Shown here: one piece after another, positions 1-36,444 of the stretch | Position numbering within the stretch: position 1 is the stretch's first letter | Layout of the letters: every line of letters begins with the position of its first letter | Source: a virus | Virus genome (UHGV): UHGV-0373079 | Strand: one strand, 5' to 3' | Length of the DNA stretch: 36,444 nt | Notes under the pieces: model-generated | Seen by the model: the letters and a program-made list of their open reading frames with translations, nothing else | Database searches by the model: none | Told to the model about the DNA's origin: nothing | Translations under genes and position numbers: made by a program

Positions 1-5
1 AATGG

Positions 6-188
6 ATGGAAGCCTCAAATGTTATGAGTCAAAAGTATTCAATTACTAGTGAAGTATATTGGGACTGGTTAATTGACACTTTAGGAAATCTAGGTAACCG
101 TTACAATAATCATCCGGTGGTACTAGGTTTCTTAATAGTGTTAATTAAAATTCAAGAAGATAGTTACAAACAAGTAGTAGGAGGATAA
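6..188 (+). CDS. Hypothetical protein, probably the C-terminal part of an ORF that begins upstream of the window
   Basis: The frame is open from the window edge to TAA at 186-188. There is no recognisable motif. Confidence 0.25.
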   Translation: MEASNVMSQKYSITSEVYWDWLIDTLGNLGNRYNNHPVVLGFLIVLIKIQEDSYKQVVGG

Positions 189-194
189 TGTCAA

Positions 195-695
195 ATGAGT
201 AAAATTACTGAGTTATCGGATGAGCAGTTAGATATACTAGCTGAAAAGATTACCTTGAAATTGACTGAAGAGCAGCAAAATGAATTTAAAAAAATGAGAC
301 TGTATGCATTTCACAATACACGTTTGCTTTTGAAAAACTTTGATAAATTGAAAGCACATGTACAAACAGTTGCGGATCAACTTGAAGAGGATAAAGATAC
401 TTTCTGGAACCACAAGTATTTAACTCTTAGTGCGTTAATGCAGAACAGAGCAAAGACAGTTAAAATTATGCATCATGTAGATATCTGTTTAAATGAATAT
501 GAAAAGATGTGTAATGAGACTGGTGGCCGTGGCTATAATCTAATTGAGAAAAAATATTTTGGGCGCAAGATGAGTGACGAGGCAATTGCTGAGTATTACA
601 ATGTAGATCGTACTACAATAAATCGACAAATTAAAGAAGCGATAAATGAATTGTCAATTTTATTATACGGGATTGAAGCTTTAGAAATAAAATAA
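195..695 (+). CDS. ArpU-family (sigma-70 region 4-like) phage late-gene transcriptional activator
   Basis: 166 aa. GGAGGA lies 10 nt upstream. The C-terminal HTH-like segment is YYNVDRTTINRQIKEAINEL. The gene sits immediately upstream of the terminase genes, as in ArpU/RinA-type regulators. Confidence 0.6.
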   Translation: MSKITELSDEQLDILAEKITLKLTEEQQNEFKKMRLYAFHNTRLLLKNFDKLKAHVQTVADQLEEDKDTFWNHKYLTLSALMQNRAKTVKIMHHVDICLNEYEKMCNETGGRGYNLIEKKYFGRKMSDEAIAEYYNVDRTTINRQIKEAINELSILLYGIEALEIK

Positions 696-696
696 T

Positions 697-731
697 GCAC
701 AATCTACGCACAATCAATGCACCACAATGCC
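697..731. repeat. Three phased CACAAT(C/G) direct repeats (GCACAATC x2, then CACAATGCC) at roughly 11-13 bp spacing
   Basis: Read directly: tGCACAATCtacGCACAATCaatGCACCACAATGCC, immediately after the ArpU stop codon. Confidence 0.5.
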
Positions 732-775
732 ACATTTTCCATGTTATTATGGTATTGTGAAATAGGACTAAGCAG

Positions 776-808
776 GACATCTTCCAACTGGGAGGTGTCT
801 ATTTTTTA
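776..808 (+). terminator. Terminator-like hairpin with a U-run, just upstream of terS
   Basis: GACATCTTCC-aact-GGAGGTGTC forms a 10-bp stem (two G.U pairs) and is followed by TATTTTTTAT. Confidence 0.35.
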
Positions 809-829
809 TACAGAAAGGCGGTGGATATC

Positions 830-1264
830 ATGCGAATGACCGAGAAACAAAGACGATTTTGTGATTTTTACATTGAGACCGGAAATGCTAAAGAAGCAGC
901 CGTTAAAGCGGGTTATAGCGAAAAGACAGCAAAACAAATAGGGCAGGAAAACTTGACTAAACCTGACCTCAGAGCCTATATAGACAAACGGCTTGAAGAA
1001 TTGAAAAACGAGCGCACAGCTGATGCCCAAGAAGTTTTAGAATATTTAACGGCTGTTATGCGAGGTGAACACAAAGAAGCAACTTTAATAGGTGTAGGAG
1101 AAGGTGCGCAAGCAATAGCTAATATTGATGTTGGTGCAAAAGACCGATTAAAAGCTGCTGAACTTCTCGGAAAACGTCATGCGCTGTTCACTGATAAGGT
1201 TGATTTACAAACGGGTGACATTGTAATCAAAGTTGGTGAATGGGATGCAGACGAAGAAACGTAA
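830..1264 (+). CDS. terS: Terminase small subunit
   Basis: The N-terminus MTEKQRRFCDFYIETGNAKEAAVKAGYSEKTAKQ is typical of phage TerS HTH domains. The gene sits upstream of terL. Start is ambiguous: GTG 821, ATG 830 or ATG 836. Confidence 0.8.
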   Translation: MRMTEKQRRFCDFYIETGNAKEAAVKAGYSEKTAKQIGQENLTKPDLRAYIDKRLEELKNERTADAQEVLEYLTAVMRGEHKEATLIGVGEGAQAIANIDVGAKDRLKAAELLGKRHALFTDKVDLQTGDIVIKVGEWDADEET

Positions 1265-2528
1265 CATTGTTTTAGAATTTAATTTCCCATCAAAAGTTTT
1301 TAACAAGTCGTTTTATAATCGATTGGTGGATTATTCTAAATTCACCGAGGTTTATTGGGGCGGCGCATCTTCTGGCAAAAGTCATGGCGTTGTTCAAAAG
1401 GTCGTTTTTAAAGCCTGTCAGAAGTGGAAAAAGCCGAGAAAGATTTTATTCACAAGAAAAGTGGGGCGCAGCTTAAAAGACTCTATTTTCGAGGATGTGA
1501 AAGCGTGTCTTTCGGATTGGGGATTGCTAGACAAGTGCAAAGTTAATAACACCGATTTTAGAATTACTTTACCAAATGGGGCAGAGTTTCTCTTTAAGGG
1601 AATGGACGACCCAGAGAAAATAAAATCAATTAAAGGCTTATCTGATGTTGTAATGGAAGAAGCAACAGAGTTTACGTTAGAAGATTATACACAACTTACT
1701 TTGCGGTTACGTGAACGCAAGCATGTAAAACGTCAAATATTCTTAATGTTTAACCCAGTTTCTAAATTGAATTGGGTGTATAAATATTTCTTTGATGATG
1801 AAGCAACAGTCGACCAACAAAGAACAGGTATTTATCACAGCACCTATAAAGACAATCGGTTTCTTGATAGCGAAAATAAAAAGGTGATTGAGGATTTAGC
1901 CAAACGAAACCCAGCGTATTATCGCATATACGCTTTAGGGGAATTTGCTACGCTAGATAAGCTTGTGTTTCCGACTTATCAGAGAAAACGATTAGACAAG
2001 CACGACGAACTGTTAAGACAGATTGATTCAGATTTTGGCTTAGACTTTGGGTATGTAAACGACCCTTCCGCTTTTGTACATGCAAAGGTGGACGAGAAGA
2101 ACAAACGTGTTTATGTTCTTGAAGAATACGTCAAAAAAGGCTTGCTGAATGATGAAATCTCAACGGTTATTAAAGATTTAGGCTATGCAAAAGAAGTTAT
2201 CACTGCCGATTCAGCTGAAAAGAAATCTATTGCAGAAATCAAGAAGAACGGAATTTCGAGAATACGTGCAGCAAAGAAGGGACCTGACTCTATCCGTCAA
2301 GGTCTTTCTTTTTTACTGCAGTATGAAATTATCGTTGACGATCGTTGCGTTAAGCTGATTGAAGAATTAGAAAATTACACCTGGAAAAAAGATAAAAAAA
2401 CAGGGGAATACACAAATGACCCTGTTGATAGTTATAACCATGTTATCGATGCTTTGCGTTATGCGGTGGAACATCGCAGTAAAAAAGCAAAAGGTGTGAA
2501 ATTACAAAGTACAAAGGGGTTGATTTGA
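1242..2528 (+). CDS. terL: Terminase large subunit (PBSX/XtmB-like)
   Basis: Walker A motif WGGASSGKSHGV, ATPase plus C-terminal nuclease architecture, about 430 aa. The start overlaps terS and the stop overlaps the portal start. Confidence 0.85.
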   Translation, partial: GMQTKKRNIVLEFNFPSKVFNKSFYNRLVDYSKFTEVYWGGASSGKSHGVVQKVVFKACQKWKKPRKILFTRKVGRSLKDSIFEDVKACLSDWGLLDKCKVNNTDFRITLPNGAEFLFKGMDDPEKIKSIKGLSDVVMEEATEFTLEDYTQLTLRLRERKHVKRQIFLMFNPVSKLNWVYKYFFDDEATVDQQRTGIYHSTYKDNRFLDSENKKVIEDLAKRNPAYYRIYALGEFATLDKLVFPTYQRKRLDKHDELLRQIDSDFGLDFGYVNDPSAFVHAKVDEKNKRVYVLEEYVKKGLLNDEISTVIKDLGYAKEVITADSAEKKSIAEIKKNGISRIRAAKKGPDSIRQGLSFLLQYEIIVDDRCVKLIEELENYTWKKDKKTGEYTNDPVDSYNHVIDALRYAVEHRSKKAKGVKLQSTKGLI

Positions 2529-4000
2529 TGCCAAATACAGCTAGTTCAAATAGAATCACAGATTTTGTAGACTTAATGGGCAACAGAGTATTGTATTGTG
2601 ACAAAGATGCAGTAATTGATGAAAAACTTGTGGATACGTATATTCAAAAACATCGAAAGCTAATCGGATTTTATGAAGAACTTGAAAAACTATATAACGG
2701 ACAACACGAAATATACTATCAGCAAAGAAAAGAAATGGGGAAACCGGACCACAGAATCGCTGTCAACTTTGCGCGATATGTTGTTGATAGTTCCTCTGCT
2801 TTTTTTAATGGAAAGCCTACAAGAATAACACATCCAGAAGAAAAATTAAAAGATTTTGTTCAGGACTTTCGTAAAAGGAATGAAGAAGAAGATAACGATG
2901 CAGAGCTTTCAAAGTTAACTGCTATTTATGGACATGCCTATAAACTTCTATATCAAAATGAACAGGCGGAAACTTGTGTAACCTATTTAAAACCAACACA
3001 AGGCTTTATTGTTTATGCTGATGATTTATTAAAAGAGCCCATGTTTGCTGTCCTTTATAATAAAGTTTCTGATAATAGTTTAACCGCAACTGTCTATCCG
3101 AAAAATAGTTACGAAACATTTATTTTTACAAAAGAAGAGACGAAAAAAAGGTTTGAAACAAAACGAGGAGTTAGTGTTTTTAAAAAGGCGCTGTCTTATT
3201 TATTAGGTGGGAAAGAGGCTATCACTAATCCATATGGAGAAGTTCCAATGATTGAATTTATGGAAAACGATGAGCGTCAAGGACGAGTTGAAGCGGTCTG
3301 GTCCTTAATTAATAATTACAATGAAGCCTTATCAGAAAAAGCGAATGATGTTAGCTATTTCGCTGATGCATATTTAAAAATGATAGGTGTAGATTTATCA
3401 GATACCGATGTCACAAACTACCTACGAGATAATCGAATTATCAGCAGTGCAGCACCTCTTGAAGAAGGCCAATCAGTTGATATTAACTTTTTAGATAAAC
3501 CGAATTCTGATACTACACAAGAAAACTTATTAAACCGTTTAGAGCGTCTAATTTATCAAATGTCGATGACTTATAACGCAAATGACGAGACATTTAGCCG
3601 CAATGCATCTGGAATTTCGTTAGAATTTAAAATGCAAAATCCAAGAAATCTTGCGCAAGCCAAGGCTAGAAAATTTAAGAAAGCTTATGCGAAGATGTAT
3701 CGAATGATTTTTGCATTACCTACCAACGTTCCGAAAGAAAAAGCAAATGAATGGTTCAATATAGAATATAAATTTGAATTTAATATTCCTCGTAATATTA
3801 GCGATGAAGCAGATACAGCACAAAAATTAGACGGTATTGTGTCAAAAGAAACTCAGTTAAGCGTATTATCGTTTGTCCCTGATGTTAGCCAAGAAATCGA
3901 CAGAATGAAGATAGAAGATTATGATGAAAGGCTTGATCCGCAAGTTGACTTAAGTCTTCTTTCTCAAAAGGATAAAGAATTGAGTGACGAGAATGAGTAA
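2525..4000 (+). CDS. Portal protein
   Basis: 491 aa, sited directly after terL with ATGA-type start/stop overlap. Size and position fit SPP1-like portals. Confidence 0.75.
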   Translation: MMPNTASSNRITDFVDLMGNRVLYCDKDAVIDEKLVDTYIQKHRKLIGFYEELEKLYNGQHEIYYQQRKEMGKPDHRIAVNFARYVVDSSSAFFNGKPTRITHPEEKLKDFVQDFRKRNEEEDNDAELSKLTAIYGHAYKLLYQNEQAETCVTYLKPTQGFIVYADDLLKEPMFAVLYNKVSDNSLTATVYPKNSYETFIFTKEETKKRFETKRGVSVFKKALSYLLGGKEAITNPYGEVPMIEFMENDERQGRVEAVWSLINNYNEALSEKANDVSYFADAYLKMIGVDLSDTDVTNYLRDNRIISSAAPLEEGQSVDINFLDKPNSDTTQENLLNRLERLIYQMSMTYNANDETFSRNASGISLEFKMQNPRNLAQAKARKFKKAYAKMYRMIFALPTNVPKEKANEWFNIEYKFEFNIPRNISDEADTAQKLDGIVSKETQLSVLSFVPDVSQEIDRMKIEDYDERLDPQVDLSLLSQKDKELSDENE

Positions 4001-4910
4001 TTATTGGGCAAAACGAGAAGCAAAACATATCGATGAGGTGCTTAAGCGTCATAGCAATTATGAAAAAGAGATTCATAGTCGGTTTCAAGCACTTTACGAA
4101 ATAATCAACTTTGAAATACAACAATTCTATTCCATATATTCTGGAAAAGAAAAAATAAGTATTAGTGAAGCAAAACGACGTGTGAATAAACACGATGTTG
4201 AAAAATTCGCAGAACAAGCAAAGCGTTATGTACAATCAAGAGACTTCTCTAAAGAAGCAAATGACCAGCTACGATTGTATAACTTGACGATGAAAGTTAA
4301 TCGATTAGAGCTATTAAAATCAAAAATTGGCCTTTACTTAACTGACAATACAGATCAATTGCAGCGGTTTTTCAACAATAATTTAAAAGAGGAAGCTGTT
4401 CAAGAACTAAAAAGACAAGCTGGAATACTTGGTGAGACTATCCGTGAAGTAGATTATTATCAGACCTTAGCAAAATCTATTGTGACTGGTTCATTTAAAA
4501 ATGCTACTTTTTCACAGCGATTATGGATGAATCAGGATATTTTAAAAGCCAACATTGACAGATTACTGAGTACGGGTCTTACGTCCGGTAAGCATCCAGA
4601 TGTTATGGCTAGAGAACTGCGACAATTGGTAGCGATTGATTCGTTAAGAGGAAAAGAGACAGCGGACTATGTGGCAAGACGATTAATGATCAGTGAGTCT
4701 TCAAGAATCCAGAGTGAAGTACAAAAAAAAAGTTACGAAAAGCATGGATATAATGAATTTAATTTAATTGCTGAACCCACAGCTTGTTCTATCTGTAAAG
4801 GTATTGCAAGTGATGGACCCTATAAAGTAGAAAATATGAGTCCAGGAGAAAATGCCAGTCCTATTCATAATTGGTGCCGATGCAGTACTGTACCATCTTA
4901 TAGGGAGTGA
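3984..4910 (+). CDS. Minor head / head morphogenesis protein (SPP1 gp7 / Mu F-like)
   Basis: About 305 aa after the portal. The C-terminal Cys cluster CSICKG...HNWCRCS is typical of this family. The true start may be ATG 3993. Confidence 0.65.
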   Translation: MTRMSNYWAKREAKHIDEVLKRHSNYEKEIHSRFQALYEIINFEIQQFYSIYSGKEKISISEAKRRVNKHDVEKFAEQAKRYVQSRDFSKEANDQLRLYNLTMKVNRLELLKSKIGLYLTDNTDQLQRFFNNNLKEEAVQELKRQAGILGETIREVDYYQTLAKSIVTGSFKNATFSQRLWMNQDILKANIDRLLSTGLTSGKHPDVMARELRQLVAIDSLRGKETADYVARRLMISESSRIQSEVQKKSYEKHGYNEFNLIAEPTACSICKGIASDGPYKVENMSPGENASPIHNWCRCSTVPSYRE

Positions 4911-5104
4911 TTACTATGAATGACGATCCTTATGACTACTTAGATGCTGATTATGAAGAATATTTAAGTAAGGAAGAGGTTAACAACCGTTAGGCTTTTT
5001 ATATTGCCTTCTTACTGCTTACAGGCGTTAAAGAGAAAGCTGTTTCGACTGATGGGCGTAACCTATTAATTTCGATTGGTCACGTAATGACTGGAGGGTT
5101 TAAC

Positions 5105-5746
5105 ATGAAAGAGAAAAAACACTTATTATTACCAATGGATTTACAATTATTTGCTGAGAATCCTAATTCTAGTGATACGGTTAATCCTGAAACAACGCCG
5201 GCAAATGATACTCAGGATAAAGAAACCGATAATCCAGAAGATAAAGAAAAAGCAAAAACAAAAGATAATGGGAAAAGCTTTACTCGTGAGGACGTCGCAA
5301 AAATGATTGCAGCAGAAACAAAAAGAGCTGTAGAACAAGCGAAAACTCAATGGGAAAAGGAGAAATCTTATGAACAAATGACAGCGGAAGAACGCATCAA
5401 AGCAAAAGAAAAAGAGGCGTCTGATAAAGAAGCTTTAGCTGAGAAAAAAGAGCAGCAGGCACAAGCTCGTATCGATCGACTAGAGCGCGCAGAATCTGTT
5501 CGTAAGGATTTATCCGAAAGTGGTCTAACTGATTATGTTAGCGCTACTTATGCTGATTTACTTTTAGTAAAAGACAATGATGAGGATACCAAAAAAGCGA
5601 CAGATGCAATGAAAAAAATTATTGCGGCAGCTCGTGAAGGAATCCAAAAAGAATTGTTAAAAGGCGACACTGTAAATGTTGCAACTGCAACAAAGAACGA
5701 AGCAAATTGGCGAGATAATTTAGCTAAAAATTTAAAAAATAAATAG
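5105..5746 (+). CDS. Capsid scaffolding protein (DUF4355-like)
   Basis: The N-terminal LLLPMDLQLFAE motif, a charged coiled-coil-rich body, and position just upstream of the capsid gene. GGAGGG lies 7 nt before ATG 5105. Confidence 0.65.
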   Translation: MKEKKHLLLPMDLQLFAENPNSSDTVNPETTPANDTQDKETDNPEDKEKAKTKDNGKSFTREDVAKMIAAETKRAVEQAKTQWEKEKSYEQMTAEERIKAKEKEASDKEALAEKKEQQAQARIDRLERAESVRKDLSESGLTDYVSATYADLLLVKDNDEDTKKATDAMKKIIAAAREGIQKELLKGDTVNVATATKNEANWRDNLAKNLKNK

Positions 5747-5759
5747 GAGATGAACAATT

Positions 5760-6665
5760 ATGCCAGTTATTTTAGATAGTAAAGATGTAAAAGCAATTGA
5801 CAAAGAATTTGCGGCAGGCTCTCAAGTATGGGAATTGCTAAAAGGTGGAGCGTCTGGTGTTACTGAAGCAGACTTTGTAGGGGCACGTGAAGTACGAATT
5901 AATAAAATGAAGGGTTTTACAGCAAGTGATTATAAACGTAATGAAGAAAACAAACGGAATAAAATTGATGTAAGTAAAGAAACTGTAAAGCTTGAAAAAG
6001 AACGTTGGATGGGCTATGACCTAGATTCATTAGATCAATCGGAAAATGCCAGCTACGAAGTACAAGCCGTCGTCGAAGAACACACTCGGTTAATTTCTAT
6101 CCCGGAAAAAGATCGTACAGCGATTGAGCGTTTATTAGAAGCAGCTTTTGCTGAACCAGCAGAAGATGATACGGAAGGAAAATACGTAGGGAAAACTGTT
6201 GTTGAAACAATCACCAAAGCGAATGCTTTAACATCTTATGATGAAGCTGAGGCTTATATGACAGATACTGAAGTGATTGGACCGTTTATTATGTTTGTAT
6301 CTTCCGATTACTATAAAGCATTAAAAAATGCTGATGGTGTATCCAAATCATTTAGTACTAACGATATCCAAATTTCAGGAATCAATCGTAAAGTTGAACA
6401 ACTAGACGGATCTGATGCGATTATCCAAAAAGTTGCTAAAAACCGATTACAAGTAGACCCAACGAAAAAAATTAATTATATCTTAGTTCCTTTAAACGTT
6501 TGTTCACCTTTGGAAAAATATAACTCAATTGATTTAATTCCAGCAGCGCAAGATCGTGATGGATATCGAGACACTGTTAAAGGATTAGATTACTATGATG
6601 CAATCGTAATTGAGAAAGCGCGTCCTGCAATTTATGTATCGTATGAAAAAGTAGGATCAAAGTAA
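5760..6665 (+). CDS. Major capsid protein
   Basis: 301 aa directly after the scaffold with a strong RBS (AGGAG). The assignment is by position and size. Confidence 0.7.
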   Translation: MPVILDSKDVKAIDKEFAAGSQVWELLKGGASGVTEADFVGAREVRINKMKGFTASDYKRNEENKRNKIDVSKETVKLEKERWMGYDLDSLDQSENASYEVQAVVEEHTRLISIPEKDRTAIERLLEAAFAEPAEDDTEGKYVGKTVVETITKANALTSYDEAEAYMTDTEVIGPFIMFVSSDYYKALKNADGVSKSFSTNDIQISGINRKVEQLDGSDAIIQKVAKNRLQVDPTKKINYILVPLNVCSPLEKYNSIDLIPAAQDRDGYRDTVKGLDYYDAIVIEKARPAIYVSYEKVGSK

Positions 6666-6724
6666 CATCCCCAACCGTAAAAAATGTTACTCCGACGGAA
6701 ACAGGGGCAATTATTGAAGTGGAG
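6647..6724 (+). other. -1-frame open segment overlapping the capsid stop, encoding ...VTSPTVKNVTPTETGAIIEVE; candidate frameshift extension (FN3 strand A-B-like)
   Basis: The segment has no start codon. It is paralogous to 8617-8709 with mostly synonymous codon differences. A Lys-stop context AAG_TAA allows a tRNA-Lys -1 slip. Confidence 0.45.
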
Positions 6725-6727
6725 TAG

Positions 6728-7087
6728 GTGCATAAGATGACCATTGAAAATCAACATTTAATCGAAGAATACAAAGACTTGTTAGACATTTCCGAAGAAA
6801 CTTTCACTCAAGATAAGTTAAAGCTTCAAAAGATATGGTCAATCACTGAAAAACAGCTTCTAGCAAAGCTTAAAGCAAAAAAAGTGCCAGAATCGTTAGA
6901 TTATATCGTACCTTCAATCGTGGTAAAGCGATACAATCGTATAGGACATGAAGGAATGAAACAGCATGCTCAATCAGAAGAAAAAATTGAGTATAACCTA
7001 AATGATTTTGCTGAATATCAAAGTGAAATTGACGATTATCTTGAAGAAAAAGGATTAGTCAGACAAAGAAAGGTGTCCTTTATATGA
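6728..7087 (+). CDS. Head-tail connector (gp6/gp15-like) protein
   Basis: 119 aa, first gene after the capsid in the head-tail joining block. The call is by position. Confidence 0.45.
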   Translation: MHKMTIENQHLIEEYKDLLDISEETFTQDKLKLQKIWSITEKQLLAKLKAKKVPESLDYIVPSIVVKRYNRIGHEGMKQHAQSEEKIEYNLNDFAEYQSEIDDYLEEKGLVRQRKVSFI

Positions 7088-7359
7088 GAACGACCTTTGA
7101 ATATTACGATAGCAAGCATCAATTAATTAAAAAGAATCTCGTTGGAAGTGTTACTGAGATTGGCACAGAAAAACAAATGACTATCTTTCCTAACATTAAG
7201 GAACAGATGGTCATTTTTCGTTTAAGAGATAGGGTAGTCATGCGTTCAGGATATCTTCAGTATTATGATAAAGAAGAAAAAAGGGACCGTAAATTTTCAG
7301 TTGTAAAAAATTTGCGGGTAAGTAAAGGTACGTCATGCTACGGAAGTGAATATCGATGA
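7084..7359 (+). CDS. Head-tail adaptor / head closure protein
   Basis: 91 aa, translationally coupled (ATGA overlap). The call is by position. Confidence 0.4.
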   Translation: MRTTFEYYDSKHQLIKKNLVGSVTEIGTEKQMTIFPNIKEQMVIFRLRDRVVMRSGYLQYYDKEEKRDRKFSVVKNLRVSKGTSCYGSEYR

Positions 7360-7697
7360 ATGATTATAGTTTAAGCATTAACGGACTAGAAGAATTGCTC
7401 TCAACGGTAGAGAACGCTTCTAAATTAGATGACGTGAAATCGATTGTAAAAAATGATACAGCATATATGGCAAATCAGATTGCTAGAGAAACACCAGTAA
7501 AAAGTGGTCATTTGAAAAGAAGTGAAACTACTGCTATTAAAGATGGCGGGTTTACAGGTGAAGTAACAGCAAACACGAATTATGCGGCGTACGTAGAATA
7601 TGGTACTCGATATATGTATGGGCGTTTTTACATGAAAAAAGGGCTTCTATCAGCAAGCAAAAAATTTATTGATGATATGGAGGCGTTAGTTAAATAA
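7356..7697 (+). CDS. HK97 gp10-like tail-component protein
   Basis: 113 aa, coupled, in the usual position. Confidence 0.4.
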   Translation: MNDYSLSINGLEELLSTVENASKLDDVKSIVKNDTAYMANQIARETPVKSGHLKRSETTAIKDGGFTGEVTANTNYAAYVEYGTRYMYGRFYMKKGLLSASKKFIDDMEALVK

Positions 7698-8089
7698 TGG
7701 AATTTATCGATCCGTATACAGAATTGTACGAAGGCGTCTTTACAGCAATTGAGAGAGTAGGATATGAAACCTATGATCATCTGCCCAATGATGATGCCGC
7801 TTATCCATTTGTTTTTTTAGGTGAACAGACCTCTAAAGACAAACACACTAAAACAAGAACTTTAGGTACAACAAGTATCATTATTCACGTCTTTGATCAT
7901 GACGACAAACGTCGAGAAATGAATAGACTACTAGCAACAATCCGAAAAACAGTTCATGATATTAGGAAAACAGAACATTTTAGTTGGTCTGTAACGTCCA
8001 GTGATACGGATGTTTTATATGAGAATACAACAAATTTTGGAAACAAATTAGCACATGGCGTTCTAAATTTAACGCTAGAATTTGAATAG
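7697..8089 (+). CDS. Tail completion / tail terminator protein
   Basis: 130 aa, immediately upstream of the major tail protein. Confidence 0.4.
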   Translation: MEFIDPYTELYEGVFTAIERVGYETYDHLPNDDAAYPFVFLGEQTSKDKHTKTRTLGTTSIIIHVFDHDDKRREMNRLLATIRKTVHDIRKTEHFSWSVTSSDTDVLYENTTNFGNKLAHGVLNLTLEFE

Positions 8090-8104
8090 AAAGAAGGAAA
8101 AAAC

Positions 8105-8638
8105 ATGGAAAAAGCAATTCAAGGTAAAAAAATTAAGTTAATGTTTCGACTAACACGTGAACGTGCGACAACAGCAGCGAAGTTGTTAGCTTTAGAAATT
8201 TCACACGAATATAAGTCAGAAACAAAAACAGATACGCAATCAACGAAGGATGGGAATGTTCCTACATCAGGTATGCCGTCAGCGTCTATTGAAATGGAGT
8301 TTTTGCGTACAGGTACAGAAACCTATGATATGTTGAAATATGCATACCGTCATGGCTTAGAAATAGATGTATGGCGCATCAACTTTGATAAAAAAGACGA
8401 GAAAACAGGAAAGTACGAGGCAGAATTTGGCACAGGGTTGCTTGATTCATTTGGAGATTCTGCCGAATCGGATTCAAACTCAAGTATCAAACCTACGCTA
8501 GTATTGAATGGAGATTTAGTTGAAGGTTGGGCGACGGTTGATTCTGATAATGAAGAATTAGCAAAAGCATTCTTCTATGATACTGTTGCAGGTGCGGAAG
8601 CAGAGGAACCAATTGAAAAATATCACCCAAAAAAATAA
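8105..8638 (+). CDS. Major tail (tube) protein
   Basis: 177 aa with an acidic C-terminus. It lies upstream of the Ig-like ORF and chaperone genes. It ends in the A_AAA_AAA_TAA context. Confidence 0.65.
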   Translation: MEKAIQGKKIKLMFRLTRERATTAAKLLALEISHEYKSETKTDTQSTKDGNVPTSGMPSASIEMEFLRTGTETYDMLKYAYRHGLEIDVWRINFDKKDEKTGKYEAEFGTGLLDSFGDSAESDSNSSIKPTLVLNGDLVEGWATVDSDNEELAKAFFYDTVAGAEAEEPIEKYHPKK

Positions 8639-8709
8639 TGGCCCCGAAAGTTGAAAGTGTTACACCTACAACCGACGGGGCAATCGTAAAGATTAAGGAA
8701 GGGGAATAG
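8617..8709 (+). other. -1-frame open segment overlapping the major tail protein stop, encoding KIMAPKVESVTPTTDGAIVKIKEGE; candidate frameshift extension supplying FN3 strands A-B
   Basis: A_AAA_AAA heptamer (8629-8635) sits directly before TAA. The peptide is paralogous to the capsid-end segment. Confidence 0.45.
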
Positions 8710-8711
8710 AG

Positions 8712-9176
8712 ATGCCCGATACGTATAGAATTTATAAAGGTAATGAAAAAGTAGCAGAAAGTGAGAATCCAATCACTCTTGCAGGTCTACAATCTAATAC
8801 TAAATATGAAGCTGGAGCATTTAAGATTGTGCGAGTAAAAGGAAATGAGGAATCTGAAAAAATTCCTATTTCTGAATTTACTACATTGGCCTCAATCGTT
8901 TCGGTAACGGAAGTCACTTTGTCTCCTAAAACTTCTACAGCTAACGCAGGGGTGGCTGGTAGCCGGCAGTTAACTGCAACAGTGACACCAGTAGAAGCGA
9001 CAAATAAAAAAGTATCGTATAAAATTGAGCCAGCAACCGAAGGGCTTGATGTATCAGATTCTGGAAATATCACATGGACAGAAACAGTACCAGCTGGTGA
9101 ATATGTAACCACGGTAACTACAGAAGATGGAAATAAAACAGATACAAACACATTAACATTAACTAAAACAGTATAA
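8712..9176 (+). CDS. Ig-like decoration protein: N-terminally truncated fibronectin type III domain (strands C-G) plus a Big_2 domain
   Basis: Its own strong RBS AAGGAAGGGG. YRIYKGNEK, ITLAGLQSNTKYEAGAFKIVRV and EKIPISEF match FN3 strands C, E-F and G. VTLSPKTSTANAGVAGSRQLTATVTP...VSYKI...G.ITW is a Big_2 signature. Confidence 0.7.
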   Translation: MPDTYRIYKGNEKVAESENPITLAGLQSNTKYEAGAFKIVRVKGNEESEKIPISEFTTLASIVSVTEVTLSPKTSTANAGVAGSRQLTATVTPVEATNKKVSYKIEPATEGLDVSDSGNITWTETVPAGEYVTTVTTEDGNKTDTNTLTLTKTV

Positions 9177-9187
9177 ATATAGCTAAA

Positions 9188-9216
9188 AGGGCAGCTTTTG
9201 ATAGTTGTCCTTTTTT
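9188..9216 (+). terminator. Weak rho-independent terminator
   Basis: AGGGCAGC / GTTGTCCT form an 8-bp stem with two G.U pairs, followed by TTTTTT. Confidence 0.3.
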
Positions 9217-9230
9217 AGGAGGACAAACAG

Positions 9231-9626
9231 ATGGCAGTAAAAATGAAACCTGTAGTAACAATTAACGAGAAAAAATATCCATTGAATTTTGGATTTAAAT
9301 TTTTAAATGAAGTAAAAGCAATAAAACCAGAAGTTGAAGAAGTAGATAATTTTGTGCAGTTGATAGGTGGAATCCAAGACGGAGATGCATTTGCCTTAAG
9401 AGAATTAATTCATGCTGCACTTGCTACTTATGATGATTTGACGACTGAAGATATTGATAATTATTTAGAAACGTCTGATGAGGTTCATAAATTATTTGAA
9501 AATTTTATGATTTTCTTAGAACAAGCACCTCTTACAGCACTTCGTACAAAGAAAGCGAAGGAAGCCATAGAGAAAATCGTGGATCTGATGGAGCAGATGG
9601 ACGTCAACCAAGCGCTCAGTCGGTAG
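9231..9626 (+). CDS. Tail assembly chaperone (gpG-like)
   Basis: 131 aa acidic protein directly upstream of the tape measure. It contains the slippery heptamer. Confidence 0.6.
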   Translation: MAVKMKPVVTINEKKYPLNFGFKFLNEVKAIKPEVEEVDNFVQLIGGIQDGDAFALRELIHAALATYDDLTTEDIDNYLETSDEVHKLFENFMIFLEQAPLTALRTKKAKEAIEKIVDLMEQMDVNQALSR

Positions 9627-10015
9627 AAGACCAAGAGCTAAGTTATGAAGATATAATCGTTGAGTGTTTCCAGTATTTTCCCAACATTACGTTAAAAGAG
9701 ATCGAGCGTATGACACCTTATGAGTTTAGTTTACGAACGAAAGCTGTAAATCTTCGAGCTATTAATGAGGAACGTAAGTTATACGTTAATGCGTTAGCCA
9801 ATCGAATTTTTACGGCTACTGATGATAAAGGTGAAAAATATATTTTTAATGATGTAAAAGATATTTATGATTATGAAAACTTGGAATTAAAAGTTAAAGG
9901 TAAATCTTCATCAGAAGAGCTTGAGAAACTAAATGAAATAACAGAAAATGCGCGTCGATTAGAACAAGCAAGAAAAATAGTTGAGGAAAGGAGGAAAAAA
10001 CATGGGACAGAGTAA
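9500..10015 (+). CDS. gpT-like -1 frame segment of the tail assembly chaperone (G-T fusion by programmed -1 frameshift at A_AAT_TTT, 9500-9506)
   Basis: The -1 frame is open from 9500, exactly at the heptamer AAATTTT, to 10015. The G frame stops at 9626. Confidence 0.55.
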   Translation, partial: KFYDFLRTSTSYSTSYKESEGSHRENRGSDGADGRQPSAQSVEDQELSYEDIIVECFQYFPNITLKEIERMTPYEFSLRTKAVNLRAINEERKLYVNALANRIFTATDDKGEKYIFNDVKDIYDYENLELKVKGKSSSEELEKLNEITENARRLEQARKIVEERRKKHGTE

Positions 10016-13000
10016 ATCTGTGACAGCGATTCTTACGGCCAGAGATAACGGTTTTACTAGAACTATGAATGGTGCCACAGGAGCGATAAAAACTTTTAAA
10101 GTTGGGGTTGGCGGGATTTCTGGAGCTATTCAAACAGCAGGATCAGCGATGGGCTCATTTGGAAATAAGATAAGTACAATCGGCAGCAAAATAGAAAAAG
10201 TAGGTAAATTTTCAACAAAAGCTTTAAGTGTTCCGATTGTCGCAGGGCTTGGTCTTGCTACGAAATCAGCCGTTGAATTCGATAATGAAATCCAAAGTAT
10301 GGGCGCTCTTTTAGATGACGGTAGCTTATCCGCTGGGGATTTGCAAAAACAATTGGCCGGCCTTTCCGATGCATCAATGAAATGGTCACAACAATATGGC
10401 GTTTCGACTAGTGCAATTAACGATGGTATGGCAGAACTTATTAAAAAGGGGTACAGCTATAACCAAGTTATCGGTGCCATGCCGTCTATTTTGGATGCTT
10501 CTAAAGCTTCAGGAGAAGATTTCAACCTGGTAATGAATAACTCTACAGCAGTTTTAGAGCAATTCGGACTTAAAGCCGACTCGACAGAAGAAACGTTGAA
10601 AAATACTCAGAGAGTAACTGACTCTTTAACTTACGTTGCAAATGCGACGGCGGCTGGATTCTCAGATATGGGTGAAGCAATGAAATATGTCGGTCCTGTT
10701 GCTAATACTGTAGGATTCTCAATGGAAGAAACCGCAGCAGCCATAGGCCTTATGTCTAATAACGGTATTGAAGGCTCTATAGCAGGTACGGCGCTACGTG
10801 GTGCTTTAACCAGACTATTAAAACCATCCAAACAAAATATTGCAGGATTCGAGCAATTAGGGATTTCAGTTGATGAATTCAAAAACGGGACATTAACCTT
10901 GCCTGATATCCTAGACAAGATTAAGAATAATACGGAAGGTTGGACTGATGCTCAAAAAGCGGCTGCCATCGCAACAGCTTTTGGAACAGAGGCTCAGTCG
11001 GGGATGAACGTATTAATTCACCAAGGTGGAGATGCTTTACGTAACTTGACTGAAAAAACTCAAAATGCATCAGGTTACACCAAAGAAATTGCTAATACAA
11101 TGAATAATACGGCTGCAGCTAAGATTGAAAAATTTAAAGCAAGCCTCAATGTATTAGGGATAACGATTGGCGAAAAGGTTATTCCGATAATGACGCCTTT
11201 TATTGAAAAAGCAACAGAGCTAATTAAGAAATTCAGTGAAATGGACGAAGGGACAAAAGCGAATATCTTAAAATGGGGAGCGCTAATTGCTGCCATCGGG
11301 CCAGTGTTGACTGTGTTTGGTAAGCTAAGTAAAGTTTTTGGTAAAACAATTTCAGGAATGTTTAGAACTGCTTCAAAATTGGATAGTAAATGGCAACAAT
11401 TTATCGTTAATCCTATAAAAAAGGGGTCAGAAAGTGCTATACAAGCAGTACGAGGATTTGTTTCTAAGTACAAAGCAAATCTTGCTGGATTAGAAAGTTC
11501 TGGTGTTAATGTAAACTTATTAACAAGATTTACCACTTTAGGAGAGACTATTTCAGGTCTTTTTCCTACGTTAGATACATTTAGAGCAAATCTTCGAGCG
11601 AGTCAGAGACAACTAAATATGTTGGGAGACGGAAATAAGGTAACTAATTTCTTTCGCTCTTTTTCTGCCTCCTTACAACTCTCTAATGGGAAATTAGCTA
11701 AATTTGCATCAGTAGTTATTAATCCTATAGGCTCTCTAAGAAATTTATCCACTACTGCTGGGAAGTCAGGGACTGTTTTATCAGGACTCGGCGTAGCTGC
11801 CTCAAAAGCAGGTGGAGGTTTTAGAACATTTGCGGCAACAGGTATACGATCCATAGCTAGCCTAAGTGGTGCAATGTTAAGTAATCCAATTACTGCCGTA
11901 TTACTGCTTATTACTGCTGGAGTTGCTTCAGCAATAAGCGCATGGAAATCAAACTTTATGAATGTACAAGGATACGCCAAGACTGCTTTTGGAGGTATTA
12001 TTGATTCGCTAAAAAATGTCTTACCTAGTTTCAAGAGTGTGACAAACGTAGTAAAAAGTTTCGGGAATACGTTTAAATGGCTAGGAACTGGTGTAATCGT
12101 GGGTACTACATTTGCTATAGCAGGTTTTGTTGATGGCCTACGTTTAATTGTGACCGTTGGTAAGTCAGTAGTTAACGCAGTAATGGCTATGGCTAATGGA
12201 ATCAAAGGCTTGTGGAAAAGATTAACCGGTGATTCTGAAGGAGCTGACAAAGCGTTTAAAGACGCGAAGAAAAGCTTATCTGATATTGAAAAAGATTGGG
12301 ATAAGATGTTTTCCGATTCAGCTTTAAAGAAAGCTGCTAAAAGTACAGAAGAGCTAGGAGAAAAATCTAAGGAAACTGCAAAAGGAATTTCTCTTAATAT
12401 GGAGTCGGCCTCTACAAGTGTAGATGAGTATTCTTCGAAATTAGATGAAGCAAAACAAGCAATGACAGATATGTTTTCGCAAGCGAACGGAAGTACAGCA
12501 GGCGTTGAAGCATACTTCAAAAATACCCTTGACTTAGTAACAAGTATGAAGGAACAACAGAAAAAAGCTGTTGAGACTTATAATAAGCAAATTGAGTCAG
12601 CGGAAGGAAAATCGGAAGAGAAAAAGCGTGAGATCTATGCTAATGCCTCAAGCGAATACATGAAAACTGTTCAAAATTCAAACTCTAATCTAATGAAGGT
12701 CTACAGTGATTATTCTGCTCAACTTAAAAATAATAAAACGGTTGAGGGTCAAGAGCTGAACGAACAGCAAAGAAATACGCTACAAAATCAAACAAATATT
12801 ATTCGCGATCAGTTGTTACAACAAAACAAACAGTATGTTGAAGCAAGCGTTAATAAATTAGCTAACAAACAACAACTAAGTGCTCAAGAGCAACAACAAG
12901 CACAACAAAGTTTACAGACATTAGGTGAAATTGAAACTCAACAGATACAAGCAAATGATGCACAAATTAAGCAATTGACCGATCAGAAGAATCAAGCAAA

Positions 13001-14255
13001 AACAGCATCAGAACAAGCAGCGTTCCAAAACCAAATCACACAGTTACAAACACAAAATGCTCAGATTAGACAAAATGAGTTAGAACAAGGGGCACAATTA
13101 TTAGCTATCATTTCACAAAATGGTTCGAATAATGTCGCTGTCACTTCAAATAATCTAGCACAATTAAAAAATGTCACGGATCAACAGTTATTAGGTGTTT
13201 ATCAATCCTATGTAAATAACGGGGCAAACACTAACGAACAAATGGCATTGCTTGCAGGAATGCTACGTCAAAGAGGGATAGATGGAGCAAATGGCCTTGT
13301 TCAAGGTCTCCAAAGTAGCGACCCATCAAAATGGGCGAGTATGTCTCGAGCAGATATAATTAACACTTTACAAGCTTTACCTCCTGATTTATTTAGAAAT
13401 GGTCAAGACGGTAAAAACCAGTTAATTAACGGGCTTGAATCAGGTAAAACAGCAATCAATAACGTTGGTAAAGAGTTAATGTCTTCAATGAATAGTGGTC
13501 AAAACTCTCAAAAGTCCAATTCAAGACGAGCAGGTGCTGACAATAGTAGTGCCACCGCTGAGGGTACCAGAAGTAAAAGCAACGAGCATAAAAATGCTGG
13601 GAAAAGTAACGCACAACAAACGAACTCTGGTACTAATTCAGAAAAATCCAACGCAAATAATGCAGGTAATCAATTAGGCGCGGCAACTGTTCAAGGTGTC
13701 CTTTCTCAAACAGGTGGTGCGAATAATGCTGGTAAGTCATTAGGTAATGCTGTAAGTAACGGTGCTGGATCAGTAGACATGAGCCCAATTGGTGTTAATA
13801 TGGCGAGAGGCGTTGGAAGTGGGATTACGGCAGGAAAAGCTGCCGCCGTGGGAGCTATGCAACAATTAGTTGCAGAAGTTAACGCAGAAGCGCAAAAAAA
13901 AGCTAAAATCAAATCGCCTTCAAGATTATTGAAATACAGCGTAGGTGTTTTCCTAGCACAAGGGGTCGCTGCTGGTATTAAAGAAGATACGTCAGTTGCT
14001 GTTCAAAGTGCTAGAGATATGATTACAAGTATTCAAAAATCTATTACAGGTAGTAACCTTGTTAAACGTTCCAATGCTATAGAAATTAAACATTCCATTG
14101 ACAACACACCGATAAATAAAATGTTTGAGATGTTACAAGATATTAAAAATTTAACAGTTGTAATGGATACAGGACGTGTTGTTGGCGCACTTGGAACACC
14201 GATGAACAATAACTTAGCAGAACAACAAAAGCAAGATGGGAGGTATCGTAGTTGA
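10002..14255 (+). CDS. Tail tape measure protein
   Basis: About 1417 aa. AAAGGAGG lies before ATG 10002. Gly/Ala-rich membrane-like segments and a long Q/N-rich coiled-coil region. Canonical position. Confidence 0.85.
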   Translation: MGQSKSVTAILTARDNGFTRTMNGATGAIKTFKVGVGGISGAIQTAGSAMGSFGNKISTIGSKIEKVGKFSTKALSVPIVAGLGLATKSAVEFDNEIQSMGALLDDGSLSAGDLQKQLAGLSDASMKWSQQYGVSTSAINDGMAELIKKGYSYNQVIGAMPSILDASKASGEDFNLVMNNSTAVLEQFGLKADSTEETLKNTQRVTDSLTYVANATAAGFSDMGEAMKYVGPVANTVGFSMEETAAAIGLMSNNGIEGSIAGTALRGALTRLLKPSKQNIAGFEQLGISVDEFKNGTLTLPDILDKIKNNTEGWTDAQKAAAIATAFGTEAQSGMNVLIHQGGDALRNLTEKTQNASGYTKEIANTMNNTAAAKIEKFKASLNVLGITIGEKVIPIMTPFIEKATELIKKFSEMDEGTKANILKWGALIAAIGPVLTVFGKLSKVFGKTISGMFRTASKLDSKWQQFIVNPIKKGSESAIQAVRGFVSKYKANLAGLESSGVNVNLLTRFTTLGETISGLFPTLDTFRANLRASQRQLNMLGDGNKVTNFFRSFSASLQLSNGKLAKFASVVINPIGSLRNLSTTAGKSGTVLSGLGVAASKAGGGFRTFAATGIRSIASLSGAMLSNPITAVLLLITAGVASAISAWKSNFMNVQGYAKTAFGGIIDSLKNVLPSFKSVTNVVKSFGNTFKWLGTGVIVGTTFAIAGFVDGLRLIVTVGKSVVNAVMAMANGIKGLWKRLTGDSEGADKAFKDAKKSLSDIEKDWDKMFSDSALKKAAKSTEELGEKSKETAKGISLNMESASTSVDEYSSKLDEAKQAMTDMFSQANGSTAGVEAYFKNTLDLVTSMKEQQKKAVETYNKQIESAEGKSEEKKREIYANASSEYMKTVQNSNSNLMKVYSDYSAQLKNNKTVEGQELNEQQRNTLQNQTNIIRDQLLQQNKQYVEASVNKLANKQQLSAQEQQQAQQSLQTLGEIETQQIQANDAQIKQLTDQKNQAKTASEQAAFQNQITQLQTQNAQIRQNELEQGAQLLAIISQNGSNNVAVTSNNLAQLKNVTDQQLLGVYQSYVNNGANTNEQMALLAGMLRQRGIDGANGLVQGLQSSDPSKWASMSRADIINTLQALPPDLFRNGQDGKNQLINGLESGKTAINNVGKELMSSMNSGQNSQKSNSRRAGADNSSATAEGTRSKSNEHKNAGKSNAQQTNSGTNSEKSNANNAGNQLGAATVQGVLSQTGGANNAGKSLGNAVSNGAGSVDMSPIGVNMARGVGSGITAGKAAAVGAMQQLVAEVNAEAQKKAKIKSPSRLLKYSVGVFLAQGVAAGIKEDTSVAVQSARDMITSIQKSITGSNLVKRSNAIEIKHSIDNTPINKMFEMLQDIKNLTVVMDTGRVVGALGTPMNNNLAEQQKQDGRYRS

Positions 14256-14974
14256 TTGAAATTGTAGAATATATGGCCAAAGGTCGTTTTAATAGCAAAG
14301 AACATGGTTTCTACATTATTGAACACGATGCTCCTTCAGCGGAAGAAGTGGAAATTATTGAACAGATCCCTTTCATGCAAGGTCAGTATGATTTTTCCAT
14401 GCTTACAGGAGAACGAATTTTTAGTAATCGCATTGTCACTGTTACTTTTTGGCGACCTAATACGCCATACGAAGAACGAAAGGTATTAGAGGCGAAAGTA
14501 AAAGAAGAGTTGATGATGGATGGAATTGATTACATTGATGATTCTTGGTTACGTTCAGGGCTTCGCTGGTATGGAAAATGCAAAAGTGTGAAAGCAGAAG
14601 ATGACTCGTCAAGTAATTCATTAACGTTAACCGTAGAATTTGACGTGTATCCTTTTGCTTTAAGGGAAAATATTTCTTATTCCGATGTCTTTGACGAGGA
14701 CTATTTCACAGACGATAGCGCCGACAATTGGACAGGCTACTATATTCACGGAAAAAGAGAAATTTTTCTTATCAATATGGGAGCGAATGCTTCTAGTCCA
14801 ACAATAAAGGCAACGTCTACAATGCAATTAACTACTGATGACGGAACAACAATAAAAGTTCCGAAAGGCGAATCGCAAGATTATTTCTTTAAATTAAAAA
14901 GAGGGACCAACCACTTAACTATTTATGGCGAAGGTCATATCTCTTTCTTTATGTCTAGTGAGGTGATGGTCTAA
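14252..14974 (+). CDS. Distal tail protein (Dit)
   Basis: 240 aa, overlaps the tape-measure stop, in the canonical siphovirus order. Confidence 0.55.
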   Translation: MIEIVEYMAKGRFNSKEHGFYIIEHDAPSAEEVEIIEQIPFMQGQYDFSMLTGERIFSNRIVTVTFWRPNTPYEERKVLEAKVKEELMMDGIDYIDDSWLRSGLRWYGKCKSVKAEDDSSSNSLTLTVEFDVYPFALRENISYSDVFDEDYFTDDSADNWTGYYIHGKREIFLINMGANASSPTIKATSTMQLTTDDGTTIKVPKGESQDYFFKLKRGTNHLTIYGEGHISFFMSSEVMV

Positions 14975-16419
14975 TGTATCGAGTATTATTGTTTGATAAT
15001 CCGAACAGAAAGAATCCAAAGATTGTTCATGAGCCATATAGCTATGGTGAGAAAATCAAAGATAGTGAAGTATATTTATCGCTTAACGGATTAGGAATTT
15101 CTACTTTTGAATTTACCTTTAATATTAACAATAAATACTATCAAAAGATTGAGCCGATTATTCACTTTATCCAGATTCTGGATGTTACAAGAAATAAAGA
15201 AATTTTTTATGGTAGAGTTGCTAAAATCACGAATAAAATGGAAGCATCAGGAAGCTTTTCTCAAACTCTTTTAGCGGAGGATGAGAAAGCTTTTTTATAT
15301 GATTCTGTTCAAACCTATATGAAACCAACACGGATGACTGTATCTGCTTATTTACAAAAAATACTCGATGCACACAATAAACAAGTTGAAGCGCATAAGC
15401 AGTTTCGGCTTGGTGAAGTGAATGTTGTAGATAATGGGGACTTGCTAAGAGGATTAGGCTATCAAAGTACAGCGGATACCATTAAAGAAAAATTGTTGGA
15501 TAGGCTGGGCGGTACGTTAACACTTCGACGCGTTGGAAATATAAATTATTTAGATTATCTATCTAATTATGGTGTGAACAGTGAAACTCCTTTACAGTTA
15601 ACCAAAAATCTAAAAAGTGCTACTCGAGATATTGATATTTCTGAATTGTTTACAAGGATTGTGCCCGTCGGTCAAGATATTGAAGATACGTCAAATACTG
15701 ATATTGAAGTGGGAACAGATTTTTCACGACCTAAATACACCATCGAAAAAGTAAATGGCGGTAAGAATTACCTTGATGATGAAGCGTTAATCAAAAAATT
15801 TGGATTAAACACGGGTATTGTAGAATTTTCAAATGTCAAAGACCCATCAATTTTAAAACGTCGAGGGTTGCAATGGCTAAAAGACCAAAGCTTGATGCTG
15901 GTAACTTGGACAGTTGAAGCCATTGAGTTAGGGCTATTGGATAAACGGTATGAATTAATCACTTTAGGAAACAGTTATAAAGTAGATAATCAATTTATTT
16001 ATGCTGTAGAACGATTACAAGTGATTGAGAAAAAATTTAGTATTTTAGAACCGCAAAAGGTTACTTTGACTATTGGTTCGAAAAAGAAAAAACTGACCGA
16101 TTATCAAAACGAAATAAAAGCTATTCAATCCAATTTAGTAAACGTAAAAAAATTTGCGACGGCAGGAGTTCAAAACATATCAGAGTTGATAAAAAGACAG
16201 GAAGAATTTGACAATGATTTATCTGTTCAAAGTAGTAAAGTTAGTTCTTTGGAAGACTTAACCAGTGAATTATCAACAACCGTGACAGAATCGACGGAAG
16301 CCTTTAAACAATTAGCAAGTGATTTAACAAATACAGTCGAATCTGTAGGTACTGCTCAAACTGAGATGAAAAAGGCGTTAGACGATTTAATTAAGCGCGT
16401 AGAGAAATTAGAAAAATAA
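14974..16419 (+). CDS. Tail-associated protein (Tal / prophage tail endopeptidase-like N-domain with C-terminal coiled coil)
   Basis: 481 aa, follows Dit. Confidence 0.5.
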   Translation: MYRVLLFDNPNRKNPKIVHEPYSYGEKIKDSEVYLSLNGLGISTFEFTFNINNKYYQKIEPIIHFIQILDVTRNKEIFYGRVAKITNKMEASGSFSQTLLAEDEKAFLYDSVQTYMKPTRMTVSAYLQKILDAHNKQVEAHKQFRLGEVNVVDNGDLLRGLGYQSTADTIKEKLLDRLGGTLTLRRVGNINYLDYLSNYGVNSETPLQLTKNLKSATRDIDISELFTRIVPVGQDIEDTSNTDIEVGTDFSRPKYTIEKVNGGKNYLDDEALIKKFGLNTGIVEFSNVKDPSILKRRGLQWLKDQSLMLVTWTVEAIELGLLDKRYELITLGNSYKVDNQFIYAVERLQVIEKKFSILEPQKVTLTIGSKKKKLTDYQNEIKAIQSNLVNVKKFATAGVQNISELIKRQEEFDNDLSVQSSKVSSLEDLTSELSTTVTESTEAFKQLASDLTNTVESVGTAQTEMKKALDDLIKRVEKLEK

Positions 16420-16424
16420 GAGAG

Positions 16425-17165
16425 GTGAGACGGTTGGCACAAGAATTTAAGGATACTCGACCAACAAATGAACCAAATACAACAGTTGATTATCAAGACC
16501 CGACCGATGTCGATGAGGTGCAAGATGAAATAAAAAACGGTGTGATTGATCCTATTTCTCAAACGTTCGCTTTGTGGATTCGAACAAAGATGTATCGACG
16601 ACATGTTCGAGAATCTTTAGCTCGTATGATGGAGTATACCAGTGTTTTATTTAATAAAATAAAGGCTATTTCTGAAAATACAGAAAAACGCCAATCCAAA
16701 GTAGAACAACGTCAAACCAATTTAGAGGAACGTTTTAAAGATGTAATCGCAAATGCTACAACAGATAGCGAAGTTATCGATGCTCGAAGTAGTGAACGTT
16801 TGGGGAATTTTAAAACGTTGGATGAACGGCTAGAATATTTTGAAAATATTATTGCTTCTGTAATTCCAGTTGGTTTTGATGTAACTATTGTTCACAATTT
16901 AGGAGCTCAACCAGTCGTTAATGTTCGTACTTGGACACATGGTATAGGTGTACTGCCTTTAGGTACAGAACCAACAGGGTTATTTGGCGGTAGTGCTTCT
17001 CAATCAATTCAAAGCACTGTAAGACATGTTAATTCTTCAGAGTGCATTGTATCTATTCCTTTGGATTATACAACGGAATTTTTACCAGTAAAAATTAATG
17101 AATATAAATATTTACTTATAGATGAAAAAAATAGTCGATCCATAGTGTTTGATTTAATTATATAG
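16425..17165 (+). CDS. Tail fibre / baseplate-associated protein
   Basis: 246 aa, coiled-coil then beta-rich C-terminus. The start may be TTG 16434, after GAGGTGA. Confidence 0.35.
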   Translation: MRRLAQEFKDTRPTNEPNTTVDYQDPTDVDEVQDEIKNGVIDPISQTFALWIRTKMYRRHVRESLARMMEYTSVLFNKIKAISENTEKRQSKVEQRQTNLEERFKDVIANATTDSEVIDARSSERLGNFKTLDERLEYFENIIASVIPVGFDVTIVHNLGAQPVVNVRTWTHGIGVLPLGTEPTGLFGGSASQSIQSTVRHVNSSECIVSIPLDYTTEFLPVKINEYKYLLIDEKNSRSIVFDLII

Positions 17166-17181
17166 AAAGGATGTTGAGAAT

Positions 17182-17634
17182 ATGGAATTAACCAGAATTT
17201 ATCGAGGGATGGAGAACGGAGCAGAAGCTATTGAAGAAAATTTTGATAGTCTTGAAAAGTTACTAAATAAGTTATCTGAAACAAATATTTTAAATGTAGG
17301 TAAAAAAGTTTGGTCAGGAGCATGGTATATGGGGGAAAATCAATCAATTAATCCGAGTTTACCATTGGATCAATGTCTTTCTGGCTGGTTATTTTTATAT
17401 CAACCATATAACACAAGTACAAGCCTAGGAGACAATTGGGATTTGAACTATGTATTTGTTCCAAAAACGCATATAGTGGAATTTGGAGGTCATGCGGTTG
17501 TTCATCATTTAGAAACATTGAATGGAGCAAAATACAACAAATATATTTATATAAGCAATACGCAAATTTTAGGCCATAAAAATAATAATACTGCTTCAAA
17601 AACTTTTGTATTGACACGGGTGTATGCAATTTAA
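17182..17634 (+). CDS. Hypothetical tail/receptor-binding region protein
   Basis: 150 aa, RBS AGGATG. The call is by position only. Confidence 0.3.
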   Translation: MELTRIYRGMENGAEAIEENFDSLEKLLNKLSETNILNVGKKVWSGAWYMGENQSINPSLPLDQCLSGWLFLYQPYNTSTSLGDNWDLNYVFVPKTHIVEFGGHAVVHHLETLNGAKYNKYIYISNTQILGHKNNNTASKTFVLTRVYAI

Positions 17635-17652
17635 GAAAGGAGAAAGTTAGCT

Positions 17653-17973
17653 ATGAAAATATGGATTGATGATATTCAAGGTTATTTACAAGGATATTCC
17701 ACAATGGAACAACCTAATGCGATTGAACTTGAAGTAGAAAAAGAGCCAACAGATTTTTTTAATTATCGTTGGAATGGTACAAATTTAATATACGATCCTG
17801 ACAATGTGCCAGAACCAGAGCCAACACCGCCTACGGAATTGGAACTTTTACAAAAGCAAAATGCGGAATTAATGAAGCAAGTTTCTCAGCAGAATCAAGT
17901 TATTCAACAAACACAAAGAATGACTGGCGAATTGATGAAACAAGTCGCTGAACTTACGAAAGGAGCGGAATAA
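17653..17973 (+). CDS. Hypothetical protein, possibly XkdW-like
   Basis: 106 aa, directly upstream of the XkdX-like ORF. Confidence 0.3.
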   Translation: MKIWIDDIQGYLQGYSTMEQPNAIELEVEKEPTDFFNYRWNGTNLIYDPDNVPEPEPTPPTELELLQKQNAELMKQVSQQNQVIQQTQRMTGELMKQVAELTKGAE

Positions 17974-17974
17974 G

Positions 17975-18130
17975 ATGAAAACGAATGCTTTTCCAGGTTT
18001 CGATAATATTAAACAGTTGTATGATTGGAATTGTTATACAAAACAAGATTTAGTTGATTACGTGAATATGAATTGCTTAACAAAAGAAGAATATACAAAA
18101 ATTTGTGGGGAACCGTTTAGCGAAAGCTAA
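17975..18130 (+). CDS. XkdX-family small phage protein (51 aa, below the ORF-track cutoff)
   Basis: IKQLYDWNCYTKQDLVDYVNMNCLTKEEYTKICGEPF follows the XkdX pattern ik.fY..g.Yt...v..fV....iT.eqY..ItGe.f. RBS AGGAGCGGAA. Confidence 0.5.
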   Translation: MKTNAFPGFDNIKQLYDWNCYTKQDLVDYVNMNCLTKEEYTKICGEPFSES

Positions 18131-18145
18131 GCGGTTCTTATTATT
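18110..18145 (+). terminator. Rho-independent terminator (12-bp stem, GAAA tetraloop, U-run)
   Basis: GAACCGTTTAGC-gaaa-GCTAAGCGGTTC then TTATTATT. It overlaps the 3' end of the XkdX ORF. Confidence 0.45.
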
Positions 18146-18157
18146 GGAGGAATTGTT

Positions 18158-18379
18158 TTGTCAAATGAAATTGTTGTCGCTGTTATAGGATTAGTAGGCA
18201 GCACAATTGGTGCGTTTATTGGAGTTGTAGCTAGTGCCAATTTGACAGCTTACAGAATTGAACAGCTAGAAAAGAAAGTAGAAAAACATAATGGGGTAAT
18301 TGAAAGAACCTTTAAATTAGAAGGTCGAATGCAAGAAGCGGAACATGACATAATAGAATTGAAAGGAGCAAAAAAATGA
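18158..18379 (+). CDS. Holin-like / XhlA-like small membrane protein (one N-terminal TM plus coiled coil)
   Basis: The N-terminal TM segment is VVAVIGLVGSTIGAFIGVVA. It sits immediately upstream of the holin and endolysin. Confidence 0.45.
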   Translation: MSNEIVVAVIGLVGSTIGAFIGVVASANLTAYRIEQLEKKVEKHNGVIERTFKLEGRMQEAEHDIIELKGAKK

Positions 18380-18582
18380 TTCTACCAGATAAGTACTACA
18401 AGATTATCAAATGGGGCGTGTTAACAGTACTTCCTGCAAGTTCTGTTTTGGTTGCCACACTAGGCAAAGCCTATGGATGGCAGCAAACAGATATGGCTGT
18501 TTTAACTATTAATGCCATAGCAACTTTTTTAGGAGTAGTAACAGGTGTGTCAGCATATAATTTAAAAGACAAGGAGAAGTAA
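18376..18582 (+). CDS. Holin (two-TM, Dp-1/phiLC3-like small holin)
   Basis: 68 aa with two hydrophobic segments and a charged C-terminus KDKEK. ATGA-coupled to neighbouring genes. Confidence 0.6.
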
Positions 18583-18584
18583 AA

Positions 18585-19886
18585 ATGAAAAAGAAAATTT
18601 TAGTAGGAGCGCTTGTCGCTCTATTTTTTATGCCTTTAAATGTATTCGCTGCAAAAGGTGATCAAGGCGTTGACTGGGCGATTTATCAAGGCGAACAAGG
18701 CCGTTTTGGCTATGCACATGATAAATTCGCTATTGCCCAGATTGGTGGCTACAATGCTAGCGGTATTTATGAACAATACACATATAAAACGCAAGTAGCA
18801 AGTGCTATTGCTCAAGGTAAACGTGCGCATACCTATATTTGGTATGACACTTGGGGAAACATGGACATTGCGAAAACAACAATGGATTACTTTTTGCCAC
18901 GTATTCAAACGCCTAAAAATTCCATCGTTGCATTAGATTTTGAACATGGAGCGTTGGCTAGTGTTCCAGATGGATATGGAGGATATGTAAGTTCAGATGC
19001 CGAAAAAGCAGCAAATACAGAGACAATTTTGTACGGTATGCGCAGAATCAAACAGGCTGGCTATACTCCAATGTATTACAGCTATAAGCCATTTACACTA
19101 AATCATGTAAACTATCAACAAATCATCAAAGAGTTTCCTAATTCTTTATGGATTGCTGCGTATCCTATCGATGGTGTGTCACCATATCCATTGTATGCTT
19201 ATTTCCCAAGCATGGATGGTATTGGTATTTGGCAATTCACATCCGCTTATATTGCAGGTGGTTTAGATGGTAACGTAGATTTAACAGGAATTACGGATAG
19301 TGGTTATACAGATACCAATAAACCAGAAACGGATACGCCAGCAACAGATGCAGGCGAAGAAATTGAAAAAATACCTAATTCTGATGTTAAAGTTGGCGAT
19401 ACCGTCAAAGTGAAATTTAATGTAGATGCTTGGGCAACTGGTGAAGCTATTCCGCAATGGGTAAAAGGCAATAGTTACAAAGTGCAAGAAGTAACCGGAA
19501 GCAGAGTATTGCTAGAAGGCATTTTGTCATGGATTAGCAAAGGCGATATTGAATTATTGCCAGATGCAGCAACTGTTCCTGATAAACAACCAGAGGCAAC
19601 CCATGTGGTACAATACGGCGAAACATTATCCAGCATTGCTTATCAATACGGTACTGATTATCAAACGTTAGCTACATTAAATGGTTTGGCTAATCCAAAT
19701 CTGATTTATCCTGGCCAAGTATTGAAAGTCAGTGGATTGGCAACAAGTAATGTTTATACTGTCCAGTTTGGTGATAACTTATCAAGTATTGCAGCCAAAC
19801 TCGGCACGACTTATCAAGCTTTAGCACAACGAAACGGGTTAGCAAATCCTAACTTGATTTATCCTGGTCAAAGCTTAAATTATTAA
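18585..19886 (+). CDS. Endolysin: signal peptide + GH25 muramidase + SH3b-like + 2x LysM
   Basis: The N-terminal [24 protein letters not shown] is a Sec signal peptide. GH25 motifs are GVDWAIYQG...YAYFP. Two C-terminal LysM repeats (YGETLSSIA..., FGDNLSSIA...). Confidence 0.8.
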
Positions 19887-19901
19887 TTAAAAACGTAAAA
19901 G

Positions 19902-19935
19902 CCTACTTCTCTTTGTGAGAGGTAGGTCTTTTTTT
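19902..19935 (+). terminator. Rho-independent terminator after the lysis cassette
   Basis: CCTACTTCTC-tttgt-GAGAGGTAGG forms a 10-bp stem, then TCTTTTTTT. Confidence 0.6.
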
Positions 19936-19936
19936 G

Positions 19937-20235
19937 TATACGATTTTCAATACTATTTGTATGTATAAATATGCAAATAGTATTTGATGAAATAAAAGTA
20001 AACATTAAAATAATCATAATGCAAAATCAGTGCAAAATATTTTGCATTTCTCTACTTTTTTACCCTTTTCTTTTAGAAATAAAAAGAGCTAAAACCTTTA
20101 TTTTATAAGGTTTTAGCTCTTTTTTCGTTTTTCTCTACTTTTCTAAAAATGGAGACGGCGGTCGTAAAACCTAGCTTGTAAATGCTGGTTTTATAGCTGT
20201 TTTTAACTGCTTGATGCAAAAATAATGCAAAAAAA
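19937..20235. other. Non-coding region between the lysis module and the 3' end of int; candidate attP
   Basis: No ORF. Inverted repeat CAATACTATTTG/CAAATAGTATTTG (19948-19986) and perfect palindrome TGCAAAATATTTTGCA (20031-20046). It sits adjacent to the 3' end of the integrase gene, as attP usually does. Confidence 0.35.
20081..20126. terminator. Bidirectional terminator (perfect 18-bp stem flanked by an A-run and a T-run)
   Basis: AAAAAGAGCTAAAACCTT-tattttat-AAGGTTTTAGCTCTTTTT. Confidence 0.55.
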
Positions 20236-21366
20236 TTATACATACATTTGTTTCATCACTTCATTAACAGCATTACTTTCTTTTTGTTCCATCTCGTCTA
20301 AAATGTGTTGATAGGTTTGTAAAGTGGTTACAATATCCTTATGTCCAAGGCGACGAGATACATATTTTATATTTATTCCTTTATACAACATTATTGAAGC
20401 GTGGGTATGCCTTAAACCATGACAGGTCAATTCTTTTGTACTGATCTTTCTACAGAATTTACGTAGGATTTTATTTACAGCTGTATTCGATATAAGTTCC
20501 ATATTGTCATTCAAAAATACTAAATTATTTTCGTTGCGTAGACCAGATTTTAAATAATATTCTTTTTGATGTAACTGTAATTTCTTTAATAAATCGAGCG
20601 TATCATCATCAATAGTGATTATTCTTTTTGATTGATAATTTTTCGTATTGGAGAATGTATGTGTATATTTATAGTCCCATGTTTTATTTACTTTTACAGT
20701 TTTATTCTTGAAGTCGATACAGTCCCAAGTCATGCCTATAATTTCTGAAAAACGGCAACCAGTCGCAATACCAAACAGAATAATAAATCGAGAAGTATAA
20801 GTGGGTTTTATACCTTCTAATATTTCGTGAACTAGATGGATAGATTCTTGATAATTCAAATATTTCAATTCTTCGTGCTTAGGATTCTTTTTGCCTATAG
20901 CTTGTACTCGATAGGTAGGGTCTCTATGAATAATGCCTTCTTCCAAAGCATCTTTAAGAGCAGCTCGCATATACGTATGATGTTTTTTTACTGAAGCTGT
21001 AGCGTGTGTTTCCCCATAGTCATTCAGGGCCTTTTGATATTCTTGTCGAGTCAATTCTTTTAATTTTGTATCAGGAAAATATCTCTCACTAAAATCAACA
21101 GCCCGACGAATATCACCGTCATTGTCTTGTGATAACTTTCCTTTCCTGTAAACTTCAAACCAGTTTCGAAAATACTCATTAAATAATTTTTCGCCTTCTT
21201 TTAGTGAGTATCCTTTAGAATACCTAGCTTCAATTTCTGAGGCTGCCAATTGCGCTTCTTTTTTTGTTGAAAACCCATTACCGCTTTTTGTTTTATATCG
21301 GCCATCTTTATCTTTATAAGAGACTCGATATTGCCATCCGCTTTTTAATTTTTTTATGCTCGCCAT
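20236..21366 (-). CDS. int: Tyrosine site-specific integrase with N-terminal AP2-like arm-binding domain
   Basis: C-terminal HGLRHTHAS...LGH...Y catalytic motifs. N-terminal SGWQYRVSYKDKDGRYKTKSGNGFSTKKEA. GGAGGTGATATC precedes ATG 21366. Confidence 0.85.
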   Translation of the reverse strand: MASIKKLKSGWQYRVSYKDKDGRYKTKSGNGFSTKKEAQLAASEIEARYSKGYSLKEGEKLFNEYFRNWFEVYRKGKLSQDNDGDIRRAVDFSERYFPDTKLKELTRQEYQKALNDYGETHATASVKKHHTYMRAALKDALEEGIIHRDPTYRVQAIGKKNPKHEELKYLNYQESIHLVHEILEGIKPTYTSRFIILFGIATGCRFSEIIGMTWDCIDFKNKTVKVNKTWDYKYTHTFSNTKNYQSKRIITIDDDTLDLLKKLQLHQKEYYLKSGLRNENNLVFLNDNMELISNTAVNKILRKFCRKISTKELTCHGLRHTHASIMLYKGINIKYVSRRLGHKDIVTTLQTYQHILDEMEQKESNAVNEVMKQMYV

Positions 21367-21430
21367 GATATCACCTCCAATATTCAATTTTGAGTGCCTA
21401 ATTGAATACATTATAGCTTAGAATAAAAAA

Positions 21431-21748
21431 CTAAAATATCAGCATAAACAGTAAAATTATTAATATTAACCCTAAACAGCCGCAACCTACTTCAGTTGAG
21501 TCGTTATTTGAAATGGAATCAGTTTTTTTATTGTATGTTTTATTAGTATTAGATGAAAGAGGATTAACACCAAAAGTAGTTTTATTGTAAGCTTTGTTAT
21601 ATATTGCTTTTTTCGGGTCTTTAATCCAGCCAGCTCCCTTTTTACCATAAGCTGGTGCTGTTGTTTTTTTTACAGATCTTTTGACTTTACCAGTTGTTCT
21701 AGCACTAACTGATTTTTTTATACTAGGTTTTCTTGGTCCTATTTTCAT
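21431..21748 (-). CDS. Small lysine-rich tail-anchored membrane protein (moron; function unknown)
   Basis: 105 aa, very basic N-terminal 85 aa, C-terminal TM segment CGCLGLILIILLFMLIF. Located between int and the immunity genes. Confidence 0.4.
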   Translation of the reverse strand: MKIGPRKPSIKKSVSARTTGKVKRSVKKTTAPAYGKKGAGWIKDPKKAIYNKAYNKTTFGVNPLSSNTNKTYNKKTDSISNNDSTEVGCGCLGLILIILLFMLIF

Positions 21749-21832
21749 TGTTAAATCCTCATTTCTGATATAATGTATTTATAAGTAAATCTCGAAATGG
21801 GTTTTTGAGTCCGTGTTACCGCACGGGCTTAT

Positions 21833-22753
21833 TTATTTTTTGTTAGTATTATCATCAGAGTATAATCCAAGTTCTTCAAAGATATCTTGCCAAAATGGCT
21901 TACTCCCATACTTATCTATATATGCTTTTTGTAATGCAATTTTAGAAGCTTCCTCTGCACGTTTTTGTTCTTCTGCAACTTTAGCGTTAATCTTATAATT
22001 TATTGCGTGATAAATATTGATATTTTGATTACGTATTTTGAATACATAATTTAAAGCTAAATGATGTGGAAGATGTAATATATGTTCAAAATAGTTTAAA
22101 AGACGATTGTGCATAGCTGGTTCACTCATTTTAGTAGCTCTACACATGTCTTTAAATCTATACTTTTTAATAAGCATATATTCTAATCGTTCCGTTGGGC
22201 AGAAAAGGATAGATGCAATATTGTTCGCTTCGTTTTCAAACGGAATTAGTTCAGGCAAATACTGTCCTTCTACCTGTTCATTGGCTAATGAAACAAAAAC
22301 TTGCTTTTTTTTACCATCAAGGATATGAAAATAAAAATGACACAACTCGTGTAAGATAGTAAATATAACTCGTTGAAGCACACGATCTTGATTAATCATT
22401 ATTAATGTTCTTTTTCCGTTTGGAATAGTGATACCTGAAATTCTATTGACAATGTCGATAGGCAAAAATTGAAAATCTGCATTAAAGACCAAATCTTTAT
22501 ATTTTATCCATGATAAGTCACTTTGAGTCGAAGGCCATTCATCATCTAATGAAAAAATCTCAGTAGGGTCTGCTTCAAAAAAAACAAAGTGGATATTAAA
22601 CTGTGATTGAAAAAAAGAAATTATATTTTGATAAGTTAATTCTTTAATTTCAACGTGTTGAAAGCGAGAGATATTTAAAAGCAATATGTTTGCCTTTTTG
22701 GCATAATCTAAATATTCATTTGTTGGCACGTGTTGATATTCATATTTCGTCAT
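21833..22753 (-). CDS. ImmA/IrrE-family HExxH metallopeptidase (anti-repressor protease partner of the XRE repressor)
   Basis: Contains HELCHFYFH. The stop is 14 bp from the start of the XRE gene on the same strand. Confidence 0.6.
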   Translation of the reverse strand: MTKYEYQHVPTNEYLDYAKKANILLLNISRFQHVEIKELTYQNIISFFQSQFNIHFVFFEADPTEIFSLDDEWPSTQSDLSWIKYKDLVFNADFQFLPIDIVNRISGITIPNGKRTLIMINQDRVLQRVIFTILHELCHFYFHILDGKKKQVFVSLANEQVEGQYLPELIPFENEANNIASILFCPTERLEYMLIKKYRFKDMCRATKMSEPAMHNRLLNYFEHILHLPHHLALNYVFKIRNQNINIYHAINYKINAKVAEEQKRAEEASKIALQKAYIDKYGSKPFWQDIFEELGLYSDDNTNKK

Positions 22754-22767
22754 AGGCAGTCACCCGA

Positions 22768-23160
22768 CTAATCTTTCCACTTAGTATCATCATCCAATAA
22801 TCCTTTAGCAATTTTCATCATGCCTTTAAGGGAATTATTGAATTTTTTCTTTTCTTCTGCGGTCATGTCTTCACTTTCCATCCGAAATGCAGCTAAAAGC
22901 TCATTTTCCTCTTCGTCTTTAATCAGGCGAGAAAAATCTTCTTTAGATGAAGAGATATTGGGATTTTCTGTTCTTCCCAATAGATAGTCAACAGAGACAT
23001 TAAAATATTCTGCAATTTCTTTCAGTTTTTCAGCCGATGGCTGTTTGCCACTTTTTAGACTGTAGAAATAGTTTTCACTATATCCTAAATCTAAAGTTAC
23101 TTGTTTTATAGTTTTCGATCGATTTTTTGCAAGTATTTTGATACGTTCAAATACTGTCAT
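22768..23160 (-). CDS. XRE-family CI-like repressor
   Basis: The N-terminal HTH_XRE region is MTVFERIKILAKNRSKTIKQVTLDLGYSENYFYSLKSGKQPSAEKLKEIAEYFNVSVDYLL. Transcribed divergently from the Cro-like gene. Confidence 0.75.
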   Translation of the reverse strand: MTVFERIKILAKNRSKTIKQVTLDLGYSENYFYSLKSGKQPSAEKLKEIAEYFNVSVDYLLGRTENPNISSSKEDFSRLIKDEEENELLAAFRMESEDMTAEEKKKFNNSLKGMMKIAKGLLDDDTKWKD

Positions 23161-23227
23161 ATCAATATTCTCCTTAGATTCTTACAAAAAAACAATAAAA
23201 AAGTGTAGTTTTTAGTTTACAAAAGAA

Positions 23228-23239
23228 ACACTATAGTGT
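23228..23239. promoter_or_regulatory. Operator palindrome ACACTATAGTGT (site 1); related half-site AGTGTAGTT at about 23204-23212
   Basis: Perfect 12-bp palindrome in the divergent repressor/cro intergenic region. Confidence 0.45.
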
Positions 23240-23360
23240 ATATTGTTATTGTAAGTTAATTTAATAGATAAAACAAACTAAAACACACCTTATTAGCATT
23301 AAGTTTGGCGACCGAGTGCGAAAAAAAGGCTTTGTTATAGGTTTATTTCTTATGCTCTTA

Positions 23361-23380
23361 TACTACACTATAGTGTAGTA
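23361..23380. promoter_or_regulatory. Operator palindrome TACTACACTATAGTGTAGTA (site 2, 20 bp, perfect)
   Basis: It shares the 12-bp core with site 1. It lies about 70 bp upstream of the cro-like start. Confidence 0.5.
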
Positions 23381-23449
23381 GTTAGTCAACAGTATTTTTC
23401 TATTTCTATTAAATTAACTTACTAAATTATAAAGAAAGGAGCATAGAAC

Positions 23450-23641
23450 ATGCCAGATACAACGAAAGGCAGAACTAAAATTCGTGAATACTTTGATGAT
23501 AAGAAAATTTCATTAACATCTGTAGCAACATACTTCAACATTCCCAAACAAGACTTGAACGATTATCTTTCTGGAAAAAATCAAAGTAAAAAGGCTCACG
23601 AAACACTGACTGCAATTATTGAATACTACAAAATCAGATAG
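23450..23641 (+). CDS. Cro-like small DNA-binding protein
   Basis: 63 aa, first gene rightward from the switch region, RBS AAGGAG. Confidence 0.45.
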   Translation: MPDTTKGRTKIREYFDDKKISLTSVATYFNIPKQDLNDYLSGKNQSKKAHETLTAIIEYYKIR

Positions 23642-23652
23642 GGGGCAGTAAG

Positions 23653-23982
23653 ATGACGCAACTGATAGAATCAAAGATTTCAATCAAGATACCATCTAAT
23701 TTGATTCTTATTGAAAAGGCAAAAGTTTTAGAATTGGAAAACCAAAGCTTAATTGGTCAGACATGGAATGCGAAAGATGTAACTAATCGTTTAGGCGGCA
23801 AAGATATACGTGACTGGAAACTTGTTTTCTATAAACACCGTGAAGAGGTAGATATAAAAAATGGTGGATTTGTAAAGTTCCCAACTAGAAAAGGGATGCC
23901 ATGGAAGTTCCACGCTAAGATGACAGCTCATTTTATAGATAATCATTGGAAAGAGTTCATGGAGACAAAAGATCGTTTTTAA
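23653..23982 (+). CDS. Hypothetical early protein
   Basis: 109 aa with RBS GGGGG. Confidence 0.3.
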   Translation: MTQLIESKISIKIPSNLILIEKAKVLELENQSLIGQTWNAKDVTNRLGGKDIRDWKLVFYKHREEVDIKNGGFVKFPTRKGMPWKFHAKMTAHFIDNHWKEFMETKDRF

Positions 23983-23996
23983 AGGAGGAAAAAAGA

Positions 23997-24761
23997 ATGA
24001 CAAATTTAGTAATTATGAAAGACCAACAAGCGGTAACAAGTAGTTTACAAGTTGCAGAAGTATTTGAAAAGCAACACAAAGATGTATTAGAGGCAATTGA
24101 CACAAAAATTAAATCGGCGGAAAATTCCGCTCATTACCAAAATATGTTTGCCGAAGGAGAATATAAAGATTCAAGAGGTAGAAAACAAAGGTTGTATTAC
24201 ATGAATCGTGACGGTTTTTCTTTTATTGCATTTGGATTCACAGGTCAAAAAGCAGATACATTCAAACTGAAATATATTGAGGCTTTTAATCAAATGGAAA
24301 ATCACATCAAAGAACAATTAGACACATCAACTTTAAGTCCAGAACTACAATTCATGAATAGCGTAGTCCAATCATTAGCCAAGCAAGAAATGGAAACGAA
24401 ACGTATCGAAACAAAAGTGGATAACATTAGCGAGATTGTGGCATTGAATACTGTTGACTGGCGCAGAGATAGTCAACGACTCATTTCTAAAATTGCTCAA
24501 TCACGTGATGGTGGTGCCAATTATCAACTCGTGCGGTCGGAAATTTATCAAGAAACAGAACGACGTGCGAAAGCTGACCTGAATCGACGGTTAAAAAATC
24601 GGAAACAAAGGATGGCGCTAGAAGGTGTAGGGAAATCAAAAATCAATGCCCTTAACAAGTTAGACATTATTGGTGAAAACAGCAGATTATTAGAAATCTA
24701 TATTTCTGTGGTTAAAGATTTTGCCATTAAGCATGGTGTTGCTTTAAATGGAGCTTTATAG
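23997..24761 (+). CDS. Rha-family phage regulatory protein (Phage_pRha N-domain)
   Basis: MTNLVIMKDQQAVTSSLQVAEVFEKQHKDVLEAID is a typical Rha N-terminus. AAAGGAGG lies before ATG 23997. The TTG at 23946 in the ORF track is unlikely to be the start. Confidence 0.7.
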   Translation: MTNLVIMKDQQAVTSSLQVAEVFEKQHKDVLEAIDTKIKSAENSAHYQNMFAEGEYKDSRGRKQRLYYMNRDGFSFIAFGFTGQKADTFKLKYIEAFNQMENHIKEQLDTSTLSPELQFMNSVVQSLAKQEMETKRIETKVDNISEIVALNTVDWRRDSQRLISKIAQSRDGGANYQLVRSEIYQETERRAKADLNRRLKNRKQRMALEGVGKSKINALNKLDIIGENSRLLEIYISVVKDFAIKHGVALNGAL

Positions 24762-24763
24762 CT

Positions 24764-24952
24764 ATGTCCTACAACGAAGAACAGCAAAAATGGATATATG
24801 AACAAATTCAAGCTGAACGCCGCATGATTCAAATAGACAGAGAAGCATTAAAGAAATCTGGCAGACTGACGGATAAGGAATTATCGAGGATGCAGAGCGA
24901 GTTGGAATTTTTACGTGAAATGGAGCTAGAGAATAAAGTTCAACTATCTTGA
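24764..24952 (+). CDS. Hypothetical small protein
   Basis: 62 aa, coupled. Confidence 0.3.
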   Translation: MSYNEEQQKWIYEQIQAERRMIQIDREALKKSGRLTDKELSRMQSELEFLREMELENKVQLS

Positions 24953-25146
24953 GAAAGGGGAAAATGAAGATGAAAAAATTATATCAAGCGAGACTATTCG
25001 GCGCCTTCCTAGCGATGATTGCATTAGGCATTGCGCTAAAAAGTAACTTCACACTTATTGCGTTGTTGTTAGTAGGCACGCCGTTAATTGTTGTATGGTT
25101 TTTTAACTGGGATGAAGCAAAGTACGAAGCTAATTCAAAAAAGTAA
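24949..25146 (+). CDS. Small two-TM membrane protein
   Basis: Hydrophobic segments LFGAFLAMIALGIAL and LIALLLVGTPLIVVWFF. Confidence 0.35.
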   Translation: MRKGKMKMKKLYQARLFGAFLAMIALGIALKSNFTLIALLLVGTPLIVVWFFNWDEAKYEANSKK

Positions 25147-25163
25147 CGAAAGTGGTGAAGTAA

Positions 25164-25352
25164 ATGCTATCTACAGATGAAATGACGGACATCTTATTGT
25201 TGGTGAAAGAAAAAATTGACCTGTTAAGACAGATGATTTTTCTAGAGAACGCAAAGCCTGAAGGTATGATCACTTATCACTTTTTAAAAGAATTAGAGGC
25301 AGAACATGAAAAATATGAACGTATCTATGACAAGTTACTTCAGAATGCTTAA
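25164..25352 (+). CDS. Hypothetical small protein
   Basis: 62 aa. Confidence 0.3.
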   Translation: MLSTDEMTDILLLVKEKIDLLRQMIFLENAKPEGMITYHFLKELEAEHEKYERIYDKLLQNA

Positions 25353-25369
25353 TGAGGAGGTGATTTACT

Positions 25370-26173
25370 TTGAAATTATGGACCACAAAAGAAGTAGCTT
25401 ATGTAAAACGTACGGCATTATTAGCGGAAACAAACGAAGTATTAAATATTAAAGAAATGGCTAAAAGGCTTAATAGAACAGTACAGTCGGTACGCAATAA
25501 AATTTATAATTTGCAACGATCAGGTGAAATGCCAAGTATTGATAAGTCAAAACAATTTGATACTAAAGGACGACCTTATTCTAAGGAAGAAGATAAGCGA
25601 ATTATTTCAATGTATAAAGCAGGGGCTACGTACAAAGAAATAGCAGAAGCACTTGAACGAGGTGAAATTTCCGTTACTTCTCACATCTACAAACTACGTA
25701 AGGATAAAAAACTAAAGGTACAAAAAGTATCGCCCTGGACTGAAGAACAAGTACTTAAATTACTTGAAAACGTATCCTTCGACGACAATGGATTTGTGAA
25801 TAATCACAATGAACTCATGCGATTAACAAATAAACAGTATGGGCAAGTGACTCGAAAAATTTATGATTTGCGAAAAAAAGGAGAAATCCGTATATACGCT
25901 GACAGAACCAAAACAAGCGTGAAATCAAAACAAGCAATGAATCAATTTAATGATGCACGATTCGCTCAATATAAAAAGAAGGAGGACAAACCAGTGGAAC
26001 CAAGAGAGAAACAAACGTCGGAAATCATCTCTGTTGAATCCAGAGAAGTATCTTTGATTTTAACTACTGTGAATTTAAGTGATCGTCGCATTGATCAATA
26101 CTATACAAAAGATGGCCAATTATTAGCCGTAAAAAAAGAGCCTACCTCGTTTGCAGACGAAGTAAGCCACTAA
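25370..26173 (+). CDS. DNA-binding protein with three Myb/SANT-like (RsfA-like) HTH repeats
   Basis: Three repeats of a W-T-x-E-E pattern followed by helix-turn-helix-like stretches (WTTKEVAYV..., YSKEEDKRI..., WTEEQVLKL...). Confidence 0.4.
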   Translation: MKLWTTKEVAYVKRTALLAETNEVLNIKEMAKRLNRTVQSVRNKIYNLQRSGEMPSIDKSKQFDTKGRPYSKEEDKRIISMYKAGATYKEIAEALERGEISVTSHIYKLRKDKKLKVQKVSPWTEEQVLKLLENVSFDDNGFVNNHNELMRLTNKQYGQVTRKIYDLRKKGEIRIYADRTKTSVKSKQAMNQFNDARFAQYKKKEDKPVEPREKQTSEIISVESREVSLILTTVNLSDRRIDQYYTKDGQLLAVKKEPTSFADEVSH

Positions 26174-26219
26174 GCAAAATTATACAAGTAAATTATATCA
26201 CGGAAAGTAGGGTTTTTAA

Positions 26220-26795
26220 ATGGCAAAATATTACCACGTTAAAAAGCATGAAGATTACGATAGTTTAATGGAATTTTTAGAATTTCAAGGGTACAGATGG
26301 TATGGTGGTGGACTCCCAACTCAGAATAACTTTTGGGAGGTTTACAAGACGAAAACGGTCATAAAAGCTGATGTAAATAAATTGTTGACTTACGGAGAAA
26401 AGTGTTATTTTGAAGAGTTTGAAAAGCTAAAATCTACTGATTTTCTTGATTGGGAATCCACTATGCTTTATTCAATGGCTAATATGGCTAATGGTGCAAC
26501 TGCTATGATGCTCGTTGCTAGCAAACGTATGGCTCAAATAACTGACTCACTTCAACGATTGTCTGATGCATTGAACAGAATGCAAAAAGAAAAGAAATTT
26601 GTAATTTCATTACCTGATCTAAAAACAACCGATGGTGAAACACAATATTTAAGTTTGAAAAATGGATGTTGGTTTGCCAGTCGAAAAAATACTCGGTTGA
26701 AACAACGATTTACAGAATCAGAATTACATGAGATTGTTCCTAGATTTTATCAGAGCTTGGCGATAGAGGTGAAAGAACATGACAGTGAAGATTAA
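26220..26795 (+). CDS. Hypothetical protein
   Basis: 191 aa. Confidence 0.3.
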   Translation: MAKYYHVKKHEDYDSLMEFLEFQGYRWYGGGLPTQNNFWEVYKTKTVIKADVNKLLTYGEKCYFEEFEKLKSTDFLDWESTMLYSMANMANGATAMMLVASKRMAQITDSLQRLSDALNRMQKEKKFVISLPDLKTTDGETQYLSLKNGCWFASRKNTRLKQRFTESELHEIVPRFYQSLAIEVKEHDSED

Positions 26796-28092
26796 CAGTT
26801 TAGAAGTAGAAAACGTTAAACGTGTTAAAGCAGTAGTAATCCAACCTAATGAAAATGGATTGACAATTCTTGGCGGGAATAATAACCAAGGGAAGACAAG
26901 TGTCTTAGATGCGATTGCATGGGCCTTGGGTGGAAATAAGTATAAACCTTCAAATCCCTACCGTGAAGGTTCTGTGAATCCACCAAACCTCAAAATAACC
27001 ATGAACAACGGCTTAGTAGTAGAGCGAAAAGGGAAAAATAGCTCTCTCACCGTTTTAGATCCAGAAGGACATAAAGGCGGGCAACAACTACTCAATAGCT
27101 TTGTTGAAGAATTAGCCATTGATTTACCAAAATTCATGGAATCAACAAATAAAGAAAAAGCAGATATTTTACTGCAAATTATTGGCGTAGGACCTCAACT
27201 AGCACAGTTAGATCACTCAGAAACAGAACTATATAACAAACGCAGAACCATTGGGCAGATTAAAGAACAAAAGAAAAAGTATGCAAAAGAAATGCCTTTC
27301 TTTCCAGAAGCTCCCAAAGAACTAGTATCCATTAGTGAACTAGTCAATCAGCAACAAGAAATTCTAGCACGTAATGGGCAAAATCAATTAAAGCGACAAC
27401 AGTTAAACGAAATTACTCGACAAGCTGAAACCGAACAGTTTCAAATTGAACAATTAGAACAGCAATTAAACGAGTTAAAAGCAAAACACACTCAGACTTT
27501 AGCGAATTTAGAAACTGCGCAAAAATCTGCCATTGCTTTACAAGATGAATCTACGGAAGAACTAGAAAAAAACATTGTTGAAATTGATGAAATTAATCGT
27601 CGAGTACGCATTAATTTAGACAAGGAAAAAGCAGAAGAAGATGCGTCAGACTACCAAAAACAATACGATACACTAACTAGCGATATTGAGTTAATTAGGC
27701 AAAAGAAACTTAATTTATTAACAAGCGCGGAATTACCTTTACCGGGATTATCTGTAGAAGAAGGAGAATTAATTTACAATGGCCAGAAATGGGACAACAT
27801 GAGCGGATCCGATCAATTAAAAGTATCTACTGCGATTGTTCGTAAATTGAAACCTCAATGTGGTTTTGTTTTATTAGATAAATTGGAACAAATGGATATG
27901 AATACGCTCAATGAATTTAGCCAATGGCTACAGCAAGAAGGTTTGCAAGCAATTGCTACGAGAGTATCAACCGGAGATGAATGTTCAATCATTATAGAAG
28001 ATGGCTATGTAGCTGAAAATAATTTGGTGCGACAAGGCAGTGATATGGTTGGAACACCAAAAATAAATAAATGGGAAGGAGCGGCATTTTAA
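26779..28092 (+). CDS. SMC/RecF/SbcC-like P-loop ATPase (AAA_23-type) with central coiled coil
   Basis: Walker A GGNNNQGKTSVLDAIAWAL, a long coiled coil, and a C-terminal VLLDKLEQMD signature/D-loop-like region. Confidence 0.6.
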   Translation: MTVKINSLEVENVKRVKAVVIQPNENGLTILGGNNNQGKTSVLDAIAWALGGNKYKPSNPYREGSVNPPNLKITMNNGLVVERKGKNSSLTVLDPEGHKGGQQLLNSFVEELAIDLPKFMESTNKEKADILLQIIGVGPQLAQLDHSETELYNKRRTIGQIKEQKKKYAKEMPFFPEAPKELVSISELVNQQQEILARNGQNQLKRQQLNEITRQAETEQFQIEQLEQQLNELKAKHTQTLANLETAQKSAIALQDESTEELEKNIVEIDEINRRVRINLDKEKAEEDASDYQKQYDTLTSDIELIRQKKLNLLTSAELPLPGLSVEEGELIYNGQKWDNMSGSDQLKVSTAIVRKLKPQCGFVLLDKLEQMDMNTLNEFSQWLQQEGLQAIATRVSTGDECSIIIEDGYVAENNLVRQGSDMVGTPKINKWEGAAF

Positions 28093-29111
28093 TGGAAATC
28101 ATTAGTGGAAAAGTGCCAAAAGCACAAAAGATTGTATTGTATGGAGTTGAAGGGATTGGTAAATCAACCTTTGCAAGTCAGTTTCCTAATCCTCTATTTA
28201 TTGATACAGAAGATTCAACGCTGCATATGGATGTGAAAAGATTGGCGAAACCAACAAGTTGGACAATGCTTTTACAACAAATTGACTTTGTTAAACAAAA
28301 CAGACCTTGTCAGACACTTGTGATAGATACAATGGACTGGGCCGAAGAAATTTGCAAGCGTCATTTAATGGCAGCAAACAATTGGAAGGCTATTGATTCA
28401 GAAGGCTATGGTCGAAAATTTGTGGCACTTGCTAAAGAAATGGGCAATCTATTAAACGCATTAAGTGAAGTAATTGATGCAGGAATTCATGTTGTTGTTA
28501 CTGCTCATGCGATGTTGCGAAAAAAAGAAGAACCTGACGAAATGGGAGCCTATGATCGCTATGAATTAAAATTGGAAAAGAAAACAGCGCCATTAGTGAA
28601 GGAATGGGCGGATATGGTTCTTTTTGCTAATTATAAAACAATCATCATTACAGATAGTAAGACGGAAAGCAAAAAAGCACAAGGTGGTCAAAGAGTTATG
28701 TACACAACGCATCGTCCTACATGGGATGCAAAGAATCGAGTTGGCTTGCCAGACGAATTGCCGTTTGAGTATGCGCAAATTGCCCAAGCGATGGATGCTG
28801 CCACACAAACAGCTCCGCCTCTAGAAATGCCAGAAGTAGCATATAGCGAACCTGGGGAAATGGTAGAACCCCAATCAACTTTTGAGATGGATCAGTCTGT
28901 AAGTTTTCCTAGTGCCATCCCTCAATCTGTCACAGATTTAATGATGGCAAGTCAAGTTACTACCGAAGAAATTATGCAAGTCATCTATGTTGGTGGATTT
29001 ATGCCGAAGGATACACCGCTAGAGAACGTACCCGAAGATTTATGGGGCTATTTAGTTTCAAATTGGGAAGCAGCGATAAATTTATTAAACACAAAAATTA
29101 GAAACGTATAG
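28092..29111 (+). CDS. AAA_24 / Sak4-like RecA-family recombination ATPase with a C-terminal extension
   Basis: KIVLYGVEGIGKSTFAS is the Walker A. ATG 28092 overlaps the upstream stop (TAATG). Confidence 0.55.
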   Translation: MEIISGKVPKAQKIVLYGVEGIGKSTFASQFPNPLFIDTEDSTLHMDVKRLAKPTSWTMLLQQIDFVKQNRPCQTLVIDTMDWAEEICKRHLMAANNWKAIDSEGYGRKFVALAKEMGNLLNALSEVIDAGIHVVVTAHAMLRKKEEPDEMGAYDRYELKLEKKTAPLVKEWADMVLFANYKTIIITDSKTESKKAQGGQRVMYTTHRPTWDAKNRVGLPDELPFEYAQIAQAMDAATQTAPPLEMPEVAYSEPGEMVEPQSTFEMDQSVSFPSAIPQSVTDLMMASQVTTEEIMQVIYVGGFMPKDTPLENVPEDLWGYLVSNWEAAINLLNTKIRNV

Positions 29112-29123
29112 GAGGAAATAGAA

Positions 29124-29681
29124 ATGAACAACGAAAATGAATTTTTAGATTGGAATGGTAGCTTTATTGCTACTGAAAGTGAATTCAAACTATTTGAAGA
29201 AGGGGACTATCCTTTTACAGTCAAAGGATTTGAACGGAAAATTTACGATGGTCAAAGTAAAATTCCTAATGGGACACATTACGCAGAAATTGAATTTGAA
29301 TTTATGAATCCAAAAGATGGTTCAACAACAAAAGTAATTGATCGGTTGTATTTATTAAAAAAATGGCAATGGAAGCTTACACAGTTTTTTGCAAGTATTG
29401 GCCAGTCACCAGCAATCGGGCAAAGCTTTACGCCTAATTGGAATGCAGTAGTCGGAAGTCAGGGAAAAGCCCATTTAGTTATTAATAAGTATACAAAACA
29501 AAATGGGGAAACAAATGAAAACAACCAAGTGAAAAACTACTTGGAGGCAAGCGGCACGGGAACACCACAACCGATTTATAATCAAGCGCCACAACCGCAA
29601 CAACCGCAAACATTCGGACAAACACAAAGTAATGGATTTAACCAACCACAATCTGGTGGATTCCAACCAGGAGCTTTTTAG
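29124..29681 (+). CDS. Hypothetical protein (DUF669-like position next to Sak4), Q/P-rich C-terminus
   Basis: 185 aa. The N-terminal FLDWNGSFIATESEFKLF motif is shared with the primase ORF. Confidence 0.35.
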   Translation: MNNENEFLDWNGSFIATESEFKLFEEGDYPFTVKGFERKIYDGQSKIPNGTHYAEIEFEFMNPKDGSTTKVIDRLYLLKKWQWKLTQFFASIGQSPAIGQSFTPNWNAVVGSQGKAHLVINKYTKQNGETNENNQVKNYLEASGTGTPQPIYNQAPQPQQPQTFGQTQSNGFNQPQSGGFQPGAF

Positions 29682-29693
29682 GAGGACGTAATT

Positions 29694-30122
29694 ATGAGCA
29701 AAGAAATCGAATTAAATTTATCCAAATTAGCGAATGGAGCAATTCAAGAAAAATTAGATGGTGAATTAAAAAAGTTGTTTGAAAATATTCATGATCCGAA
29801 TACTTCTCCAGTTGCTAAGCGAGCAATCACCATCAAGTTAGAATTTAAACCAGATGAAAATCGTCAAGTAGTTTCAATGACAAGTGACTTTAGCTTGAAG
29901 TTAGCACCAGTTGATGGAGTGAATACAACAGTATTAACAGGAAAAGATTTAAATACAGGACAGATTGAGGCGCACGAGCTTCAATCTTCAGTCCCTGGTC
30001 AAACGTATATGGATCCAGAAACAGGAGAACCAAAAACAGATATTGGTGAACCAATTGATGTCATTGAAAAAGAAGAAGCAAAACAAAAACAAATCATAGA
30101 CTTACAAGAGAAAAGAGGCTAA
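29694..30122 (+). CDS. Hypothetical protein
   Basis: 142 aa. Confidence 0.3.
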   Translation: MSKEIELNLSKLANGAIQEKLDGELKKLFENIHDPNTSPVAKRAITIKLEFKPDENRQVVSMTSDFSLKLAPVDGVNTTVLTGKDLNTGQIEAHELQSSVPGQTYMDPETGEPKTDIGEPIDVIEKEEAKQKQIIDLQEKRG

Positions 30123-30126
30123 TTAA

Positions 30127-30876
30127 ATGACAATGACTAAAGAATCAATTCAATATTTAATGGAACAAGGGATCAAACCAGAAAATCGATTGATTAATTT
30201 TGATAACGACGAACGTTGGATTTTAGTAGATGCTGCAGGTCAAGGAAAAGAAATTTTACCACGTGTTTTCACAGCAGAAGAACCGTTAAGAATCAATACG
30301 TTAAGTGGCTTAGTAGATTATATTAAATCAAATTTAGAAAGAGAAACAAAACAATTAATTGTGCATGTTAAAAATGAAGCAACTGTTTCAGTGAAAGGTT
30401 TGCTTGAAATAAATGGGGAACGTGAAACGTTAGCTGTTGCTCAAGCGATTATTCCAACTTTCAATTTTGATTGTTTCATGGATACTGAAACCTTCAATAT
30501 TGCTTTGCAGTCAAAATTTGTCAATAACAAGGACCGTGGTATTCTTTTAAAAGTTGTTGGTAATGTTGCTGAAGAAAATGTAAAAACTACAGGAGATGAC
30601 GGTGTTAGCCAAGCGGTCACTATTAATCAGGGCGTGGCTTCAAAAGCAGATGTTCGTGTTCCGAATCCTGTGAATCTTTCTCCATACAGAACATTTTTAG
30701 AGGTTGAACAACCTGAAAGTCAATTTATTTTCCGCATGAAAGATGGCCCTCGTTGTGCAATCTTTGAAGCTGATGGTGGGGCATGGAGAAATCAAGCAAT
30801 TACCAATATTCGAGAGTATCTAAAAGATGAACTTGAAGAAGATATTAAATCTAATCGTATTACGATTCTTGCGTAG
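30127..30876 (+). CDS. Hypothetical protein
   Basis: 249 aa. Confidence 0.3.
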   Translation: MTMTKESIQYLMEQGIKPENRLINFDNDERWILVDAAGQGKEILPRVFTAEEPLRINTLSGLVDYIKSNLERETKQLIVHVKNEATVSVKGLLEINGERETLAVAQAIIPTFNFDCFMDTETFNIALQSKFVNNKDRGILLKVVGNVAEENVKTTGDDGVSQAVTINQGVASKADVRVPNPVNLSPYRTFLEVEQPESQFIFRMKDGPRCAIFEADGGAWRNQAITNIREYLKDELEEDIKSNRITILA

Positions 30877-30888
30877 AAGGTGATTTGT

Positions 30889-32472
30889 ATGAAGCTCAGA
30901 CCCTATCAAGAAGAAGCACGTTCTGCTGTACAAAATGAGTGGCAGAATAACAAAAAGAAAACATTATTAGTTTTGCCTACAGGTTGTGGGAAAACGATAG
31001 TATTTAGCAAAATTATTGAAGATCGTGTAAGGGCGGGCGAGCGTGTGCTCGTCCTTGCGCATCGGGGTGAGTTGTTAGATCAAGCCTCCGATAAATTAGA
31101 AAAGTCAACAGGGCTAAAAACAGCAATAGAAAAGGCAGACCAGACAAGTATTGGCAGTTTTTTCAGAGTCGTTGTAGGCTCGGTACAGACGATGCAAAGA
31201 GAGAAACGTTTAAATAAATTTCCGCCTGATTACTTTGATACGATTGTCATAGATGAAGCTCACCACTGTATCAGTGAAGGGTATCAACGAGTATTAAAAC
31301 ATTTTGATGAATCGAATGTGTTAGGCGTAACCGCAACGCCAGATCGTGGAGACATGAGAAATTTAGGTTCTTATTTTGAAAGTTTAGCTTATGAATATTC
31401 GTTAGTACAAGCCATTAAAGAAGGCTACTTATCACCAATAAAGGCCCTAACTATTCCTTTAAAATTAGATTTATCAGGTGTAAAACAGCAAACTGGCGAT
31501 TTCTCTACTAAAGATTTAGGGACAGCATTAGATCCTTATTTAGAACAAATAGCCGAAGAAATGGCTAAGCACTGTTTAGATAGAAAAACAGTCGTATTTC
31601 TCCCATTAGTAAAAACATCTAAAAAATTTAGAGATATTCTAAACGCTAAAGGGTTTAAAGCTGCAGAAGTGAATGGAGATTCACAGGATCGCCAAAAAGT
31701 ATTAGAAGATTTTGACAAAGGAAAATACAACGTATTATGCAACTCAATGTTACTTACTGAAGGTTGGGATTGTCCATCAGTAGATTGTGTCGTTGTCTTG
31801 CGACCAACAAAAGTCCGTGCGTTGTATTCTCAAATGGTTGGGAGAGGCACCCGGCTATTTCCAGGGAAAGAAGAGTTATTACTTTTAGACTTTTTATGGC
31901 ATACAGAAAGACATGAGCTTTGCCACCCAGCACATTTGATTGCAGGTAGTGATGAAGTGGCTAAAAAAATGACCGAAAATATTGAAGAAGCAGGATCAGC
32001 AATTGATTTGCAGGAAGCAGAGGAGAAAGCAGCAGAAGACGTTATCGCGCAACGAGAAGAAGCCCTGGCTAAGAAATTGGCTGAAATGAGAAAACGTAAA
32101 CGAAAATTAGTGGATCCTTTGCAATTTGAAATGTCAATTCAAGCAGAAGATTTAACAAATTATGTTCCGTCCTTTGGGTGGGAGATGGCCCCACCATCAG
32201 ACAAGCAGTTGCAGACTTTAGAAAAACTAGGCATTTTACCTGATGCGGTAGAGAATGCAGGAAAAGCAGCAAAAATGCTCGATCGTTTAGCCAAAAGAAG
32301 AGCTGAAGGATTAGCCACGCCAAAACAAATTCGTTTTTTAGAACAACGTGGGTTCCAACATGTTGGTACTTGGCCGTTTGAAGGAGCAAAAAAATTGATA
32401 GATAGAATCGCTTCTAATGGTTGGAGAATTCCAAGTGGAGTTAATCCCAAGACTTATAGTGCTGAAAAGTAG
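30889..32472 (+). CDS. Superfamily II DEAD/DEAH-box helicase (type III Res-like)
   Basis: Walker A LPTGCGKT, DEAH motif VIDEAHH, helicase C motifs, and a C-terminal coiled-coil extension. ATG 30889 follows GAAGGTGA. Confidence 0.75.
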   Translation: MKLRPYQEEARSAVQNEWQNNKKKTLLVLPTGCGKTIVFSKIIEDRVRAGERVLVLAHRGELLDQASDKLEKSTGLKTAIEKADQTSIGSFFRVVVGSVQTMQREKRLNKFPPDYFDTIVIDEAHHCISEGYQRVLKHFDESNVLGVTATPDRGDMRNLGSYFESLAYEYSLVQAIKEGYLSPIKALTIPLKLDLSGVKQQTGDFSTKDLGTALDPYLEQIAEEMAKHCLDRKTVVFLPLVKTSKKFRDILNAKGFKAAEVNGDSQDRQKVLEDFDKGKYNVLCNSMLLTEGWDCPSVDCVVVLRPTKVRALYSQMVGRGTRLFPGKEELLLLDFLWHTERHELCHPAHLIAGSDEVAKKMTENIEEAGSAIDLQEAEEKAAEDVIAQREEALAKKLAEMRKRKRKLVDPLQFEMSIQAEDLTNYVPSFGWEMAPPSDKQLQTLEKLGILPDAVENAGKAAKMLDRLAKRRAEGLATPKQIRFLEQRGFQHVGTWPFEGAKKLIDRIASNGWRIPSGVNPKTYSAEK

Positions 32473-32505
32473 TACAAATGTATTTTTATTGATGGAGGAA
32501 GCAAA

Positions 32506-32976
32506 ATGAATAAACAAGAATTGATTGAAGAATTAGAATGCATAGAAGTTTCTACAGACAGCCTTGATTATTTGAAAGGTGCTGACTATGCCAACGAAAG
32601 AGCAATTAATTTAGCAAAACAACTAGATGAACCGATAAAAGTTGTTGTTCCGAAGTTTGTTGCGGAATGGTTTGAAAACGAAAAAAATTCGCTTGAAATA
32701 GCCATTAATTATGCAATTTCTTTATTAAATGACGATGAATATCCATTTAACACAGAATTCGCTAGATGGTTAGATAATCCGAAAAACAAACCGCTTGAGA
32801 CTCTAATTGCTATGAAAAATGGCTATGATATTGAGAAAGAGCAATTGTATTATGTGAAGTTGCCTGGCGTTGGTTATTTGAATAATGCAGACGGTGGGAT
32901 AAAACATACAGAACAAGAAATCAAAGCAATTGATGAACGTTATCTGGCCTTTGCTGTGAAAGTTGATGGTGAATAA
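32506..32976 (+). CDS. Hypothetical protein
   Basis: 156 aa. Confidence 0.3.
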   Translation: MNKQELIEELECIEVSTDSLDYLKGADYANERAINLAKQLDEPIKVVVPKFVAEWFENEKNSLEIAINYAISLLNDDEYPFNTEFARWLDNPKNKPLETLIAMKNGYDIEKEQLYYVKLPGVGYLNNADGGIKHTEQEIKAIDERYLAFAVKVDGE

Positions 32977-33180
32977 ATGGAAAAATCAAAAAGTTTAATC
33001 ATATGGCTACCGACTGGTGAGACAATGAAGTTTGAAGATGTTAGGAATGTTGAAACAGTTACAACTGATATAGACTGGGATGTTTTAAAATTTAATTATC
33101 TAGGTGTTTCAACTGGTGTAAGACGAAATGCAGTATTTGAAATGAGTAAATTAATGGGATGGGCATTGGAGGAAGGATAA
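32977..33180 (+). CDS. Hypothetical small protein
   Basis: 67 aa, coupled. Confidence 0.3.
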   Translation: MEKSKSLIIWLPTGETMKFEDVRNVETVTTDIDWDVLKFNYLGVSTGVRRNAVFEMSKLMGWALEEG

Positions 33181-33354
33181 ATGAATATATTGCCAAAAGA
33201 AATATATTCTGATGCATTACGCGGAGCAAGAAATAAGTTGAAAGCTGCAAAAAGTGAATATAGACAGCATCCGACCATCGAAAAAGAGCGAAAAATTAGA
33301 GAAATACGTCGTAGATGTTCTGTTTACGGTCAAATGGCGAAAGGATGTAAGTAA
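33181..33354 (+). CDS. Small basic protein (57 aa, below the ORF-track cutoff) with C-terminal Cys pair
   Basis: TAAATG overlap with the upstream gene. The open frame runs until just before the primase start. Confidence 0.25.
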   Translation: MNILPKEIYSDALRGARNKLKAAKSEYRQHPTIEKERKIREIRRRCSVYGQMAKGCK

Positions 33355-33358
33355 GTAG

Positions 33359-35584
33359 ATGGAAAATAAATTGGATTTGACTGAACTACTAGAATATATT
33401 GATCCAGCTTCTCTTGGCTATCAGGAATGGATTAATGTAGGAATGGCGTTAAAACACGAAGGCTACGATGCTTCTGATTGGGACAATTGGAGCCGAGCAG
33501 ATAGTCGGTATCATGAGGGAGAATGCTTTAAGAAATGGGAATCTTTTCAAGGGAACGCTTCGCCAGTTACTGGCGCGACAATTACACAATTAGCGAAGGA
33601 AAATGGCTGGCATCCACAATATGATGGTGACGATGCGTTTCTTGATTGGAATGACAGCTTTATTGCTGTGGATAAAGGATATAAATTAGTCAATACTGAT
33701 TGGGTCATGGGGAAAGAAATTAAAGAACCAGAGCACTGGAACCCGTCACAAGAAATCATTCGCTATTTAGAGGCACTTTTTGCCCCTGGTGATATTATTG
33801 GCTTTGTAAATGATGGCTATTTGCAAAGTAAAGCAGATGGAACAGAAAAATGGTTACCTCGGCAAGGCGTCTATAAAAAGACTGCTGGTGAAATCATTGA
33901 CGCATTACGTAAAAATGATGGCGATATTGGCGCTGTTATGGGAGACCCTAATAAAAATTCAGGTGCATGGATTCGTTTCAATCCATTGGACGGTGAAGGT
34001 GTAAAAAATACAAATGTTATAGATTTTCGCTATGCATTGGTTGAATCGGATAGCATGAGTATTGAACAACAGTATGAAATCTTACAACAGTTAGAATTAC
34101 CAATTACAGCATTAACTTATAGCGGAGGCAAAAGCTTACATGCCATAGTGAAAGTAGATGCGGTGAATTATCCGCAATATCAGGAGCGAGTTGACTATCT
34201 CTATAAAATTGTTGAGAAAAATGGTTTGAGAGTCGATAAGCAAAATAAAAATCCTTCTAGGTTAACACGTCTACCAGGATTTGAGCGACAAAATCATAAG
34301 CAATTTTTAATTGGAACAAACTTAGGAAAAAGTAATTGGGAAGAATGGCAGGAATATATTGAAGATATGAACGATAATTTGCCAGAACCCGAAAGCTTAA
34401 AAGATTTGTTCGAACAAAACATAACTTTAGCTCCAGAGCTAATCAAAGGGGTACTTCGTCAAGGGCATAAGATGTTGATTGCTGGCCCATCAAAAGCCGG
34501 TAAATCCTTTGCATTAATTCAATTAGCTGTTGCAATTGCTGAAGGAAAGAAATGGTTTGGCTTTGATTGTACAAAAGGAAAAGTATTATATGTCAATTTA
34601 GAATTAGATGATCGATCTGCAAAAATGCGGTTTATTGAAATTTATAATAAGTTGGGTCATGGCCACGAAAACATTTCAAATATTGATGTTTGGAATTTAC
34701 GCGGGAAAACAAGCCCAATGGATAAACTAGCACCCAAATTAATTAGAAGATCACAAAAAGAAAACTACATTGCTGTTATTATCGATCCTATCTATAAAGT
34801 ACTAACAGGTGATGAAAATAGCGCCCACGAAATGGCTAATTTTACGAACCAATTTGACAAAATAGCGACTGAATTGGATTGTGCAGTTATCTATTGCCAT
34901 CATCACTCAAAAGGTTCACAAGGGGGCAAAAGTTCTATTGACCGTTCAAGTGGTTCAGGAGTATTCGCACGAGATCCTGACGCAATTCTTGACTTAATTG
35001 AATTACCAGTGACTGAAGACAGATATCTTGTGTTAGAAAACCAGGCCATTTGTCAAACATACTTACAAGCAATCAAGACGTTTAATCCCTCTTATGATGA
35101 AATTGGAATTGATGATCAGTATAGCAAGAAACAAATGGGCCAACACTTAATGGCAGCTATCCAATCACAAGCAGTTTTACAACAAGTCGAGCAAAAACGA
35201 GTGCAAATGGTCCAATCAGCGAGACAGGCTAGTGCGTGGAGAATCGAGGGCACACTTCGAGAATTTCCTAAAATGCCACAAGTGAATGCTTGGTTTAGAT
35301 ATCCAGTACATGTATTAGATGAGACTTTAGCCGATATTAAGTTAGAAGAAGACCCAAAAGAAAAATGGAAGAAAGGCACAAAAAAGGCTAACGAATCCAG
35401 AAGTGAGAAGAGTAAAAAAGAGTTAGAAGAAGCATTTAATATTCTTAGCGAAGATGGTGAACCAGTTGATGTAACAACAGTGGCGGATTATTTAGACTTG
35501 GCAAGAAATACTGTTTATAACAGAGTAAAAAAACATAGTGGGTTTAAAATCGAAGAAGGCCAGCTATCTAAAATAGAAAAATAA
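33359..35584 (+). CDS. Replication primase-helicase (PriCT_1 + primase-polymerase-like + RepA/DnaB-like P-loop domain)
   Basis: The N-terminal WINVGMALKHEGY...WDNWS is PriCT-like. The central region has LIAGPSKAGKSFALIQLAVAIAEG as Walker A. 741 aa. Confidence 0.7.
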   Translation: MENKLDLTELLEYIDPASLGYQEWINVGMALKHEGYDASDWDNWSRADSRYHEGECFKKWESFQGNASPVTGATITQLAKENGWHPQYDGDDAFLDWNDSFIAVDKGYKLVNTDWVMGKEIKEPEHWNPSQEIIRYLEALFAPGDIIGFVNDGYLQSKADGTEKWLPRQGVYKKTAGEIIDALRKNDGDIGAVMGDPNKNSGAWIRFNPLDGEGVKNTNVIDFRYALVESDSMSIEQQYEILQQLELPITALTYSGGKSLHAIVKVDAVNYPQYQERVDYLYKIVEKNGLRVDKQNKNPSRLTRLPGFERQNHKQFLIGTNLGKSNWEEWQEYIEDMNDNLPEPESLKDLFEQNITLAPELIKGVLRQGHKMLIAGPSKAGKSFALIQLAVAIAEGKKWFGFDCTKGKVLYVNLELDDRSAKMRFIEIYNKLGHGHENISNIDVWNLRGKTSPMDKLAPKLIRRSQKENYIAVIIDPIYKVLTGDENSAHEMANFTNQFDKIATELDCAVIYCHHHSKGSQGGKSSIDRSSGSGVFARDPDAILDLIELPVTEDRYLVLENQAICQTYLQAIKTFNPSYDEIGIDDQYSKKQMGQHLMAAIQSQAVLQQVEQKRVQMVQSARQASAWRIEGTLREFPKMPQVNAWFRYPVHVLDETLADIKLEEDPKEKWKKGTKKANESRSEKSKKELEEAFNILSEDGEPVDVTTVADYLDLARNTVYNRVKKHSGFKIEEGQLSKIEK

Positions 35585-35604
35585 TAGTTGTCTGCACTAT
35601 TTAG

Positions 35605-35671
35605 TTTCGACTGGTTTCGACAAAACAAATTTGTTCGTTGATACCTAAAAAGCTTCGACTGGCTTCGACAA
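35605..35671. repeat. Iteron-like direct repeats TTCGACTGGyTTCGACAA x2 (four TTCGAC units) flanking palindrome ACAAATTTGT; origin-of-replication candidate
   Basis: 19-bp repeats at 35605-35623 and 35653-35671, directly downstream of the primase-helicase gene. Confidence 0.5.
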
Positions 35672-35687
35672 CCTTTATAAACGTTGT

Positions 35688-35761
35688 CATGTCGCTGTCC
35701 GCTATTCTTGTCTACTCTCCCTTTTCAAGGGATAGAGTAGACAAAAGAATACAGCGAGACA
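35688..35761. repeat. Long imperfect palindrome (about 33-bp arms, 7-nt loop)
   Basis: Left arm CATGTCGCTGTCCGCTATTCTTGTCTACTCTCCC, right arm GGGATAGAGTAGACAAAAGAATACAGCGAGACA. Confidence 0.45.
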
Positions 35762-35819
35762 AAATTTAGCCCGTGAATAAGAAAAATGAAATCTGAAAAT
35801 AAAAATTAAATAACATGGA

Positions 35820-36026
35820 ATGAGGAATAACGTAATGGATGAAATTTTAGAAACGTATCGTAAACTAGGACCAAAAAGTCAGATATTCGCTGAGATTTTA
35901 ATCTATGCTTTTATTGCTTTTCACACTCAAAATAAATCAAGGATTGAAGTTGCAAAAAGTAACAAGAAGACTGTCAATGGACAAAGGACGGTCAAGTATG
36001 AAATTGAGGTGATGCTTGATGATTGA
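35820..36026 (+). CDS. Hypothetical small protein
   Basis: 68 aa. Confidence 0.3.
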   Translation: MRNNVMDEILETYRKLGPKSQIFAEILIYAFIAFHTQNKSRIEVAKSNKKTVNGQRTVKYEIEVMLDD

Positions 36027-36414
36027 ATTTTTTCTAAACATAATTCCGCCAGAAACTACCCATCAGCAGAAGAAAGTCCATGTCATAAATAATAAGCCAG
36101 TATTTTATGAGCCAGACGATTTGAAAAAGGCACGTGCTAAGTTGATGGCTCATTTATCAAAACATGTACCGAATGAAAAATTTGAGGTGCCTGTTCGCAT
36201 GATGGTGAAGTGGTGTTTCCCAGTTGTGGGTAATCATAGTAATGGTGAGTACAAATATACAAAACCTGACTTAGATAATAGTAATAAGCTGTTGCAAGAC
36301 TGTATGACAAAACTGAATTTCTGGAAAGATGATAGTTATGTGGTCAGTTTGATCGTTGAAAAGTTTTGGGCAGACGTACCAGGTATTTATATTAGAGTGG
36401 AGGCGATTGAGTGA
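36016..36414 (+). CDS. rusA: RusA-family Holliday junction resolvase
   Basis: KPDLDNSNKLLQDCMT and DDSYVVSLIVEKFWADVPGIYIRVEAI match the RusA KPDLDN... and DD.qV motifs. About 130 aa. Confidence 0.7.
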   Translation: MMIEFFLNIIPPETTHQQKKVHVINNKPVFYEPDDLKKARAKLMAHLSKHVPNEKFEVPVRMMVKWCFPVVGNHSNGEYKYTKPDLDNSNKLLQDCMTKLNFWKDDSYVVSLIVEKFWADVPGIYIRVEAIE

Positions 36415-36444
36415 ATTGGGATAATGTTTTTAATGATATAAAAA

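What the first reader, a model, noticed from the sequence alone, without database searches (positions are those of the whole stretch)
6647..6724. Paralogous -1-frame peptide (VTSPTVKNVTPTETGAIIEVE) overlapping the major capsid gene stop, conserved at codon level with the tail-gene extension
The capsid gene also ends with an open -1-frame segment. It has no start codon and encodes ...VTSPTVKNVTPTETGAIIEVE*. This aligns without gaps to the tail-gene segment IMAPKVESVTPTTDGAIVKIKEGE*. The shared pattern is P-x-V-x-x-V-T-P-T-x-x-G-A-I-[IV]-x-[VI]-x. Of 18 aligned codons, 10 encode identical residues, and 6 of those 10 differ only at synonymous positions (cca/ccg, gta/gtt, act/aca, ccg/cct, acg/aca, att/atc). 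That pattern is the signature of purifying selection on the peptide, so both segments are probably translated. Because the capsid-end copy has no initiation codon, the only route to translation is recoding from the capsid frame. This gives two different virion proteins, head and tail tube, the same short C-terminal tag. That is unusual and not explained by standard annotation.
Basis: seen in the sequence. Interest (0 to 1): 0.85.

Follow-up and report, generated by a model that had tools for sequence, protein, structure and literature searches.

The report
Frameshift tag completing a split FN3 domain
A 21-residue peptide, probably added by ribosomal frameshifting to the ends of both the head protein and the tail-tube protein of this phage, matches the missing first two strands of a fibronectin-type (FN3) domain whose remainder begins a neighbouring Ig-like protein, so one decoration protein may be docked on both head and tail by a natural tag-and-catcher arrangement.

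Summary
The capsid gene (5760-6665) is followed by a start-less -1 frame encoding VTSPTVKNVTPTETGAIIEVE*. The tail-tube gene (8105-8638) is followed by a -1 frame encoding IMAPKVESVTPTTDGAIVKIKEGE*. Identity is 9 of 18 residues, not 10, and six of the identical residues use synonymous codons.

Related phages show this is not chance. About 100 distinct junctions from Enterococcus and related Firmicutes phages carry the same about 20-residue tag directly after capsid-sized and tube-sized genes. Most are in the -1 frame, behind slippery sites that abut the stop codon. Some are +1 at CCC_stop and some are in frame. Frameshift-dependent tags embed a CCCC/GGGG hairpin that in-frame tags lack.

It corresponds to beta-strands A and B of an FN3 domain. 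The next gene (8712-9176) belongs to a family that always begins at strand C, that is, an FN3 lacking A and B, followed by variable cargo (here an Ig-like domain). Tags and this "catcher" co-occur almost perfectly.

I infer programmed frameshifting plus fold complementation in trans. Frameshift extensions of capsid and tail proteins are known, and a 21-residue extension was proposed for phiEf11. I found no description of the split-FN3 docking. No protein-level evidence exists yet.

The parts
5760..6665 (+). Major capsid protein gene (301 aa, frame 0), stop TAA 6663-6665
   Evidence: tblastn hits major capsid proteins of Listeria LP-LmcIH1-8 (63%), Latilactobacillus and Enterococcus phages, and Lactobacillus LL-H/mv4 g34. 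Its position lies between the scaffold and head-tail connector genes.
6657..6665 (+). Proposed -1 shift site UCA_AAG_UAA: tRNA-Lys re-pairs from AAG (6660-6662) to AAA (6659-6661) while the stop codon occupies the A site
   Evidence: TCAAAGTAA is invariant in window, L229 and L002-L004 while flanking codons vary. All other -1 junctions in the family also abut the stop: CGGGGGAGTAA, G_GGA_AAG_TAG, A_AAA_AAA_TAR, TCAAAATAA. The site itself is inferred, not shown.
6662..6727 (+). Capsid tag: -1 frame VTSPTVKNVTPTETGAIIEVE + TAG (the finding; frame open from 6647)
   Evidence: When fused to ORF 8712, AF2 folds it as strands A and B of an FN3 sandwich, and Foldseek top hits are FN3 domains.
6661..6715 (+). 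Weak interrupted hairpin (AGUAA/UUAUU, CCCC/GGGG, CCGU/ACGG) over the tag
   Evidence: MFE -9.5 kcal/mol, z +1.45, not significant on its own. It is positionally equivalent to the strong CCCC/GGGG hairpins in relatives (L002 -24.6, z -3.4; family statistics).
8105..8638 (+). Tail tube (major tail) protein gene, 177 aa, stop TAA 8636-8638
   Evidence: Pfam Phage_tail_2, E 4e-13.
8629..8635 (+). Canonical -1 slippery heptamer A_AAA_AAA immediately before the stop
   Evidence: The shifted product ...YHPKK|IMAPKVES is colinear with the in-frame proteins of L002-L004 (...PKTIEVPKVES).
8635..8709 (+). Tube tag: -1 frame IMAPKVESVTPTTDGAIVKIKEGE + TAG
   Evidence: In the AF2 fusion model residues 1-20 have pLDDT 87-88 and form strands 5-11 and 15-21.
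8641..8681 (+). Stimulatory hairpin (GCCCCG...CGGGGC), 5 nt after the heptamer
   Evidence: -20.1 kcal/mol, z -2.2. The same hairpin occurs at the phiEf11 capsid junction (-19.9; also noted in PMC5221750). The Gly codon is GGG in 81/86 frameshift-dependent tags against 2/12 in-frame tags.
8695..8704 (+). Shine-Dalgarno (AAGGAAGGGG) of ORF 8712, embedded in the last tag codons
   Evidence: Read from the sequence. Relatives have AAGGAGG in the same place.
8712..9176 (+). 'Catcher' gene, 154 aa: residues 1-62 = FN3 strands C-G (A and B missing); residues 63-154 = Ig-like (weak Big_2/He_PIG-type) domain
   Evidence: 61 homologues were returned, and in the 15 aligned and 10 listed the Met sits at the same position. 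Pfam fn3 aligns family members' residues 4-49 to HMM positions 33-82 of 84. An in-frame stop lies 6 codons upstream. The window has a single N-domain HMM hit.

Best explanation
The window is a complete temperate siphophage genome. A fraction of ribosomes finishing the capsid gene slip -1 on UCA_AAG with the UAA stop in the A site. They add 21 residues (VTSPTVKNVTPTETGAIIEVE). Ribosomes finishing the tail-tube gene slip -1 on A_AAA_AAA, helped by a hairpin 5 nt downstream. They add a homologous 24-residue peptide. Each tag is beta-strands A and B of a fibronectin type III domain. The gene after the tube gene (8712-9176) encodes the rest of that domain (strands C-G) as its N-terminus, followed by an Ig-like domain. 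I propose that this protein docks non-covalently onto tagged capsid and tube subunits by fold complementation, with the tag supplying the two missing strands. One Ig-like decoration gene would then serve both head and tail, and frameshift efficiency would set occupancy.

Shown here: the frames, the shift-site conservation, the coding signature, the hairpin correlation, the FN3 homology of tag plus catcher, and their co-occurrence. Inferred: that the frameshift products are made in this phage, and that the complex forms in trans.
For: (1) Tags are position-specific and conserved. 85 distinct -1 junctions, 12 in-frame and 1 +1 lie directly after capsid-sized (279-376 aa) and tube-sized (150-207 aa) ORFs.
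(2) The tagged capsids belong to at least 4 different Pfam capsid families, plus unassigned ones.
(3) Linkage varies (-1, +1 at CCC_TAA/TAG, in frame) while the peptide is kept. This only makes sense if the peptide is made.
(4) The window's shifted tube product is colinear with the in-frame L002 protein.
(5) The embedded hairpin tracks the need to frameshift. Gly codon GGG occurs in 81/86 frameshift-dependent tags against 2/12 in-frame tags, and mean MFE is about -20 against -10.5 kcal/mol.
(6) The tag is FN3 strands A and B. In the Lederbergia prophage L226 the catcher alone matches Pfam fn3 positions 40-83 (28 bits). Capsid-tag+catcher and tube-tag+catcher match positions 2-83 (36.7 and 34.3 bits).
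(7) phmmer against 1.84 billion proteins finds intact FN3 repeats aligning across the junction (query 2-84). One example is P0062, which has a catcher-type first domain followed by two complete repeats starting PPEVESVVPTDTTATITM. Most other hits start at query 25-29, which is their own residue 1-3.
(8) AF2 of tube-tag+ORF 8712 gives pLDDT 76-92 over residues 1-85 with seven strands. Foldseek top hits are FN3 domains.
(9) 105 distinct catchers nearly all begin at HMM position 1-2, at most 8 codons after an in-frame stop, so they cannot encode strands A and B themselves.
(10) Co-occurrence is close to complete. Of 113 tag-bearing loci retrieved by a tag DNA pattern alone, 107 contain a catcher; the 6 exceptions are mostly short loci or tags at a locus end, with one (L174) unexplained. 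Most loci have two tags and one catcher.
(11) Experimental hints from relatives. The phiEf11 capsid runs as two bands (38-39 and 41-43 kDa), and a 21-residue -1 extension at AAAAAAA was proposed (PMC5221750). The 7-kDa product of the gene after the capsid gene of vB_EfaS-271 was detected by MS with 94% coverage (PMC7503890). By position, size and the paper's statement that LY0322 is among its closest relatives, I infer this is a bare catcher like LY0322 gp57.
Against: There is no protein-level evidence for this phage, and the phiEf11 study failed to detect extension peptides. The window's capsid site is non-canonical, and its hairpin is not better than shuffled sequence (z +1.45), so efficiency could be very low. 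The AF2 capsid-tag fusion is only moderately confident (mean pLDDT 68, one of five models). On the window's own fused sequence Pfam fn3 is sub-threshold and covers only strands C-G (E 0.019). Within-phage similarity of capsid and tube tags is only slightly above between-phage similarity (0.638 against 0.598, p about 0.007) and is confounded by shared ancestry. At the A7 run of the tube gene, transcriptional slippage could contribute instead of ribosomal slippage.
Confidence: 0.65

Rival explanations
1. The tags are made by frameshifting but act on their own, for example by stabilising capsomer or tube-ring contacts or binding another partner. The downstream Ig-like protein attaches to the virion, or acts elsewhere, independently of the tags.
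For: Nothing here shows physical binding. Short frameshift extensions without an obvious domain exist; T7 10B is not Ig-like (Atkins review). Tags tolerate considerable sequence variation within one phage group.
Against: This does not explain why the catcher family always starts exactly at FN3 strand C. It does not explain why tag+catcher restores a full-length fn3 match, nor why tags and catchers co-occur in 107 of 113 loci. It also does not explain why intact repeats of the same family carry a tag-like A-B segment.
Confidence: 0.17
2. The segments are decaying remnants of a once complete frameshift-appended FN3/Ig extension (the classical arrangement). They are no longer translated or useful.
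For: Direct -1 fusions of the same Ig-like domain behind the same GGGGGAGTAA site exist in relatives (L094-L104), so loss or truncation is conceivable. The window's capsid site lacks a strong stimulator.
Against: The tag length and its stop position are conserved across about 100 distinct junctions on different capsid families. There is a third-position excess, conserved slip sites, and a hairpin retained only where frameshifting is needed. In-frame versions are by definition translated.
Confidence: 0.05
3. The similarity reflects a conserved RNA element, such as a hairpin acting as terminator, attenuator or translational-coupling signal between structural genes, not a peptide.
For: A CCCC/GGGG hairpin is embedded in most copies.
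Against: In-frame tags keep the peptide but lose the hairpin: GGT/GGC Gly codons, MFE -10.5. Synonymous changes dominate at conserved residues. The +1 variants (LY0322, L226, phage 187) have different nucleotide sequences but the same FN3 A-B pattern.
Confidence: 0.03
4. A second recoding event (a further -1 shift or a hop over the TAG at 8707) joins tube, tag and ORF 8712 into one covalent tube-FN3-Ig protein. On this reading the capsid copy is irrelevant.
For: In the window the three frames step -1, -1 (tube frame 2, tag frame 1, ORF frame 0). GAA-TA-GAG could in principle allow a tRNA-Glu hop.
Against: Across 52 loci the frame relation between tag and catcher varies (0, -1, -2), the stop codon varies, and a 2-20 nt spacer with a Shine-Dalgarno precedes a conserved ATG. 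No landing codon is conserved (L002: TAG TT ATG). In many phages the catcher follows the capsid gene instead.
Confidence: 0.02
5. For the tube gene only: the -1 product arises from RNA polymerase slippage on the A7 run (an extra A in some transcripts) rather than from ribosomal slippage.
For: Homopolymeric A runs support transcriptional slippage in bacteria (general knowledge). The outcome would be identical at the protein level.
Against: Seven As is short for efficient transcriptional slippage. A well-placed hairpin 5 nt downstream is typical of ribosomal -1 frameshifting. Most family members use non-homopolymeric sites such as G_GGA_AAG, C_CCA_AAA or CCC_TAA. This concerns mechanism only and does not change the function proposed.
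Confidence: 0.08

Closest known systems
Frameshift-derived long forms of major capsid (Cps-L) and tail (Tsh-L) proteins of Listeria phages A118, A500 and PSA, and gp5B/gp10B of Lactobacillus phage A2
   Same: Both the capsid and the major tail protein genes of one Firmicutes siphophage end in a recoding site that yields a C-terminally extended minor form. -1 is used at the capsid gene in A118/A500/A2, and the sites sit at the 3' end next to the stop (Atkins review PMC5009743; details of the primary papers from my own knowledge, since the papers are not held). An A118-like relative of this capsid (L001) has G_GGA_AAC_TAA followed by a -1 HeH domain.
   Different: Those extensions are reported as longer, self-contained segments (Ig-like or, as found here, HeH domains), and they differ between capsid and tail. 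Here both proteins receive the same about 20-residue fragment of a domain, and the rest of the domain is on a separate protein.
Enterococcus phage phiEf11 ORF10 (Stevens et al. 2016, PMC5221750)
   Same: Direct homologue of the arrangement. The capsid gene ends AAAAAAA-TAG, and a -1 shift adds 21 residues (FKKIEAPKVESVIPTTDGASIVLS*). Two capsid bands were seen on SDS-PAGE, and a downstream stem-loop of -20.1 kcal/mol was noted.
   Different: The authors called the frameshift speculative because no extension peptide was found. They did not note that the tail protein ORF15 ends with the same peptide in frame, nor that ORF16 is the remainder of an FN3 domain. The capsid protein family (Phage_cap_E) is unrelated to the window's capsid.
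Ig-like domains appended to phage structural proteins by frameshifting (Fraser et al. 2006; SPP1 gp17.1* FN3 via +1 at CCC_UAA; T3 10B)
   Same: An FN3/Ig-type module is displayed on head and tail surfaces. It is reached by -1 or +1 frameshifting at the 3' end, with apparent indifference to shift direction. Relatives L094-L104 append the same Ig-like domain directly by -1 at GGGGGAGTAA. L226 and LY0322 use the SPP1-type CCC_stop +1 site.
   Different: In the known cases the whole domain is covalently fused. Here only strands A and B are fused, and the domain is completed, by inference, by a separate polypeptide that carries the cargo.
Donor-strand complementation (chaperone-usher pili) and engineered split Ig-like tag/catcher pairs (SpyTag/SpyCatcher, split FN3)
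   Same: An incomplete Ig-like sandwich on one polypeptide is completed by strand(s) donated by another, which makes a peptide tag a docking site. This is an analogy of mechanism, from my own knowledge.
   Different: No homology is claimed. Pili donate one strand (G), whereas here two N-terminal strands (A and B) would be donated. No isopeptide chemistry is evident, and phiEf11 bands do not fit a covalent adduct. Binding has not been shown.
Auxiliary decoration proteins with Ig-like domains (T4 Hoc, T5 pb10)
   Same: A separately encoded, dispensable-looking Ig-like protein would sit on the virion surface.
   Different: Those proteins bind the mature capsid lattice through a dedicated binding domain. 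They do not use a frameshift-made tag and do not decorate the tail tube with the same protein.

Membership tests
Programmed -1 ribosomal frameshift site | Slippery sequence allowing tRNA re-pairing in the -1 frame | tested here: met
   Tube: canonical A_AAA_AAA (8629-8635). Capsid: single-tRNA site A_AAG next to UAA (6659-6665), non-canonical but invariant in L229 and L002-L004. Family-wide sites are G_GGA_AAG, C_CCA_AAA, A_AAA_AAA and GGGGG.
Programmed -1 ribosomal frameshift site | Downstream stimulatory RNA structure at 5-9 nt | tested here: inconclusive
   Tube: hairpin 8641-8681, -20.1 kcal/mol, z -2.2, spacer 5 nt (met). Capsid: -9.5 kcal/mol, z +1.45 (not met on its own). Family-wide, the hairpin correlates with frameshift dependence.
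Programmed -1 ribosomal frameshift site | Overlapping frame conserved as coding sequence across relatives | tested here: met
Programmed -1 ribosomal frameshift site | Trans-frame protein product detected | not testable with these tools
   There is only indirect evidence from a relative: two capsid bands in phiEf11, with no junction peptide found.
Frameshift-appended Ig-like domain on a phage structural protein (Fraser-type) | A complete Ig-like/FN3 domain encoded in the shifted frame and fused to the structural protein | tested here: not met
   The shifted frames encode only 21-24 residues (two strands) before a conserved stop. Complete-domain fusions exist in relatives L094-L104 but not here.
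Fibronectin type III domain (Pfam PF00041) | Tag plus catcher N-terminus together match the full-length fn3 profile | tested here: met
   L226: fused sequences match HMM 2-83 at 36.7 and 34.3 bits (cut-off 25), against HMM 40-83 at 28 bits for the catcher alone. For the window's own sequences the Pfam match is sub-threshold (E 0.019), so this is met for the family and only by homology for the window.
Fibronectin type III domain (Pfam PF00041) | Seven-strand beta-sandwich fold | tested here: met
   AF2 of tube-tag+ORF 8712 gives pLDDT 76-92 over residues 1-85. The capsid-tag fusion gives pLDDT 68. Foldseek top hits are NCAM, neogenin and fibronectin FN3 domains. These are predictions on covalent fusions.
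Split-domain / donor-strand complementation pair | Acceptor polypeptide lacks strands required for the fold and cannot encode them | tested here: met
   105 distinct catchers start at HMM position 1-2, at most 8 codons after an in-frame stop. The window has a stop at 8694-8696.
Split-domain / donor-strand complementation pair | Donor and acceptor co-occur and co-vary | tested here: met
   107 of 113 tag-bearing loci have a catcher. Tags of one phage resemble each other and are identical in LY0322. The statistical excess is modest.
Split-domain / donor-strand complementation pair | Physical complex in which the donor strands complete the acceptor fold | not testable with these tools

The most novel reading that the evidence does not exclude
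Many Firmicutes siphophages (Enterococcus and Bacillaceae prophages and phages examined here, including therapeutic-type Efquatrovirus, plus Staphylococcus phage 187) use a natural, non-covalent tag/catcher system. Frameshifting, or in some phages in-frame fusion, puts FN3 strands A and B on a tunable fraction of capsid and tail-tube subunits. A single protein that begins with FN3 strands C-G docks on them by fold complementation and carries exchangeable cargo (none, HeH, one or two Ig-like domains). This would be a previously unrecognised way of attaching decoration proteins to virions, with recoding efficiency as the stoichiometry control.
Probability: 0.6. Interest if true: 0.85.

Novelty: new variant of a known kind. 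Interest (0 to 1): 0.78.

Why it matters
If the tag-catcher docking is real, it explains three things at once. It explains why two unrelated virion proteins carry the same recoded peptide. It explains why hundreds of phage genomes annotate a small "major tail protein" or "Ig-like virion protein" that starts in the middle of an FN3 domain. It also explains why short, seemingly pointless frameshift extensions persist. It would add a new principle to phage assembly: a split domain as a docking device, with occupancy set by frameshift efficiency. It would also give a ready-made, small, genetically encoded handle for displaying cargo on both heads and tails of Enterococcus and Staphylococcus phages that are used or considered for therapy. 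For annotation, it shows that about 100 distinct capsid and tail junctions are currently mis-annotated as intergenic.

Tried and rejected
1. Megablast of the region against GenBank phages found no match, so protein-level searches were needed.

2. A double-recoding or hop model (GAA-TA-GAG over the TAG at 8707) was rejected. The tag-to-catcher frame relation, the stop codon and the spacer all vary among relatives.

3. An independent small ORF starting at ATG 8638 was rejected. There is no Shine-Dalgarno, and the Met is not conserved (IEVPK, GKVDSP in relatives).

4. Sequencing error at the A7 run was rejected, because the independent assembly L229 is identical.

Only direct fusions could be modelled.

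6. A word-index protein search with the fused 83-residue query found nothing. The exhaustive phmmer search succeeded.

7. The genome-contig scan with the capsid gave one distant hit only (Ca. Enterococcus testudinis, 69%), so the host is inferred only loosely as an Enterococcus-like Firmicute.

8. Lactobacillus LL-H/mv4, which has a related capsid, has no FN3 tag after g34 or after its tail gene.

9. Kayvirus hits to the catcher lie in a non-structural region and were not pursued.

10. Dorscht 2009 could not be retrieved, and retrieval of Zimmer 2003 and Fraser 2006 was not attempted. They are cited through the Atkins review, the phiEf11 paper's reference list and from memory.

11. Five literature searches for a described split-FN3 or strand-complementation decoration system in phages found nothing relevant (PMC13370021 checked). 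The held library omits most subscription journals.
Full report
**What is in the window.** The 36.4-kb window is a complete temperate siphophage genome. It carries a large terminase, an SPP1-type portal, a MuF-like protein, scaffold, capsid, connector proteins, tail tube, tail assembly chaperone, tape measure, Tal, a GH25-LysM lysin, an integrase and replication genes.

The capsid gene is 5760-6665. Its product resembles capsid proteins of Listeria, Latilactobacillus, Enterococcus and Lactobacillus LL-H/mv4 phages. It ends GGA TCA AAG TAA. The -1 frame is open from 6647 and reads KSRIKVTSPTVKNVTPTETGAIIEVE*, with no usable start codon.

The tail-tube gene is 8105-8638 (Pfam Phage_tail_2). It ends CCA AAA AAA TAA, and its -1 frame reads IMAPKVESVTPTTDGAIVKIKEGE*.

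The two peptides align without gaps. Six of the nine use different synonymous codons. No third copy exists in the window. An independent assembly from a public sequencing run is identical at both junctions, so neither frame change is a sequencing artefact.

**The recoded frames are conserved in relatives.** The closest viral contigs (L002-L004; capsid 85% and tube 94% identical) have the same TCAAAGTAA at the capsid end. It is followed in the -1 frame by VSAPTVKKVTPTADGAVIEVE*, with seven synonymous-only codon differences from the window (counted by eye).

In those contigs the tube tag is in frame with the tube gene. The window's predicted shifted product ...PKK|IMAPKVES is colinear with their continuous ...PKTIEVPKVES, which places the shift on the A run.

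I then collected about 230 loci through the capsid, through the downstream ORF, and through a DNA pattern for the tag alone. These contain about 100 distinct junctions in which the same about 20-residue peptide follows a capsid-sized or tube-sized ORF. Of these, 85 are in -1, 12 in frame and 1 in +1 by my motif. Further +1 cases lie at CCC_TAA/TAG/TCG in a Lederbergia prophage, in Enterococcus phage LY0322 and in Staphylococcus phage 187.

The -1 sites abut the zero-frame stop in every junction tabulated: CGGGGGAGTAA, G_GGA_AAG_TAG, A_AAA_AAA_TAR and TCAAAGTAA. C_CCA_AAA sits one codon upstream of the stop.

Across 46 distinct tag cores, pairwise differences fall 6284/4947/11199 on codon positions 1/2/3. 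There is some circularity in that figure, because the tags were picked with a peptide motif.

The tagged capsids belong to at least four Pfam capsid families, plus unassigned ones. The tag is therefore a mobile module, not a lineage quirk.

**A frameshift stimulator is embedded in the tag.** The window's tube junction has a GCCCCG...CGGGGC hairpin five nucleotides after the heptamer (-20.1 kcal/mol, z -2.2). The same hairpin occurs at the phiEf11 capsid junction (noted by Stevens et al.).

Across the family, the conserved Gly codon is GGG in 81 of 86 frameshift-dependent tags but in only 2 of 12 in-frame tags. Mean folding energy of the 68-nt region is about -20 against -10.5 kcal/mol. The structure is thus retained only where slippage is needed. 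This is good evidence for genuine programmed frameshifting, and against the idea that the RNA element alone explains the conservation.

The window's capsid junction is the weak point. Its site is a single-tRNA A_AAG-plus-stop site, and its hairpin is no better than shuffled sequence. The efficiency there may be low.

**What the tag is.** The ORF after the tube gene (8712-9176, 154 aa) belongs to a family annotated as "phage tail protein", "major tail protein" or "Ig-like virion protein". In the members I aligned or read, the Met sits at the same position, followed by x-x-[YF]-x-[IV]-Y-K-G.

Pfam fn3 aligns family members' residues 4-49 to profile positions 33-82 of 84. The proteins therefore begin at strand C of an FN3 domain. 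They cannot encode strands A and B, because an in-frame stop lies a few codons upstream. This was checked on 105 distinct proteins.

The tag has the pattern of FN3 strands A and B. In the Lederbergia prophage the tags even carry the hallmark Trp (PVNLNASETTSDSTKLTWD and PANVTANSTDTTVTLAWG). There, joining either tag to the catcher turns a partial fn3 match (positions 40-83, 28 bits) into a full-length one (positions 2-83, 36.7 and 34.3 bits).

An exhaustive phmmer search with the window's tag+N-domain found proteins with intact repeats aligning across the junction. One example is P0062, whose first domain is catcher-like and whose next two repeats begin PPEVESVVPTDTTATITM. Most other hits begin at the junction.

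AlphaFold2 folds tube-tag+ORF 8712 as a seven-strand sandwich with pLDDT 76-92, even without an alignment. The capsid-tag fusion is weaker (pLDDT 68). Foldseek returns FN3 domains for both models.

**Why I favour docking in trans.**
- The tag and the catcher are separate cistrons. The frame relation, the stop codon and the spacer vary, a Shine-Dalgarno and a conserved ATG intervene, and in many phages the catcher follows the capsid gene rather than the tube gene. This excludes a second recoding event.
- Nearly every phage has two tags (capsid and tube) but one catcher.
- Of 113 tag-bearing loci found through the tag alone, 107 carry a catcher. Most of the six exceptions are short loci or have the tag at a locus end.
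- The cargo behind the catcher domain is exchangeable: nothing (59-66 aa), a HeH domain, Big_15+HeH, or one or two Ig-like domains.
- In LY0322 the capsid and tube tags are identical in peptide and nearly identical in DNA.
- Relatives that lack the split append the same Ig-like domain directly by -1 frameshifting at the same GGGGGAGTAA site. That gives a plausible evolutionary route from the classical arrangement.

**Experimental hints from the literature.** The phiEf11 capsid protein runs as two bands, and a speculative 21-residue -1 extension was proposed, but the extension peptides were not detected. In vB_EfaS-271 the 7-kDa product of the gene after the capsid gene was detected by mass spectrometry at 94% coverage. 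By position and size it corresponds to the bare catcher of its relative LY0322. Neither paper connects these observations.

**Comparison with what is known.** Frameshift-extended capsid and tail proteins in one phage are established for Listeria A118/A500/PSA and Lactobacillus A2. Ig-like domains added by frameshifting are a recognised theme (plus my own knowledge of Fraser 2006, Dorscht 2009, Zimmer 2003 and Auzat 2008; the primary papers are not held).

The present case shares the recoding logic but fails the defining feature of that class: no complete domain is appended. Mechanistically it resembles donor-strand complementation and engineered split Ig-like tag/catcher pairs, but that is analogy only. 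I found no description of a split FN3 used to dock phage decoration proteins, in a library that lacks most subscription journals.

**Verdict.**
- Translation of the tags by programmed frameshifting: likely, about 0.85-0.9 for the family and somewhat less for the window's capsid site.
- Docking by fold complementation: a strong inference without physical proof, about 0.65 for the whole chain.
- Novelty: a new variant of a known kind, which could prove a new attachment principle if the complex is demonstrated.

Noticed in passing
window 9231-10015 (overlap around 9560-9710): The tail assembly chaperone gene (9231-9626, Pfam Phage_TAC_12) is overlapped by an open -1 frame that runs into ORF 9710-10015. 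This is the usual G/GT-type -1 frameshift of siphophage chaperones and would be a third recoding site in this genome. No slip site was identified.
   Followed up: partly
L007-L021, L108 (capsid ends, e.g. L008 4870-5050); L001 4840-5016: More distant relatives of this capsid (64-69% identity), including an A118-like Listeria phage and a Ca. Enterococcus testudinis prophage, have a different -1 extension: a 50-55-residue HeH/LEM domain (Pfam PF12949, 37-40 bits). It lies behind C_CCA_AAA plus the hairpin CCCCGGAAGAACCGGGG, or behind G_GGA_AAC_TAA. In L001 it is annotated as a separate hypothetical gene.
   Followed up: partly
L094-L104 (e.g. L094 5990-6270): In these contigs the same GGGGGAGTAA slip site at the end of a long upstream ORF (not identified) leads in the -1 frame directly into the Big_2/He_PIG-type Ig-like domain that is the cargo of ORF 8712. 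This is the unsplit, classical version of the arrangement.
   Followed up: partly
L002 6926-7110 and about 7150 onward; L003 6926-7235; L194: The closest relatives carry different catchers. These are a bare 60-residue FN3(C-G) protein followed by a second catcher paralogue with Big_15+HeH cargo (190 aa), or a catcher fused to a weak HeH match (102 aa). The cargo is swapped while the tag system stays.
   Followed up: partly
L228 (Enterococcus phage LY0322) 3860-3930 and 6245-6315: The capsid and tube genes both end CCC_TAG, and the +1 frames encode the same peptide STPPVVGQVTPAETSATIEL[S/T]. About 64 nt are almost identical at the two sites, which suggests gene conversion or very strong joint constraint. 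These are virulent Efquatrovirus phages of the type used in therapy studies.
   Followed up: partly
L107 (Staphylococcus phage Sb-1, Kayvirus) 8992-9504: A protein similar to ORF 8712, annotated "major tail protein", lies next to a putative sigma factor, far from the tail genes. It is unclear whether it is a catcher with tags elsewhere or an unrelated use of the domain. 175 Staphylococcus phage records hit the catcher N-domain.
   Followed up: no
window 6725-6740: The capsid tag's frame is the same as that of the next gene (head-tail connector, ATG 6737), separated by TAG GTG CAT AAG. This is probably coincidence (a one-in-three chance). In L002-L004 the connector is in another frame.
   Followed up: yes
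PMC5221750 (phiEf11), L105 3892-4485: The phiEf11 tail protein ORF15, which carries the tag in frame, ran at 28-30 kDa against 21.5 kDa predicted, unexplained by the authors. This is too small for a covalent adduct with the 16-kDa catcher, so it is probably anomalous migration, but it is worth re-examining.
   Followed up: no

Follow-up and report, generated by a model that had tools for sequence, protein, structure and literature searches.

A fibronectin type III domain probably split between recoded tags on capsid and tail-tube proteins and a separately encoded Ig-like protein in phages of Firmicutes

The window, a 36,444 nt stretch of DNA representing virus genome UHGV-0373079, probably encodes a frameshift-dosed docking system based on a split fibronectin type III (FN3) domain, by which one Ig-like decoration protein would be attached to both head and tail; we put the probability of this reading at roughly 0.7. 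In the proposed mechanism, some ribosomes would slip −1 just 5′ of the stop codon, on A_AAG_TAA at the capsid gene and on C_CCA_AAA_AAA_TAA at the tail-tube gene, and would append a peptide of 21–24 residues corresponding to FN3 strands A and B. The small ORF starting at position 8712 (ORF 8712) would be translated separately from its own RBS and ATG, giving a protein with a Big_2 domain behind FN3 strands C to G, and the A-B hairpin on a tagged capsid or tail-tube subunit would complete the ORF 8712 sandwich non-covalently, with tag strand B expected to pair with ORF strand E in the manner of FN3 domains. A single small gene would in this way provide an Ig-like domain on both head and tail, with an occupancy equal to the shift efficiency, or of 100% with an in-frame tag such as those of the phiEf11 and phage 187 tail-tube proteins. 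We infer both the frameshift in the window phage itself and the physical complementation of the tag and the ORF 8712 protein; at the level of sequence comparison, the three-part architecture is conserved, the tags are selected as peptides and FN3 homology extends across the junction, while the free ORF protein and two capsid species have been found in virions of related phages.

The major tail (tube) protein (MTP) gene (8105–8638, on the + strand, as are all features described here) encodes a 0-frame product of 177 aa that matches Pfam Phage_tail_2 (E 4e-13) and PHROG 238 (E 2e-47), and ends in CAC CCA AAA AAA TAA, with the TAA stop at 8636–8638. Directly 5′ of this stop lies an in-phase −1 slippery run, C_CCA_AAA_AAA (8626–8635), which holds both C_CCA_AAA and A_AAA_AAA, canonical heptamers of the type X_XXY_YYZ inside the frame overlap. 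Open from 8617, the −1 frame encodes KISPKKIMAPKVESVTPTTDGAIVKIKEGE up to a TAG stop (8707–8709), and frame analysis thus confirmed the placement of an A-B piece at 8617–8709 by the initial annotation. The tail tag itself, IMAPKVESVTPTTDGAIVKIKEGE with its stop (8635–8709), is read as FN3 strands A and B, and scored 34.6 bits against a tag HMM of whose training set of 13 tags it is a member. A stem-loop (GGCCCCG...CGGGGC, 8641–8681) begins 5 nt past the slippery run and is a putative frameshift stimulator (MFE −17 kcal/mol, z −2.2, with 3 of 200 shuffles equally good). Its arms coincide with the codons of the conserved A-P and D-G-A residues of the tag, and the GCCCC/GGGGC stem, rather than the peptide, could explain part of the conservation of these residues. 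An analogous stem was reported by the authors of the phiEf11 study, and similar stems are visible by eye in phiEf11, IME197 and cd4. Translation of the tag as an independent micro-ORF was considered and rejected, as an ATG is present only in the tail tag of the window (TAATG overlap, 8636–8640); a non-systematic look at the frame of the capsid tag and at the short tag frames of relatives revealed no start codon.

ORF 8712 (8712–9176) is in the third frame, distinct from both the MTP 0 frame and the tag frame, and its RBS (AAGGAAGGGG, 8695–8704) is located 7 nt 5′ of the ATG and overlaps the final tag codons; the separate frames, the intervening stop and the dedicated RBS described initially are all present. 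Residues 1–60 (8712–8891) comprise FN3 strands C, C′, E, F and G only, according to the Pfam fn3 match, the conserved start of the family and the strands predicted by AlphaFold2, and this incomplete sandwich would serve as the catcher. Residues 61–154 and the stop codon (8892–9176) match the Big_2 Ig-like domain (PF02368), in agreement with the earlier assignment of Big_2 behind the FN3 part, and represent the putative displayed module. When searched alone, ORF 8712 matched positions 32–82 of the 84 in Pfam fn3 (PF00041) with 15.3 bits (E 0.024, gathering score 25 bits), and the profile therefore agrees, weakly for the window, with an ORF that starts in the middle of an FN3 domain and lacks strands A and B. 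Fusions of ORF 8712 with either window tag stayed below the gathering score (15.1–15.6 bits). No single polypeptide covers the seven FN3 strands A to G, and profile positions 2–30 are supplied by the tag from another gene. The full length of ORF 8712 belongs to PHROG 341 (E 6e-37, profile positions 1–150 of 154), and its label 'major tail protein' is by association, the true tube protein being the product of the upstream Phage_tail_2 gene; neither this label nor the NCBI names 'phage tail protein' and 'putative Ig domain-containing protein' note a truncated FN3 domain. Within the N-domain of the family, Y8 is the sole invariant side chain, with no invariant Lys, Asp, Asn or Glu, and no solved structure of the ORF 8712 N-domain turned up when the PDB was searched by sequence.

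The major capsid protein gene (5760–6665) encodes a 0-frame product of 301 aa (PHROG 422 major head protein, E 2e-67) and ends in TCA AAG TAA, with its −1 frame encoding KVTSPTVKNVTPTETGAIIEVE up to a stop at 6725–6727. Since this frame is open from 6647 only, a shift must fall within 6647–6662. The candidate −1 site is the A_AAG adjoining the TAA stop (6659–6665), identified from sequence and frame analysis and placed like the shift sites of the relatives, which are also directly 5′ of the stop; there is no canonical heptamer at this end, and the other candidate is a P-site slip on GAA_AAA_G (6645–6651). No significant RNA structure was detected downstream of the capsid shift site (z +0.9 to +1.0). 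The capsid tag, VTSPTVKNVTPTETGAIIEVE with its TAG stop (6662–6727), is likewise read as FN3 strands A and B, and scored 31.9 bits (E 2.6e-8) against the tag HMM, being one of the 13 tags from which that HMM was built. When the tail tag was compared with the 1,097 stop-terminated peptides from both strands of the window, its best non-self match was the capsid tag, with a Smith-Waterman score of 56 vs 26 for the runner-up. The likeness of the two tags is not due to chance, and the recurrence of the A-B peptide at the capsid gene end was correctly recognised in the initial annotation.

A capsid-end tag, a tail-tube-end tag and a separate ORF starting at strand C occurred together in about 20 loci, which represent at least five host genera and come from phages of Enterococcus, Staphylococcus, Carnobacterium, Brochothrix and Bacillaceae. 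These include the window, L105, phiEf11, IME197, Staphylococcus phages 187 and 3A, Carnobacterium phage cd4 and Brochothrix phage BtpYZU02, as well as prophages and contigs from Bacillaceae (L008–L010, L100 and L101), E. faecalis (L106 and L109) and IMG/VR (L086 and L087), while EH93P1 has only the tail tag and the short contig L108 only the capsid tag. A megablast search of positions 8000–9300 against the phage collection gave no match, and relatives were reached at the protein level only. A scan of genome contigs seeded with the Big_2 half mostly returned Bacteroidota Big_2 proteins irrelevant to the split, with L008–L010 as the only useful loci, and a scan of viral contigs gave two useful loci. 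Strand C was located within the first six residues in 61/61 database homologues and in 38/59 matches from a representative library, and strands A and B were present in none; an SD-like motif precedes the ORF start in all relatives. In loci outside the training set that span both gene ends, the tag HMM gave exactly two matches each, always at the capsid and tail-tube ends. In 86 control loci (1.46 Mb, 44,742 peptides), which included the remaining loci of the contig scan, reused as negatives, nothing scored above 13.4 bits. The tag classes pair with the ORF classes, with LSWE/LTWD tags accompanying YNVYQG ORFs, PNAKSV tags accompanying LKVYR/LNLYK ORFs and TPTTDGA tags accompanying FKIYKG ORFs. 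When the capsid tag of a genome was compared with its tail tag, 91, 96 and 154 differences fell on the first, second and third codon positions, respectively, a pattern indicating that the tags are under selection as peptides.

Access to the tag differs between relatives, which use a −1 shift, a +1 shift or an in-frame arrangement, with the shift sites adjoining the stop codon. The −1 sites are G_GGA_AAG, A_AAA_AAA, C_CCA_AAA and G_GGG_GAG; L086 has C_CCA_AAA at its two tag sites, and phiEf11 has A_AAA_AAA at its capsid gene. The +1 sites are CCC_TAA, CCC_TCG_TAA and CCC_AGC_TAA; CCC_UGA is a documented +1 shift site in the tsh genes of Listeria phages. The recoding route to the hairpin that was initially proposed is thus supported, as judged from recognisable shift sites beside the stop codons at the tail-tube end of the window and in its relatives. 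In two tail-tube genes, those of phiEf11 and phage 187, the tag is in frame, and the tag is therefore a C-terminal extension of the structural protein.

Evidence for a single FN3 fold across the junction came from virtual fusions of tag and ORF from cd4, L100 (either tag), L087 and L108, which scored 34–37 bits on Pfam fn3 and covered profile positions 2–83 of 84, vs 20–29 bits for the ORFs alone, with coverage only from positions 32–52 onwards. Homologues at 50–55% identity to ORF 8712 scored 28–29 bits alone and 34–37 bits with tags joined. Homologues of the 'MAYNVYQG' type pass the fn3 threshold alone with 28–29 bits, yet only from profile position 32–45 onwards; the FN3 similarity claimed at the outset is thus detected by profile HMM, below the threshold for the window ORF and above it for these homologues. 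For fusions from the staphylococcal phages (class III), the matches were too weak to be informative. Judging by the start of all 61 database homologues at strand C, the FN3 domain is really split, in the loop between strands B and C. An AlphaFold2 model of a direct chimera of the window's own tail tag and ORF 8712 was a confident two-domain structure (mean pLDDT 93) with a beta-sandwich fold for the tag plus ORF 8712, in which VESVTPT and GAIVKI of the tag formed strands with pLDDT 85–95 without alignment cover on the tag. The chimera folds the window tag as strands A and B, matching the original assignment of KVESVTPT to strand A and GAIVKIKE to strand B. In a trans-like design, consisting of the ORF, a disordered linker and the capsid tag, the tag again formed two strands, with a pLDDT of 66–71, and strand E, which formed only in the direct chimera, was unassigned; docking in trans is therefore not demonstrated by this design. 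A Foldseek search of the PDB with the two-domain model returned generic tandem Ig/FN3 proteins only.

Published virion data are available for several related phages. MALDI of intact virions of staphylococcal phage 3A detected a polypeptide of 15,857 Da, a member of the ORF 8712 family that is made separately, and we calculated a mass of 15,855.2 Da for the phage 3A homologue without its Met. The masses of family proteins in virions equal those of free chains, consistent with the initial prediction that the ORF product is a separate protein. The tail-tube mass listed for phage 3A in the MALDI study is that of the 0-frame product only. For the window, the computed masses are 19,850 Da for the 0-frame tail-tube product and 22,346 Da with its tag, 33,654 and 35,821 Da for the capsid protein without and with its tag, and 16,423 Da for the ORF 8712 protein (16,292 Da without Met). 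Virions of phiEf11 contain capsid bands of 38 and 41 kDa from one gene, for which the authors proposed a 21-residue −1 extension, although the extension peptides were not detected by MS. The cryo-EM paper on Brochothrix phage NF5, a possible relative of BtpYZU02, reported no decoration.

The tags could alternatively be short extensions with a role of their own, for instance in assembly or stability, or a by-product of slippage, with their FN3 likeness being the relic of a formerly fused domain and ORF 8712 entering the virion by another route or never. The trans-like AlphaFold2 run without demonstrated docking, the sub-threshold fn3 scores of the window and the failure of MS to detect the phiEf11 extension peptides are all compatible with this explanation, which we nevertheless consider unlikely, since the tags are confined to loci with a truncated-FN3 ORF, with 0/86 controls positive, and tag type follows ORF type in three pairings. 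A relic would not persist at both genes in about 20 loci with divergence biased to third codon positions, and the half-sandwich of five strands that every family member exposes at its N-terminus calls for a partner. Highly improbable, in our assessment, is that the conserved stretch behind the stop codon is an RNA element, such as a transcription terminator or a structure that promotes frameshifting or a pause at termination, rather than a functional peptide. The GGCCCCG/CGGGGC stem 5 nt past the tail-tube slip site and the stems seen by eye in the relatives would fit such an element, but the tag frame has diverged mainly at its third codon positions and the tag peptides complete the match to the fn3 profile. 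Furthermore, the in-frame tags of the phiEf11 and phage 187 MTPs make a stimulator needless, and the capsid tag of the window is without significant structure.

Covalent fusion of ORF 8712 to the tag by a second recoding event at the tag stop (readthrough, hop or shift), yielding a conventional MTP-FN3-Big_2 protein, is very unlikely. In phiEf11, IME197 and BtpYZU02 the tag stop and the ORF ATG share a frame and are 12–18 nt apart, and readthrough of a single stop would therefore fuse them there. However, the ORF 8712 ATG of the window is in a different frame from the tag stop, 5 nt downstream of the first base of that codon, and no slippery motif is present, while elsewhere the gaps between tag stop and ORF are 14–64 nt in varying frames, with a 70-aa ORF intervening in L103. 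A tag at the gene that does not precede the ORF has no downstream partner, and the mass of the phage 3A virion protein is exactly that of the free, Met-processed ORF product. We assign a negligible likelihood to an ordinary frameshift-fused MTP-FN3-Big_2 gene that only seems split, through an indel introduced by sequencing or assembly, or that was recently inactivated by mutation. One base added to the G run at 8701–8704 would join the frames, and homopolymer errors are common, with such a break present within the ORF of L010. A sequencing error is refuted by the comparative data, as about 20 loci contain the same parts, including a separate ORF. Independent isolates and different genera have kept the stop behind strand B along with a dedicated RBS and ATG for the ORF, which excludes both an indel and a conventional fused extension. 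The capsid tag ends likewise, with nothing downstream, and the tags of L105, an independent assembly, are identical to those of the window.

The split-FN3 docking reading can be compared with several known systems, and no description of such an arrangement was found in the literature searched. The donor-strand complementation of chaperone-usher pili and the engineered split Ig-like pairs, SpyTag/SpyCatcher and FN3 fragment complementation, all use one or more strands of another chain to complete an incomplete Ig-like sandwich. Unlike donor-strand complementation, the system in the window would donate two strands (the A-B hairpin) instead of one, and unlike both donor-strand and split-tag systems, its donor would be made by translational recoding of a virion structural gene. 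In contrast to SpyTag/SpyCatcher, there is no sign of an isopeptide triad (Lys, Asp/Asn, Glu) in the N-domain, and the virion masses are those of free proteins. The T4 Hoc, T5 pb10 and N4 decoration proteins use a dedicated domain to recognise the assembled capsid lattice and bind to it. ORF 8712 resembles these in being a small Ig-like accessory protein that is made separately and would be added to the virion surface, but its putative binding site is a recoded tag that would complete the fold of the decoration protein itself, and one protein would serve both capsid and tail tube.

Ig-like extensions produced by frameshifting are known from the survey of Ig-like domains on bacteriophages (Fraser et al. 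2006), SPP1 gp17.1*, Lactobacillus phage A2 gp5B and gp10B, T3/T7 gp10B and the Cps-L and Tsh-L proteins of Listeria phages A118, A500 and PSA. Shared with these are the recoding at the extreme 3′ end of major capsid and tail genes, including −1, +1, CCC_stop and in-frame variants, and the display of FN3 or Big_2 modules on part of the subunits. In contrast, the shifted frames of the window end after only two beta-strands (21–24 residues) and do not contain a complete Ig-like, FN3 or Big_2 domain, while the remainder of the domain and Big_2 are a separate gene product common to head and tail, the attachment of which would be non-covalent. The classical version with a whole domain is found in Listeria phage A118, where the Ig-like ORF13 overlaps tsh and is not split, and also in L107, in which the −1 frame of a homologous capsid gene end leads straight into Big_2, with no FN3 part and no tail tag. 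As L107 supplies Big_2 covalently, the split FN3 domain looks like an adaptor to deliver Big_2.

More generally, we lean towards the view that the split FN3 domain in phages of Firmicutes is a natural two-strand tag/catcher that acts as a general non-covalent connector, with its dose set by recoding or in-frame fusion, its use in head and tail decoration, and a possible chain in Kayvirus. The same connector may link three virion proteins into a chain in the latter group (phage K, 812 and Sb-1), with orf141 carrying the tag, orf142 consisting of a truncated FN3 domain, Big_2 and a further tag, and orf143 being a bare truncated FN3 domain.

Why phage capsid and tail genes are recoded at their ends is a classic question, and short extensions such as the 21 residues of phiEf11 had no assigned role; if our reading is correct, a split-domain docking tag gives them a concrete and testable function. 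The PHROG 341 ORF adjoins the capsid gene in some phages and the tail-tube gene in others, which would be accounted for by a decoration protein shared between both structures. All these tags are currently missed by gene callers, and the diverged natural tag/catcher pairs, of at least three sequence classes, could be used as orthogonal non-covalent display handles on heads and tails. If true, the arrangement would also represent coding economy, as about 460 nt decorate two structures, and a new assembly principle, in which a decoration protein recognises a fragment of its own fold with the dose set by translation.

ORF 8712-9176 lies in a structural module of siphovirus type, and in an independent metagenome assembly (L105), whose corresponding ORF is 98% identical, the gene order is terminase, portal, scaffold, capsid, connectors, tail tube, Ig-like ORF, tail chaperones and tape measure. 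The tail-tube gene (8105-8638; Pfam Phage_tail_2, E 4e-13; PHROG 238) ends in CAC CCA AAA AAA TAA, and its -1 frame, open from 8617, reads ...PKKIMAPKVESVTPTTDGAIVKIKEGE up to a TAG stop codon at 8707-8709, with ORF 8712-9176 starting 2 nt past this stop in the third frame, preceded by AAGGAAGGGG. The capsid gene (5760-6665, PHROG 422) ends in TCA AAG TAA, and its -1 frame reads KVTSPTVKNVTPTETGAIIEVE before a TAG stop codon at 6725-6727. When the tail peptide was compared with the 1,097 stop-terminated peptides of the window, the capsid peptide was by far its best match other than itself (score 56, versus 26 for the runner-up); this score and the layout confirmed the observation of the initial annotation that FN3 strands A-B follow the tail-tube gene in the -1 frame, that strands C-G open the next ORF, and that the A-B peptide (hereafter tag) has a twin at the capsid gene end. 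The tail tag frame has an ATG (8638-8640) whose first base is also the last base of the tail-tube stop codon (TAATG, 8636-8640), and a free 23-aa peptide made by termination-reinitiation is in principle conceivable, but since no start codon was seen in the window capsid tag or in the tag frames of the relatives examined, this overlap is probably incidental. Further downstream, ORFs 9231-9626 (matching Phage_TAC_12) and 9710-10015, the second in the -1 frame relative to the first, form a tail assembly chaperone pair in the frameshift arrangement of G/GT type that usually precedes the tape measure gene (here 9981-14255).

ORF 8712 alone matched the Pfam fn3 profile at positions 32-82 only, with a sub-threshold 15 bits. 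Homologues of the 'MAYNVYQG' type reached 28-29 bits, above the gathering score, with coverage only from position 32-45 onwards, and their tags end in the hallmark strand-B motif, such as TLSWE or KLTWD directly before the stop codon. Joined in silico to their own tags, homologues scored 34-37 bits over positions 2-83 of 84, and for a Bacillaceae prophage (L100) score and coverage increased with either the capsid or the tail-tube tag. All 61 homologues from a search of 5.8 billion proteins had the same start point, the longer ones adding only C-terminal Big_2 domains. A query with residues 1-62 gave 59 matches in 1.84 billion representatives, of which 38 begin at residue 1-6 of short proteins and 21 are internal FN3 repeats of large proteins, as expected of a query that corresponds to the last two-thirds of an ordinary FN3 domain.

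When the window tail tag was joined directly to ORF 8712, AlphaFold2 gave a mean pLDDT of 93 with an alignment covering the ORF part only; the tag formed strands VESVTPT and GAIVKI (pLDDT 85-95), and strand E of the ORF was formed. As the window's own fn3 scores are sub-threshold, its putative FN3 assignment leans on the homologues and on this model. In a trans-like design (ORF, 32-residue linker, capsid tag) the linker was disordered and the tag again formed two strands, with a pLDDT of only 66-71 and without strand E, so that complementation, or docking in trans, of tag and ORF product is an inference.

The ORFs of phiEf11 and IME197 are 55-57% identical to ORF 8712 and similarly arranged, with a separate Ig-like ORF starting MVDTFKIYKG in both. 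The IME197 tail-tube gene ends in G_GGA_AAG TAG with GKVDSPSVGSVTPTVDGASIELS in the -1 frame, the same peptide is in frame at the C-terminal end of the phiEf11 tail-tube protein, and a similar -1 peptide is present at the capsid genes of both phages. The arrangement was also found beyond the close relatives of the window phage: in Staphylococcus phage 187 (capsid tag by a +1 shift at CCC_TCG_TAA, tail-tube tag in frame), Staphylococcus phage 3A (both tags by a +1 shift at CCC_AGC_TAA), Carnobacterium cd4 (+1 shift at CCC_TAA and at AAA_TAG) and Brochothrix BtpYZU02 (G_GGA_AAG at both genes), as well as in Bacillaceae prophages, more E. faecalis prophages and two IMG/VR contigs. Nearly all carry tags on both the capsid and tail-tube genes, the exceptions being EH93P1, with a tail tag only, and a short contig (L108) which spans the capsid end only; the Ig-like ORF lies 3′ of the tail-tube gene in some phages and of the capsid gene in others.

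Three loci show variations. EH93P1 (380-965, 3376-3944) combines both solutions in one phage, as an ORF encoding two Big_2 domains overlaps the 3′ end of the capsid gene (TAATG, with a long A run), and the tail-tube gene is followed by a +1 split-FN3 tag and a truncated-FN3 ORF. In locus L103 a 70-aa ORF (5789-6001) separates the tail-tube tag from the Ig-like ORF, and since its start MADTLKLGKNETI nearly equals that of the Ig-like ORF, MADTLNLYKDEEL, it looks like a partial duplication of the Ig-like ORF 5′ end. In Geomicrobium sp. JCM 19038 (9963-10445) both tags are intact and a frame change about 38 nt past the ATG breaks the Ig-like ORF, probably because the draft assembly has a homopolymer error there.

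With a profile made from 13 tags, a scan of every stop-terminated peptide of both strands returned exactly two matches, at the capsid and tail-tube gene ends, for each untrained locus spanning both ends. The maximum score in 86 unrelated loci (1.46 Mb) was 13.4 bits, with most true tags scoring 15-36 bits; a few diverged tags, from L100, L103, L108 and phage 3A, had lower scores and were recognised from their position and on visual inspection. The frame break is not an artefact of the kind considered in the initial annotation, a simple indel, as the same layout is present in phiEf11, IME197 and more distant phages. An indel, an autonomous function of the tag, a second recoding event and an element acting as RNA only all fit the data worse than a split FN3 domain.

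Four lines of evidence indicate that the tags are translated peptides. In two phages the tail-tube protein simply ends with the tag, in frame. For out-of-frame tags the two frames overlap by only 5-68 nt, and nearly every such overlap has a recognisable shift motif immediately 5′ of the stop codon; a +1 shift at CCC_UGA has been documented for the tsh genes of Listeria phages. Within a genome, capsid and tail tags diverge mainly at the third codon position of the tag frame, with 91, 96 and 154 differences at positions 1, 2 and 3 (24, 22 and 58 in the six cleanly aligned pairs). Finally, phiEf11 virions are reported to contain two capsid bands (38 and 41 kDa) from one gene, for which the authors proposed the 21-residue capsid extension, the only one noticed in that paper, without detecting extension peptides. 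For the phiEf11 tail-tube protein, in-frame tag included, the predicted mass is 21.5 kDa, but the protein migrated at 28-30 kDa in SDS-PAGE (PMC5221750, Table 1); the gel had no resolution below 27 kDa, thus placing the 16 kDa Ig-like ORF product outside its range (PMC5221750).

The window capsid shift site is non-canonical. At the tail-tube gene a stem-loop (8641-8681; GGCCCCG...CGGGGC; -17 kcal/mol, z -2.2) begins 5 nt past the slip site, with nothing comparable at the window capsid site. Its arms (same positions in L001, which is phiEf11, and L002) are the codons of the conserved tag residues A-P (GCC CCN) and D-G-A (GAC GGG GCN), and hence these bases may be under constraint at the RNA as well as the peptide level.

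In relatives the ORF product is a free virion protein. A MALDI-TOF study of intact staphylococcal phages listed the phage 3A 'Ig-like domain' protein (YP_239945) at 15,857 Da, with 15,855.2 Da computed for this tag-preceded family member without Met, and the same table contains the 0-frame tail-tube mass. The table also includes three adjacent Kayvirus genes, located outside the head/tail module (Staphylococcus phage Sb-1, HQ163896, 11337-12746), with masses computed from Sb-1 of 23,068 Da for orf141 (23,069 Da listed; in-frame tag at the end, ...SAPKNVQVTPKEDGADVSAE), 17,745 Da for orf142, made of a truncated FN3 and Big_2 (17,718 Da listed for K, 812 and K1/420), and 7,817 Da for orf143 (7,818 Da listed); the 27 Da mismatch of orf142 may reflect strain variation. 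The virion masses of the phage 3A and Kayvirus proteins favour non-covalent association over a fused product. The orf142 C-terminal end is itself tag-like (..PADVTVEPGENSADITV) and orf143 (75 aa; MEKTLKVYSNGE..) consists of a truncated FN3 only, so that from their sequences the three genes resemble a chain in which split FN3 domains are the links. PHROG 215 spans both Kayvirus genes, which suggests that unsplit versions may exist elsewhere.

We propose that, on the last codons of the capsid and tail-tube genes, ribosomes now and then slip into the -1 frame, which would append FN3 strands A and B to these subunits. The ORF 8712 protein, translated on its own and comprising strands C to G and Big_2, would then complete its sandwich on the tags, giving an Ig-like domain on both head and tail. 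In an E. gallinarum prophage (L107, 4930-5310) the capsid end (IQPAGE before the stop codon) resembles that of IME197 and its -1 frame runs straight into a Big_2 domain (GGVTVPVTGVTVSPK..), with no FN3 part at the capsid end and no tag on the tail-tube gene. This prophage has the same decoration module in its classical, covalent form, which supports the idea that FN3 acts as adaptor.

Full-text literature searches, and the papers retrieved with them, gave no account of an FN3 or Ig domain that is split for such a role. Hoc and pb10 are likewise separate decoration proteins, and in pilus donor-strand complementation an Ig-like fold is completed in trans, as proposed here. The proposed window system resembles the known Ig-like frameshift extensions in site, purpose and sub-stoichiometric display, but lacks their defining feature, a whole domain in the shifted frame. 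We rate the split-FN3 arrangement as a widespread variation on these extensions.

What the first reader, a model, noticed from the sequence alone, without database searches (positions are those of the whole stretch)
8629..8640. Recoding contexts: A_AAA_AAA immediately followed by TAA at the tail-gene end, and AAG_TAA at the capsid-gene end
The major tail gene ends ...CCA AAA AAA TAA TGG. This is a canonical X_XXY_YYZ slippery heptamer (A_AAA_AAA, 8629-8635) abutting a stop codon. A -1 slip here reads AAA AAA ATA ATG GCC CCG AAA GTT... and gives the FN3 A-B peptide. At the capsid end (6657-6665) the context is TCA AAG TAA CAT. A tRNA-Lys reading AAG can re-pair -1 on AAA (6659-6661) with the stop codon in the A site, a stop-stimulated slip, after which GTA ACA TCC CCA ACC... 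is read. Both sites are Lys-codon-then-stop arrangements leading into the conserved peptide. This is consistent with low-efficiency programmed -1 frameshifting that produces a minority of extended subunits.
Basis: partly seen in the sequence, partly recalled or inferred. Interest (0 to 1): 0.6.

Follow-up and report, generated by a model that had tools for sequence, protein, structure and literature searches.

The report
Frameshift sites adding half-domain docking tags
The capsid and tail-tube genes of this phage each end in a slip-prone site that very probably lets some ribosomes shift back one base and add a ~20-residue tag, and that tag looks like the missing first two strands of a neighbouring virion protein, which could therefore dock on head and tail.

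Summary
The tail-tube gene (8105-8638) ends CAC CCA AAA AAA TAA. The capsid gene (5760-6665) ends TCA AAG TAA. In both, the -1 frame encodes a related 21-24 aa peptide.

An A7 run alone is unremarkable here: 44 in the window against about 79 expected. The comparative evidence is what counts. Among 45 distinct cassettes from about 90 related phage loci, 41 place the peptide in the -1 frame of a capsid or tail gene, with a shift-prone motif within one codon of the stop.

A GC hairpin starts about 5 nt downstream and is kept by rare synonymous codons. It is absent where the tag is fused in frame. Capsid relatives at 85% identity keep TCA AAG TAA. For phiEf11, which carries the same A7-plus-stop cassette, two capsid bands have been published.

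So programmed -1 frameshifting is well supported for the tail site and reasonably supported for the capsid site. It is not measured in this phage.

The recoding itself is a known kind (phages A2, A118, A500, SPP1, phiEf11). The payload is the unusual part. The tag is only strands A-B of an FN3 domain. Strands C-G plus a Big_2 domain are always a separate, independently started protein (8712-9176). This suggests docking by strand complementation, which is inferred and untested.

The parts
5760..6665 (+). Major capsid gene (301 aa, 33.65 kDa), 0 frame, ending TCA AAG TAA.
   Evidence: ORF list. It lies between the scaffold-like gene and the head-tail connector. Relatives at 47-85% identity sit in the capsid position of phage contigs. 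There is no Pfam hit.
6659..6665 (+). Capsid shift site A_AAG (6659-6662) followed by the TAA stop (6663-6665). A P-site tRNA-Lys can re-pair from AAG to AAA.
   Evidence: Sequence. TCA AAG TAA is conserved in L100-102 although the upstream codons differ. L016 and L017 carry TCA AAA TAA.
6662..6727 (+). Capsid tag in the -1 frame: VTSPTVKNVTPTETGAIIEVE plus TAG. The predicted long capsid form is 322 aa, 35.82 kDa.
   Evidence: Translation, masses, family conservation.
6669..6707 (+). Weak hairpin: CCCC (6669-6672) pairs with GGGG (6704-6707), and CCGU (6675-6678) pairs with ACGG (6695-6698). It sits 6 nt after the shift site, in the position homologous to the strong hairpins of relatives.
   Evidence: Folding gives -9.5 to -10.4 kcal/mol, no better than shuffles. 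The synonymous-recoding test gives z = -0.48, p = 0.28. The L100 homologue folds at -18.3 kcal/mol, z = -2.6.
8105..8638 (+). Tail-tube (major tail) gene, 177 aa, 19.85 kDa.
   Evidence: Pfam Phage_tail_2, E = 4e-13. Homologous to SPP1 gp17.1, E = 1.6e-6.
8626..8638 (+). Tail shift site: overlapping heptamers C_CCA_AAA (8626-8632) and A_AAA_AAA (8629-8635), then the TAA stop (8636-8638).
   Evidence: Sequence, heptamer scan. The phiEf11 capsid ends TCA AAA AAA TAG ahead of 20 identical tag nucleotides. It is identical in the independent assembly L098.
8635..8709 (+). Tail tag in the -1 frame: IMAPKVESVTPTTDGAIVKIKEGE plus TAG. The predicted long tail form is 201 aa, 22.35 kDa.
   Evidence: Translation, masses. 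In the AlphaFold fusion model the tag forms two strands (residues 8-14 and 17-22) packed in domain 1, mean pLDDT 93.6.
8641..8680 (+). Stimulatory hairpin: GCCCCG pairs with CGGGGC and GUUG pairs with CAAC. It starts 5 nt after the heptamer.
   Evidence: MFE is -17 kcal/mol, z = -2.3 against shuffles. Against synonymous recodings z = -2.6, p = 0.01. The CCC/GGG core is conserved in 28-31 of 31 cassettes although GGG is 10% of Gly codons.
8695..8704 (+). Shine-Dalgarno-like AAGGAAGGGG serving the acceptor ORF. It lies inside the end of the tag coding region.
   Evidence: Sequence. Every relative has an SD in the 1-18 nt gap before the ATG.
8712..9176 (+). Acceptor protein (154 aa, 16.42 kDa): FN3 lacking strands A-B, followed by a Big_2 Ig-like domain. 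It is read in a third frame and starts 2 nt after the tag stop.
   Evidence: All 35 aligned homologues start at the same M..(F/Y)xIYKG position. Big_2 matches: PDB 7quz at E = 1.5e-18 and lambda gpV. AlphaFold models. The phage 3A orthologue is a separate virion polypeptide of 15,855 Da.

Best explanation
Both sites are programmed -1 ribosomal frameshift sites at the 3' ends of the capsid and tail-tube genes.

**Tail site.** Ribosomes on C_CCA_AAA_AAA (8626-8635) slip back one base. The hairpin starting 5 nt downstream (8641-8680) helps, and possibly the slow TAA stop does too. Translation then reads ATA ATG GCC CCG and onward, adding 24 residues.

**Capsid site.** The Lys tRNA on AAG (6660-6662), with TAA in the A site, re-pairs on AAA (6659-6661). 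Translation then reads GTA ACA TCC CCA and onward, adding 21 residues.

**Products.** The result is long forms of the capsid protein (35.8 kDa) and the tail protein (22.3 kDa), made alongside the normal ones.

**Inferred function (less certain).** The tag is the first two beta-strands of an FN3 domain. The remaining strands begin the separately translated protein 8712-9176. The tags would then be docking sites that this Ig-like protein completes in trans, so one protein decorates both head and tail at a level set by frameshift efficiency.

**Shown versus inferred.** Shown: the sequence features, their conservation, selection on the hairpin, and the separateness of the acceptor protein in relatives. 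Inferred: that shifting occurs in this phage, how efficient it is, and the docking.
For: **Frame and motif**
- 41 of 45 distinct cassettes have the tag in the -1 frame of a capsid-size or tail-size ORF.
- The stop lies within 0-1 codons of A_AAA_AAA, G_GGA_AAG, C_CCA_AAA, G_GGA_AAC, G_GGG_GAG/GAA or A_AAR.

**Hairpin**
- The third base of the codon before the conserved Pro is C in 28 of 31 cassettes, across six different amino acids.
- The conserved Gly is GGG in 28 of 31, although GGG is 10% of Gly codons.
- There is one U-A compensation, in the L060 tail cassette.
- Natural sequences fold better than synonymous recodings in all 31 cassettes, with p <= 0.05 in 19. The window tail gives z = -2.6.
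- Natural control: the in-frame tail tag of L100 uses CCT and GGT and has no hairpin (-6.6 kcal/mol, z = +0.9).

**Close relatives**
- Both sites are identical in a 99.1%-identical independent assembly.
- TCA AAG TAA is kept at 85% capsid identity.

**Experimental precedent**
- The phiEf11 capsid, with the same A7-plus-stop cassette, gives about 38 and about 41 kDa bands from one gene.
- A118 and A500 cps end in G_GGA_AAC TAA plus a hairpin.
- The tail tube is a homologue of SPP1 gp17.1, whose gp17.1* form carries an FN3 domain by frameshifting.

**Split FN3**
- All 35 aligned acceptor homologues start at strand C.
- The tag stop and the acceptor ATG are 1-18 nt apart with an SD, and the frame relation is 0, +1 or -1 in different phages.
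- Pfam fn3 covers profile positions 2-83 of 84 only when the L004 tag and ORF are joined, at 34 bits against a cutoff of 25.
- AlphaFold places the tag as strands A-B with mean pLDDT 93.6.
- Tags and acceptor co-occur. Capsid relatives with a HeH extension have neither.
- In some loci the acceptor follows the capsid gene, and the tail gene 2.4 kb away carries the tag alone.
- In phage 3A virions the acceptor orthologue is a separate 15,855 Da polypeptide.
Against: - There is no protein or reporter data for this phage.
- The capsid site lacks a canonical heptamer. Its hairpin is weak and not distinguishable from synonymous recodings.
- A7 runs are common in the window.
- In phiEf11 the extension peptide was not detected by MS, and the band difference (about 3 kDa) exceeds the predicted 2.1 kDa.
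- The tail junction contains TAATG, so a free 23-aa peptide could arise by reinitiation.
- In-frame tagged tail genes exist (phiEf11 type, L037, L100), so frameshifting is not obligatory for the system.
- AlphaFold also models the acceptor alone with high confidence, so the models do not show that the domain needs the tag.
- Alignment-wide covariation statistics for the hairpin are not above the shuffle controls.
Confidence: 0.75

Rival explanations
1. Transcriptional slippage rather than ribosomal slippage at the tail site. RNA polymerase adds one A in the A7 run, giving a minority of mRNAs in which the tag is in frame.
For: The tail site is a homopolymer of 7 A, and the protein product would be identical. 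The in-frame phiEf11-type tail genes differ from their frameshift-requiring relatives by one extra base in the same short stretch just before the tag. That shows this stretch is indel-prone at the DNA level.
Against: Seven A is short for efficient slippage; known bacterial cases mostly use 9 or more (my own knowledge). Homologous cassettes use non-homopolymeric heptamers such as G_GGA_AAG, C_CCA_AAA and G_GGA_AAC, where polymerase slippage is not expected. The capsid site has only three consecutive A (6659-6661) at the stop. A hairpin at ribosomal spacing is under synonymous-site selection, and it disappears when the tag is in frame.
Confidence: 0.08
2. No recoding. The short -1-frame ORFs are decaying remnants of former Ig-like extensions, or, for the tail, a free 23-aa peptide made by reinitiation at the TAATG overlap. 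Either way the capsid and tail proteins are never extended.
For: ATG 8638-8640 overlaps the TAA in a classic coupling arrangement. L054 and L055 also have TAATG. The phiEf11 MS did not find the extension peptide. The phage 3A MALDI data list only the unshifted tail mass.
Against: Most cassettes have no start codon in the tag frame: window capsid GTA ACA, IME197 GTA GAT AGC, and the G_GGG_GAG class GTA ACT. The tag ORF is open, conserved in sequence and correctly terminated in 45 distinct cassettes over deep divergence, including capsid genes with no acceptor next to them. Remnants would not keep slippery motifs and hairpins. In-frame tail fusions show the tag is meant to be attached. phiEf11 shows two capsid bands.
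Confidence: 0.1
3. The tag and the acceptor ORF are joined by a second recoding event (readthrough or a second shift) to give one complete FN3-Big_2 extension on the tail protein, as in classical Ig-like frameshift extensions.
For: In the IME197, phiEf11 and Kayvirus GH15 type the tag and the acceptor ORF are in the same frame, separated by stop codons (one TAA in IME197, two stops in GH15). tblastn aligns straight through them.
Against: The frame relation between tag and acceptor is 0, +1 or -1 in different phages, and it is -1 in the window. A Shine-Dalgarno sequence and an ATG always precede the acceptor. All 35 aligned homologues start at the same Met. Capsid tags have no acceptor downstream. 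In phage 3A the acceptor is observed at exactly its des-Met stand-alone mass, 15,855 Da. The Kayvirus orthologues are separate virion proteins.
Confidence: 0.04

Closest known systems
Enterococcus phage phiEf11 major head protein ORF10 (Stevens et al. 2016, PMC5221750)
   Same: It has the same cassette: TCA AAA AAA TAG, then 20 nt identical to the window's tail tag (GCCCCGAAAGTTGAAAGTGT), and the same GCCCCG/CGGGGC hairpin. Two capsid bands were seen, and -1 shifting at AAAAAAA giving a 21-aa extension was proposed.
   Different: There the cassette is on the capsid gene, whereas in the window it is on the tail gene. The authors did not link the extension to FN3, to the tail gene or to the downstream Ig-like ORF. 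The extension peptide was not confirmed by MS.
Lactobacillus phage A2 gp5A/5B and gp10A/10B; Listeria phages A118 and A500 Cps-L (as reviewed in Atkins et al. 2016, PMC5009743)
   Same: These are -1 frameshifts at the 3' ends of both the capsid and tail genes of Firmicutes siphophages, giving two forms of each protein. A118 cps ends G_GGA_AAC TAA with a hairpin 5-6 nt downstream. Relatives of the window capsid at 69% identity use C_CCA_AAA to add a HeH domain, as A118 does.
   Different: Those extensions are whole domains (Ig-like or HeH, 57-85 aa). Here the extension is about 20 aa, two strands of a domain. The window capsid site is a bare A_AAG plus stop.
Bacillus phage SPP1 tail tube gp17.1 / gp17.1* (+1 shift at CCC_UAA adding an FN3 domain)
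   Same: The window tail tube is a sequence homologue of gp17.1, E = 1.6e-6. A minority form carries FN3 material at its C terminus. Relative L004 uses CCC_TAA in the +1 frame to add the FN3 A-B tag.
   Different: The direction of the shift differs. In SPP1 the complete FN3 is fused in cis. Here it is split after strand B and the rest is a separate protein.
Ig-like domains on phage structural proteins added by frameshifting (Fraser et al. 2006, cited)
   Same: FN3 and Big_2 domains sit on capsid and tail proteins, often through a 3' frameshift in either direction.
   Different: A domain divided between a frameshift extension and a separate gene was not found in the papers I could search.
Donor-strand complementation in chaperone-usher pili, and engineered split-domain tags (my own knowledge)
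   Same: An Ig-like fold lacking strands is completed by strands supplied from another polypeptide. This is the proposed working principle of the tag and acceptor.
   Different: There is no homology. Here two N-terminal strands are supplied rather than one C-terminal strand. The complementation itself is untested.

Membership tests
Programmed -1 ribosomal frameshift site | Slippery heptamer X_XXY_YYZ in the 0-frame register | tested here: met
   Tail: A_AAA_AAA (8629-8635) and C_CCA_AAA (8626-8632). The capsid fails this feature: it has only the tetramer A_AAG (6659-6662) before the stop, so a single-tRNA slip is required.
Programmed -1 ribosomal frameshift site | Stimulatory RNA structure 5-9 nt downstream | tested here: met
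   Tail: hairpin 8641-8680, -17 kcal/mol, 5-nt spacer, z = -2.6 against synonymous recodings. Capsid: inconclusive, a weak hairpin 6669-6707 with z = -0.5, although the L100 homologue is strong.
Programmed -1 ribosomal frameshift site | Open -1 frame whose product is conserved, with the site conserved in relatives | tested here: met
   41 of 45 distinct cassettes. L098 is identical. L100-102 keep TCA AAG TAA.
Programmed -1 ribosomal frameshift site | Trans-frame protein actually produced | not testable with these tools
   There is only indirect evidence from phiEf11, two capsid bands, and precedent from A118, A500 and A2.
Frameshift-added Ig-like C-terminal domain of phage capsid or tail proteins | The extension sits at the 3' end of a major capsid or tail gene | tested here: met
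Frameshift-added Ig-like C-terminal domain of phage capsid or tail proteins | The extension encodes a complete, self-sufficient Ig-like domain | tested here: not met
   The extensions are 21 and 24 aa and end in a stop after strand B. The rest of the domain is a separate ORF in another frame.
FN3 domain (Pfam PF00041) | Significant match to the fn3 profile over its full length | tested here: inconclusive
   Window tag plus ORF gives E = 0.02-0.03, 15 bits against a cutoff of 25, covering profile positions 30-81 only. Homologue L004 tag plus ORF gives 34 bits over profile positions 2-83 of 84, while its ORF alone covers only 45-83. Several family members carry precomputed PF00041 hits. The AlphaFold fusion model is a two-domain Ig-like fold.
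Strand-complementation (split-domain) docking | The acceptor lacks strands that the partner supplies, and a stable complex forms in trans | not testable with these tools
   Indirect evidence only: a conserved truncation point, co-occurrence of tag and acceptor, and a separate virion polypeptide in phage 3A and Kayvirus.

The most novel reading that the evidence does not exclude
The frameshift tags and the 8712-9176 protein form a natural split-FN3 docking system that is widespread in Firmicutes phages. The capsid and tail proteins receive strands A-B, by -1 shift, +1 shift or in-frame fusion. Cargo proteins that begin at strand C carry Big_2, HeH or other domains and snap onto these tags. Recoding efficiency would then set the decoration density on head and tail. 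In Kayvirus, tags at the C termini of successive proteins could chain them together.
Probability: 0.55. Interest if true: 0.8.

Novelty: new variant of a known kind. Interest (0 to 1): 0.6.

Why it matters
The recoding itself adds two more cases to a known class. It also gives comparative backing to a frameshift that was only proposed for phiEf11.

The more interesting point is what is delivered. It is not a domain but a half-domain whose other half is a separate virion protein. If the halves assemble in trans, three things follow.
- It would explain how one small Ig-like protein can decorate both head and tail.
- It would explain why the same short peptide is appended to two unrelated genes.
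- It would explain why capsid tags always need a shift while tail tags are sometimes fused in frame.

It would also provide a natural peptide-tag and acceptor pair for phage display or virion engineering in Gram-positive phages. And it would show that annotation pipelines systematically miss both the long forms and the relationship between these genes.

Tried and rejected
- **Near-identical DNA search in GenBank phages:** no match.
- **GTDB genome scans for the host:** the exact 20-mer gave nothing. The protein scan returned only distant Big_2 matches.
- **RNAalifold consensus:** it recovered only the three invariant C-G pairs. Alignment-wide covariation for the full hairpin was not above the shuffle controls, because the inner stems change register between cassettes. 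I therefore relied on per-sequence synonymous-recoding tests.
- **Rfam:** no family matched at either site.
- **AlphaFold:** The acceptor alone folds with equally high confidence, so the models cannot show dependence on the tag.
- **Upstream SD-like stimulator:** for the tail the nearest GAGGA ends 21 nt upstream, which is too far. For the capsid, AGGA ends 3 nt upstream, which is spacing typical of +1 sites, not -1 sites.
- **Alternative capsid slip at the A5 run (6646-6650):** rejected as the conserved site because relatives at 85% identity lack that run but keep TCA AAG TAA.
- **Literature searches for a described split-FN3 or strand-complementation decoration:** nothing found. Subscription papers are not covered.
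Full report
**1. What is in the sequence**

The window is the genome of a temperate-type siphophage of a low-GC Gram-positive host. It has a standard structural module.

The capsid gene (5760-6665) ends GTA GGA TCA AAG TAA. The tail-tube gene (8105-8638; Pfam Phage_tail_2, E = 4e-13) ends CAC CCA AAA AAA TAA. A second canonical heptamer, C_CCA_AAA (8626-8632), overlaps the first.

The -1 frames open only 5-6 codons before each stop:
- Capsid: K|VTSPTVKNVTPTETGAIIEVE*
- Tail: KK|IMAPKVESVTPTTDGAIVKIKEGE*

. Predicted masses are 33.65 to 35.82 kDa for the capsid and 19.85 to 22.35 kDa for the tail.

**2. Is it more than chance?**

Not on the A-run alone. The window holds 44 A7 runs against 79 +/- 13 expected. 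Three of 36 long ORFs end with a canonical heptamer in their last two codons. The case rests on comparison with relatives.

I collected about 90 related loci and scanned them for the peptide motif. This gave 122 occurrences and 45 distinct cassettes.

In 41 of the 45, the peptide lies in the -1 frame of a capsid-size or tail-size ORF whose stop is 0-1 codons from a shift-prone motif:

| Motif | Distinct cassettes |
|---|---|
| A_AAA_AAA + stop | 3 |
| G_GGA_AAG TAG (the lambda G-T heptamer, from my own knowledge) | 6 |
| C_CCA_AAA GNG TAG | 7 |
| G_GGA_AAC TAA | 1 |
| G_GGG_GAG / GAA + stop (non-canonical) | about 20 |
| TCA AAA / AAG TAA | 3 |

The background density of in-frame canonical heptamers is 0.84% per codon.

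The closest relatives settle two doubts. An independent assembly at 99.1% identity has both sites base for base. Capsid relatives at 85% identity (L100-102) keep TCA AAG TAA and the tag, although the preceding codons differ. They also lack the upstream A5 run that could have been an alternative slip site.

**3. Downstream RNA structure**

A hairpin starts 5 nt after the tail heptamer: GCCCCG pairs with CGGGGC and GUUG with CAAC, spanning 8641-8680, at -17 kcal/mol. Homologous hairpins of -18 to -23 kcal/mol follow the sites in phiEf11, IME197 and L003, in L100, and in the validated A118 site.

The hairpin is held by synonymous choices:
- The codon before the conserved Pro ends in C in 28 of 31 distinct cassettes, although it encodes six different amino acids.
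- The conserved Gly is GGG in 28 of 31, although GGG is 10% of Gly codons in these phages.
- One cassette (L060 tail) has a compensated U-A pair.

Against 300 codon-usage-weighted synonymous recodings, all 31 natural sequences fold better. Nineteen reach p <= 0.05, and the window tail gives z = -2.6, p = 0.01.

There is a natural control. In L100 the tail tag is fused in frame. There the codons are CCT and GGT and no hairpin forms (-6.6 kcal/mol, z = +0.9).

The window's capsid hairpin (6669-6707) is weak and not significant (z = -0.5). Alignment-wide covariation statistics are not above the shuffle controls, because the inner stems change register between cassettes.

**4. Experimental precedent**

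phiEf11 carries TCA AAA AAA TAG followed by 20 nt identical to the window's tail tag, but on its capsid gene. Its virions show two capsid bands of about 38 and about 41 kDa from that one gene. The authors proposed -1 shifting at AAAAAAA with a 21-aa extension and a stem-loop, although MS did not find the extension (PMC5221750).

Shifts in capsid and tail genes are established for phages A2, A118, A500 and PSA, and for SPP1 gp17.1* (PMC5009743). A118 cps indeed ends G_GGA_AAC TAA. The window's tail tube is a homologue of SPP1 gp17.1. Capsid relatives at 69% identity use C_CCA_AAA plus a hairpin to add a 57-64 aa HeH domain, as A118 does.

So recoding at these two gene ends is a new member of a known kind.

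**5. What the extension is**

The ORF after the tail gene (8712-9176) begins MPDTYRIYKG. All 35 aligned homologues, down to 40% identity and from Enterococcus, Virgibacillus, Lederbergia and phage contigs, start at this same point. That point is FN3 strand C. A Big_2 domain follows.

Evidence that the tag supplies the missing strands A-B:
- Joining the tail tag to this ORF gives an AlphaFold model with mean pLDDT 93.6. The tag forms the first two strands of domain 1. The fold search returns tandem Ig/FN3 proteins and Big_2.
- In homologue L004 the tag is PVNVKATPTDTTVSISWE. Pfam fn3 covers profile positions 2-83 of 84 (34 bits, cutoff 25) only when tag and ORF are joined. The ORF alone matches only positions 45-83.
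- For the window itself the fn3 score is sub-threshold.

Evidence that the split is real and conserved:
- The tag always ends in a stop.
- The acceptor ATG follows 1-18 nt later behind a Shine-Dalgarno sequence.
- The tag-to-acceptor frame relation is 0, +1 or -1 in different phages, and -1 in the window. This excludes a conserved second recoding event.
- Capsid tags have no acceptor next to them. In about ten loci the acceptor follows the capsid gene and the tail gene carries the tag alone.
- Tags and acceptor co-occur. The capsid relatives extended with a HeH domain have neither.

Evidence from published virion masses:
- In Staphylococcus phage 3A both the capsid and tail genes end TTA CCC AGC TAA, with the tag in the +1 frame.
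- Published MALDI masses of 3A virions (23,335 and 15,855 Da) equal the des-Met masses I computed for the unshifted tail protein and the stand-alone acceptor.
- The acceptor is therefore a separate virion polypeptide.
- In Kayvirus GH15, three consecutive proteins form a tag/acceptor chain. The orthologues in phages K and 812 are separate virion proteins.

**6. Mechanism proposed**

A fraction of ribosomes shift -1 at each site and append the A-B tag. The separately made FN3(C-G)-Big_2 protein completes its fold on these tags. It thereby decorates head and tail at a density set by shift efficiency.

In-frame tags occur only on tail genes (phiEf11 type, L037, L100-102) and never on capsid genes. 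This suggests that full tagging is tolerated on the tube but not on the shell.

The tag stop lies 2 nt before the acceptor ATG. Coupling of acceptor synthesis to shifted ribosomes is therefore possible, but this is speculative.

The frameshifting is well supported. I put it at about 0.8 for the tail and about 0.7 for the capsid. The docking is inference, at about 0.55.

**7. Rivals**

- **Transcriptional slippage on A7.** It cannot be excluded for the tail. It does not explain the heteropolymeric sites, the capsid site or the hairpin.
- **Relic ORFs, or a free peptide made from the TAATG overlap.** These are contradicted by the conservation of the tag, by the lack of start codons in most cassettes, and by the in-frame fusions.
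- **A second recoding event joining tag and acceptor.** This is contradicted by the variable frame relation and by the MALDI masses.

**8. Limits**

There are no data on protein products or shift efficiency for this phage. The host was not identified. The literature search covers open-access papers only.

Noticed in passing
window 18370-18379: ORF 18158-18379 also ends with A_AAA_AAA directly before its stop, overlapping the ATG of the next ORF (18376-18582). No conserved -1 peptide was looked for.
   Followed up: no
window 5087-5746: The scaffold-like gene ends AAA AAT AAA TAG, with the heptamer A_AAA_AAT two codons before the stop.
   Followed up: no
window 9231-10015: The tail assembly chaperone pair has ORF 9231-9626 (Phage_TAC_12) and ORF 9710-10015 in its -1 frame. 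That frame is open from at least 9539. This is the expected G/GT-type frameshift, but I saw no canonical heptamer in the overlap.
   Followed up: partly
window 6661-6691: A perfect 8-bp AU-rich stem forms between AGUAACAU (6661-6668) and AUGUUACU (6684-6691). It overlaps the capsid shift site and stop, and surfaced as a minus-strand 'terminator-like' hit. It starts inside the slip site, so it is unlikely to act as a stimulator.
   Followed up: partly
L095 13428-14836 (Staphylococcus phage GH15, Kayvirus): Three consecutive genes outside the structural module form a chain. ORF148 ends in frame with an A-B tag (SAPKNVQVTPKEDGADVSAE*). ORF149 is the A-B-less FN3 plus Big_2 and itself ends with a tag (PEAPTDVTVEPGENSADITA*). 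ORF150 (75 aa) is an A-B-less FN3 alone. The orthologues are separate virion proteins by MALDI.
   Followed up: partly
L124 2250-2340 and 4410-4540 (Staphylococcus phage 3A): The capsid and tail genes both end with the identical TTA CCC AGC TAA. Each is followed by a tag in the +1 frame, implying a +1 shift at CCC. The acceptor protein is seen in virions at its exact stand-alone mass.
   Followed up: partly
L100 5818-7228: This close relative has the tail tag fused in frame, with no hairpin. It has two acceptor genes: a 60-aa A-B-less FN3 alone, and a 193-aa protein with an A-B-less FN3, another region and a C-terminal HeH motif.
   Followed up: partly
L103-L119 (capsid relatives, 69% identity): These capsid genes end C_CCA_AAA GCA TGA/TAA followed by a CCCCGG/CCGGGG hairpin. 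The -1 frame adds a 57-64 aa HeH/SAP-like domain, as in Listeria A118 Cps-L. These loci have no tag and no acceptor ORF.
   Followed up: partly
L002, L016, L044-L090 (many loci): The commonest site class is xxG GGG GAG TAA/TAG, with about 20 distinct cassettes. It is not a canonical X_XXY_YYZ heptamer. Re-pairing of tRNA-Glu from GAG to GGA would need a central G-U pair. The mechanism is unexplained.
   Followed up: no
L084 about 5900-5930: This is the one cassette where the long capsid ORF appears to be in the +1 relation to the tag. A G_GGA_AAC TAA site exists in the third frame, which suggests an upstream indel or assembly error.
   Followed up: no
L004 5870-6000: The capsid gene ends ACT CCC TAA, with a textbook FN3 A-B tag (PVNVKATPTDTTVSISWE*) in the +1 frame. 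This is the SPP1/Listeria-type CCC_UAA +1 site delivering the same kind of tag.
   Followed up: partly
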